Positions 1 to 64,000 of a DNA stretch of 64,000 bases are shown here, one piece after another. The notes under the pieces were generated by a model. That model was not told where the DNA came from, ran no database searches, and was given only the letters and a program-made list of their open reading frames with translations. Position numbers and translations under genes: made by a program. The first letter of the stretch is position 1. Every line of letters begins with the position of its first letter. Location: the NCBI RefSeq assembly GCF_009914755.1, contig NC_060931.1. One strand, 5' to 3'. The stretch is from the human T2T-CHM13v2.0 reference genome, Homo sapiens.

Positions 1-327
1 TACTTGGTGTACATTCTACGTACATGAAGAGAATGAAGTGAAGTCACAGAGTCGTTTACTTGGAATGCACCCTATTGTAAATGGAGAGGACATTACTTGG
101 TTTGTGTGATCTAGGTAAATGGAGAGGATGAATATGAAGTTACAAAGTGTAAATGGAGAGGACGTTACTTGGTGTGTGTGGTCTACTTCAATGGAGAGGA
201 TGAAGTGAAGTTACAAAGCTATTCACGTTCCTGTCATGGCTGAGGGGCTTTCACTTGATTTAGTTCTAGGAAGTCAGCGTGCATCGGCCTTATGTTCTCT
301 ACCTCCAAGCCCTATTCTCCTGCCTCA
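1..327 (-). mobile_element. ERV1 LTR, MER51 family (truncated by window start)
   Basis: Ends in ...CCCTATTCTCCTGCCTCA, the reverse complement of the MER51 5' end TGAGGCAGGAGAATAGGG, preceded by TGATTTAGTTCTAGGAAGTCAGCGTG. Internal repeats of AATGGAGAGGA. Confidence 0.75.
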
Positions 328-2112
328 GTAGCACTGCAACCTAGAGAGCATTTGTCTGTTTGACTGTTAAGGCTTCCATGTTCGAGATGTGTGGTGAGTC
401 GACCAGAAACATTGTTGTAATTTCAGTTTGATAAAGTTGAAGAAGTACATATGCTTGCAGATGAAGGTAAATTTTTAGGGGTTCAATCTGTAATTGAATA
501 TTAAACAAATAACACAAAATTGACTAGATTCATATGTAAAGTAAAATATGCCCTAAAAAATAAGAAATGCTGTTTTTAAAACTGCATGCTAGCTAATAAA
601 CTGGATATTATTTTAAACTCAAATACCTATAAACAGTCTCATCTATAAACATCCTCCCCACCCTAACTGAAACCCAACTGACATAAGGAAGAGCCTAGAG
701 AGGGAGGAGAGGAGGAAGAAGCTTGAGAGAGAAGAAGCTGTAGGGAAGACAAGCTTGAGAGAAGAGAAGTTTGAGAAAGAAGAAGCTGAGGGAGGAGAAA
801 CTTGAGAGTGGGCGGAAGATCACTGAGATGGTGGAGAGTCACAGGTGTGTGAGTAAGGAGAAGATAGGGAGACAGTGGGCAAAGGAGACTTGTGAATCAA
901 GGAGGTTGCAAACATGATAAAAAAGACCTGTGGAGCATCTTCATGAGCAACAGAAACAGCAGTCGTGCTGTCCATGTATGTCTAGAAAGAGAGGGAGTTG
1001 AACCATCCTCAAGGTTTCCAGTAGCCTTAGGCAGTATACAAGAGCATTTGAGAATATTCTTGTCTTGAAAGAGACAAGCAAGTTACTGATACTGCTCGAA
1101 CTAAGGAGCTCTGACATTGGAAGAGATGGCAAGACCCCTGGGAAGACCTGATGATAGGGACAAAGAAGGCACCAAAAACACCAAAAGAGACTCCCAACCA
1201 ATGCCAGCACAGATGAGTTACACCTCAGCCGGTGATAGTAGAAGACAGAGGGTGCCCACAAAAATATCTCCAATGCCTTAATACTCCACCAGCAGCCCGA
1301 TGACACCTTTCAGAGAAGAAAAGGCAATTCTAAAGTGTTGAAGAAATCCCTGTTGTATCTGAGATTAGCCTGAATTGGTAAGATCAGGTAATTGGCCACT
1401 AGGTTGTTTGGGACTCTAAATAGGTTAGTCGTATAAACAACAGAAAGTTTATTTGACCTTTATGCCCATCTGAAAAGCCAAAGCCCACATATAATTCTTG
1501 GCAATGAGTTATGACTTAATAAAAGTTATTTCCATTATACTGATCATAAAAGTCTTTTTCCAGTGTGAAGTACTAAGTACCATAAAGTATTAAGCAGCTT
1601 TGTCATCAACAGCAGCATTCTGAATTTCCAGGCTCTTGATAAGTTGTGGTTACACACCTTGAAACAATCACATCTGGAACCTGTCCTAGGAGTTAGGGCA
1701 GTTGGACTTATCTCCAATAATAATCCTTCCTGAATTAATTCAACATCCACAATGTTTGTCATCAATTAATAAAAGGAAACATAGAATTAAACAAATCCCA
1801 CATGGCAATTATGAGAAAGGCCATAAAAGGAAAACATATTATTTTCTAAGAAACAAAGAAATACAGAACGCCTCTTATGTTATAAGCACAGATATGTGAA
1901 AGATAAAAGATAATGGGACATGAATAGTGCTGGGGTGAGGTGTTAACATTTCTACCAAAGGGATAAGAGCTCCATGGGGGTACTACTTTTCACTATTTAT
2001 TGAAATAAGACAGTCTAAGATGATCTTATAATATATGGTAGTTTCCAAAAAGCAATTTTTTTTTTTTACTATTTCTGAAATAGCTTTGAAATAATATAGG
2101 ACGAGACTGAAT

Positions 2113-2282
2113 GGCCACTGGCTGGTTGGGAAGGAATTCCTCTCTCCTGCAATGTTCTCAGATACAGATGCTTTTACATTTCTTTATCCACAGCCTGGCC
2201 ACAGTGGATAAAGAAATGCAAAAGCATCTGTATCTGAGCACATCGCAGGAGAGAGGAATTCCTTCCCAACCAGCTAGTGGCC
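2113..2282. repeat. Long inverted repeat: 79-bp arms, 12-bp spacer
   Basis: 2113-2191 is the reverse complement of 2204-2282 with 4 mismatches; spacer AGCCTGGCCACA. Confidence 0.95.
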
Positions 2283-2454
2283 CTACAGTCTTGTCCCTTA
2301 ACGTCCCCAGGAGAGCTCATCTGGTGAACTCGGCTTATGCACGTTTCAAGCTTCCCCAAGAAAGGGAAAGGTCAAGAATATTCTTGAGGCAAAAGATCCT
2401 GATTAGGAGCAAGTATTTCAGAAAAAGCTGTGAGGTCTGAAATACACTGACAGA

Positions 2455-2590
2455 AAGTATAAGAAGTTTGTGTCCTGTTTCTATCACTGACAAGCTATGT
2501 AAGTTTGTACAATTCTCTTAGGTCATTCAAACCTCAGTTTCCCCATCTGTAAAACGGAAAAAAATGATAATGGTCCCTTCCTGGCAGACA
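2455..2590 (+). mobile_element. MIR SINE fragment
   Basis: MIR core AACCTCAGTTTCCCCATCTGTAAAACGG...ATAATGG. Confidence 0.7.
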
Positions 2591-2829
2591 TGGCTTATTG
2601 GCTCATTCTCTGATGAAGCACTTCCTACCATCGTCATTTTGTCACTGTCCACTCTCCAGAAAATAAAAGCAGATATTCACTTCACAGCTGAGAGTGGCCA
2701 AGAAATATGGAGGAAAAGTGCATGGGTGCTTCTGATAGGCTTTAAACTGAGCCTTTTCTCCCTTTTACCCATCTTGTGCCCAGTAATTATTTCAAAATCC
2801 AAAGCAATCACATTGCAACCGTGAGTGAG

Positions 2830-3032
2830 GCATCAGTGTGAGCACAATTGGCCAACGTGATAAGAACGGTTTAGAAAGTCCAGCTTCTGAATGGCACTGC
2901 TGAGCAGCTCCAGCAACAGCAGGCACTGCAATTCTTCAGATTTCCTGTTGTAGATTAAAAATGAATCCATATTTGTTTAAGTCACTATAAAGTAAATTTT
3001 TGATTACTTGCAGCTAAAAGCATTCCTAACCA
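2830..3032 (+). mobile_element. MLT1 (MaLR) LTR 3' fragment
   Basis: Typical MLT1 3' end TTGTTTAAGTCACT...TTACTTGCAGCTAAAAGCATTCCTAAC. Confidence 0.55.
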
Positions 3033-5435
3033 CCAAGCCATGTTAAAATTGTTTTTAATTAATAAGCATTTTAGAAATATTATTTATTCTTTTTATACTT
3101 AAAAATACATACCACATGATAGCATGTACATTTTACTTAATTTTTACTGAATGAAATTAAATGGTATTTATTCACTCATCAGATGAATCACATATATTAG
3201 AAATAAAGGAGAATCATGTAAAAATTGCATTGCTAAAAAGAATAAAAAGATGAATTTCTCCCAAAGTTTTTGAACCACAGGCAGTAGTACATCAGCAAAA
3301 TGATTATTTTATTTAAAATGTATAATTTATTATTTATTATTAAGTAAATTATTTATTTTTATTTAAAATTTTTAAAAAATTAGTCTTGTTGGAGCCATGG
3401 AGTAGAAAAAATGATATTTTGTACTGTCACTATATCTTTTCTCAGGGAACTTGCCCTGAAAAAACAAAGGCCCACCTTAGGAGAAGAACACGGGCCAGAG
3501 GCACCCTGTTTCTGAGCTACCCTCAACCAGCCACCTCTGGAAGCACTGGCAACTCATCCCCAGGGGCTGTTGCCCAGCGACTGGGTTTGGCACACCAAGT
3601 GAAATCCACTAGAGGCTGGCTCAGCTGACCTATCCACTCCATTTTCTGTCATTTCCCTCAGCACTACCTGTACTCCAGCCACAGAGAACTATGCAATCAT
3701 CTCTGAACAGATAGTTCAGCTGTCTGCTTATTTTCCCTACAGATCACCCTTCCTCTGTGTCTGCCAGGAATACCCCTCTTACCCAGCAAGGTCCTACTAG
3801 AACATTTACTCCTCACTGACGCTCTTACCCGCAAAATATATGGACCCACCTATGGTTTCCTCATGATGGTCAGCACATATCTCTGTTGTAGGCACTGGCC
3901 AAAATGTTACTTTTTATCTGATTGTGTAGCTTTTTCCCCATTTAAATGTGAATCCAGACCCTATCCCCTTGGTATCCTGAAAATCAGGTGGATCATGATC
4001 CTCTAGTTGACTGGGATTGGCTTTCAAGTGGATAGATTTAGGTTTATCCAAGTGCTAATGGATGGCAGGTTGCAAAGAGGTCATAGGGGGAGCATTTGGA
4101 AGATTGGGGCAGAGGTTTCAAACACTTTTTTTAACAATTATTTTGACCTGTCTGCACGCTGGTTTTATTTACCACTTATGTATACTTTACTTCACTGAAG
4201 AAAGAACTTTTGTCTGTTCACTATGGATGGAGAGCAAAGATTTGATTCAGCTGAACAACAGCCCCCAGTATTTGCACATATACAATCTCCTGAGAAGAGA
4301 TTCAGGAACTGTCTTCCATATTTAGAAACAGCTCAAAGGTTCAATTGATCTTGGATGCCCAGTGGGCTCCAGGATAAATAAAAACCTTTGATTCCCCTAG
4401 GGCTTTCTGGTTTCCATTTTTATCCCTTAGTGTTTGACTAAACACCACATGAAAATGAAAAACCTATACCAACTTTCCTAATTGAAGCTGTGTCTGATTA
4501 TGGAAACACTTAAAACATAAAAATGGGTTGCACATGGCTTGCTCCTGGCGCTGAGCTCAGGAACTACTTCCTGCTGTCAATCCAATGAATTCAACACTGC
4601 ACTATGGATGGTAACAATATTCATCTTCAACTGACAATACTTCACAATATTCAGTTTAAAATCATTTTCCTGGCTAGGTCACTTTAACTTTGTAAGTAAA
4701 CACTGCCAAAATTCCCACGGTCTAGCTAAGACTTTGAGTTTATATATAAACTGAATTTGTACAAGAGGCTGAAGGATATGGTCACAGACTCTTTTTTCTA
4801 CTAGCAGAAGGAAGTCGGCTTCAGCCTGAAGCTTTCTCAATAATAAGAACTATAGGACTATCATGTCCTATTTTCTACAATTTTCAAGTACGGAAACCTA
4901 AAGTCTAAAAACAAAACAAAACACAAGGATAACAAGGCTGGGTTAGGCCATACCCGTACTTTGTACTCATATCCAGACCATACTTCATTTGGAGGGTCAT
5001 GGGAAGCTGTTTTTGTTCATATTGATGTTCTACTGGAAATTAAAATTTTATGAAAATTACAGTTCAAGGTACTGACTCTGATAAGGCTAATGAAGATAAT
5101 CAGAAAAAATCAACTTTAGAACCCTAAACGGCTTAGTTAATCTTAAATTACCCATAAGAGGTAAGGGAAGGTATTTCAGCCACAATGGGGATCTGTGGAA
5201 TCATGCTTTCTATGCATGTCAGTCGGCTAATACTATTGAAAGTCTTCCCAGTACCGGGGAAACACTTCTCCTGCCTTTGCATCCTGGGCCAGCATCTCCC
5301 TGGTCTCAGCCTGTGAAGAGCAGAGGCAAAATGTGTGCTCCATAATACAGAGAATAAGCCCTTTAGAAGCGCCCAAATGGGTTTCAAATCTCAGCTCTGC
5401 TGCTTACTAGAATTTTGCATCTGGAATTTGCATCT

Positions 5436-5927
5436 TCTTTTTTTAAAATATATGAAAATACATTTTATTATTATTTCAGTGTATAATATATTAGTGAATA
5501 CACCAGATTGCATTTTCTCAAATGGCCCATAAATTACACGATAACATTTCTCTTTGATTCCTGAGATCTTCAATATTGTTTGTCTTTCAGACCATCTACA
5601 TTCTTACCATGACTGTGAGACTGATACTGCCCACAAGGATACCAGTACTGAGTGATGAAGAACATTTTGCTAAGTTGTTCTATCGTGGTCCTTGCTTAAG
5701 GTACTGACCTTTTTTTTGCTAATCTATTTTTCAGCACTTGAGCATGTGTTTCTTCATTGTCACGTACAGGATCTGGTTGAGGGAGAGGTTTTATGTGTTC
5801 ATCTGCAATGTCCACAGAAGCGGTGCAGCTTACTATTGTGCTGCCATCAGATGTCAAGAAAAGCTCTACTTTGTGGCCTAACAGTGAAGAATACATAGAT
5901 TTATAAAAAACAATACAGAGCTCCATC
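5436..5927 (-). pseudogene. MRPL42 processed pseudogene, 5'-truncated and frameshifted (possibly MRPL42P4 or an orthologue)
   Basis: The minus-strand translation [49 protein letters not shown] matches MRPL42 [49 protein letters not shown]. It continues across frameshifts as IEQLSKMFF...WYP, then into 3'UTR-like sequence (GGAATCAAAGAGAAATG, CCATTTGAGAAAATGCA.TCTGGTGTATTCA). Intronless. Confidence 0.92.
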
Positions 5928-6039
5928 ATAATTTATCTATCCCTTTTGATTGGCATCCAAGTTTTCTCCCCTTTTCCACTATTGCAATCTCCTTTTGGTT
6001 TGGAAATACACGTTTCAAGATAGTTTGCTATCACTTGTT

Positions 6040-6285
6040 TTACTGCTGCTGATCACTGACACTTACACAGAAGTTAATGTGTGTCAGATAATGTTCTATG
6101 TGCTGATGTATATCACCCCTAAATCTTCACAAAACCCCATCAAGTACATATTTTTATTACCGCTGTTTCATGCCTGTGAAAACAGGTGCAGAGAGGTCCA
6201 ATGGTGTGAGCAAGGTCACAAAACAGGTTACGGTGGAGTGGAGCAAAAGCTGCAGCTTCTGCTCCAGAGCCAGGCTCTTAACAAG
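6040..6285 (-). mobile_element. MIR SINE
   Basis: Antisense MIR pattern: AAATCTTCACAAAACCCC...GAAAACAGGTGCAGAGAGG...CAAGGTCACA...CCAGAGCCAGGCTCTTAAC. Confidence 0.65.
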
Positions 6286-8099
6286 GGCACCTGCTGTCCC
6301 TGCCTCGAGCAGGTTCCAAGGTTTTGCTGTTGTTGGGGTGTTTTGTTTGTTGTGCTGTTCCAGCATCGTAATAATATCAGACACAAGAGCTGCCTGGCTG
6401 TCTTCCCGGGATTAGAGGTAAACACTGAGGCTACATTTTGTGAGTGAAGATAACTAGTCCTTTGGGGAGAAGGCAAGCCAATGGCCCTGGCCTCATTTGT
6501 TAGCCATCTAATTTTCGAGCATGAGTTTGCTTGAGTAGGACCACCTGGTATTAGAACATTTCCTGTGTTCATAGAAATTTAAAATTGTGTATTTATAAAA
6601 CATTTATCAAACTGAGTGACATCATTCAACAATTTGGTACTTTCAGGGGATTGTTGGACGGATGTTGTGGGAACTGAACTTGAAGAAGGAAGAGCCCATC
6701 ATTTGGACACATCTTAGGGCTTCCCAGCTGCACCAGGTTATGGACAAGGGACCTGGAACCCCAACCCTTCCAGTCACTAACCACATGGCCTGAGATGTCA
6801 TTTCATGCAGCTGGGCTCTTTGTGCTCATCAGCAAGTGATGTAAATAAAGCATGTGAGGTTAGCACACCGTATATTCTCAAATCCTGGAGCTACTGGTCC
6901 TCTTGTGACTATTATTATTATTAATATTATAATGAACTTTTGAAAAAATTATTTAGTGTGTTGCAAAGTTTCTCTACACCTGGAAGTAAATGCAGTCAAA
7001 TTTGGGTGAGGCAGGAATTTCCAATCTTGAGTCTGCCCCTTTGCAGACCCTTCCTAGAGGCTGAGACCCTGTAGCTGTGGCCTGAGCCCACCGGATATGC
7101 AGCCAAGTATGGGCATCTGTCAACTACAGCAATGCATAAGGGATGCCACCCAAATAGCTGCACTTTTCTGAAAATCATCACTTCTGTTCTGCAAAGAGCT
7201 ACACATTCCTCTCCCTTTTTCCCTACTTTTGAGTTCTTTATTTTCCAATATGCATGACGCCAAGGGGCCATGAGGATTTGTGAGCATGCAACACCCCTGG
7301 GAGAAGGTAGTCTTTTGTGCCACAATCAGTCGAAGGACCAGACCTGGAACCACTGATTCCCAAGCTGTTGACTGCAGAGTCACCACCAGCTCCTTGAGAA
7401 TCTGATGGTTGATTCAGCTCCTCTTGGATGGGTTGATGGAAAATGCATTTATATTTGGCAAATGCCAATATAATTGGGCTTTTTAAAATTCCAGAAGATT
7501 TTAATTGCAGAAAATTACTTAAGTCCTTTATTGTCTTTTTTTTTTTTTTTGCTCTTAAAGCTGAGCAATGAAGTGAGACCAAACTAGAGTTTAATAAAAA
7601 CTAATTCCCACTAGAATTTAGAGCACATCTTTAAACCTTAAATCTTCTGTTCATGACACTTTGCCCAGTTAACTGCTAGAGCCTGCAGGCTGTTTTTAAT
7701 TTACAGTTTTTACTCCCATCAGAAGATGGAAGGAAAAATAACCGAAAATAATGTCTGCAGAATAGTCCCAGTGCCTAGCTGTCCTGCACAACTGCCAGGC
7801 TCTGTTCAACTTGTGAGAGAGGAGAAATTTCTCTCTGAAAGAAGGGCATTAGGATCCCCAAGGGCTTCTGTGCAAAAAAGGAGAACTGCCTGGTTAGGCC
7901 CCTCCTATATGCCCAGGATGCATAAACATGATCTCCCTCAGACCTCAGGGCAGCATCTTGATACATGAGCAAGCATCCCTGTGCTGCTGAGAAGACATTT
8001 AGAGAGGTGCGGCCATCACACACTAATAAAGTGCAAATCCAATGCATTGTGCAATTCAAATTGGATCTGCCTCTTTCCCGAATCAATTATTTTGCCTTG

Positions 8100-8291
8100 A
8101 GGGGTTGCCAGATAAAATACTGAATGCTGAGTTCTGTTTAAGTTTCAGGTAACCAAGAGTCATGTTTCCATGTAAGTATGTCCTAGATATTGCATGGAAC
8201 TTAGATATACTGAAAAATTATTGATTTTTTTAATCTGAAATTTTGATTGAAGTGGGCTTTCTATAATTTTATTGTTAAATCTGGAACACTA
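8100..8291. mobile_element. MER53 non-autonomous hAT DNA transposon
   Basis: GGGGTTGCCAGATAAAATAC...TAAGTATGTCC...ATATTGCATGG...AAATCTGGAACACTA matches the palindromic MER53 consensus. Confidence 0.85.
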
Positions 8292-8383
8292 GGCGATTTC
8301 TCTTCATAAGAACCAAATGTTGACTATCTGTTCTTTTATTGGTGTAGATCCCAATTCAATTTTCATTAAAATTAATGTATATT

Positions 8384-8550
8384 TGCAAAAAATTAGCCAG
8401 GAGTGGTGGTGGGCACCTGTGGTCCCAGCTGCTCGGGAGGCTGAAGCAGAAGAATGGTGTGAACCGGGGAGGCGGAGCTTGCATGAGCCGAGATGGCGCC
8501 ACTGCACTCCAGCCCGGGTGACAGAGTGAGACTCTGTCTCAAAAAAAAAA
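8384..8550 (+). mobile_element. 5'-truncated AluY-like element (right monomer)
   Basis: Right arm with AGAATGGTGTGAACC/GCGGAGCTTGCA and poly(A). Perfect 16-bp TSD AAAATTAATGTATATT at 8368-8383 and 8551-8566. Confidence 0.92.
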
Positions 8551-8760
8551 AAAATTAATGTATATTCGGCAGGATGTTTGGGACATTGATGCCTAGCCTT
8601 TTATTTCAGGCCTATGAGAAGAAAGGGGAAAAGGATGGAAGAGGATAAAGAAGGAGGGAGAGCAGGAGGGAAGAGTGGGAATGAAGGAAGAAGGAAAGAA
8701 AAACTTAAAGTAGAAGAAAAAGGAAGAAATCAATATTTTTCTGAACATTTTCTATTTTTA

Positions 8761-9081
8761 TTTTTTATTTTTTTTTTATTTTTTATTTTTTATTTTTGGA
8801 GATGGAGTTTCACTCTTGTTGCCCAGGTTGGAGTGCAATGGCACGATCTTAGCTCACTGCAACCTCCCCTCCTGGGTTCAAGCAGTTCTCCTACCTTGGC
8901 CTCCCGAGTAGCTGAGATTACAGGCACCTGCCACCATGCCTAGCTAATTTTGACATTTTTAGTAGAGACAGGGTTTCACCATGTTGGCCAGGCTGGTCTC
9001 AAACTCCTGACCTCAGGTGATCCACCTGCCTCAACCTCCCAAAGTCCTGGGATTGCAGGGCATGAGCCATGGCACCTGGCC
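8761..9081 (-). mobile_element. AluS (Sq/Sx-like)
   Basis: Full-length antisense Alu; TSD CATTTTCTATTTTTA at 8746-8760 and 9082-9096. Confidence 0.95.
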
Positions 9082-10749
9082 CATTTTCTATTTTTAAAAA
9101 AGAGCACCCCTGCTATATCAGAATCACAGGCAATTATAAAGTAATTTAACTTAAAACTGAAATGAATAATAATTCCCTACAGGGGACATCTCTTTAGGAA
9201 GACAACTTGTAAAATATTACATTATTACACTTCAATTTGCATATGCGTACATTTCATTAACTAAATTATAACTATTAATGTCAGGTTTATCAACCAATTA
9301 TCAGCCAATTATTATCACCAAGGAGATCTAGAATAATTAGATGACAGTTAACCAACTAAATCATATGCAAATAAATTCAGTTTTTATCCACTGAAAATCA
9401 GATCCTGCAAGACTCAAAACATCTGGATATCTGTAAGCATCTAAAACTTTGGCATTTTTATAGGCAAAATAATTCACTGGTTTATTTTTATTTGTAATAT
9501 TTACTCAGAGGTTTTATCTCTATACACACACAGTCACATTTCTCATTAATTTAAAAAAGTCATCTGACCTCTTCAGACCCTGGCTGTTGCCCACACTTGG
9601 GCCACAGGACCCTGACAGATCTTCTCACTCTGAGGTTGAATGACTCTCAGAATCAGCCATTAAATGGGTAACTGCAAGTAAGAGATTTAAACATTGCCTT
9701 TCTCTGTTGAAAGGTAGGCACAGAATACAAATATACACTTCCTTCTTTCTTATTTAGGCTTCCAGGAATATAATACACGGTATTTTATACCCCACATATG
9801 TGACGACTAATCCCAAGTAAGCACAAGGTGAGAGAGTTTTAACTGACATGGGGCTAGGAGACAGTAAGATCACACTACAGTCTTCTCTGGTTACTTAAAG
9901 CTTCTTGCATTTATTTGAAAATACTAAGATATATTCCAATGGGAACAGGGACTTGGGAAAATAAAATTGCACATCAGGGCTGACTTCACAAAGAATTAAC
10001 GATAAAATCTCTTCCTTGTCATCTTTTAATTCTTGATCTGTGTGCCTCTGTGCTTAAGAGGAATGGCTGTATGACAGGGGTGGATAGCATTCCTACATCC
10101 CAGGGACATTTGCTGGCTCTGGGGCCCTCACGTCTGGAAAGACATAGTTCCTACCTTCAATCAGTAGGGTACACATGAGCATACCCAAGCACTGCACAAC
10201 ACAGCTGGTTTTATAATAGCCATCATGGAGAGGCAGAAGACAGAGAGGGAAAATCCTTCCAAGGACCTGGTTAGGATCCTCAGAGGAGGAGGTAAAAGAG
10301 CTTGGGAACATCAGAGATGGTGGCAAAGCAAAACTGGCGCGAGGGTAGTGTTGCTTCAGGGACCATGCACCATGGGGCTCTGCTGCTGTGTCTAGGGCGA
10401 GCGTGTTTGAAAATGCAGTGTATTGATAGAAAATGTGATGCATGGTGAAGCCAACAGATCAGGAAATGATTGCCTTTGAAAAGACAGCTTGAGAGGAGTG
10501 GGGATCCTCAGACCACGGGGAGCCACACAAGGCAGTACCAGGGTCGCCAGGAGGCAGAGGGAGAATAGGAAATGTGGGCAAGAGCCTTTACCATCGCTTC
10601 TGCAGAAATGCATGGGAGAGGCCAGGTAGGCAGGTTCAGGATCGGCTGGTCCGAATAATTTCCGGGCTCTGGGGCAGAAGGGCTGTCTCTAATTGTCTGA
10701 TATCTGGCCCTGAGGGTGATAGCCCCATAAGTGGAGGGGCTTGGAGCTG

Positions 10750-10967
10750 TGGGATGCAGAGACACACACAGAGGGAAGACTATGAGAAAAGACACAGGGA
10801 GAAGATGGCCATCCACAAGCCAAGGAGAGAGGCCTCAGAAGACGCCAACCCTGACAACACCTTGCTCTCAGACTCTGGGCCTCCAGGACAGTGAAGTAAT
10901 CAGTTCCTATGGCTTATGCCACCCAGTTTGTGGTTCCTTGTCACAGCAGCCCTAGCAAACGGACACA
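10750..10967 (+). mobile_element. MLT1B-like MaLR LTR, 3' part
   Basis: GACACAGGGAGAAGATGGCCATC...AAGCCAAGGAGAGAGGCCTCAGAAG...CAGCAGCCCTAGCAAAC. Confidence 0.8.
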
Positions 10968-11708
10968 GACACATATCCAACATATGAGGCACTGTTTTAC
11001 ATCCACTACTCACTTATACTGTATCTCACCCAAAGCTGTGAAGTGTGGTCGGTGGGCACAGCATAGTAGGAGACAAATTTGTCCTATGAGAAAAAAATGT
11101 TTCTAAATGTATAGTGAGCAAACAGGTTAGATTTCATAGCCTTCAATTAAAGCATTATGATGTTAATCAAGCATGACATTGTTTATATAGCCACACAAAA
11201 TAAAAATTCAAGTGATTTTTCATCTATTGACAAGTATTCATCTAAATATTTGAGACTGCATAAATAGGTTTTACCTAAGTAGAATATTCCATATTCTGTT
11301 ATCATCTTAGGCTTACTTATTATTGAGAAAGGAGTATACAGGGGATAAAGAGCTGGGGGAGTAAACCAGTTAAGTTCCTCATTACTTCATAAAACGTACA
11401 GATGTGAAAACTGATGTACATCCAAGAGACCCGACCCTTGCTTTACCCTCGGGAACCCACCAGTGGTACAATATCAGGATTACAAGTTTGTATTTTTGCA
11501 CTATTATGAAGCTATTCTTTAACACACGCCCTTCTTATGAAAAAGCAAAATAAAAATCTGAAGGTGTACCAGTATAATTCCTCTACTTACTGACTTTTAC
11601 TCTAATATTTTTCATTTGGAGTGAGAAGAATAACTTTTATAAGATGTTCTATGGCAAAAGTTCTTCCCTGGAATCTTTTCAGAATGAAGCATTGAGAAAG
11701 AATCCGCC

Positions 11709-11850
11709 GGGGGACCTCCTCTTTCAGCTTTGGAGCCCCCCTCCCTCTGTCTCTGTAAGGGGGAGCTTCTTCCTTCTGTCTTCTCCCTTCACTTCTTGCC
11801 TATTAAACTCTCCACTCCTTAAAACCAAAAAAAAAACAAAAACAAAAAAA
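11709..11850 (+). mobile_element. Polyadenylated ERV1-type LTR 3' fragment (L1-mobilised)
   Basis: LTR-like sequence ending CTTGCCTATTAAACTCTCCACTCCTTAAAACC, then an A-rich tail. Flanked by imperfect direct repeats AAAGAATCCGCC and AGAGAATCTGCC. Confidence 0.65.
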
Positions 11851-12415
11851 AGAGAATCTGCCAAACAAACAGCTGTAAGGTTTACACAGTAGAGCAATAT
11901 GGATATTTTTGGAAGGAAACACATGGGAACCATCTCTGAAGCACTTCTGGAGAGTGATTCACATTAAAACAATAAAATATTAACCATAAAAACTTAAGAA
12001 GGTACAAATCATGGGGATAAAAAATCTCTTTAGTTCGGCCACACACTTTAAGAGAGGGTGTTAGGTAGATTATGAGGCACTGGATTCCCATTCCATAAAA
12101 TCTAGGACACAGTTTGGGACAAAAAAGAGTGTATTTGACTGATGGAGGTTAGAGGGTTGGCTTGCAAGCAAGCAGATCCTAACGCTCAGAGCACAGCAGC
12201 CGTCACGTGTGCTTTATCCAGATCCATCAGTTCTACAGAAAGAGGTTGGTGATGGAGACCAAAACCAAAAATCTTACAAAGCCAAGCTACAACAAAGATC
12301 ATGAAAATAATGATGAGAGCTACCACTAGGCATCAGTCACAACTCCCCTCTCCCCTAACAAAGCATAGCTGGCTTTTGAAAAGTAACTTTGATCTGTATC
12401 TTATTCCAACTAAGA

Positions 12416-13108
<693 letters not shown>

Positions 13109-14209
13109 TAACAATATAACTCCCCTATGTAACAATTCCCTTACGACTTCCTCTTGACCTTGGGCAAGGCTCAAAGCCCTTAGCCTAGCTGTTAAGGCAC
13201 TTTGAAACCTGACCTTGAAGGCCCAGGGTACAGGAGAGAGAAGGAACTTGAAGAGGACACACTTGGGCTGAAGTGTACATTTTGAATCATAGAATTTGTG
13301 TTCTAAATCCCGGAAATCAGAACCAGAAATCTTAGGCAGTATCTCAGCTGGATCAATAAAAGAATAGATGAATGAGCATATTACTTCGAGCTATGGAGTT
13401 GCTGAAAAACTAAACCAGATTGTTAAGAGAATAAAACTTGCTTCCCTCTGCAGAGTGAAACTGTAAGTGGAAAGAATGAGGCAGAAATTTTGCTTTTTAT
13501 TACTAGCTCTTCATTACTATCTTTAAAATCATAAATATGTATTACCTTGACAAATTTCTAAAATACGGCACAAAAAGCAAACCGAAAACAGGTTTTTGAG
13601 CATTTTATGATATGTGAGACTCTCAAGTCTTTGTGCCATGTACAACCTTAAATGATTATAAAAGAACCTCAAAAAGCAGCGCAGTGGCAGATGCCACTTC
13701 TCAGATTAGGACACTCAACAACTGGCATAAAGTCCCAGAGTTCAGCAACTGTCCAAGCCCAAAGCTGAGGCAGCTGCACTAGGCCACACTGAATCCTCAT
13801 ATGTGGCCTTTTCCTGGGGCTCTCACACTCATCCTGCCTCCATCACACCCAGCCCCAGACATTCACTGCCACAAGGATGAATCACTCACTACTGTGTCCT
13901 GGGCTGGTAGGACATGGACACTGGGAAACAGGGATGGAAGGAATGCCACCCCCATGTCAGGGGGCCTTAGTTCTCCCTGCACGCCTGGTTCCAGGGCACT
14001 CCCAACCCAGACTCCACCCTGACTTTAGGTGATGTTGCTGTGAATAACTCCATAGCGGGTTTGAACCATTTTCAGATGACTTCCAGCAAGTGTGGCTCCT
14101 ATAAGATAAAGCTCACACTTCCACATGAGTACCATCTGCAGCCCCCAAACACGTATACCCTCATGTGGGAGCAACTCAGGAAAGTGCTGGAGGGATGCAG
14201 CAAATCAGC

Positions 14210-14516
<307 letters not shown>

Positions 14517-15959
14517 ATTTATTAAATAACCTCTATGTGCCAGGCACTGAACCCAATTTTCACCTGCATTAATTCATTTCATCTCACAACAACTTTATTC
14601 ACTAGATTCTTATTACTATTCATAGTTTTACTGGTAAGAAAAGAGAGCCTCAGAGAAACTAAGGAAAATGGCCAGAGTCCCAGAGCCACTTCGTTGGAGG
14701 ATTGGACTTTAATTCTAGATTATTCTAATCTCAAGTTTATTCTACCACGTCAGATGACATCTAAAAAGAGACACTTTGGAAAGATAGGCTCTTCTATACG
14801 GCTCTGGAGAACTGACTGTTCTTTTTTCATTTGAAAACTTGTCTTCCCAAGAGTCGGAGGTTCCCCGTGAATACAGAGAATTCCCTTAGATGTGTGACCC
14901 TTGGTGATCTCTAGCTAAGCACCAATGCACGGGAAAGTGAACTGCCCGAACTCTGATGCCTTGTGTTGGGTTTATGCAACAGAATGCTTTTGTTCTGTAA
15001 TCTGCACTCCCAGGAGAAAAAAAAGACCGAACAAAATCCTGTCTTCTTTAACCTGCAAAAGCCATGACTTGCAGCAGTATTCCATCTACAATATGAGACC
15101 TTGAAATGCAGGCTTTAGAAAAATGTGTTTTCCATTCTTCTTCATAGCCAAGTCATTACAACATGTCCATTCTCTAAATGAGATGAAACAGGAAACTTCC
15201 TGTTGGAAAATTTTCTGCATCCTTGACCCTGCCCCTGGATTTCAGAGTTTACAGAAGGCTAAAGCTGGCGGAAGCCATGAAGATGTCCCATTGCCCCTCT
15301 CACTTCTCACTGGCCTTCATCATTTATGTCTTCATTTGACAGTTTGTGTTGTCTCTGCATTTGTTCATATCCCAGGATATACCGCTACACACCTCCAGGT
15401 ATGTCATCCTAGGAAACAAACGGGCTCAAGCCATTTCCAAACCTTCAACACCCCAAGGCAATTAAAACAAGACAAAACGAAGTCCCTGGTAACTTCTGCA
15501 TGGTACAGGGCCGGTTGTTTCCAGCATGGTTCACAAGCCCTTAACATATGACCACAGTATTGCTACCTTACACACCTCCGCTTTCCCCCTGGCCTCAAAA
15601 TTTTTGGTTCTAACTTCTTGCCCTTCACCAAGTACTGTGTCATTTTTCACGTGCCTAAGTCCTTACATGCGCTCTTTTCTCTGCCTAGATTGTCCTTCCC
15701 CTTATATTGTGCTCAAGAAATAACAAAATGCATGAATGAGTCAGAGCACAGGGTATCTAAGAGCTTCCCCAATAGTTGGCTCCAGGCTTCCTACGTGTGC
15801 CCATTGGAGGCCAACCATACATCATTCTGCAGAACTCACACACTGTGTGCTACTTCCCCTGACTTGCTGTGTCATCCATCCCTGCTGGACCCTGAAGTAC
15901 AGAAGGGCCACCAATCTTTAATCAAACACATATATTGAAATGTGCTCCTGTTTATTAAT

Positions 15960-16370
15960 GGGAGAGCTTTGATTCTGATGATGGGCTCTGACTTGTATCA
16001 GCTGGACGAGCTTAGGCTAGTTGCCTAACAATATCTGCCTTCATGTTCTCCTCTATGAACCAGGAACAATAACACACCTGGCAAAGGGCTGTAGTGAGGA
16101 TTGATATTTGTAAATACTTAGCACTGTCTGTCATAAAGAAACTCTTCCATGAGTGAGTGATCAAAGGGTATGGCCCTGGGGTTAGAGCACAATTGAACTA
16201 ACTGGAGGCCCTACTGCTTAGTGACTGGATAAACTTGTCAAAGTAAACCATTTAAGCCTCAGTTTCCCCACCTATTAAATAGGAGTGAGGTGGTTGCATT
16301 TTCCTTGGGATTATGCATATTAGACACATAGCACTTACAAGGTACTTTGAGTGGAAGCTAACATGCAACA
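15960..16370 (+). mobile_element. Two tandem MIR fragments
   Basis: MIR motifs GGGCTGTAGTGAGGATT...TAAATACTTAGCAC and AAGCCTCAGTTTCCCCACCTATTAAATAGG. Confidence 0.6.
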
Positions 16371-16479
16371 ATAATAGCAGCTGCAGCATGCACCATGCTT
16401 ATCAGCATAGGAGCTGCTCCATGCAGTCTCACTTCAGTCTGTGCTCAGGAATGCTTACTCTTAGTAGCACCAATTCTGC

Positions 16480-16617
16480 TGTCATCACCGTCATTGTCAT
16501 CATTATTCCTTTCCTAATCATCGTCACTGTCATCAGCAGCAGCATCATTATCACCATTGCCATCATCATCTTCATCATCATCGTTGTCATCGTCAACATC
16601 AACATCCTCATCATCAC
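16480..16617. repeat. Degenerate (CAT)n trinucleotide repeat
   Basis: Runs of CATCATCATC/GTCATC. Confidence 0.9.
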
Positions 16618-17079
16618 ACATTCACCCTGACTCCTCAGTCTTCTCATCTTCGTTCCTCACTTCATTACTACACTTTGGTAATGTGTGGTAGGCCCCAGAG
16701 AATCCAGCCTTGGCCCCTCCAGCCGTGATAAGCACAGTTTGAAGGATCCTGGCCACTCTGCACCACAATTTATGACACCATTCCTTCGAATCAGGATAGG
16801 TGGTTGGGCTCGTCACATCTAGCTCACTCTCCTCTAATTCTCCCACAAAATACTAGTCTTATGAGATGCTTTAAAAATTAAAAAATAATACCCTTTGGAC
16901 ATAGTATGAACTATATATTATATCTTTTCCTTGAGATATGTTAATTCCTTTTAGCATATTAAAGGACTGGAGAAATCCCACAGTAAAGAAATATATTTAA
17001 CTAGTTAATCTATTTAACTGAAATAAAACAAATAACCTTTATCATCAATGATTTCCTAAACCGACTATGAACCTTTCCC

Positions 17080-17370
17080 CGTGTTTGTGTACATGTGTGT
17101 AAAATGCAACAAGAAGGGCTGTGTGCATGCTCTCCCCTTTCTATGTAGACATATGTGTGTGTGTGCATATGTGTGGGGTGCTTCATGCCTTTTTTCTCAG
17201 TGTGTGCATGCATGTAATTATGTACTAAGACATACCGAGTGTGTGCCACGTGCTTTCTTTCTGTACATGTGCATGCACATATATATATGTGCTAAGCCAT
17301 GGGAAGGAGGTATTACACGCCTTTTTCGTTCTGTGCAGTCATGTGGGTGTGTGTAAGTGCATGTGTGCTA
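17080..17370. repeat. TG-rich low-complexity tract
   Basis: Dense TGTG/TGCA repeats. Confidence 0.75.
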
Positions 17371-20042
17371 TACTCCATGCCGTTTGCTTTATAACATTTC
17401 TTCCACCCTCACCTCTTTGCCTTCTGTGCTTAGAGTTTCTTTCTTGTTTCAAATGGTTGAATATCAATGTTTCTGTTCTTTCTGACTCTTTCCATCTTTT
17501 TCTTCTATTCTATTAGCAAAAGAAAAGTTACCACAAGGGATGGGAACAAGAAAGATAACATTGTGTGCCAAATTGTTTTCCTGCTCTGTTTTTACTCTGT
17601 GGGCTCATCTGGATGTCAGTTTTGTTGTTGAACTCATAGGGTTAATTACCTTCCCCTGTCCCTCTTATCTCTTTAAAATCTCCTGAAATCTTTCCATTCT
17701 TGGAAAATGCACACACACACATACACGCACTCACTCTTACTCACATACATGTCCTTAGATGTCATGTCCATGGGCCCCAGGTTAAGTGAGATGCTTCACA
17801 AGTACAGCGGCTGCCACATTGGTCCCTGAATCCTCAATGCCAGCACAGGGCCAGGCAGACAGTAGGTGAATGTGGAATGAATATGTGAATTAATCAGGAG
17901 GGCCAGTGGGGGTCCATTTATCTTTAAGATCATGTGTTGTGTTACTTGGTCAGCAACATGTTTAGGTGGAAAAAGTTAATCTGCTTCAGGTTTCTTGAAA
18001 CATCCAGGAATACTTTCCCTCAGTCTCTTTTAAAAATGTTTGTTATTATTCACATAAATTCATCCTGCTTCTTTTAATAATTCAGGCTTCTACCACCTAA
18101 GGTCAGTATGTACAGTTGCATAGGCTGTGCACTGTTTTTGTTCAGGGTGTCTGGCCAAAGAGAGGAGAGAGAGCTAAAATTCAAGCTTCTTTGCTGGGGC
18201 AGGGTAGGTCTGCCTTGAGGAGGAAGCACCTGCCTGCAGTGCTGTGCTTCCCCAGGGGGATGCTTGCTGTAATCTGCACAAAGAAGCAGCGTGGATTCGC
18301 CGTGAGCCGCCTACAGGTTACGTAAATCCCTGGGCTACCGTTCTCCAAACTCTAGGTCAAGTTGAGGAAGATGGACACATGCCACCTTTTCATTATGACT
18401 TGCTGCGTAGATCAGAATGGGAAAATATTCTGGAAAGAACATCAGCAACAGACACTAGATTTAAGTAGACTATTTCAATCTCCTTTGGTGCTTTCCTACC
18501 TGAGCACAGAGTGGGTGAGATGTGGATTTGTGTTGAGGACAGAGAGCCTGAGAGCAATGAAAAGGAAATCAGGAACAGAGGCTGAGCCAGCCACGGGTGG
18601 CCCCAGGGGACATCATCATGAACATGAAGCTTTCTGGAAGGCTAGAAGTCGCACTCAGTGGGTGTTTGGGTCTTTATTGCACATCTGTAGTTCCAACCCT
18701 TTTCCCTCCCAGGAACTCATGGTGTCCTGTAGTTCTTGTTTACTTTTTCCAAGTGAGAAATCATTCTGCCTTTCTGCCTGCTAACTCCTTTCCTGATGTG
18801 AAAGCTCTTTCCCCAATATCAGATTCTCGCTGGCCTTTGTCTTAAAGCAGCCACCATGGAGAACAGGTAGGAACTCGGCTCCCATTCACATGGCCCCTAG
18901 CCTCAAAGAAGTAAATTATATCTGTGGGAATCCCTGCTCAGGAGCCCTGCTGACCACACATCTCGCATCTCAGGGCTCTGTTGTGGAAAGGTCCCTCGCA
19001 GGCATGACCCACCAAGAATGTTGCCTTTGTTAATTACACCAGTTAACATTGTTAAATGTTTACCATGCCCCAGGCATTGAAATGGGCATTTTACCTTCAT
19101 TCTTTCATTTGTCACCACAACCCTCTCAGAAGTTACTTAGCATCAGTCTACCTCAGCTTTCTCTTTTATAAAAGAAGAAAACAACACCTGTATTGTGTGG
19201 CAAGATTGCTATGATAATAAGAACACCACATTAAAAATACCCAGCAGGGCACCTGGGGTGCACCCAGCTCTCAGCGAGCTGTAGGAACTTCTTTGCTATG
19301 ACTGGGGCCCTCTGTAAAGTCACATAAGAACAAAATGCAGACATCTGGGCTATATTCAAACAACAGCAAAAGATTGTTCAACATTGGAAGAGCTGGGTTT
19401 AGGTGATTTTTTGATATTTTCCTCTTGTGGCCAAATCATATTTGCTGGGTTAATTTTCAAAACTTAGAACAAATTGTCATCTAGTAACTTTTAATGATCT
19501 CAGCTTGAGTGTGTTTCCTGCTGTTAGTTCACTCGGAATGTTCTGGGCTGTGTATCAAATGCATTCTCATTGTGTGGCTGCCAGAGAGGAAAAATGCCCA
19601 TTGTCTTGGCTGTGGCTATTTTTATTTAAATTGCAGTCCAACTTTTAGAAAGTCTTAAGGGTCATAAATGTGAAATGGTGGACAAAGTGCTTTTGAAAAA
19701 AAATACATTGTTTTTATTTAAAACAAAAAGTAATGCATGCTCATAAGAGCAAATTTAGGAGACACATAGTATAAAAGAAAAAAAATTAGTTCCATATAGG
19801 CCTTTTTCTAAACACAACCACTATTAACTTTTTGTTGAGTTTTTTAATGCAGTTGTATAGACAGATATATAGATAGACAACCGATATACAAACAGATTAG
19901 ATATATATATATATGTGCATGGGTATATGCATATAAATGACAATATATCTCTGGGTAGCTAGTTAGTTATAAATTACTTGCTATGTATAACTGGGGATAT
20001 GCATATACGTGTGTTGTCAGTGTCATCTGTGTATATATGCTC

Positions 20043-20785
20043 CTTACAGAAGGTAGTTAGGCATGAGAAGGGCAGGAGAGGCCCCCCACCACCACCCACC
20101 AGGAATGTCAGGTGATAGGCGGTTGTTAAACTATCTTTCTAAAATCATAATTGGCCGAAGCCAATGCTCTGTGGTTGTTAAAACTGTTTCTCTAAAATAA
20201 CAATTGGTCGAAGCCAATGCCAGGGAAAGGCAGTCTCCTAATAGATAGAAAACACCTGAAACAGGTGATCAGCAGCTTCCCGATAAGATCTCAGGAGTTG
20301 GGCGAGCGTGCTCAAGCATGTGCATTAAGAGGCAGAATGGCAGACTTTAACTGGAATATGACCTTCCTCTGGGAACTCTCGACTGGTGAGGGAAAGACGC
20401 CTCAAGTGAGCATGTGCATAACTTCAGTAAACACACTGCACATGCGCCCCCTCCCAAGTGCTGGCAGGCCACTGCACGTGCAGACAGTCCACGCAGGGGA
20501 AGAATCAGGGGAGAAGTAATGCAACCCCAGAAGAATTGCTAACATATAAGACCCCAAGTCAAAGGTCAAACCATGCTTTTAAATCTCTCAAGTCATCCAC
20601 TTGGCCCTCTTCCAAGGGTACTTCCTTCCGTTCCAGCTCTAAAACTTTTTAGTAAACTTTCACTCTTGCTCTAAAACTTGCCTGGGTCTCTAACTCTGCC
20701 TTATGCCCCTTAAGTTGAATTCTTTTTTCTGAGGAGGCAAGAATTGAGATTGCTGCAGACTCATACAGATTCGCAACTGCTAACA
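20043..20785 (+). mobile_element. MER50 solo LTR (ERV1)
   Basis: GGTAGTTAGGCATGAG...GGGCAGGAGAGGCCCCCC...GGGAAAGGCAGTCTCC...GGTGATCAGCAGCTTCCCGATAAGATCTCAGGAGTTGGGCGAG, ending GCTAACA. Confidence 0.88.
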
Positions 20786-23714
20786 TGCACACACACACAA
20801 ATATAAATAATATAAATGACTGGATGTTTGGAGATAGAGACGTAGAGCTAGATGTGTTGAATTACCTTATGAACCTATGTTTTTAAACCTAAAGTTCTAG
20901 CAAAAGCATTATTTTATATATTATAATGCTTTTCACGATTGTCATTTCAACATCTGCAATAATAAATGCAATACCCAAAATAATAATATTTCATAGTTTG
21001 GAAAAATCACAATTCCAATGACACCTTTTTCTACAATTGGAACTTGAAGTATTTCTCTGGCCAATATTTCTTTAAAGTGCAGAAATAACATCTCTTGCAC
21101 AAAGGTTTTTAAACTATTTCTTCTTTAGTACCTAAGTTGCTGGATGAAAGAACATGGTCACTTTGGGGGATCCTAGATACATCATAATAAACACTGATTA
21201 ATCATTGATTTCATTGTTTCTAATATTGTTTGACTATTCTCGTCAGTACACTGACACTTCATTTCCTGCATTCTCCCAAATGCAATTCCTATAATTTTCA
21301 AATGAGAATGCTTTTGTGTTTACAATATTAATATATATTCAGTAGGTTTTAAATGCATTAAAGTAGAGTCAAGCAGTCGAGAAAGATTTACTGATAATCT
21401 ATGTCATGCAAGCCACTTTGCACCTTAAGAAAGAATTCAAGGAGGTGTTGCAGACATACCTCTTCCACTCAAGATTACGGTCTTGTGAGAAGTTTGCCAC
21501 ATAGCCATACCCCATGACGGAAGGGCATTCACAGTACTTACCAGCATCACAGTCTCTTCAAGTTTTCAGAGTCAGAGAATATTCCCTGAAAGACCCCAAA
21601 CCCAAATGGTGGGTTTTCAAAGACTGGAGAATGTGACAAGAAAAATTGCCTACAGAAGTTCATGGAGAGCGACCATGAACTTCATGAGGAGTGACCTCAT
21701 GAGCTGAGGATTGACAGGAAGGTTTAAACAGCAATGGATGAGGACAGGTGGCCGAGGGATCAGCACACCCAGGAAGGGTGTAGACTCTATCATTTGGGCT
21801 GCAGGGAAGGATGGGGAGCAGCATCTTGAGGGGCTTCCTGAGGGTACTGGGAGCCTGAGAACTTCTGTGGGGCTGCGATGTCAGGGGACTGTCAGAGCAG
21901 GAGCTACAGAACAGGCTTTAGCTCAAAGAGCACCACTGGTCATAGTCCACAAGTCCCCAGTTAGGAACATGGAGGGAGGAACCAGTGTGGTAAGTGACAC
22001 ATCCAGGACAGGAGGAAAGAGAAGGCTAGAGAGGCAAAGTGTAGAGCACAAGGGAGTTGAGCTTCCCTGGGCCACAGCATGAGGAGGCATCCAGCATGGG
22101 TCCCAACATGGACATGCCAGAACACAGTCCACCGGCAGATGATCTGGTGAGTTTCCTGAAGTGATTTTCCCTCACAGACTTAACTACAGGGTATTTAAGA
22201 ACTCACAGAAACTCTTGGCCTCCTGCTTCCCTGTTACCAGCTGAGCCCTGAATCACTGGGCTCATGAACCTGCTTGGTCAGAATCACATCTGGGTGATGC
22301 AGAACAGCAGTCCCCAACCCGGAAAATTAGACCTTAGCCTCTTTAGTCACTGCATTGCAAGCCATCCTACAGGCCACCCCTGTTTGTCCAGAACGAGCAG
22401 GTCCCTGGTGTGGAGGACTTGGAGGACTGACCTGTCCTGAGCACCATTACCAGGATGAGGTGGCTGTATCCCCAGTTTCTCATCTAGGTAAATGGACTAT
22501 GGGACTTACTATACAGGGTTATGGTGAGCATTAAAGCATAGAAGGTTTGAAGTGGCTCAGAGTGGAGCTAAATGGAAGTCCATTCCTTTCTTTATCTTTC
22601 ACAGAAATCTGTTGTTATTTTAGTCATAGCAGCAAGGAATAAAAGCATCTTTTTTCCCACCCTGTCTGGGAAGAAAAATTAAATGTGGCTGAAGAAAAGA
22701 GGCCAAGAGTGGATAACTAAAATGATTGTCACAGTTACTTCTTTCCTGAGCAATTCTCCTAGTTCTGCTTAGGAAGTTAATTGTATCCCAACCACCTAAA
22801 AACCTCTTGCATATTCAAGTTGCAACAAGGTTGCTGTAAGCAACATGTTTTTTGAGACTGTCAAGTGTGTGACCCATTGGCCACTAGGATTCTCAAAGAG
22901 CTTGTTGGAGACACCAGAGGGATGGCAGGAGAGGCTGCTGCAATCTACATCTGAGTGCATAGAAGAGTTCAGTAGAGTCACTCCCTAACTGCAACAAGGA
23001 AACCAGAGAGCATGCATTATTCGTGGGAGAATATGAATACAGTTGTAGGAGGAGTCACAGCAATGTAAAATATTTGTGAATGATAAAGGAGTCACTTTGA
23101 GTTATTCCCAGGACAAAGCAAGTTTTCTTCCTATCCAAATCCTGTCAGATGTGCCCCATCCTCTGGTGTTGGTGCCCGCCTGGACCTAAGGTGCATTACG
23201 CTGATGCCACCTGTGCACTTTCTTCTTCACTGGACCTACGGTAGAAAGGCTGTGCTTGTCCACTGATGTGCCCTCCAGGCCACGCACCCTGCACTCTTCC
23301 AAAGACGGGTCCCATGAATCTTTGTTGAGAGAAGGAGCAAACAGATAGCCTGGCAATACATCCTGAGTCTCTTTCTCTGCTGCACAGAAAAGTTGGGGAG
23401 TCAAGGAGGAAAGGGGAAATGTACTAGGCATTTCATAGACTATATGAGAGAGGAGGTGGGTGTCTGCAAGACACAAGGATGTAGCCTTTAGCAAATCAGA
23501 GAAGGAAGAGCTAAAGATATAGACTCTTCTATGAGCAATGATGGAGAAGTTGAGATTATGCTATAGGTAAGAAATTAATCTGTCCAGTGGGAACCACTAT
23601 ACTCCTGCCTGGAATGCTCCATACAAGCAGACCTGGTGAGATACAAAAGAAAAAAATAATAACATAGAGAATCTGCAAAGAAACACCAAAGCAAATATAT
23701 CTGTTCCTCTTGTA

Positions 23715-23900
23715 GGTACACATGTATGCACACACACATACTCACGAACATACATGCATACAAACACACATAAAAACATACCCACAAACATGCACAAAAA
23801 TATACAGAAATTCAAAAACACAGGCATACACGTACACACTCACATATGCACATATCTGTGAACACACACATGTGCATGCATACATACATATACAAATATA
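23715..23900. repeat. CA/TACA-rich low-complexity tract
   Basis: Dense ACAC/ATAC/ATGC repeats. Confidence 0.75.
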
Positions 23901-25214
23901 TGGTTTATCCTACAGTTTGCCTTCTGTTCTTTTCAGCTAATTTTTTTATTGTTGTTTAAGAAAAACAAAGGGTAAACAACAAATACTAATTTAATTTAAA
24001 ACACTTAGAAGTGTTACGAAGAAAAAGGACCCTAGTTTGGGGCACCAAGTGAAAGGTAGGAAAAGTTCACTGTTTCCCTGAGTGGGAAGACCAGGTGAGC
24101 TGCCTCACTCACAGTCAGGCCTGCGGATGTCCTCTTCTATTAAAAGGGTCAAGATAATTGTTGTTACTTAGCAATAAGCCAGGGATGATCATGTTAATGG
24201 ATTTGCACTTTCAAGTCTTTCACTGTGGTCTGTGGTTTAACTCCTAGGCCAGGACCAGCGGTGGCTGTGACTTAGCAAGGGCCTCTGATGCAGAAGACAG
24301 CACCAGCTGGCTCCATTAGACCTTAGACCACCTGCCAGCCATGTTTCTGTGCAGCAAACGTTCAGTTGTTATGTGGAATTAGTTTTGCTTTTTTCACTTG
24401 GCTGTTGTGAACATCAAGTAAGATCATCCACAAAATGGTCCAATAAAACATAATGATGCTGAACAATCATTTTGAACAATGTATGCATATTTGATGCATC
24501 AACATGCATTGGCCAGGTATGTGTAAAGTGCTGTGTCACTTATTTTTAAATGAATAATCACAAAAAGAAAACTTCTGGAATAAAATATCATGATACAAAA
24601 TAAATATCTAGAACAAAATATGGGATAGGATAAAGTCTGCTTTATCATCAAATGTCCAATTTCTTGGGAAAATGAGAGACAGAAAGCCTGCAGCCAGGGC
24701 AGGATGTCACATGTATAATTAGTGCTCGGCCCAAGTTCCAGAGCCTCTGCCCTTTGACACAGGGGCCAGTGCTCTCTTGAGCGACTCTCCAGCTTTCTGC
24801 TTCCCAGAAACAAGCCTGGGAGGCAGAAGCAGATACAGAAGGTCACAGAAGAACATATGAGAAAGTAAACACAGCGAGATTCTCTGCCAGGCCCTGGCAG
24901 CCGGACTTGCAGCCTTCTTGGCTCCAAGGGATTAATTCTGAAGGGCAGGGGGAAGGAGGAGAGTAGACTGCATAAAATCACATTATCTCTGTCCCTTTTC
25001 CTTCAATTCCTGTGAGGAATAAACCTCAATTATATATTACAAGTAGGGCATCGTATTATCTAAGTGGATGCAATGGTGCAGCATTTACTAGGGCTTCTGT
25101 TTATCCATGCACCATGACACAGGGCCCTGACATGCCAGAGCCCTCGAAGTGCTTGCTGATTGTTAGTAGGATAGAAAATGGAATCCAGGCAGACACAGCT
25201 TCCGAGCACAGCTC

Positions 25215-25395
25215 TGACTTCTGCACCCAAGTTTGGATTCTGAATTCCACCTCGTACTTGGTGCCTGAGATTACTTCACCTTCTCAAGCCTGTTTCCTCA
25301 CTTGCAAAATGAGGATGGTAACCGCAGTGCCCTGGGGATTAAATAAGATAATACAGGAAAACGCCTTAACCCCTGTAGCACTCAGTGTATGAGCT
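25215..25395 (+). mobile_element. MIR SINE
   Basis: CTCAAGCCTGTTTCCTCACTTGCAAAATGAGGATGGTAA...GGATTAAATAAGATAATA. Confidence 0.7.
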
Positions 25396-27269
25396 GTCAC
25401 TCTTGTGACTCCATGCTGTCTGCCTAGGAAAAATGCAGAGCTGGCTGGAAAACACCGATTATCAGAGAAACCAAATGCAATTTCTAAACACAGGGGCCAG
25501 TGCAAGGTTGAGTTTAGGAGTCATAGAAACAGAGGGTTAGGCTGAGGAAGTCATGGACAGAGAGAGAGAATTTTGCATGCATTTGAGAACATGTAAGTTT
25601 CTGGGGCTGGAGGAAAATCTTCCCTACCTTTAACCCATTTTCAATCGTACTTGATCATTGAAAGTAATCCCATTACAGAAAATGGTTGTTAAGATGCTTA
25701 TAATCAATCAGAAAGAAAACTATATACCAAAACTTGGGGTAGATGACACCCTACCCTGCTAACTGGTAAAGTTTCAGCTAATTTGGAGTGAGGAGGAAGA
25801 AAGTTGCAATGAAAAAAACAGGGAACCCAAACGCTCTTGCTGATGAAAGAGCCTCAGTCATTGACTGCAGCACATCAAAGAGCACAAGATGGGTTCTGCA
25901 TCTTTGTCTCCCATTTTGTTTTGTGCTGATTTCTCACAGGGCCTGTGTCTGACAAGTTTTGCACACTTAGCTGACAAAGGGGAAGGCCAGTCAGAGCCAA
26001 GAATTTTGGGCAAAAATAGGCATAATAATGAGACGGACACCTCAAGTCCTTCCAGGTATCAAGAAAAGTATCAAATCCATTTTAAAATATATTTTCAGAC
26101 AGATAAAATATTAAGTCCAGATGTGGAAGCTGCAGTAGAGGGTGCAAGGAGCTGAGGCAGGGCAGGCTGATTACAGGTCAGGAAAACATGATTTCTTGCT
26201 TCATTTTTATGCCCTTGTTTAAAAAAAAAAGAAAAAGAAAGCAGGGTCTCAAGTCTTGTGAAATCAGCCATCCTACTCAAGGAATACACAGCTACTGGGT
26301 GCTTTTGCCATTTGCAGAATGGTACACATATGCGCTGATAATATTTTATTTTTAAATATCAATAAACTAAATGTTGAATATTCTTACAATAATTCTGTAA
26401 GAAAGGTGATTCTCAAGACGTGAAATAAATGAGGAGCTGAGGCTCACAGGTTGTGTGACCTTTCTGGAGTCTCAAAAAGAGCCAGGATCTGGCAGGGAAG
26501 GAGGCTCTGCAGCCAGAATCCTTGAGAAGCACAAAGTATGAACTTGGCGTCAGAGGCTGAGTGGGAACATGGGCAGGAGCTGTGGGCTGGGCAGAAGAGG
26601 CAGTCACACTGGAAAGGCTGGATCGCGAGAGCACACTGCCACACGGGGACCAGGCAGGAGGAGCCGCTGCACCTAGCTCACCTGCTTCACGCTCAGCACC
26701 AGGACTTGTCCCGGAGGGGCCAACCCCCAGCAGAAACACTCAAGTGCCCTTTACGAAAAACATCAGAAGGGGCTAATCTCCCATGAAGGCAATTTGCAAA
26801 CAAACAAACAAGCAAACAAACAAAAACAAGGTTTCAAAATATACTCAGAGACCATCGGTAAGATTATCTCTGCTGCACAGCTAAATAATTTCTTACTGTT
26901 TCTCCTGTCTCAGCCTGTGTGCCTCCAGAGATAGCTATAGAGTCTTGGCTGAGCTAAGACTGAACTGATAGGAGCTTGCTGCCAAAAAATTAATAAAATA
27001 CTTACACTCATCCCACAGGGGAACCTCAACAAGGAAGGTTAGGCAAATGATTTATTTGGCTTTCTGGACTGAGCCCCAGGAAAGCACATAAAAATGCTAA
27101 TTAGAAGCTGAGAGAACATAATGAGTTCTTGAGAAACCAGGAAGGTGTCACCCTGCTTAGGCAAGACTTAGCTCTAAACCATCAGAGGCAAAAAATGACC
27201 CTTCTTTTTAAAAAGGACCCAGAGAAAGGGATTCCGCAGGTACCTCTTGGTGCCTCGTCATTGTATACA

Positions 27270-27405
27270 TTTATAGTACAAGCGTTATTTTGTTACATGC
27301 AAATACTGTGTAGTGGTCAAGTCGTGGCTTTTAGGGCATCCATCATCTGAACAACATACATTGTACCCACTGAGTCATTTCTCAACACCCATTCCCCACC
27401 CCCTC
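27270..27405 (-). mobile_element. L1 (L1PB/L1MA-type) 3' end fragment
   Basis: TTTTGTTACATGCA...GTAGTGGTCAAGTC.TGGCTTTTAGGGCATCCATCATCTGAACAACATACATTGTACCCA. Confidence 0.7.
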
Positions 27406-27428
27406 AATACCTGGCTTTTTTCGGCTAA

Positions 27429-27776
<348 letters not shown>

Positions 27777-28429
27777 CATCTCTTTCTTGTATGTAACCTT
27801 TCTCTTGTATGTAACCCTCATATCAGTTTCTTTCTGTTTCTTTTACAGACTGAAACACCCCACAGGATGAAGGATGGAAGAGCAGGATAAAGTTGTGTTA
27901 GGAAACAAGACACAGCCAGGACAGAGCAGTGATAACAGCTCCCCCATGTCTGGTCAAAGCTAGGAGTAACATGAAACCATTCAGAAGCCCATGTGAGGGC
28001 AAGGTCACCAAATTCATGTGACCACTGGAAGAAAGGTGAGGTCTTCTTCATCACAGGGAATGCATGGGCTGGGCTATTGGAGGCTGAAGGATGTCTCAAG
28101 TGCCCAGCTGACACACTTGCTGGAGCTGTGGGAGCCCAAAGACGTGGCAATTGTGCGTCTGTAGAAATCTGCTCAAACTCCCTTTGGCTTCCTGGCCAGG
28201 GTCCCTGCCCTCCCTCCTGTCCCAGACATCCAGTGCCTTCCTTGATCCTCCCCACAGCTTCATTCCCTGACTCTCAGAGTTGCTCCCACCAGGATACTGT
28301 ACTCATGCCTGACTCTCAAACTTATTTCTACCTTTGGGCTCTTCAGTGTTACAGATTCTTTCAGACACATTTTAGCGCTAACTGCCTATATTTGACACAA
28401 TGTATGAAAAAGAAGTTTTATTAACTGCA

Positions 28430-28630
28430 GTAGGGTACAATAAAAGCTACATAGGTTTGAATCCTGGCTCTGACACCATCTGTGCTAGTCAGAACCTCTG
28501 AGCATCTGGCCCTCCCTGTGCTCTTCTGTAAAATGTAATAAGCTGACCTCACAGAGTTGGGTTCAGAAAAAGACATACGATTATACCTGAAAAGACTCTG
28601 GCATGTAGTAAGCACAGAAACTTGACTAAT
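28430..28630 (+). mobile_element. MIR SINE
   Basis: GGTTTGAATCCTGGCTCTGAC...CTTCTGTAAAATG...CTGGCATGTAGTAAGCAC. Confidence 0.7.
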
Positions 28631-29309
28631 TCCTTTATTCTTCTTCTTATTCACCTTTCCACGGAAGTGACTTTTCAAGTAGGAGCGAGCCAATTCTCCT
28701 GGCAGGGACACCCTGAACACCACAAACCTCCTCTACTATGCCGATCTGAACCTGTTAATTCTAACATCCAGATTTCCCAGGGCCCAGAAAGCCACGCTGA
28801 TGGTTCCAGAAGTTCTTCTATTAGGCTCTCGGTCACAGGCAAAAACAACAGCACCATCTTAAGTCATGCAAAGATGAGCAGAATGAGTACTTACGCAACC
28901 GCAAGAGCAGGACCCCAAAAGGATGGTCCTGAAGTTTACATGAGATCAGTTCGGGAGTCTGGGGTTTGGAGTGGGGCTCGTATCACAGTGAGCGGTGGAG
29001 CAAGGAAAGGGCTTGGCAAAGAACTGTGTTTACGAGGACTGGGGTCAGCGAGCTGGCAGAGAACTTCCAAGGGAGTCAGGCTCCACAATTCCTGAGGATT
29101 GTCACCCAACCCAGTGCCAGCCTAACACAAACCTCAAGAGCTTGCAACCCCGGACATTCGTTTGCTTCTTCTACTAGTGTTCCAAAGGGTTGTATGACAG
29201 CAATAGGAATTACGTTCATACAAAAGATAACACAGCTTCTTAAAGTATCTAAAACCAAGTAGTAGCAGATTAAAATTCTGAGGAAATCTTGAAAAAATAT
29301 GGGTTATCT

Positions 29310-29540
29310 TACTACTTAATGCTTAGTCAATATCAGGTACCTTCTAAGTATTTTAACTATATTAACTCATTTAATCTTCAAAATAATTCTGCAGGTAGGC
29401 ACCACTATACGGAACCATATTACAGAAGAGGAAAGCTTGATAGGTTAAGGAGTTTTCCCAAGGTCACAAAGCCAGTAGTAAGTCATAGAATCTAGAACGA
29501 AACCCAAACAGCCTGGCTTCTAAGTCCTTGCTCTTAATCA
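29310..29540 (-). mobile_element. MIR SINE
   Basis: ATTAACTCATTTAATCTTCA...CCCAAGGTCACAAAGCCAGTAGT...GCTCTTAATCA. Confidence 0.75.
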
Positions 29541-31050
29541 TCTCTTACAGAATATTCACATTTTTAAAAGTGTGCCTTATATTTGGCAATAAAAAAAATT
29601 GCAGGTTTCTGCAAAGTTACTTTAGCTTTAAAACATTTCAATGACAATTCAACTTTGAGTTCACCTAATGTTAACTGTTAAAAAAATTATTCAAGGGTCA
29701 AACACACTTTAATTCAAATTACTATTATATAATTGTAGATTTAAATGAAGTTATAAGGAACAATACAGAGAGATCCCTAGTAGCTTTTACTTAGTTTCTC
29801 CCATACATAACATTTGCAAAACTATAACACAATATCACAGCCAGAATACTGACATTGACATAATCCACCAACCAGAGTTCCCCAGTTTTATTTGCACTCA
29901 TTTGTGTGTGTATGTGTTTAGTTCTACGCAATTCTATCACATGTATAAATTTGTGTGACTGCCACCACAGTCCAGATACAGAACAGCTCCATCACCACAA
30001 AGATCCCGCATTTTGCCATTTAACACCCACACTCATAATCCCTCTTCCCTCATTCAACCCTCATTCATGGCAACAACTAATATATTCTCCATTTCTAAAA
30101 CTGCCATTTTGAAAACATTATATAAATGCAATGCCCAAAGTGTGTAATCTTTTGAGATTGGCTCTTTTCGCTCAGTATAATTTCCTGGAGATTTACAGAA
30201 GTTGTATTCACTCCTCCTATTGCTGAGTGGCATTCTATGATGTGGATGTACTAGAGTTTGTTCAATTATTCACCCACTGAAGGACATCTAGATTGTATCC
30301 AGTTCTGGACTATTAAGAATAAAGATGCTATAAAGATTTGTACACAAGTTTTTATGTGAACATAAGTTTTTCTCACTCTGGAATAAATGCCCAAGGGTAC
30401 AATAGCTGGGTTATATGATAGTCAAATGTTCACTTTTATAAGCAAGTATCAAACTGTTTTCTAGGGTTTCTACACCAGTATACATTACCACTACTAATAA
30501 ATGAATGATCCAGTCTCTCTACATCCTCATCAGCATTTGGTGCTATCACTATTTTTTATTTTAATAATTCTAATGGATGTGCAGTGATATCCCATTGTGG
30601 TTTTAATTTGCATTTTTAATAATTAATGATGTTGAACACTTTTCACTTGCTGTCTGTGTATCCTCTTTGGTGAAATATCTCTTTGTGTATTTTGCCCATT
30701 TTCTAATTGAATAGTTTGGGGTTTTTTACTGTTGAGTTTTGAGATTTTTAACATATTCTAGATACTAGTCCTACATTGAACACATGATTTGTGAATATTT
30801 TTCCCAGTCTGTATCTTGTATCTTTATCCTCTTTTTATCAGCTTCTGCAGAGCAAAAGTTTTAGGTTTTAATGAGGTCCAAAATATAAATTTTCACTTTC
30901 ATGAATTGTACTTTTTGTGACAACTCTAAGAATTCTGCCTAGCTGTGAACCCTGAAGATTTGTTCCTATTTTTTCATAAAAAGTATCCTAATTTTATGTT
31001 TTAAAGCTAAGTACATGATCCAATTTGAGGGTTTTTAAAAATAAATTATG

Positions 31051-31419
<369 letters not shown>

Positions 31420-31929
31420 TCAAGAACCACTTCTTGAAAAGTCCCTTCCTCATTGAGTTGGTTTTGCACCTTTGTCAAAAATCTGTTGAGCACATTTGTG
31501 TGGGTTTATTTTTGTATCCTTAATTCTGTCCAAGTAAACTGTGTGTCTGTTCCTCCACCACCATAAAACTATCTTGAAAAACCAACATCTCCTATGATGA
31601 TTGCAGACTTTTCAGTTTTACCATCTAAGTCTGAGTCTTGGCTCTCTATGTGTCAGTGCCATGTGGTTAGGTGCATAAAGTTCATTACTGTAATATTGTA
31701 ATATTTTCCTATGAAATTTCATTAACTATAAAATGTGCTTCTTTGATCCTATCAATACACTGGATATTAGTATTGCTACCCTAGGTTTCTTTTGTTTAAT
31801 ATTTGTCTGGATTGCCTGTTCCCATAAATTGACTTTTAATCACTTAGCGTTGTTCTAAGATTGATTTAAAATGTAGAATAAAAGGGAAGGTTATGGGAGG
31901 GTGGAACGTCTAATGTAAACCCAGCCCAG

Positions 31930-32008
31930 TGATTACATTAGCTGGGCGCTGATTAGGTTAGGATGTTGCCCAGGTATAAAGCCAGGATCTTCGGGACCTG
32001 GCTTCATT
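31930..32008 (+). promoter_or_regulatory. Candidate core promoter: two DUX4-consensus motifs, TATA box and Inr
   Basis: TGATTACATTA at 31930-31940 and TGATTAGGTTA at 31950-31960 (reverse complements TAATGTAATCA and TAACCTAATCA fit TAAYBBAATCA). TATAAA at 31975-31980. TTCATT Inr with its A at 32006, placing the TATA at -31. Confidence 0.7.
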
Positions 32009-32089
32009 TGGAGTTCAGCTACCAAAAGGAAACCTTCCTCTGGGTCCTGGAGTATTTGGCCTGAAATTGGGAATTTGGGAATTGCTGCT

Positions 32090-32700
32090 CTAGAGCGCTC
32101 CCTGCGGAGCTCGGCCGCCCGCCTCTCCCCCAGGTCTCTCCCGACGTCCCCACGCGGGGCGCAACCGCGAGAGAGGAACGCAGGTCGCCCCGCCAGCGCC
32201 CAGTGCAGCGCCAGTTTCCGGGCCGGGGCTGCTCTCGGAGCCATGAGCTGCGGCCGCCCCCCTCCCGACGTGGATGGCATGATCACCCTCAAGGTGGACA
32301 ACCTGACCTACCGCACCTCTCCCGACTGCTTGAGGCGCGTGTTCGAGAAGTACGGGCGCGTGGGCGACGTGTACATCCCGCGGGAGCCCCACACCAAGGC
32401 GCCCCGGGGCTTCGCCTTCGTCCGGTTTCACGACCGGAGCGACGCGCAAGACGCCGAGGCCGCCATGGACTGGGCGGTGCTGGACGGACGCGAGCTGCGG
32501 GTGCAGATGGCGCGCTATGGCCGCCGGGACCTGCCTCGCAGCAGCCAGGAAGAGCCAAGCGGCAGGTCCTGGGGCGGCCGCTACGGACGGCGGAGCCGCA
32601 GCCCCAGGGAGCGACACCGCAGCCAATCCCGGGGTCCCAGCTACTCTAGGTCCCGCAGCAGATCTCACTATGGGGGGTCTCGCTATAGCCCGTCTCCCTA
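32090..32700. other. CpG-island-like GC/CpG-rich segment
   Basis: Very dense CG dinucleotides over the 5'UTR and RRM, against CpG-depleted flanks. Confidence 0.8.
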
Positions 32701-33124
32701 CAGGAGATCTCGCTACAGCCGATCTCCCTACAGACGATCTCATTACAGGGGATCTCGCTACGGCCGATCTCCCTACAGTCGATCTTACAGCTGGCATCAC
32801 TACAGCCGATCTCCCTACAGGGAATCTCACTACAGGGAATCTCGCTACAGGAGGTCTCCCCACATCCGGTCTTCCCGCAACAGGTCTCCCTACCGCCGCT
32901 CTCACTCGAAGTCTGGGTCTCGCTCTCGATCTCCATCAATCTCCAAATCCAGCTCTCCACGAAGATCCAAGTCCTCCTCCGTCTCCAGATCCTGCTCACG
33001 GTCCATGTCTAGATCTACGTCCGGGAGTCCTCCCCCCACATCCAAGAGGGAATCCAAGTCCAGGTCGCGATCCAAGAGTCCTCCCAAGTCTCCTGAAGGG
33101 GAAAAAGGACAAGTGCCCTCCTAG
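32243..33124 (+). CDS. Intronless SRSF8-like (SRSF2-derived) SR splicing factor, 293 aa, intact ORF; retrogene or processed pseudogene, possibly SRSF8CP or an orthologue
   Basis: Start in GAGCCATGA context. [21 protein letters not shown] (RNP2)...PRGFAFVRF (RNP1), an RS domain and C-terminal [15 protein letters not shown]8-type residues (C3, [25 protein letters not shown]), but not identical to human SRSF8 as recalled. Expression cannot be shown from sequence. Confidence 0.8.
32663..32899 (+). repeat. Coding 15-bp minisatellite (16 units, one of 12 bp) encoding S[RPH]Y[SRG]x pentapeptides
   Basis: Units such as TCTCGCTACAGCCGA, TCTCCCTACAGGAGA and TCTCACTACAGGGAA. Confidence 0.9.
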
Positions 33125-33389
33125 GAAAATGATCATCAGCTAACGCGTGATGGAGGACTTGGAAAAGGACTACATACTCAGTCCATGGAAGCAGAGTCAC
33201 TGGAAGAAGCGACTGCCTAATGAAACGGTTGGGTGACATTTGTCTACCTTTTTTACCAGTTTGAAGCGTTGCATCAGATGGCAAGATTCATTTTATGTGC
33301 CATTTTGTTGTTTTCAAATTTTCTTGTAATTTAGTGAGGTGAACGACTTTAGATTGGATATGGATATTTGACGGGAAAATTTATATTTG

Positions 33390-33694
33390 TCTTTTTTGTT
33401 TGTTTTTTATTTTTGAAATGTAGTCTAGCTCTGCTGCCCATGCTGGAGTGCAGCGGCGCCATCTGCATCTTTCACCTCCTGGGTTCAAGCAATTCTCAGG
33501 CCTCAGTCTCTGGAGTAGGTGGAATTACAGACGCCAGCCACCACGGAGGGCTAATTTTTGGATTTTTGGATTTTTGGTAGAGACGGGGTTTCGCCATGTT
33601 GGCCAGCCTACCCTCAAACTCCTGGGCTCAAGTGATCTGCTCACCTTGGCCTCCTAAAGTTCTGCGATTACAGGTGTGAGCCCCTTCGCCCAGC
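33390..33694 (-). mobile_element. Old (AluJ-like) Alu within the retrocopy 3'UTR
   Basis: Divergent antisense Alu (CCTGGGCTCAAGTGATC) interrupting SRSF2-like 3'UTR sequence. Confidence 0.85.
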
Positions 33695-34877
33695 GTGTAT
33701 TTGATTCTATAGTGCTGATATTTTTGGTTTGAAATGAACAGGTTGGTAACCTAATTTGTGGCCTCCTGTCTCTTAAGAAATGTGTGCAGCCATTACACAC
33801 AGCCCAACGCTGTCATGACATTGCCTCAAAACTGCCTTCATTCCTTAAAGTTAAAAACTTACAAAAGGTGGTATAAATGTATATGTGTAATATTATTACC
33901 TTTAAATCTAACTGGTAATATGACCCAAATTTGTATAAAGATTTTTCAGGTGAAAAGACCGGGTTTTGAGCAAACACAATTCTAATCTCTTCTGTGTTTT
34001 TGTGTACCAGGCCCGGCTGCATAGCAGTTGAGTGATGCTGGTTAGCTGTTAAGGTGGCCTGTTGCAGTGCAGAGTGCTGAGCTGTTTCCTGTTTTCTTCT
34101 GATTGCTCCTGAAAAAAGAAGCCCTGTCCTGAAGAACAAATGGCTTTTCAGTTTATTAAAATGCCTGTCAACTGCCCTTCCAGTCACCCAGGCCTGGAAG
34201 AGAAATAATAGAGCATGCAGTGAGCACATCTAGCTGATATGATAATCACACCTCTTCCCCCTCCCTATTCTGTTAAATGGCAAATCTGATCATGTCAACA
34301 TACATGAACTTAAAATATGGGGAATGTTATTGAAGAAATGGTTTGTAAGTGTAGGTACTTATAACATGGTGTATGTTTTTGATTATGAATATTTCTTACT
34401 ATAACCATGTTTCTATCATTGAATTAAAATGTTTTCTTGGTGTTACCTTTTCTCAAAATAAAACTAGAAATATTTTGTAGAAAAAAACTATCTTGACTAC
34501 TGTAGTTATATAGTAAGCCTTAGTAATGTATAAATTTATTTTTTCCTCTTTACTCTTCCTTATCAAGAATGTTTTAGCTATTTTAGGACCTGTGCCTTTC
34601 CACATACATTTTAGAATAATCTTATCTATGTTTACAAAAAAACTTTGCTAGGATATTGGCAGGAACTGCATTCAACTTATAGATTAATTTGAAGTGAATT
34701 GACCTTTATAATAAGTTGAGGTTTTGATTCATGAACATGGTATGTCTATTTATTATAGTTAGGTCTTCTTTGATTTATTTCTCTCTTTCTTCTTCTTCTA
34801 CTCCTCTCTCTTGCTGCCCCTCCTCCTCCTCCTCCTTCTCCTTCCCCTTCTCCTACTCCTTCATCTTCATCTTCTTC

Positions 34878-35150
34878 TTTTTACAAGACCAGGTCTCCTT
34901 CTGCCACCCAGGCTGGAGTGCAGTGGTGCAATCATGACTTACTGTGGCTGCCTCAAATCCCTGAGCTCAACGGATCCTCCTGCCTCAGCCTCCTGAGTAG
35001 CTGAGACTACAGGCACATGCCACTGTGCCCAGCTAACTTATTTATTTGCTTTTTTGATAGAGGCAGAGTCTTGCTATGTTGCCCAGGCTGGACTTCCTGG
35101 CTTCAAGTCATCCTCCCACCTCGGGCTTCCAAAGTGCTGAGATTACAGGT
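34878..35150 (-). mobile_element. AluJ, preceded by a CTC/CTT-rich tract
   Basis: CAATCATGACTTACTG...GAGCTCAA.GGATCCTCCTGCCTCAGCC...TGCTATGTTGCCCAGGCTGG. Confidence 0.85.
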
Positions 35151-36888
35151 TGATTTCTTTCATCAACATTTTATAATTTTCACCACACAGATGCTATATA
35201 TTACATATTTTGTCAAGTGTATAGCTAAGTATTTCATTCTATTTGGAGTGATTATAGATTATATTTTGTTTTAAATTTCCATTGCCAGTTATTGTCAGTA
35301 AAGTGTGATTTAATTTGTGTGTGTGTGTGGATCTTGCATCTCACAACCTTGTTGAACTCATTTATTACTTCTAAGAATTTTTTAGTAGACCCTTTGGGAT
35401 TTTCTGTTGACAACCCTGTCATCTGTAAATAGAGTCACTTTTCTTATTTTCTTTCCAACACATATGCCTTTTTTTCTTATCCTTCTCTTATTGACGTATT
35501 ACCTTATTACTAAAACTTCCAATACTTTATTTAGTAAGAGTTGTGAGAGCAGATATCTTTGTCTCATTCCAGATCTTAAAGGTAAATCATTGTTTTCATT
35601 AGCAAGTATGATGTTAGCTGTAGGTATTGTATAGATGCTCTTTTTCAAGTTGAGAGTTCCCTGTATTCCTAGCTTGCTGAGAGATTTTATCATGATGGAT
35701 GTTGGACATTTTTAAGTGATTTTTCTGAATTATATGATTTTTTTATGTTGGACTTTCTTGCATACTTCAAATAAATTCCACTTGATCACAGTGCATAATT
35801 CTCTTTACACACTATTAAACTCAATTTGCTAATAGTTCATTGATAATTTTTGTGCCTAAGTTCATGAAAGATACTGTTGTGGAGTTTAGGTGTGTGTGTG
35901 TGTGTGTGCTGTCTTTGTCAGGTTTTCACTTCATAAAGTAACTTGTGAGTGTTTATGCCTCTTCTATTTTTGGAAAAGAATGTATTAAATCATTGGTTAT
36001 TCTTCCTTAAATATTTCATAAAATTCTCCTGTACACATTTCTGAGCCAGGAAGTTTCTTCTTCGGGAGATTTGGGCAGGAGTCTGTGGGCAGGAGTGGGG
36101 AAATCTCCCCTGTCCCTTTTTATTTGCTTGATGTAGTCTACAGGGTTCCCATTTAGTCAGAGATAAGAGTGGGCTTCACTGGCCCCCCTCCACTGCTAGG
36201 CTGTGTTTTAAGAAACACCAGACCTGGATCCTCTTCTTCTGTTGGCTGAGGAGACATAAGATGCCCTTTCACTATGTCTTTAGTCAGGGCCCCAGACCAG
36301 TTTGCCTTCTTCTTACTACCTTTCAGAGCCCTCTTTTGGTTATCTTTGCTATGATTTTCAGTGTTTATCGTTGTACTTAGTTGGGGTGGAGGGAGCAGGG
36401 AGAAACAGGTCTAGCAACTTATCCATTGAAAGCCTCCAGAACACACTTTTGACTTTATAATGTTTTACCATGCAGGACAAAAACGAGAAACTTGGCTATA
36501 ATTTAATGAAATAACCAATAACATGTTCAGACAGTGGGATCTATTTGCCCCATTTTCTTCAGCAATTATTTTCTGAGTACCCAATGTGTGCCAATAACAG
36601 GTCTAGGAATCTGTGTGTGCAGCTATGAACAAGACAGACAGTGTGCCCTTTGGAGCTAATACTTTAGTGGAGAAGCCAGCCAATAAGCAAGCACAAAATA
36701 TATGTAAAAGATGAATTTTGGGTCATACTGAATGTCATTATGAAAAAAAAAAACAATTTCAGAAGCTGGTATAAGGCAGGAGCAAGGGGTGAGCAACTGG
36801 GTACAAATTTTATATTCTGCCATTTCTCACTGATGAGGCCCATGGATACATCTCACTGTCTCACCATGCTTCAGAAAATGTGATATCC

Positions 36889-37247
<359 letters not shown>

Positions 37248-38177
37248 CTAAGGTAGCAAAGGTTTGGGTGTCTAATCCTGGCCTTGCCATTTAACAACTA
37301 TGGAGCTTAGGCAAATCACTTCCTTAACTACAGTTTTCTCTGTAATATGAGTATAATCATGAAACATGATGTGAATATTTCCATAAGTTCTAAAGAATGA
37401 GATACAGATTATATTCATTTGAAGCAAGCTGGTAAAAGATCATATTGGTATTGGATAGAAAATGTTTAATTCAACACTCTGTGATTTGTTCTAATTAAAT
37501 ATCATCCAATATTTCAGCCATTATACTCCACAGGAATCCTATACATTACCCTAAGGCCAAAGGGTACAGTTATCAAAAAAAAAAGTCAGTTTACTTCAAT
37601 AAAATAATCAAACCTGTATTATTTTGAATGCTTCGTTAAAGAAAGACAAATTACACATATAGAATTAATAATATCAAGAAGAAAACTCTATGGGAAGAGC
37701 AGGGTCTCAAACATCCTATGTGCAGAACATATGCTCGGTTGGTGTGAATATAAGAGTGAGTGAGGCTTAATGCCTCCCTCAAAGAAGGGGAAAAAAGGGG
37801 GAAAAGGGGAAAAAGGGTAATTCGTATTCCTTAAGTTAGGGTTCAGGAAGAAAGACTGGCCTTCGGGAGCCCACAGTGGAAAGGTAAGGTAGGAGTAAAC
37901 AGAGAGACTAAGGCCAACACAGGCTACATTATCATAGCTTGACCAATGGGTGAAATGTCTCACCTGGGGATACACAAATGGGAAACAGAAAGGATGAAAT
38001 CCAAATGCATGTCTGCCAGAAGCCAAGAACTGTATTCTTTCTCCTTGCAGCTCAATAGAAGAGAAAAGAACAAGCAAAACTATCCGTATAAGTAAAAATA
38101 ACGTAAGATGTAGTGGTTGGTGGCGTAAGAAAGTGATGCTATTACACTTTACCTACGTCTGCTCCTGGAAAACTGCA

Positions 38178-38580
38178 AATGTGGTACATATACACCATGG
38201 AATACTAGGCAGCCATAAAAAAAAGAATGAGGTCATGTCCGTTGCAGGGATATGGATGAAGCCAGAGGCCATTATCCTTAGCAAACTAATGGAGGATCAG
38301 AAAACCAAATACCGCATGTTCTCATTTATAAGTGGGAGCTAAATGATGAGAACACCTGAACATATAGAGGGGAACAACACACACTGGGGCCTATCAGAGA
38401 GTGGAGGGTGGGACAAGGGAGAGGATCAGGAAAAATAACTAATAGGTAATAGACTTAATACCCAGGTAATGAAATAATCTGCACACCAATCCCCCCATGA
38501 CACACGTTTACCTATGCAACAAACCTGCACATGTACCCCTGAACTTAAAACTTAAATAGATAAATAAATAAATAAATAAA
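38178..38580 (+). mobile_element. 5'-truncated L1PA (older primate subfamily) 3' end
   Basis: AAATGTGGTACATATACACCATGGAATAC...CATGTTCTCATTTATAAGTGGGAGCTAAATGATGAGAAC...CCCCTGAACTTAAAA, then an AAAT tail. Confidence 0.92.
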
Positions 38581-38669
38581 ATTGTCATCATGGAAAGAAA
38601 TTCCTCCATCCATCCTTTTTGTTCCAGAAAATGGCTCATTGTGTTCCTGGAAATGAACATTCTTCTGTG

Positions 38670-39163
38670 ACCCCACTGACCAAACTAGACACAATGCCTG
38701 CTAAAGTGACTTAACCAACTTTAGTCAGGACCTCCTTCCCCAGGTCCCTAAACTTTGGCCCATTCAGCTTTGAACATTGGAATGAGAAACAGACCCTCTT
38801 TCTTTAATAACCTCTCCCAACAATTGGCTGATCTCAGGGAAATACATTCCCCGATCAACTGTTCAATCACTTGCTCATCCTACGTACCCACGTCAGGTTC
38901 TTTCAAGCCTTATTAATCCTCCCTGTAAAAGACAGCTCCCTTCTGCCTGACCTTTAAGACTCTTGCAGACCTTATAATCAAAATCTTTCCTATTCAAATG
39001 GCTCCCCACTCCTACCACAATTGCTCACTCCCCCTATTGTAACAGTTCCCTTCTCCCATTACAATAGTCCCTCCACCTATTTTAATAATCCCCTTTCTCT
39101 TTTGCAACAATCCTCTTGAATATGGTTTTTTGTTGTCTAAGACTGGATTTAATTTTTATTTGA
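38670..39163 (+). mobile_element. ERV1 LTR, MER31/MER67-like
   Basis: ACTTTAGTCAGG...CCCTGTAAAAGA, repeated CCCTATTGTAACAGT/CCCATTACAATAGT units and a TTGAATA 3' region. Confidence 0.55.
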
Positions 39164-39699
39164 TGAAAGTTATAAGGTAGAGCTAAGAACACACCCAGCC
39201 AGCAGGGCCAGGAAGGTGAAAGGAAGCACTTGAATTTTAGCGAGAACTGAAGACATTTCACTGGAGAAACCAAAGGAAAATGCTTTGGCAGATAGGCGTG
39301 ATTGTACATGGGGATGAGTTTTGAAGCTGTTGTAAATGGTTAGTGAGAACGTTCAGGAGGCTTGATTTTCAGGTTTGTAAGGGAGCAGTAAGGGCTGACC
39401 ACTGCAGTGATAAAGGGCCAGGACATCTTGGCAGAACCAGTCTTTACTAAAAATTAGAAATAAGTAAGAATCAGTTAAATGCTTGAAATATCCAACAGTA
39501 CATCTAATGATGCAGCAGCACTGCAAACAATGTAGTGGAGTCTACTGGAAATTTTCCCCACTAGGTAAATGTTTTCAGTAGTTAAATGAACACATGCAGA
39601 GAAAGAGATGCATGAAAAGAAACGAACAAATATTGACAAATAAGGTAATTCAATACCACAATAACAAAAAACACATTTGTACTTAAACATAAAATGGAT

Positions 39700-41922
39700 A
39701 TTGCCTGGCCTAAATGTTTGTGTACCCCTAAAATTCATATGTTAAAATTCTAACTGTTTAGCTGATGATATTAGGTGGTGGGGTGTTTTAGAGGTGACTA
39801 GTTCGTAAGGGCTTTGCCTAGATACGTAAATATCTAAAAAGTGGAAGCAGTTTTGAAAGGGAGTAATTGGCAGAGGCTGGAAGCCTTTTCAGGTGTATGC
39901 TAGAAAAGCCTGTATTGCTGTAAATGACACAGCACAGGCCATGGTCTCATCCGACCAGGGAGCACAAGTGGTAAACATAGGTGTCATTATGTGGGGCCAT
40001 CTCCACCAGTACACATCGTGCATGAGTCATAAGATCATAGTGGCCTCCACCCAGATTTTGAAGATGGAACTTCCGGGAGCTTTGGGTGGATGATCCAGGC
40101 AGAGGGACACCACGAGGATGGGGTTACCAGAGAGAGCCCCCACTAGAGCAATGCCCAATGGAGCCGTAGGGGCAGGACCAACCTCACAGTGGGATTAGTC
40201 CCCTTCTAAAAGAGACTTCAGAGAGCTGCCTTGCCTTTTCCACCATATGAGGACACAGGGAGAATACTCAGTCTATGAACCTGGAAGCAGGCCCTCATTA
40301 GACATCAAATCTGTCTGTGTCTTCACCTAGGACTTCCCAGGCTCCAGAACTGTGGGAAATAGGGAAATAAGGCTCTGTTGTTTGTAAGCCACCCAGTCTA
40401 TGGTATTTTCTTATAGTAGCCCAAACAAATTAAAAAGAAAATTGGTGCCAAGAAGTGGGCATGCTGCTGCAACAAATACCTAAAACATGGACGCAGTTTT
40501 GGAACTGGGTAATAGGTAGAAGCTGGAAGAGTTTTGAAGCATATGCTAGAAAAGCCTGTATTGCTGTTAATGAACTGTAAAGGGCAATTTTGGTGAGGGT
40601 GCAGAAGAGGAGTGCTGTAGAGAAAGCCTCAGCCTTCTTAGAGATTACTGAAGTGGTTAAGAATGGAATGTTAGTAGAAATATGGTCAGTAAAGATCATT
40701 CTGATGAGGTCTCAGACGGAAAAGAGAAACATATTATTGGGAACTGGAGGAAAGGCGATCCTTGCTATGAAGCCACAGATAATTTGGTTTACTCGTGTTT
40801 GTGTCCTTGTGTTTTGTAGAAGATAGAACTTTGAAGCAATGATATAGGATATTTGGCTGAAGAAATGTCTAAACAAAGTGTTCAAGGTATGGCTTAGCTT
40901 CTCTTAAGGTCTTCTAATAAAATGTGAGAAGTGAGAAATGATTTAAGAATGAAATTTTAATTAATTTAGTTATTTTACTTTTAATGTTTTAGAGACAGGG
41001 TCTCACTCTTTCACTCACCAGAGTGTGGTTCCAGCCTGGAAGAGTCACAGGCACCCAGCTGCAACCAATGAGAGTTGTGGCTTGGGCTGCACCAGCAAAG
41101 GTCTGAGGGTGGGGATGCCTGGAGCCTTCAGGGCCAATGCCAACCCCAGTGCATCCAGAAGATGGGATATTGAGTCAAAGAAGTTTATTCTTGAGCTTTA
41201 CGATTTCATGTTGTTTGCCCTGTTGGATTTTGGACTTGGAACTTGTTAACCCTTTATTTTTTTCTCTCTTTTGGAATGAGAATGCCTATCCGATGTCCAC
41301 CCCACCATTGTATTTTGGAAGCACATAACTTGTTTGATTTCACAGATTCGCAGCTGGAGAGCAGCTTAACTCAGGAAGAATAGTTCCTGGAGTCTCACCC
41401 GTATCTGATTTAGATGACGCTTCACTGAGAATTTGGACTTAGACTTTAAAGTTGTTGCTGGAATGAGTTATGACATGGGGGCTATCAGGATGAAATAAAT
41501 GCATTTTGCATGTAAAAAGAACATGCATACTGGGGAGCCAGGGATGGAATGCTATGATTTGACTATTTGTATCCCCTAAAAATTCACCAATCACCAATAT
41601 GAAATATTAGAAGTTGGGGCCTTTGGGAGGTAATTAGGTCATGAAGGCAGAGCCCTCATGAATGGAAGATGAATTAGCACCTTTATAAAAGCAGCCCCAG
41701 AGAGTTGCCTTGCCCCTTCCACCACGTGAGTACATCGCGAGAAGGTGCTGCCTATGAACCCTCACCAGGGGAAATGAGCCCTCACCAGACACCCAAACCA
41801 AACTGCTGGCATCTTGATCTTGGACTTCCCAGCCTCCAGAACTCTGAGAAGTAAATTTCTGTTGTTTATAAGCTACTTAGTTTACGGTATTTTCTTAGAG
41901 ACACCCAAATGGACTAAGGCAG
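39700..41922 (+). mobile_element. MLT1A-type MaLR: LTR, internal sequence and LTR, rearranged
   Basis: LTR pieces at ~39700-39815, ~40190-40430 and ~41550-41922 (GGACTTCCCAGCCTCCAGAACT...GGACTAAGGCA). MLT-int sequence (GCAGTTTTGGAACTGGGTAATAGG, ACTGGAGGAAAGG..ATCCTTGCTA) lies between them. Confidence 0.8.
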
Positions 41923-43323
41923 ATATATTTGTGAAGAAGGGAAACATTTAAAAACGATAATAAAATAAATGAAAAATAATTTTTAAAATAATAGGTTTTT
42001 TTAAAACAAGAAAAGAATCAAATATTAAGAATGGAGCAAATAGCAGCAAGTCTTAAAGAGAAGAATGTAGCTTCTAAAAGAAAGAGTTTTAGGAAGGCAA
42101 GGAGGAATTTGCTCCATATTTGTCATCCAGACTGTCATCCAAATACACATTCTTTCTTTTCAGTGTAACCCTCTTTAATTTGGAATAAAATTTTAAAAAA
42201 AAAACATATTTTGCCAAAAAACATTTCACCAATTAATTTTTGCTTCTGAAATCTTGAATAAAATCTGGATCTTTTCATATTTAGTTATTTGTTTTTGGCA
42301 AAACATAACTTCTATTTAAAATAGAATATTTAAAGAAACATTAAAAAGCTCAAAAAAGTTAAATTTTCCTTAAATTAGTAAGCTCATTCAAGTGCAAATA
42401 AATAAGAAAAACATAACTAAAGTTTTGCTTTATGTCACATTTCTTTAAAATTTCAGGGAAGGAATGAATTCAGGCATATTGATTAGTGTAACACAAATCC
42501 CGAAAATAATGAATCCTCAAAGATTTTAAATGCACCCATATATGCTATTATATTGAGAAGAAGGCTATCTATACTTAAATTACATGTTGTAGATTTTGAA
42601 ATTTTGTATCTCTAGTTTTCTTTTAACTCTTCAAAATGAGTACCAGTAGGATGAAATAAAATAAATATGAATTAATGGAGATAGAGGGCATGGGAAATAT
42701 CTTATTTCTAAATATTCTATGTTGATCTTTTTAAAATCTGCCTTAACATGTGTGTCTCTGCTCATCATCATATTTTCAATATCCATAATTTGTTTAGCCA
42801 AACACATTTATTTCATATTCTGTATTTAAAAATGACAAAATCTGACTTTTCCACAGCTATCATTCTATGAATTGATGTTTCTCTTGACACTTGCTTATGG
42901 TGATTTCTTTCTTCCTCCTTATAATTTTTTTAATTGTAAAACCATATTCTTTAGAATTCTATGTGTAAAAATCCTGTGAATCTTGTAAGGCCAATGTCTT
43001 CCTTCGAAGAGAATATGTTTTTTACCAAGAAACTACTAGCACAGGACAATCTTAAATTGAATTTTAGTTTAGTTTTCAGGGTGCACAGAGAATGAATGTA
43101 GGCACTAGCCTACACAAAATCAGAATGGAATTTCTTGATGACTTATTTTTTTCCCCACCCGGTTTGAAAGTCAAGACCAAATCAAGCATGCATCCCATAT
43201 CTCCCTCTGAAGGGTGGACCATTTCTATAACTTGACCCCTGCAACTGTTACTCTTCTGGCAGCCTGGCCTGTACAGGGTATCTGGTTTCTCATTCTACTC
43301 AGGCAAGTCTTGGGTTTTTCTTG

Positions 43324-43722
43324 CCTCCCTCCCCCTCCTCCTCTCCCTCCACCTCCTCCTCCTCTTCCTCTACTCCTCCTCTCCCTCCACCTCTTCCTCC
43401 TCCTCCTCTACTCCTCCTTTCCCTCCACCTCCTCCTCCTCCTCTACTCCTTCTCTCCCTCCACCTCCTCCTCCTCCTCTACTCCTCCTCTCCCTCCCCCT
43501 CCTCCTCCCCCTCTACTCCTCCTCTTCCTCCACCTCCTCCTCCTCTACTTCTCCTCTCTTTACTCCTCTCCTCCTCCTCTCCCTCCTCTCCTCCTCTTCC
43601 TCCTCCACCTCTTCGTCTGCTTCTTCTTCTCTCTCTCTCTGTCTCTCTTTCTCTCTCTCTCTCTCTCCACCCCCCCATTCTTGAATGATTATATTCCTTC
43701 TCATGGCTTTGGAGATAGGGCC
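43324..43722. repeat. (CCT)n/(CT)n polypyrimidine tract plus 46-bp unique tail, copy 1
   Basis: Tail 43677-43722 is identical to 44503-44548. Confidence 0.9.
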
Positions 43723-44319
43723 ATGTGTATAGCAAGTTAACCCAGAATCAAGAGTTCTTACTAAAGTAAACTCCCAGCACTGTTCACATTTCACCACCCT
43801 AGATCTTATTTTTCTCATCGCCTTTAGCATCTGAGGATTTACTTAACATTCCCACCTATTCAGACATTATTTTAAAATAAGCATGTGTATTTCACAAGTA
43901 TTTTAGGTATTCTGTACTAGCAGTGTTTTCACATGTCCAGTCTACCATATCTTTGCACAATGTTCATCCTTTTAATCTTTTTGTGTCCACTGTCCTATAG
44001 GAAGTGTTCTTGCCAAAGCAGCAATTACTTCCATGCTACTAAATCCATGAAACTTTTCTAGACTTCCTGGCAGAATTTGACACAGTTGTCCAATAGCACT
44101 TTCTCAGAGCATTCTCTTGGATTTCTCTGAGGCTTCTCTTGCACTTCACGGCACAACATTTCCGCTTGTCTACCTTCTATATCTCTGGTTGTTCCTCTTT
44201 TGTCTGTGAGTGGAGACCCTCTTTCTTTACCTGATAGTAAAGTTCATAAAGAATGATAAATAATGCTCATAAAGATCATAATTATATTATAAGGGCATAA
44301 GTAAACTCTTGGAGTTTTC

Positions 44320-44548
44320 CTTCTCCTCCTCCTCCTCCTCTACTCCTCCTCTCCCTCCACCTCCTCCTCCTCCTCTACTTCTCTTCTCCTTACTCCTCTC
44401 CTCCTCTCCCTCCTCCTCCTCTTCTTCTTCTCCTCCTCCTCCTCTTCTTCTTCTTCTCTCTCTCTTTCTCTCTCTGTCTCTCTCTCTCTCTCTCCACCCC
44501 CCATTCTTGAATGATTATATTCCTTCTCATGGCTTTGGAGATAGGGCC
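44320..44548. repeat. (CCT)n/(CT)n polypyrimidine tract plus 46-bp unique tail, copy 2
   Basis: Same architecture as copy 1; the tail runs directly into MLT1. Confidence 0.9.
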
Positions 44549-44864
44549 TTTAAGGATGAGACTAACTTAAAATGAGGTTGTTAGGGTGGGCCCTAATCTA
44601 ATATCACCGGTATCCTTATAACAAGAGGAGATTTGGGCACACATAGAGACACAGAAATGGGCGAGCAAAGAGGAATGACCATGTGAAGACACAGAGAAAA
44701 GATGACCATCTGCATTCCATGGCCAGAGGCCTCAGAAGGAGCCAACACTGCCCACACCTTGATCTCAGAATTCCAGCCTCCAGAACTATGCGAAAATAAA
44801 TTTATGTTGTTTAAGCCACACAGTCTGTGCTATTTTGTTATGGCAGCCTGAGCTGACTAACACA
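44534..44864 (+). mobile_element. MLT1B-like MaLR LTR inserted in L2
   Basis: TTTGGAGATAGGGCCTTTAAG...AAAATGAGG...GGGTGGGCCCTAATC...TTCCAGCCTCCAGAACT...GACTAACACA. L2-like sequence resumes afterwards. Confidence 0.82.
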
Positions 44865-44984
44865 AGGTCCAACTGTCTATTTGACAACTACATTGGAGAT
44901 CCCTCCGGCATCTCAAAACAAACTTGCCTCAAACTGAGCTTCTCCCAAACCTGTTCTTTCTCAATCTTTGGCAGAGGAGTAGAT

Positions 44985-45458
44985 AATGGAAGAGTGATAT
45001 TATTCCGCCTTTAAAAAAAGGTATATCCTGCCATTTGACACAGCATGGATGGTCCTGGAGGACATTATGCTAAGTGAAATAAGCCAGACACAGAAAGAAA
45101 AATACCACATAATTGCACTTACGTGTGGAATCTAACAGAGTTGATCTCAGAGACAGAGAGTAGAATAGAGGTTACCACAGGTAAGGAGGTAGGAGAAGGT
45201 GAGATGCATGTTGAAGAGCATAGAGTTGCAGCTGTGTAGGAGGAATAAGTCTAGGAATCTGATGTACAGGAGGACTATAGTTCATAATACTGTATTGCAT
45301 TCTGGCGCTCTTACCACACTCACATACAAAGGGTAACTCTGTGAGAAGATGGAGAAGTTAATTTGCTTAACTGTAGTAATCATTTCAGTGTGTCTAGGTA
45401 TTTTAAAACATCATGTTGTGAACCTTAAAAATATACGGTAAATTAGAAGTAAAAAAAG
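44985..45458 (+). mobile_element. L1MA-type 3' end
   Basis: ATCCTGCCATTTG...CATGGATG...GGAGGACATTATGCTAAGTGAAATAAGCCAGACACAGAAAGA. Confidence 0.85.
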
Positions 45459-48309
45459 ATCCTCTCCCTATTAAATGTCCCCACCATTCAACTGTGTGAC
45501 CAAAATTAAAAATCAGGAGTAATTCTTACTCTGCTTACTCTCCATTCAGTGTTAGCAAACCCTGACAATTATTTCTCAAATATTTATTTTCATTGCTACC
45601 ATTATGGTTCAAGTCACTGTTATTTCTTGCCTGGCCTAGTAAATAAGCCCATACATTACCACTTTGCTTCCATTCTTCTTTCACTACAGCATGTTCTCCA
45701 CTCAGCAGCTGGAGTGACCTGGTTAAGGATTTTGTGCAGCCTTTCTATTGTCCTCCAAGGGAAAGTTGGTCCAAATTTTCTATCCTGACATCATGTTCAA
45801 ATCCAGAGTCCCAACATAATGACTTTTTACCTCTTTTCCTTCTGTCTTTTGACTTTGCCTCTGTCTTCATCTCCTCCTTATCTCTTTCCAGTGATATACT
45901 TCTTAGAAATTTAATTTCCCCATTACACCAAATTCCTGGGCTGAGGATGTTCCTGATCAGCACTCTTGGCGATGGGGATGGGTTAGTCTTGGTCATGGAT
46001 CCGTCAGCCTCAAAAGTGAGCATGAGCTTCAGTACTTCCGGAAGCAACAGGGGACTTGTCCCTGAAGTATTCTCCCCTAGTATTCAAGTCCTGGATACTT
46101 TGAAGTCTGACACATGGACTTCACAGGTACGGGGACCTTGTAATTGAAGGCAAAGGGAGAGGAGGAAACATGCTTTTCTGCCCCTGTTCTCCTCTTCCTC
46201 TTTTGTCTTCCTATGTTTTACCCCCACTACACTTCCTGACTGCTACCCCTTTCTATAACATTCCTACATGGAAATAATGCTTCCCTTGCCTACCTTTGCA
46301 CTACACTAGGAGGCAAGGGAGGGTTAGAAATATGCCTCGATCATCCAGTTGTCCTCAGGCTTCAGCACTGAGCACAGACCTTGATGATAAGCACCACAAC
46401 ATGTGCTTAAGGATTTTTTGTTCACTTGAAAACGATGCCTTGACAAAATTTAAGGATTTCTGCAAGATTAAAAATACTGCCAGGCATGAAGTCAAGCTCA
46501 CAACGCGGTGCCAGATTAGAGAAGAAGAGCAGTCTTCTGAGCATGCAAACCACAGGGCTGCACACAGAGCCCAGCTTACCCTTCTTACCCTTCCATGGTC
46601 CAGCCCCTGCATGAATGGGGACCCTCCCTGCCTGTGCCTCGAGCCGCTTGCAGGGCCAAGTGGCTGTGGGATTTAACACTCATAGAGCACTCTTTATACA
46701 AAGGGGCCTTTTACTTAACAACTCCTGGAAGCTGCTCGGGGGCCCCATAAAACTCCTTGCACAAAGGAAGAAACTGAGAAAGAGGATGAGTAACATGTCA
46801 CAATCACACTGCTGATAAGGGGTTGATCACAAATTCAAGCTCTGGCCATCTGGCTCCTGTGACTATGCTGTCAGCCACTATTCTAGGGGGTGTCATAAAT
46901 CCACCAACTCACAGCCCCAGGAGTGGAGCTTCGAGCTCCCCTGGCCTCACTCGCCTCAGCACTGCTGAGCGAGGAGATCAAGATCTTAATTGATCCAGGC
47001 ACTTAATTAACTCTTCTGTTACTTGCCTTTCAAGACAGGCTTACAGATGGAATGACTGCACTATTATTACCAGCTGACCCATTCTATAAGACAAGGGCAG
47101 GCCCGAGGTCATTTCCCATCTCATGCCCCTTGCTGTACACGTCACACATTCTTTGTCCAGAGAAGGTTATGAGAGTAAATCAGAATAGGATTTATAAATA
47201 GTAATAAATAAGTAAATGAAATATCTTTAAAATATTAGGATGTTCACCTAGAAGCAAAACTATTTTAACTTTTATTTATAGAATAAGTTAATCTAGAAAA
47301 AAACAATATGGAAAAATGGCTGATCTATCAGAAAGTTTAAAAAATATATTTGAAAATTTTTTCTATTTTTTCTAGATTGTCTATGAAACGAGAAAATTAA
47401 ATTACATATAACTCTTCTGAAATTCGTTAACCCCCCTGCAACTGAGTTAGATGGAAGGAAAGAACCCTTGAGCACTTCACAGCTCATGCTGTGTAAGGAT
47501 CTCAATGTGTAAATAAATTCCCGACAAACCCTCATATCAGCAATCAAGTCTTTGTTCACATATCAATAAACTGAAGTGTACAATTGAGTTTGCACTCCAC
47601 ATATAAACCGTATCCAGGACACAATTAACAAAATAACAAGAAGTAAACCATAGAGTTCTTGAAGTGTTTAAGAATTACAGGAACTTCCTAAGAAAGAAAC
47701 AAAAATATTATGCTTTGTAAAACATCACTAAAAGTTGCTTTTAGAGTTGTTTTGTTTGGTGCGTAAATGTGATAATATTTTAATTCTGAAGACGTTGGCT
47801 CAAATCCTAAGTGTGACTGAGTTGCAAAATTTTTAATGAAGAGGTTCTGCATAAGGCTGCCTACCCTGTACCTGTGAGAACCACAATGAAAATGGGGAGA
47901 GAGGGTGCATGCAGCTCATAGGTGCTGGGCGCTTACTACAGGCCAACCGTTGAAAACTTGTCCCCACATAAGTAAGTCAAAAGAAATGTCTTGGTTGCAC
48001 TATTTACATTAACGTCAATATGAACAAGAAGGCAGAGATCATGAGTATGGGGATTAGGCACTCCCTAAAGCATCCTGTCTTGCTCCCGCTTCTTTAGCAT
48101 GGTAAGCATTTGTGCCAGGACTGCTGGAGTTTTTGTTTTGAGTGATTTTAACAAGCACTCCATGAGGCATACTTTTTTTCATTCATCAACTCATGTTGAG
48201 TACCAGCGGGTGTTGTGCACAGTGCGCTTATAAATAAGCTGGTGCTCAAAGACCTTGTATGATCTTCTGAAGGTCACACAGCTAGCGGAGCAATGAGAAA
48301 CTGATCTCA

Positions 48310-48674
48310 GATGGTATTGACTGACTGTGTCTCCCTCCTCAATTTCGTATGCGGAAATCCTAACCCCCAATATGATTGCATTAGGAGGTGAGGCTTTTGG
48401 GAGGTGATTAGGTCATTAGGATGGAGCCCGACTAATGGTATTAGCACCTTTATAAAAGGGGCCCCAGAAAGCCCTCTCACCTTCTTTCCACCACATAAGG
48501 ACACAGCCAGAAGATGGCAGTCTACAAAGTGGAAGAAAACCCTCACCAGAAACCGACCCTGCGGACTCCCTGATCTCGGATTTCCAGCCTCCAGAACTGT
48601 GAGAAACAAACATCTGTGGTTTATAAGCCACCCTGTCTAGATTACTTTATTACAACAGCTTGAACTGGTTGAGA
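48310..48674 (+). mobile_element. MLT1A0-like solo LTR inserted in a MIR
   Basis: GAAATCCTAACCCCCAAT.TGAT...GGGAGGTGATTAGGTCA...TTCCAGCCTCCAGAACTGTGAGAAA. Confidence 0.85.
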
Positions 48675-51600
48675 TCATCTGACTTCAAATTATGTGCTCT
48701 TTAGGCTACTACAGAGAACCGTTAAGCAATGTCAACTTTAAATGAGTGCATGTGATAGAAGTCATTGATCATGGTATTAGGAAAAGCTGCTCAAGAAGCT
48801 GTGAAAGACTCTGGTACCCCCAAAAAGGTCTCCCTGGCATGTAGGATTGGGCAGCACAGGAAGCCATTCAAGAAGACAAGGCTTTCTGGGAGGGATGACC
48901 CCCTTGCCGGAGTCTCTGCTGACCAATATGCACAGGCATTGCTTTCCATTATGGCATTTCCAATCCGCAAAGCTTCCCCTGCCTTTGCCCGACCTCGGCC
49001 CATGTTCAGCAGTGATGCGCCATGAGAAAACAATGGCCTTGCCCAGGAAATTTCTGGTCGCGACCCTTAGGGAGAGTTGTGAAAAGCTGTCTGACCACAG
49101 TGGTTTTCTATGGCAAGTAAAAACTAGAATGCTGTGGAAAATGCCAAGAGAAGAAATCCAGAAAAAGTTGCAGACAGAACTTCTGACTTAGGGGAAAAAT
49201 ATTGGGAATTGCCAACAACATATCTGGGAAATGGGCCACTTAGTTTGAAGCCTCAGACACAACAAATGCCTGGGAGAACTTAGACCAACCCCATGAAACA
49301 GGACCAGATCGTTCACACGGGAACAAGCCTGCGGCCACCGCTCCTGGGAGCTGTGCTTACTCGTGGCAACATCAGGGAAACATTCTGCACGATTCAGAAA
49401 GGCTTGGAAGGAAACTTCACTACGATCAAGAATGTACTGTTCTTTGAGCTATTTCCTTTAACAACTTGGAAGAAATAATAATTAATATAAACAGTAGCCA
49501 CTGGACTGGGCTGGATGCAGGAGAAACGAGGGCAGGTTTTGCAGTCAAAAGATTCAGCTTCATGCACCAGTTTTCCTCAACTGTTCTCTATGAACAAGTC
49601 ATTAATGAACAAGTCATTAAAGCTCTCTCAGCCTCAGTTTTCTCATCTGTAACATAAGCAGATACTTGCATTGCAGGGCTATGAATTAGCTTAAATTCCC
49701 TATGGGTATAGAAATAATGCTTGTGCTTCCTCATTATTCTAAATAGCTTTATAATTTGCAATTATATGATTCTCAAAGACCTAGAAGAAATAATAATCGA
49801 AACTAAGAAGGGGGACCAAGGAGAAATTTCTAGTCTCCAAAGTGATTTTAGTCACTAGGAGTTCAAAACATTAAATTCACCTATATTTTTTAAAAACATA
49901 AAAACTCTTCCATAATATAACATCAAAAAACACTTATTTTTCCAAGCAAACTTAACCCTGATATCAAACTATAACCAATGTAGACCAGAAAGGAAAACCT
50001 GTAGAACCAGTCTCACAAAATAGTGATTGAGATGCTAAATTAATAGTAAATAGAATTCAAACGTCAAGACTAGGAACAAAATGACATTTTGCCTAACACA
50101 AAGAAGAATACCCATTTCAAAGCCGTTGCTCTTAACTTGGAAACATTAGATGATTCTCACTAATGTGAAGAATATGACAGAAAGAGAGACATGCCCAATG
50201 CCACCATGATGATTCAACACTGTTGAGGAAGTTATTGTCATATAGTGGGACATTAAATATCAATGTTTGACTGGAAAAAAATAAAACAATTTATCTGTAT
50301 ATTTGATTATATAGATAAAAATACAAAGATAAGAACTGAAAACATTTTGGGGACAGATCAGAATCACAGGAAACAGCAGCAATGACAAGTTCTTGGATTT
50401 CCTGGAGGCCCCCTAAGAACACATCCAGTGGGACTCGACAGCAAACCTAAAAACCACAGACTATGTGCCCAGCAAAACAGATAAGCCCTGACACAGAAGC
50501 AGGAGAGGACACTGCCCAACATAGCAAAGCCCTGAGCCAGGGAAACAAGAGAGGAGAGGGGGTTCTTGAAGGGCCTGGGAAGCAGAGAACCCACCATCTA
50601 TCAGTTTCTCTTTGGAGAAACGGGGTGCAGGCCTGCCAAGAGCAGTCCAAAGGAATGAGGTTCCCTGCTCGGATATGTGGGTGAAATGAGAGACGTCCCT
50701 ACCATTCAGATGGGCTACTGCAGTCCCTGCCTGTGAATCCTGCAATCTCACAAATCAGTGACACTCAGGACAATGCCAGAAGACACTGAGCCAAGGCCTC
50801 TGGGAGTAGGAGCCCAGTGGAGCCCAGCAGGGAAAGTGGCGGACAAGAAAGTCTAGATTAAAACAAAATTGACTAGCACTGAATGATCATGAAAATGGAG
50901 AGGAGAGTACAGAGTGCTCTGAGCTCTAGCAACTCTCATAAACGGGGGGCTCATGGGAGGGCTCCGGGAAGGTCAAACTGGCTCTCAGATGCCTTGTGGC
51001 ATTCACTGAGAATAAAAGGAAGGGAGCCAAGACGCGAGGAGGTAGAAGCACTAGTTATTTTCAACACTGTTCATAGTAGAAAATTATAGTCATCCCCAGA
51101 TAAACCATGACAGAGAGAGCTCAGAGATAGCAGACCCACCTAGAAGGAACACTAAATGAAGTCCTTCAAGTGAAAAGGAAAGGACCCCAGAAAGACAGCA
51201 GTCCAAACCACAAACAGAAGAAGTGCACCATCAGGAGTTATGCAGGTACATCCAACGGACTGAAAAAATGTATAGATTTTTTTCTCTTCATAAGTATGTG
51301 CTTTAGAAAGCATAAGATTGCTTAAAATATTCCTAATGATTATTACATGGTATTGTTGGGTTTATAACACATAGGTGTATTGTATATACATCTATCACTA
51401 TAATAGAGCATTGAGGGAAAGGAAATGGAATGCATTGAGCATCCTCATTCAGCATAGAGCACATCAGATGCAGACTCTCACAGCCGCACGTGGCAGAAGG
51501 CAGCAGTAGCAGATGTCACTGCCCTAGCATCAGTACACCACCAAGAGCAGCAGCAAGAACAGAAGCCAAGCCAGTGCCCCTGAGCCCCAAGAGGCAAGTA

Positions 51601-51994
51601 GGCATCTCCCACGATTGGAAAGCTTTTCCTTTTAGCCAAAAACATATGGCAGGCATTAAATGAGAAGTGACTGATAGCAGGTACCACCCTCTTATTATTG
51701 ACAATTTGTCCACATTTGAATTACTGTAGCAACTGTTGATGTTTCCCAGATATAAGAAGCTAATAGCATCTCAGAATGATTGCACAAGCTTGGGGTTGTC
51801 AGGCACATACCTGGACCACAACAGAAGCTGATCTCTGGTTCACACAGGAAAAGGGCTCCCACAGGGCCTCAAGGAGGGCCAGGGTATCGAGGCCCTCTTC
51901 TTATCATGAGGTATTCATTGATTCGGCCTGGGCTGACCATATTGTGCAGATAAACATTTAAGACTCAAGATCATGGGGTTCCACTGAGGTCATT

Positions 51995-51998
51995 CTTT

Positions 51999-52051
<53 letters not shown>

Positions 52052-52110
52052 TTTCTCTTTCTTCTTTTTTTCTTCCTTCCTTCCTTTCTTCCTTTCTTTC
52101 TTTCTTTCTA
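51995..52110. repeat. (TTTC)n microsatellite
   Basis: Direct observation. Confidence 0.95.
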
Positions 52111-52230
52111 TTTTTCTTGTCTTCATTAAGTCTTAAATTAAACCCTCTTCCAATTGTGGTTATGGGTAGACATGTGGGCCCAGAGGTTGCTTCGTGATGC
52201 CTAAATCATAAGTTCAGAAAGAGCCTGATC

Positions 52231-52533
52231 TTTTTTTTTTTTTTTTTTTAAGATGGAGTTTCGCTCTTGTCACCCAGTCTGCAGTGCAATGGTGCAATCT
52301 CGGCTCACTGCAACCTCCGCCTCCTCAGTTAAAGCAATTGTCCTGCCTCAGCCTCCCTAGTAGCTAGGATTACAGACATGCCCCACCACGCCCAGCTAAT
52401 TTTTTGTATTTTTAGCAGAGATAGGGTTTTGCCATGTTGGCCAGGCTGGTCTCAAACTCCTAACCTCAGGTGATCTGCCCACCTCGGCCTCCCAAATTGC
52501 TGGGATTACAGGCATGAGCCACTGCACCTGGCC
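52231..52533 (-). mobile_element. AluS (Sp/Sq-like)
   Basis: Full antisense Alu; TSD AAGAGCCTGAYC at 52219-52230 and 52534-52545. Confidence 0.95.
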
Positions 52534-55500
52534 AAGAGCCTGACCTTTACCTGGGCCATGCAGGGACCCACAATGAGGCCCAAGATCTCCCCGGTAAAGA
52601 GCCTGATCTTTACGGGGGGGATCCTGGGCCTTGCTGTGTGTTCCTATTTTTAGTTTCGTTATGATGCCAGGCATCATAAAGTACATGAAATGGACATATC
52701 TTCATTGAAAGATTTGTAAAAATTTGGTTATTTTTTATTTTGGTCTTTTGGTTCTGTTTCACTTAAAATCCAATAAAAATGATACTAAAGTCTAGTTTGA
52801 TATTTTATGCTCCCCCAAGTGTTTTCCTTGATAGCTCATGGGAAGCATGTTCTGTGGTATGGCACACCGGCCGCTCCTGACACTCAGTGCTGGGGAGGGG
52901 CTGCTGTGTCGGGGGCTGCCTCATCCTCTCTTCTCCACCACCCCTGACACTTGCAGACACAGGGAAGTCACAGGCTCCCTGATTCCCCTGGGGTGTCACC
53001 GAGGCCCAGCATGGGTAACGTACGTGGATCTATAAGTCAAGTGGCAGATCGTGTTGTTTCTACTCTCAGTCCAGCACTTGTCTTCCCTCTCACATTTAAA
53101 CTGAGCATTTGATTTGAGAGGTTACACAATTTTAAAACTTATCTGAAGACATAGACAAAGTCTCATAAATATTTTCTCCTATTTTTAATTGGCAAATTAA
53201 AAGTTTAGATTTTCTTTTTAGTTCTATGACTGCCATGGACGAAAAGTGCCCTCACATCCTGAGAGAGTTAACTTGCCTTGCTGATCAGGAAACCACCTGC
53301 AGTGGGCTTGCGGCAGATGAGAAACTGGCTTTGATCCCCACAGAGGGCTGCCTTACTACATGCAAATGTTGGATGTTGGCAGGATACTGGGCTTGGAGCA
53401 TGGGCAGGATCTTGGAACCCTAACTCTGAGATCTGTGGAGCCCCTAACTTCCTGACTCCATACTCAGTGATCTAACAGCCTGACCTGGGCAGCTTTGGGG
53501 AAAGTACTAGAGGACTTCACGCTCTGAAGAATAAGGTAAGCATGCAATGTCCTTTCTTCTGCCTGAGGAATGAATATTGCCAGATGTGACGGATTCACCC
53601 AAAGGCAGCTTCTTCAACTAGTCTTCTTGGAAAAAGAAAGATATGACTGTAGGTGAGCTATTTCTTCAATTAAGACTTAAAAAAATAAACAGTCTGAATT
53701 AGTGCATTTTAATGGAAACTGGTAGATTCTATTATTTGGGCAGAGTGATAATTGGCATCATATTGTAGGAAAGTAAAAAGGCATCACTCAAGTTCATTTT
53801 CAAACATGAAAAACCAGGTTAATTTGTCAACGGCATAATGCTTAGCCACTTAGAGATTCAGATTGCAGCTCCTGCATTTTATGGTCATTTTACTTTAATT
53901 AAAAACTGAATATGAGAGGATAGAACAATTTTCCTTGGATTTTTTCCTATCTGGTGTTAGCTTCCCAATCACTGGCTCTGTGCTAATGTGGCTGATTCCA
54001 GGCCTGTTGACCACCAATGCACCTCTGATATCTCTCCTCATCTGTAAAGTGGACATTCTATTAGAACCTACTTCACAAGGGTGCTCTAAAAATTAAATTG
54101 AAGAACTACATGATGAACATTTGCTGAGGGCTTGCACACCATAAGCAGTTGCCAAATTTCAGTCCTCATTCTCTCCTCTCTACACTCCTGGCACTTAAAG
54201 ACACAGGGAAGTCAGAGGCTCTCTGGTTCTCCTGGGGAGTCACCAAGGCCCAGCGTGGGTGAAGGACTTGCTAACAGCCACCTGAAGCCCACACTTTATC
54301 TCCTATGCTCTGTGATCAGGCCTCTTGCAATGATATTACAGCTGCTTTGTATGCCCTCCCCCACACACACACAAAAAATTGTTTGAGAAAAGACAGAGGC
54401 AACTTTGTATGACTCTAATCTTTGCTCCACTTAAAAATCCCAGCTAGTCTCTGTGTGTTAAGATAAACTCTCCTGGAAGGCGTCTGAAGGAAAAGCAAAT
54501 ATTTTGACCATTAAAAGAACCTCTAAATAACAAATGTCAAAGACAGGGCATGTGTTAGGCAACTTCACTTATCTCAGGGTTTGCAGGCTACTTTGCTTCA
54601 CTTTTTCAGTCTGTTTGTAAGTGATTATATTATAGGAATCTTTGACAATAAGATTTGGTCAGCTAAGAGGCAATAATAAGATGCATATGAAAGTCTCCCT
54701 TAAATAGAATTGATGTCTGGCTAAAATTAACTGCAATGTTTTAAATGTGTCTTCTGTTGGAACCTTTATACAGGGTAGGTTGTGTAAAGGAAAGGGCAGT
54801 TTAGTGTGGGAGAAGCCTATTTTAAGGACAATATTCTGCAGGTAATTTGAGATAGTCCTGAGCATGTTTACCATCTTCATCACTCAGGTCTATATTTTCA
54901 GAGGGTTTTGGCTGCCTCGTATAAACAGCTATTGAAATTTTAAATGAATATTTATAGAATTCAGCTTAATTGCCTACTTAGAATGATAGAATTTAGTCAT
55001 TCCACAAAGATAATGAGGGTTTAATGTACTGCAGGAATTGACCACATTAATTCATTCAAGCCATTCTCTGAACACTTCCTCGCTCCTGCTATGTGCCAGG
55101 CATTCCTCTATGAATTGGAAGATGCCCAACAGAATAATCTATGTCCCTGATACCTGAATCTAATTTTAATATAAGCTGTAGCTAAGAGTTTTTAAATGTG
55201 TACTATGTGTGAGGCACTGTGCTAATTTATTTCTCAACACATCCCTGTGAAGTTGATGTATATGTTTTTCTGTATTACAGATAAGGAAACTGAGTCACAA
55301 AGTGTTTGTCTCCTGGCCCTCATCACCCAGCTCATGATTGGGTTATACTTTTAGGCTGCCTTGAATGTCAACACCACAACAGGAAGTGCGGAGGTGAGCA
55401 CTTCCATCTACACTTCTCATGTATTTCTTAGAAAACATAGATGCCAATTAACGTCATGTCATCTGTCCTAGATGAGTTACAGTACGTTGGTATGATTTCT

Positions 55501-56224
55501 GTGCATTTTCTAAGATTTTTGCCACTTCCTAGTTGTTTATGTTATTTAGTTCCAATTTCATTTTTTAAAAAACTGGAGTTTTACCTACTTTTGTCTCGCA
55601 GGTGGTGGCGCTTCTCTTTTGCCCACCAAAAAAAAAAAAGAAGGAGAGAGAGGGGAAAGACAGAAAGAGAGGGAGAGAGATACAGAAAGAGAGAGAGGGA
55701 GAGAATGAGCACACACACTTAAACCTGAGTACTAGATATCCCTGTGTTTTTTGTTCCTTTCCTCACATCAAGAATGGAATGTCTCTTGGGCTACTATGGT
55801 GCTTAATCCTCTTCTATCCCTCATTTCATTACTGTCTACGTCCAAATCTGTATTTATTTATTATGCAGGTCAGGATATAGATAATTTTATTTTGCTTTCT
55901 CCTTTTAAACCAGGCCCTATGGGCTTTGTCTTTCATTTATAAAATGGCACATCAAAGCACTATGATGAACACATGGATTTCTATTTCAAAGTGGAAGGAA
56001 GTCTGCCAAGGAGGATGGAAGCACCAATAATTAGTTACATGTCAAACAGAATTTGTGTTGTTCTGGTTCCACTGAGGTAAATATTAATCCCCACCTTAGA
56101 CTCAGTGCCTTGCCCAGGATCCAGCCAGGAGGAGGGAAAGGCAAGACCTGAGTCCACATATTCCCACTCCTAGCACAGGCCTCCTTACAGCTCCTCCTCC
56201 CCACTAAGATGCCCATCTTTGAGT

Positions 56225-57770
<1,546 letters not shown>

Positions 57771-58129
57771 TCAACTTATTACAGTTTTCTGTCAAAAGGT
57801 AGTACAATATCTTGAGGAAAAAGTGCCTTTTCTAATTCTCAGAAGGGTTGGATGAATCATTGGAATGTGAGGGTGAAAGAGTCAGTTAAGAACCAGATCA
57901 CGAAGGGCCCTGTTGGCCACATTGTATCATATGGGCTTCCTTCTTCAGGCCATGGGAAACAATTCATGGTTTTTAGGCCAAGGATGGGCCTGATGAGAGC
58001 ATTGATTTAAAAAACTAATTTGAGCATACATACAAACACGAAGGATGGATTCAAAGATAAATTTAGAAATGTAAGCCCCATAAAAAATGGTTTATTATAA
58101 ATTATTGACAATGCATCTAATATGCACAC

Positions 58130-58149
58130 AAGCACACACACAGACACAT

Positions 58150-58187
<38 letters not shown>
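58130..58187. repeat. (CA)n microsatellite
   Basis: Direct observation. Confidence 0.95.
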
Positions 58188-58189
<2 letters not shown>

Positions 58190-58429
58190 CCCTAACACTT
58201 TTTTTAGTTTCTGAAAGTTCACTGGATTGCTGGATTTGAAGCCAAAGGACATACAATTGAATCTTCTCCTTCTATGATTACCAGCTGCAGGGCCTTGGAA
58301 ATGTTCCTCAATCTTACTGTAAAATGAAGATAAGAGTTGTGCATTTGTGGAGAGAATATCAGATCATGAAAAACAGAGGTTTTAAGTAGAAGCGTCCTTC
58401 CATGTATGTCCCCTACATCTTGTGCTTCT

Positions 58430-60060
58430 GTCCTGGCATGCCTCATCTCAAAGGTCAGTGTCTTCCTGCCCCAGGCTGATCCTTACACAGCTTCTGTGTC
58501 CTTGGGACTTTGACCCTACCCAACCACTCACCCGTCTCACTTTGTCAACAGTTACTTCCTTGCTTCTGGTGCATCCCCTCAAGATATGAAAATGTTCAAA
58601 ATAGCCACCTTAAAAAAATAAAATAAATAAAGCTGTTAAACACTTCTATTAACCTTAGTTGTTGTCTAGTGATTCAACTTCTTTTGCTTCAGAGAAAAGC
58701 TTTACATTAACTCTTCATGACCTCACTCCTCACCCAGCTCTCCACCTACTGCATCTTTTTCTCCACTTCTCCAATGAAATGATCCTTACTTGGTGAAACA
58801 TGACTCTTTCCCTTTCTGGGTCTGGTTTCCCAGCTACCCCTTCCACCTCTGAGCTACCTGAGATTTTGCATCCAATTCCGTTGATGCTTGTAACTTAGGG
58901 GATCAAGAAAACCAAACTGACCCATTATTCCCTCGGCCTTTGAAAGTGTCTTCCCTTATTTTTCTCTTATTTCCTAGACTGTTTCTTGACAGATTTTTAG
59001 GGATGCTCCAATTTTCCTGCTTACTCCTAAGTCTACAACTTCCACCCACTTCTTAGTCTGAGCTATTTTCTTTCATGCTTTCCTCTCCAGATTTGCCTAC
59101 AAATACCACCCCATGTTAGAGGTTCCTCATTTCTGATCTCCAAAACAGAGATCAGTAAGTCCTACCCCCGCTGCACTTTCAACTCTATGTTTTCTCACAT
59201 TATTTTATTTCCCAGCATACCTGATCTTCATATATTTTCTGCAGCTGATATTCCTTGATTCCTGCAACAAATTCTAAGTTCCAACTGTGAGCCAAGCATT
59301 ATGATGGAACAAGGGCCCCAAGGGTTGACAAAACTGTCCTTGTTCTCCAAGCACTTCACTGTGCAACAGACCATGAACCAGGGATCTAGACAGGATCACT
59401 GCCTGACCCAATCAGCCTTCCATTGAGTTGAGTCAACGTAGCACTCTCAGGATCTCTCAAATTTGCCCTTTTCCTATTTTCTTTCTACCTTCACCCTAGT
59501 TCAAGCACGTCTCGTTTTTTGGTCGATACTGCAATATGAATGCTCCTCCTTCATAAAATGCATGTCCTAAAATGCATTGGCCTATTTGAAATTCTACAAA
59601 TTCTACAGCTAGATCTTCCATCACTCTCAGGATAAACTTAAAGTTCTTTGGCATGATAGTCAATATTTTATGATGCTTCTTGGCATGGAAATCCTCTCCA
59701 AATGTACTGTGTTCCTTGGATACCAGGGTCCCAAACATCCCTGAACTTGCCTTACTCCATGGTCTCAAATCCCTGTGCATTTGTACCTGCCCTTCTTCTA
59801 ATATCCTCACCTCTTCCTCTTTCCTCACTTATCTAATGCCTACTGTTCTTTGAAACTCAGTCCTTGAGTTCTATTTGGGAGCTTCCCCAAACCCTGGGCA
59901 GTTGGTAGTTTTGTGTTTTAGACATATCATGCCTTTCAAATGCAGCACTATCTGCTACGTCTGTCTTACACACCATCATTGGAGCTACTTAAGGAGAGAG
60001 ACATTGAATCTCCTGCCTGCAGCCTGGGGTCCGGCACGTAGGAGATACACAAGAAGAGTG
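58430..60060 (+). mobile_element. Fragmented L2
   Basis: Pyrimidine-rich L2-like motifs, e.g. CATCACTCTCAGGATAAA...AAAGTTCTTTGGCATG and CCTACTGTTCTTTGAAACTCAG. Confidence 0.55.
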
Positions 60061-62520
60061 GGCTAAGTCAGAGGACTGATTATTCGTATAAAAGGGCTTT
60101 TTGAAATCTAAATCTTGAAGGTAAAGAAAGTAAAATTATCAGATAAGTTTATGCTGTCCATCTATGTAAGAAATCTTAAAAATGTAGTTAATCTTAGTTG
60201 CAACATGATTTTTCCTTCTGTTTAAAGACATGACTCTATTTTATTCTGGTATAAAAGGTCTTTTTGGCCAAAAAACATCCTTCTCCTTATGAGGAATTGG
60301 AAATAGGGCTGAGTGTCCTGGTTAGAGCAGAGGAAAAGGCAGGAAAAGCCCCAACCAGCTGCTGCCTGTCTTGGTCCCCTCATCAAGTGCCGCCAATGCT
60401 GTAAAAGTAAATAAACACTGGAGGAGCCGAGCATTCATCTAGCGAGGTTTGACCTTTCCTGAACCTCAGCATCTTACCCTGCAGTCTTGCTTATATCCAT
60501 CTCCATCTGTTTGGTCTGGGGCTGGAGCTGGATGACTCCTGACTCCAGAGGATCATGATGACACATGAGCTTGGGCTCTTGCAGAGGGGACAGGACAGCT
60601 CTGGTGTGGCTCAGCCTGGAGCTATGCTCCCAAGCAGCATCCTAGCCATTTTTGTTTTCAGTCCATGAAGCATAGCTTCCCTATTTGACTTTGGAGCCCA
60701 AAACTCAAGGTGCTCCATGATATAGAGCCTGAAAAAAAGAATGTTAAAAATGCAAAAATCACTACTAAAGGGTTGGTGTATTACACTGTGAGGGCAAAGT
60801 GCCCCTGCCGCAACTCTGCTGCTGATGTGGGCCCTCCTCAGTGGAGGACTGCACCAGGGCAGTCGGGTGAGAGCAACACAGAAGATGGTCCTCTAGAGAA
60901 ATAGCACGATACCACACAGCCTGGGTGACAGGCGCCTCTGAAGCCTGCGGGCTGCAGGACCAAGGGGATAATTATTTAAATTTCATATTCACTGTATATC
61001 AGACCCTGAGCTAGATGCTCCCACCTACCTAATTTTGTACCCATATTGGTACAGGAAGAAATCATGGAAGGCTTAGAATGTGGGAATGACTTGCTCAAAA
61101 TCACAGGCCAGGGAGAGGCAGAGCTGCATGGCAGTGTAGCATTTCCCTCCTGTCATTACTTCACCTAATCTTAAGGATAAAACTGGCCCTGGATTTACAA
61201 ACATTGGAATTCCAGTTTAAATTTTCAAAAAAATATAACTACTCCTCACCCTAACCCTCTGTGCATGCACACAGAGACTGGAGGGAATGAAGAGAGTGCA
61301 GAGGGGAGACACTGGGAGGAAGGTAGTCTGGAACATGACGGGAAGACTCAGGGATCAGGGGCCAGTGGTGAGGTAGGTCGAGCAGTGAGGAAGGCCAAGA
61401 AATAGCAGGAGCAATATGCAAACTTCAAATGGCTCTCAGTTATTCATTGTATGTTCCCTTCTGAGGAAGGCAGCAAGAATAAAACATTAAAATGCTCTAT
61501 GTTAACATCTTAAGTTTTAAAAAATGAAGCTGAGCTTGAGTTTACCACACTTGGCTTTAAGGACCTTACAGTGATCTTGCATTCTCAACCCCATTAGTTC
61601 CCCTGTGTCTCAGGCTTTCTACCCTGAGTGGGTTTATTACTGAAATAATTGTCATGAAGATGCCCTACCGGACACATCATGAGCTTTGGTTACTATTTCC
61701 TGTTATCATCATGAGTGTTATTTTCTACAGATCCACATCAACTAATATCAATTAGCCTCGGGCTCAGAGGTGGTTTTCCTGGGTCCTGCCGCCCCTAAAT
61801 GAAATTCAACCTCCTCATTCTAAAAAAATCAACATTAGGGAGAAAAAACAGCCTAGCTCTTTTTGAAATTTGTTATTGACCTGCAAAAGAAGAGTCCCTC
61901 ATTTGATCTACAGAGCTTGGGCAGTGGGGCCGGGTGGCAAAGGGGATGCACATTTGAGGAAGCAAGGAGGCTGCAGGGACAGAAAGCAGATAGGAGACAG
62001 GGAGCGAGGGCTTCAACAGGTCTCTAAGCTAAGGCATGGGGCCTTAGACAAACCACGTTTCCCTCTTCAGTGGGGGGCTATGTTCTCAGAGAGTTATGCC
62101 TTTTTTTCATCTTGCAGAACCTGACTCATTAGTGAGTTGTAAATTCAATATAATGGGTTGTAACTCATATTTTAAAATAGAATAAACAGAAGACGAGAGG
62201 TCAAGTTGGGATAGGATGTGGAGGAGAAGTGATGGGAAAACATCAGAATGTACTGCATGGAGCAAAGGTAAATCCTCTTCCATGATGATTTTACTTCTAT
62301 TGTATGTGTGGCAACAGAAGCACTGGATTGTGGTATAAAATATATTTCCTGTAAAATTATACACCGTGTTTTATGGTAAACAGGATTTTTGAAGTTGCTG
62401 GTTCGGCACACACATTGCCAACCAAGTATTCACCTCAGAAAAGTGCAACATGTTTATCCTCTCTCGCAGAATGTCAGCTCCAGAGAAGACTGAACTTGAT
62501 AATCTGAACATGCGCAGCCA

Positions 62521-62913
62521 CTACTGTGGATTGAATGTTTTGTCCCCTCCAAAACTCATGTTGAAATTTACTCCCCAGTGCAACAGTCTTTGGGAGGTGG
62601 GGCCTGATGGGAGGTGTGTAGGTGGTGAGGGCTCCACTCAGGCATGGGCCTGTGGCATCATAACAGGGCTGGCAGGAGTGCTTAGCTTTTTTCAGCTCTT
62701 CTGCCATGCAACAAAGAGTGCTCCTCCCCTCCAGAGGATGTCACGGTCAAGGTGCCATCCTGGAAACAGACAGCAGCCCTCGCCAGACACCCAAACTGCC
62801 AGTGCCTAATCTTGGACTTTCCAGCCTCCAGAACTGTGAAAAATAAGTGTATATGCTTTATAAATTACCCAGTCTCAGGTATTCTCTTATAGCATCACAG
62901 AACAGACTAAGGC
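62521..62913 (+). mobile_element. MST (MSTB-like) MaLR solo LTR
   Basis: TGAATGTTTTGTCCCCTCCAAAACTCATGTTGAAATTT...TTATAAATTACCCAGTCTCAGGTATTC...GACTAAGGCA. Confidence 0.88.
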
Positions 62914-63879
62914 AGCCAACTTCCTTCCCACCTAAAAAGCTCATTATGAAAGAAAAATATTTTTAAAGCTCTACTAGCACTGGGAAATAAAAGCTAAAAG
63001 CCTTTAGCCAAGCAGAACATTTACAGCACTCCTGGAAGTCAACAACAAACAGATCTACGGAGAAACAAGTCCAGAGCAATCACAGGCCAACAGCCAGGCC
63101 ACGTAGTGGTGTTGCGTATTTGACACACTCAAAACTCAGGCTCAACAGACATTGGCAGTGGGGTTGTGGGGACAGTTTTAATGGGTAAGGATTGGGAATA
63201 AGTGTTTAGGAGAGATATACTATCATTTCGTTACCCCTACCACTTAAGGCCAACCACATTTATTCCCACACTAAACCAGCAAAGTGGGCACGGAAGCCAG
63301 CTAGGCATAGCCACACCCCAGGTAACTTGCAAAACTCAAAAGGGACAAGAGCACAGTCCCTCTTCCTAGAGGACAAGCTATCATGGAAATTATTGGCAGA
63401 TACACAAACACAAAAAATAAAGTGAAAATATTTGCTGCAAATGTGACAAAGGAGTAAGCTCTAGAGGAGCCTGATTCACCGTGAAACATTTAATGACACT
63501 AAAGCTCTGGGCCACCCACTTGTGTGGTTCATCCTAGGGTGGTGGCAAAGGCCTAACAAAGAATGGTCACATTCTTATTTAATTTTGCATTATTTCTCCT
63601 GCAGCTGACGCCTCAAATTTTATAAGCTTCAAAGACCACAAAAGATAATTCATCCTAGATATTCAGAGTTAAGATAAAATAGTTAAGAGTTAAGATAATA
63701 TAAATCACTCAGAAAAAATACATACAGTACAATATATGGGGAAAAGATATAAACAATTTATAGAAGAAAATATATAAATGGTAAATAAGCATAAAACATA
63801 ATCTCTATCTTGTTTATAATTAGAAATATGTAGATTAAAATAAAAACGAAAATTTTTCCCTCAGATATGCAAAAAAATA

Positions 63880-64000
<121 letters not shown>

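What the first reader, a model, noticed from the sequence alone, without database searches (positions are those of the whole stretch)
31911..32245. Retrocopy carries its own DUX4-type promoter (paired DUX4 motifs, TATA at -31, Inr): candidate ZGA/FSHD-inducible SR splicing-factor retrogene
Seen: inside the TSD-bounded insertion are two matches to TAAYBBAATCA in the same orientation, exactly 20 bp apart (about two helical turns), at 31930-31940 and 31950-31960. There is also a degenerate inverted third site (TAATGTAAACC, 31911-31921), TATAAA at 31975, an Inr whose A is 31 nt after the TATA start, and no ATG between it and the Kozak-flanked ATG at 32243. Known: DUX4 binds TAAYBBAATCA, drives cleavage-stage transcription, and SRSF8 (SFRS2B) is among reported DUX4-induced genes. 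Inference: the donor transcript began upstream of this promoter, so the copy was not born promoterless. It could express an intact SR protein at embryonic genome activation, in 8-cell-like cells or in FSHD muscle.
Basis: partly seen in the sequence, partly recalled or inferred. Interest (0 to 1): 0.82.

Follow-up and report, generated by a model that had tools for sequence, protein, structure and literature searches.

The report
Retrocopied pseudogene carrying DUX4-type promoter
This chromosome 7 copy of a splicing-factor gene was made from an unusually long RNA, so it brought along a ready-made promoter with two binding sites for the embryonic activator DUX4; whether that promoter fires here is untested.

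Summary
SRSF8CP is a true retrocopy (window 31578-34483). It has 13-bp target-site duplications and ends at the donor's poly(A) site. It is 96.6% identical to the SRSF8BP locus on chr11, not to SRSF8 itself.

Its first ~500 bp are not derived from SRSF2. They are a paralogue of a promoter/first-exon module found upstream of KDM4E, KDM4F, SRSF8BP and SRSF8. The two DUX4 motifs, 20 bp apart, are kept in 4 of these 5 copies. TATAAA is also kept in 4 of 5.

The chr7 copy is the only SRSF8-type locus that has both sites, the TATA box, the Inr and an open 293-aa frame. SRSF8BP has lost site 1 and carries a stop codon. SRSF8 has lost the TATA box.

The claim that the copy was "born with a promoter" is therefore supported. 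DUX4 binding or induction at chr7 is only inferred, from the published DUX4 response of SRSF8 and KDM4E.

The case for a working protein is weak. dN/dS against the donor is 1.4, and G77W replaces a glycine that 118 of 120 relatives keep.

The mechanism (a parental promoter inherited through an upstream-initiated transcript) is already described, so this is a new member of a known kind. Interest is moderate.

The parts
31565..31577 (+). 5' target-site duplication AAAACTATCTTGA
   Evidence: It is identical to 34484-34496. It is preceded by CAT, giving bottom-strand TTTT/AT, close to the L1 endonuclease site (the consensus is recalled).
31578..34483 (+). Retrocopy body (SRSF8CP). RefSeq annotates only 31893-34483.
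   Evidence: 96.6% identity over 2914 aligned columns to chr11:95043957-95046854 (the SRSF8BP locus). Outside these limits the flanks share only Alu-type matches with the chr11 loci.
31585..32075 (+). KDM4E/KDM4F-type promoter plus first-exon module; not SRSF2-derived and not repeat-masked
   Evidence: about 79% identity to chr11:95055015-95055479 (1 kb upstream of KDM4F) and chr11:95025537-95025964 (upstream of KDM4E); no masked repeat overlaps it.
31911..31921 (+). Degenerate inverted DUX4-like site TAATGTAAACC (2 mismatches). Forms an 8-bp inverted repeat with site 1.
   Evidence: It is not conserved in the KDM4E/F copies (TAATCTGGACC), so it is probably not meaningful.
31930..31940 (-). 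DUX4 consensus site 1 (TAATGTAATCA)
   Evidence: conserved in 4 of 5 module copies. SRSF8BP has A>G at the position equal to 31940.
31950..31960 (-). DUX4 consensus site 2 (TAACCTAATCA)
   Evidence: all 5 of 5 module copies match the consensus. KDM4E/F read TAACCCAATCA.
31975..31980 (+). TATA box TATAAA
   Evidence: present in 4 of 5 copies. SRSF8 itself reads TACAAG.
32003..32008 (+). Initiator-like TTCATT, A at 32006, 31 nt after the TATA start: the inferred DUX4-driven start site
   Evidence: It is identical in the three SRSF8-type copies. KDM4F has TGCATT and KDM4E TTTATT. Use as a start site has not been tested.
32082..32242 (+). SRSF2-derived 5'UTR, the start of a CpG island running to about 32700
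   Evidence: homology to SRSF2 begins at 32082, equal to +83 of RefSeq SRSF2. CpG o/e 0.93 with 72 CpGs in 32082-32700.
32243..33124 (+). Open reading frame of 293 aa (RRM plus RS domain) including the stop codon
   Evidence: Pfam RRM_1 59.8 bits at residues 17-86; 46 RS/SR dipeptides in residues 96-293.
33376..33687 (-). Antisense Alu in the 3'UTR, shared with SRSF8BP and absent from SRSF8
   Evidence: masked 33376-33532 and 33547-33687; the SRSF8 alignment is interrupted at 33389-33704.
34457..34462 (+). AATAAA polyadenylation signal inherited from SRSF2; the copy ends about 21 nt later
   Evidence: The SRSF2 3' end aligns up to window 34460.
34484..34496 (+). 3' target-site duplication AAAACTATCTTGA. 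Its first As could instead be a remnant A-tail.

Best explanation
SHOWN. SRSF8CP is an L1-type retrocopy (31578-34483) of a long transcript from the SRSF8BP-lineage gene on 11q21. That transcript began at least 428 nt upstream of the promoter core. The cDNA therefore carried the whole core: two consensus DUX4 sites 20 bp apart, a TATA box 15 bp after site 2, an Inr 31 nt after the TATA start, and a 237-nt leader with no ATG.

The core is not SRSF2 sequence. It is a paralogue of the module upstream of KDM4E and KDM4F. The original SRSF2 retrocopy that founded the SRSF8 family landed about 70 nt downstream of the Inr of one such KDM4-type unit, at that unit's GTGAGT donor. The founding copy therefore captured a promoter, and the chr7 copy later inherited it.

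INFERRED. DUX4 is described as a pioneer activator, and module-bearing genes (SRSF8, KDM4E) respond to it. DUX4 most likely binds the chr7 pair of sites and starts transcription near 32006. This would happen in cleavage-stage embryos and in DUX4-misexpressing cells such as FSHD muscle and some cancers.

The RNA would encode a 293-aa SRSF8-like protein. The coding sequence looks neutrally evolving, so the most likely product is an inducible pseudogene transcript, possibly translated, without a selected protein function.
For: Retrocopy:
- 13-bp TSD.
- Ends at the donor's cleavage site about 21 nt after AATAAA.
- Lies on a different chromosome, with no non-repeat flank homology.

Donor:
- 96.6% identity to the SRSF8BP locus against 84-86% to SRSF8.
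- Shares the 3'UTR Alu with SRSF8BP.

Module paralogy:
- Window 31585-32057 matches the sequence upstream of KDM4F and KDM4E at about 79%.
- SRSF2 homology starts only at 32082.
- After the SRSF8BP poly(A) site, chr11 resumes homology with the KDM4E/F unit right after the module, and then with KDM4E/F coding sequence.

Conservation:
- Site 2 is kept in 5 of 5 copies, site 1 in 4 of 5, TATAAA in 4 of 5, with no indel between the sites.
- The core 31922-31990 is invariant in 59 of 69 columns, against 242 of 418 in the rest. The core limits were chosen after seeing the alignment.

Rarity:
- 8 genome-wide pairs have this exact spacing; 4 of them are this family.

On the chr7 lineage, only 2 substitutions fall in 31579-32081 and none in the motifs.

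Literature (passages only):
- SRSF8 bound by DUX4 in ChIP-seq and previously reported as up-regulated (PMC5409219).
- SRSF8 changed 3 h after induction (bioRxiv 10.1101/2021.05.04.442407).
- KDM4E is a DUX4 and 4-8-cell gene with a DUX4 motif in its promoter (bioRxiv 10.1101/2020.05.24.109710; PMC6341076).
- Motif TAAYBBAATCA and pioneer activity (PMC12376486).
Against: - No binding or expression data for the chr7 locus could be examined.
- RefSeq lists no promoter, CAGE cluster or enhancer at 31500-34500. The window's only listed non-repeat features are an antisense lncRNA intron, a NANOG hESC enhancer at 18550-19332 and a silencer at 54373-54573.
- RefSeq's SRSF8 5' end maps to window 31893, upstream of the DUX4 sites. 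The TATA/Inr start is therefore not the annotated one.
- SRSF8, the copy with published DUX4 response, lacks the TATA box. The TATA box may thus be dispensable, or the start site may differ.
- The copy is young (2.6% substitutions from its donor). Intact motifs need not reflect selection at chr7.
- Names SRSF8CP and SRSF8BP occur in only 1 paper of the searchable library, a TCGA expression list.
Confidence: 0.55

Rival explanations
1. Silent relic. The DUX4 sites, TATA box and Inr were carried along passively by a read-through transcript and are intact only because the copy is young. At chr7 the locus is not bound or transcribed to any meaningful degree.
For: - RefSeq calls it a pseudogene and lists no regulatory feature over it.
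- Substitution divergence from the donor is only 2.6%, and the chr7 branch has 19 substitutions in all, so 2 in the 500-bp upstream part is not a significant deficit.
- Coding evolution is compatible with neutrality.
- No paper in the searchable library discusses the locus.
Against: - DUX4 is described as a pioneer factor that opens chromatin at its targets (PMC12376486 passage).
- The same module accompanies DUX4-responsive genes.
- The CpG island has suffered 1 CpG transition on the chr7 branch against 8 on the SRSF8BP branch. This suggests it has stayed unmethylated in the germ line.
Confidence: 0.3
2. Functional hominid retrogene. SRSF8CP encodes a selected, translated SR splicing factor acting at embryonic genome activation.
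For: - Open 293-aa frame with an RRM (59.8 bits) and an RS domain (46 RS/SR dipeptides).
- ATG-free leader from the Inr, with a purine at -3.
- The donor SRSF8BP has decayed (stop codon; R47L, G82E and Q88R at near-invariant positions), while this copy has not acquired a stop.
- A gorilla protein model (P0001) shares the chr7-derived S106 and is open.
- SRSF8-assigned phosphopeptides rise within 2 h of DUX4 induction (PMC10655719 passage). That paper does not separate the paralogues.
Against: - CP versus BP dN/dS is 1.43 (21 N, 5 S).
- The chr7 branch has 7 N and 4 S, not different from neutral (binomial p=0.49).
- G77W hits a glycine kept in 118 of 120 homologues.
- The RRM score is 10 bits below SRSF8's.
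- A 15-nt insertion lies in the RS domain.
Confidence: 0.1
3. The copy is transcribed, but not through DUX4. The retained SRSF2-derived CpG island (32082-32700), or the upstream start equal to RefSeq's SRSF8 5' end (31893), drives low, broad or testis-type expression.
For: - CpG o/e is 0.93, with little CpG decay on this branch.
- RefSeq's SRSF8 mRNA begins upstream of the DUX4 sites, and 315 bp further upstream were also copied.
- CpG islands are described as a frequent source of retrocopy promoters (PMC4772013 passages).
- SRSF8CP appears in a tumour expression list (search listing only).
Against: - Transcripts from 31893 would carry three upstream ATGs, at 31893, 31913 and 31963.
- No CAGE cluster or promoter is annotated here.
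- This reading does not exclude DUX4 induction.
Confidence: 0.15
4. DNA-level (segmental) duplication rather than retroposition.
For: - The parent is intronless, so intron loss cannot be used as proof.
- The A-tail is at most 4 nt long.
Against: - The 3' end coincides with the donor's cleavage site after AATAAA.
- The 13-bp TSD starts with AAAA.
- The 5' end lies in a donor A-run, as expected for microhomology-mediated 5' joining.
- The copy lies on another chromosome.
Confidence: 0.03

Closest known systems
SRSF8BP locus (chr11:95043957-95046854), the immediate donor
   Same: 96.6% identity over the whole 2.9 kb. It has the same upstream module, the same 3'UTR Alu and the same poly(A) site.
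   Different: - SRSF8BP has lost DUX4 site 1 (A>G at the position equal to 31940).
- It carries an in-frame TGA and three changes at near-invariant RRM positions.
- It shows 8 CpG transitions against 1 in the chr7 copy.
- It sits inside the chr11 KDM4 cluster.
SRSF8 (SRp46/SFRS2B), an expressed retrogene of SRSF2 and a reported DUX4 target
   Same: Same architecture: KDM4-type module, then SRSF2-derived 5'UTR, ORF and 3'UTR. Both DUX4 sites are identical in sequence and spacing.
   Different: - 84-86% identity.
- SRSF8 reads TACAAG where the others have TATAAA.
- It has no 3'UTR Alu.
- Its protein is 282 aa with a different RS-repeat arrangement.
- dN/dS to the CP/BP clade is 0.45-0.54.
Promoter/first-exon module upstream of KDM4E and KDM4F (cleavage-stage DUX4 targets)
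   Same: About 79% identity over about 470 bp. Both DUX4 sites are 20 bp apart, TATAAA is present, and the following 45 nt are highly conserved.
   Different: In KDM4E/F the module ends in a GTGAGT donor and is followed by an intron and a KDM4 ORF. In the SRSF8 family that point is where the SRSF2 cDNA begins. RefSeq does not annotate this module as the KDM4E/F first exon, so that role is inferred.
Retrocopies that inherit a parental promoter because the source transcript started at an upstream promoter (Carelli et al. 2016, PMC4772013, figure legend; example hsa_retrop24247)
   Same: Same mechanism: parental sequence upstream of the expected start site lies inside the TSD-bounded copy.
   Different: Here the parent is itself a retrogene that gained its promoter by landing in a host gene. 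The chr7 copy is therefore a second-generation event. Activity at chr7 has not been shown.
DUX4-bound retroelement promoters (MaLR/HERVL LTRs; title of PMC3836709 seen in a reference list and a passage of PMC6341076)
   Same: DUX4 motif(s) immediately upstream of a start site that creates or drives a transcript.
   Different: This module is not repeat-masked and has only 5 genomic copies. It is a low-copy gene promoter, not an LTR family.

Membership tests
L1-mediated processed retrocopy | Target-site duplication flanking the insert | tested here: met
   AAAACTATCTTGA at 31565-31577 and 34484-34496.
L1-mediated processed retrocopy | 3' end at the parental poly(A) site, followed by an A-tail | tested here: met
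   The copy ends about 21 nt after AATAAA, exactly where donor homology stops. Only 0-4 non-templated As remain.
L1-mediated processed retrocopy | Loss of parental introns | not testable with these tools
   The donor locus is collinear and intronless over the copied span, so this criterion carries no information.
L1-mediated processed retrocopy | Insertion at a TTTT/AA-like endonuclease site | tested here: met
   The pre-insertion top strand reads CAT|AAAA, giving bottom-strand TTTT/AT. The consensus is recalled, not taken from a call.
Direct DUX4 target promoter | Match(es) to TAAYBBAATCA close to the start site | tested here: met
   Two exact matches at 31930-31940 and 31950-31960. The motif is confirmed in a passage of PMC12376486.
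Direct DUX4 target promoter | DUX4 occupancy at this locus (ChIP-seq or CUT&Tag) | not testable with these tools
   Sequencing reads were not available. Published binding refers to SRSF8.
Direct DUX4 target promoter | DUX4-dependent transcription starting downstream of the sites | not testable with these tools
   No expression data were available. The TATA box and Inr spacing are only consistent with this.
Protein-coding retrogene under selection | Open reading frame over the full parental length | tested here: met
   293 aa with no stop.
Protein-coding retrogene under selection | Purifying selection (dN/dS clearly below 1) | tested here: not met
   CP versus BP dN/dS is 1.43 (21 N, 5 S). The chr7 branch has 7 N and 4 S, p=0.49 against neutral. 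Counts are small.
Protein-coding retrogene under selection | Invariant family residues retained | tested here: not met
   G77W: G in 118 of 120 homologues. RRM_1 scores 59.8 bits against 69.9 for SRSF8.
SR protein (SRSF2/SRSF8 type) | N-terminal RRM plus C-terminal RS domain | tested here: met
   Pfam RRM_1 at residues 17-86. Residues 96-293 hold 46 RS/SR dipeptides and are 55% R+S.
Retrocopy with an inherited parental promoter | Parental sequence upstream of the start site lies inside the copy | tested here: met
   503 bp of non-SRSF2 parental upstream sequence (31578-32081) lie inside the TSDs.
Retrocopy with an inherited parental promoter | The retrocopy's own start site maps to that inherited promoter | not testable with these tools
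   No CAGE or RNA data were available for the locus. RefSeq annotates none.

The most novel reading that the evidence does not exclude
The KDM4E/KDM4F promoter is a portable DUX4-responsive cassette. It has wired new genes into the human cleavage-stage programme in two ways. First it captured an incoming SRSF2 cDNA, giving the SRSF8 family. Later it was itself retroposed to chr7.

The chr7 copy is now the best-preserved SRSF8-type unit: both DUX4 sites, TATA box, Inr, CpG island and open frame. On this reading it is a great-ape-specific, DUX4-driven and translated SR protein. It would contribute to splicing changes at genome activation and in FSHD, and its signal would so far have been credited to SRSF8 or discarded as pseudogene reads.
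Probability: 0.1. Interest if true: 0.65.

Novelty: new member of a known kind. Interest (0 to 1): 0.4.

Why it matters
If the chr7 copy responds to DUX4, it adds an unlisted, lineage-specific transcript, and possibly an SR protein variant, to the human genome-activation and FSHD programmes. It also becomes a possible confounder when SRSF8 reads or peptides are counted.

It would be a clear, datable example of a transcription-factor-responsive promoter spreading by retroposition. The link found here, that SRSF8 and KDM4E/KDM4F share one promoter module, explains why an SRSF2-derived retrogene is a DUX4 target. I found no paper making that link: only 1 paper holds both names, and it is an expression list.

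If the locus is silent, it is an ordinary young processed pseudogene with an unusually long 5' end.

Tried and rejected
Readings rejected:
- LTR-derived promoter. The module is not repeat-masked and has only 5 genomic copies.
- SRSF8 as the direct parent. Identity is 84-86%, against 96.6% for SRSF8BP, and SRSF8 lacks the 3'UTR Alu.
- The third 'inverted' DUX4 site as functional. It has 2 mismatches and is not conserved in the KDM4E/F copies.
- Segmental duplication. See the rival explanations.

Attempts with limited yield:
- Dating and orthology from protein models of other primates. A single shared derived residue links gorilla P0001 to the chr7 copy, and another links gibbon P0004 to SRSF8BP. 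This is too weak to place the event, and no primate genomes were available.
- The genome-wide search for motif pairs with a 0-30 nt gap was dominated by HSATII-like satellite arrays, and its listing was truncated. I reran it with a fixed gap.

Literature:
- Primary papers were not held: Geng 2012, Soret 1998, Hendrickson 2017, Whiddon 2017. What they show is cited only through other papers' passages.
- The part of PMC12519442 that names SRSF8CP lies beyond the held text.
- I did not ask for supplements. DUX4 target tables there may bear on whether this locus is already listed.
Full report
**Observation**

- TGATTACATTA (31930-31940) and TGATTAGGTTA (31950-31960) are exact minus-strand matches to TAAYBBAATCA, 20 bp apart start to start.
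- The 64-kb window holds 4 exact matches against 1.01 expected. Four of 100 shuffles reach 4 or more, so the window count alone is unremarkable. The pairing is what is rare.
- Across the whole reference, same-strand pairs with exactly a 9-nt gap number 8, against 2 for the reversed-pattern control. Four of the 8 are this sequence and its chr11 paralogues.
- With a 0-30 nt gap there are 195 pairs against 40 for the control. Most of the 100 listed (95 more were not shown) are satellite arrays of TGATTCCATTA.
- TATAAA is at 31975-31980. TTCATT has its A at 32006, 31 nt after the TATA start.
- No ATG lies in 32006-32242. The start codon at 32243 sits in GGAGCCATGA.
- The 'third site' (31911-31921) has two mismatches and is not kept in the KDM4E/F copies. 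I discount it.

**Anatomy of the insertion**

- The chr7 segment 31577-34483 aligns at 96.6% over 2914 columns to chr11:95043957-95046854, the SRSF8BP locus. It aligns at 84-86% to the SRSF8 locus.
- It shares with SRSF8BP an antisense Alu in the 3'UTR (masked at 33376-33687) that SRSF8 lacks.
- Homology stops on both sides at a 13-bp direct repeat, AAAACTATCTTGA (31565-31577 and 34484-34496).
- The 3' end falls where the donor is cleaved, about 21 nt after AATAAA (34457). At most four extra As follow.
- The 5' end falls in an A-run of the donor.
- Outside these limits chr7 shares only Alu-type matches with chr11.
- This is a retrocopy. RefSeq's pseudogene start (31893) under-calls it by 315 bp.
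- The donor RNA reached at least 428 nt upstream of the Inr. L1 copies are often 5'-truncated, so it may have started further upstream, for instance as read-through from the KDM4E side.

**What the upstream part is**

- SRSF2 homology begins only at 32082, which equals +83 of RefSeq SRSF2.
- Window 31585-32057 instead matches, at about 79%, two further chr11 segments in the same orientation as the genes. One lies 1 kb upstream of KDM4F (chr11:95055015-95055479). The other lies upstream of KDM4E (chr11:95025537-95025964).
- In those two copies the module ends in GTGAGT, a donor-like sequence. In the SRSF8-type copies the SRSF2 cDNA starts at that point.
- After the SRSF8BP poly(A) site, chr11 resumes homology with the sequence that follows the module in the KDM4E unit (L007 6851-7276 against L009 1991-2414). 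It then matches KDM4E/F coding sequence (L007 7518-8182 against L009 9004-9684 and L010 3868-4543).
- For SRSF8 itself, only about 300 bp of resumed homology were found.
- The founding SRSF2 retrocopy therefore landed inside a KDM4E/F-type unit about 70 nt downstream of its Inr and took over its promoter.
- The pair [KDM4 unit + SRSF8 unit] was then duplicated in tandem. The offsets are 29,515 and 29,643 bp.
- The module is not repeat-masked and has five copies in the genome.

**Conservation of the promoter core**

Across the five copies:
- Site 2 fits the consensus in 5 of 5.
- Site 1 fits in 4 of 5. SRSF8BP has A>G at the position equal to 31940.
- The 20-bp spacing has no indel.
- TATAAA is present in 4 of 5. 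SRSF8 reads TACAAG.
- The Inr is identical in the three SRSF8-type copies.
- Columns 31922-31990 are invariant in 59 of 69, against 242 of 418 elsewhere in the module (odds ratio 4.3, Fisher p=7e-6). I chose these limits after seeing the alignment, so the p-value is optimistic.

The chr7 copy is thus the only SRSF8-type locus that combines both sites, the TATA box, the Inr and an open frame.

**Coding part**

- The chr7 frame is open for 293 aa, with an RRM (Pfam RRM_1, 59.8 bits) and an RS domain (46 RS/SR dipeptides).
- SRSF8BP has an in-frame TGA. SRSF8 encodes 282 aa.
- Nei-Gojobori estimates: CP-BP dN/dS 1.43 (21 N, 5 S), CP-SRSF8 0.45, BP-SRSF8 0.54.
- With SRSF8 as outgroup, the chr7 branch has 7 N and 4 S, not different from neutral (p=0.49).
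- One of the seven, G77W, replaces a glycine present in 118 of 120 SRSF2-family hits. The RRM scores 10 bits below SRSF8's.
- The frame is intact, but nothing indicates selection for the protein.

**Age and methylation hints**

- CP and BP differ at 75 of 2889 aligned sites (2.6%).
- With SRSF8 as outgroup, 19 changes fall on the chr7 branch and 35 on the SRSF8BP branch (p=0.04).
- The difference comes largely from CpG transitions, 1 against 8.
- The CpG island 32082-32700 keeps o/e 0.93.
- By comparison with recalled ape divergences, I infer an origin roughly 8-15 million years ago. I also infer a germ-line-unmethylated island on chr7. Both are inferences.
- Protein models are compatible with this but weak. 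Gorilla P0001 shares the chr7-derived S106. Gibbon P0004 shares the SRSF8BP-derived L47.

**Literature (passages unless stated)**

- TAAYBBAATCA is the ChIP-seq motif, TAATCTAATCA is the optimum, and DUX4 acts as a pioneer through p300/CBP (PMC12376486).
- SRSF8 (written there SFRS8, aka SFRS2B) is listed among genes bound by DUX4 in ChIP-seq and previously found up-regulated (PMC5409219).
- SRSF8 is differentially expressed 3 h after induction (bioRxiv 10.1101/2021.05.04.442407).
- SRSF8 phosphopeptides rise within 2 h (PMC10655719).
- KDM4E is a DUX4 and 4-8-cell gene with a DUX4 motif in its promoter (bioRxiv 10.1101/2020.05.24.109710; PMC6341076).
- Inheritance of a downstream parental promoter through an upstream-initiated transcript is an established, minority route for retrocopy expression (PMC4772013).
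- SRSF8CP and SRSF8BP occur in 1 paper, an expression list. SRSF8 together with KDM4E occurs in the same single paper.
- Supplements were closed. DUX4 target tables there could already include the locus.

**Verdict**

The copy carries a KDM4E/F-type DUX4 promoter cassette inherited from the SRSF8BP lineage.

DUX4 inducibility at chr7 is a reasonable inference that could not be tested here; I put it at about 0.55. A selected protein function is unlikely, at about 0.1.

The mechanism is known, so this is a new member of a known kind. Interest is moderate, and the case is readily testable with public data.

Noticed in passing
chr11:95025537-95078274 (loci L007-L010): The 11q21 cluster consists of four KDM4E/F-type units in tandem (KDM4E, SRSF8BP, KDM4F, SRSF8), each headed by the same DUX4-site/TATA module. 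An unannotated KDM4-like remnant follows SRSF8BP at about chr11:95047518-95049123.
   Followed up: partly
L008 (chr11 SRSF8), position equal to window 31975-31980: SRSF8, the copy with published DUX4 response, reads TACAAG instead of TATAAA. RefSeq places its 5' end 37 bp upstream of DUX4 site 1, so its real DUX4-driven start site is an open point.
   Followed up: no
window 32082-32700: The SRSF2-derived CpG island is retained (o/e 0.93, 72 CpGs). It has 1 CpG transition on the chr7 branch against 8 on the SRSF8BP branch, which suggests germ-line hypomethylation of the chr7 copy.
   Followed up: partly
genome-wide; for example chr1:126.8-142.2 Mb and chr7:58.3-59.9 Mb: Most same-strand DUX4-motif pairs within 30 nt are satellite arrays of TGATTCCATTA, with 195 hits against 40 for the control. 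This fits the reported DUX4 activation of HSATII (passage of PMC12376486; title of bioRxiv 10.1101/734541 seen in a listing).
   Followed up: no
chr5:77490312-77490381; chr11:62798210-62798240; chr15:25641973-25642003: These are the only other exact DUX4-motif pairs with 20-bp phasing. One is a short tandem array between CRHBP and AGGF1. The other two lie in introns of STX5 and OCA2.
   Followed up: no
protein P0002 (Macaca fascicularis, 384 aa): A macaque gene model translates straight through the promoter module. Its residues SDYISW...GIKPG are compatible with both DUX4 sites and TATAAA being present in an Old World monkey. Its RS domain is of the CP/BP type.
   Followed up: partly
window 32815-32829: A 15-nt in-frame insertion (one extra SHYRE-like repeat) in the RS domain relative to SRSF8BP. 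Together with a 5-bp indel at 31716 it is a convenient paralogue-specific marker.
   Followed up: no
window 31911-31940: An 8-bp inverted repeat, TAATGTAA ... TTACATTA, with a 14-nt spacer, made of the degenerate site and DUX4 site 1. Only the right arm is conserved in the KDM4E/F copies.
   Followed up: partly
window 48373-48383 and 55335-55345: Two further single exact DUX4-consensus matches on the minus strand, with no partner site. They were not examined.
   Followed up: no
window 31023-31376: An Alu with an (AAAT)n tail lies 190 bp upstream of the insertion site. The retrocopy lies antisense in an intron of lncRNA LOC105375268. RefSeq lists a NANOG hESC enhancer at 18550-19332.
   Followed up: no
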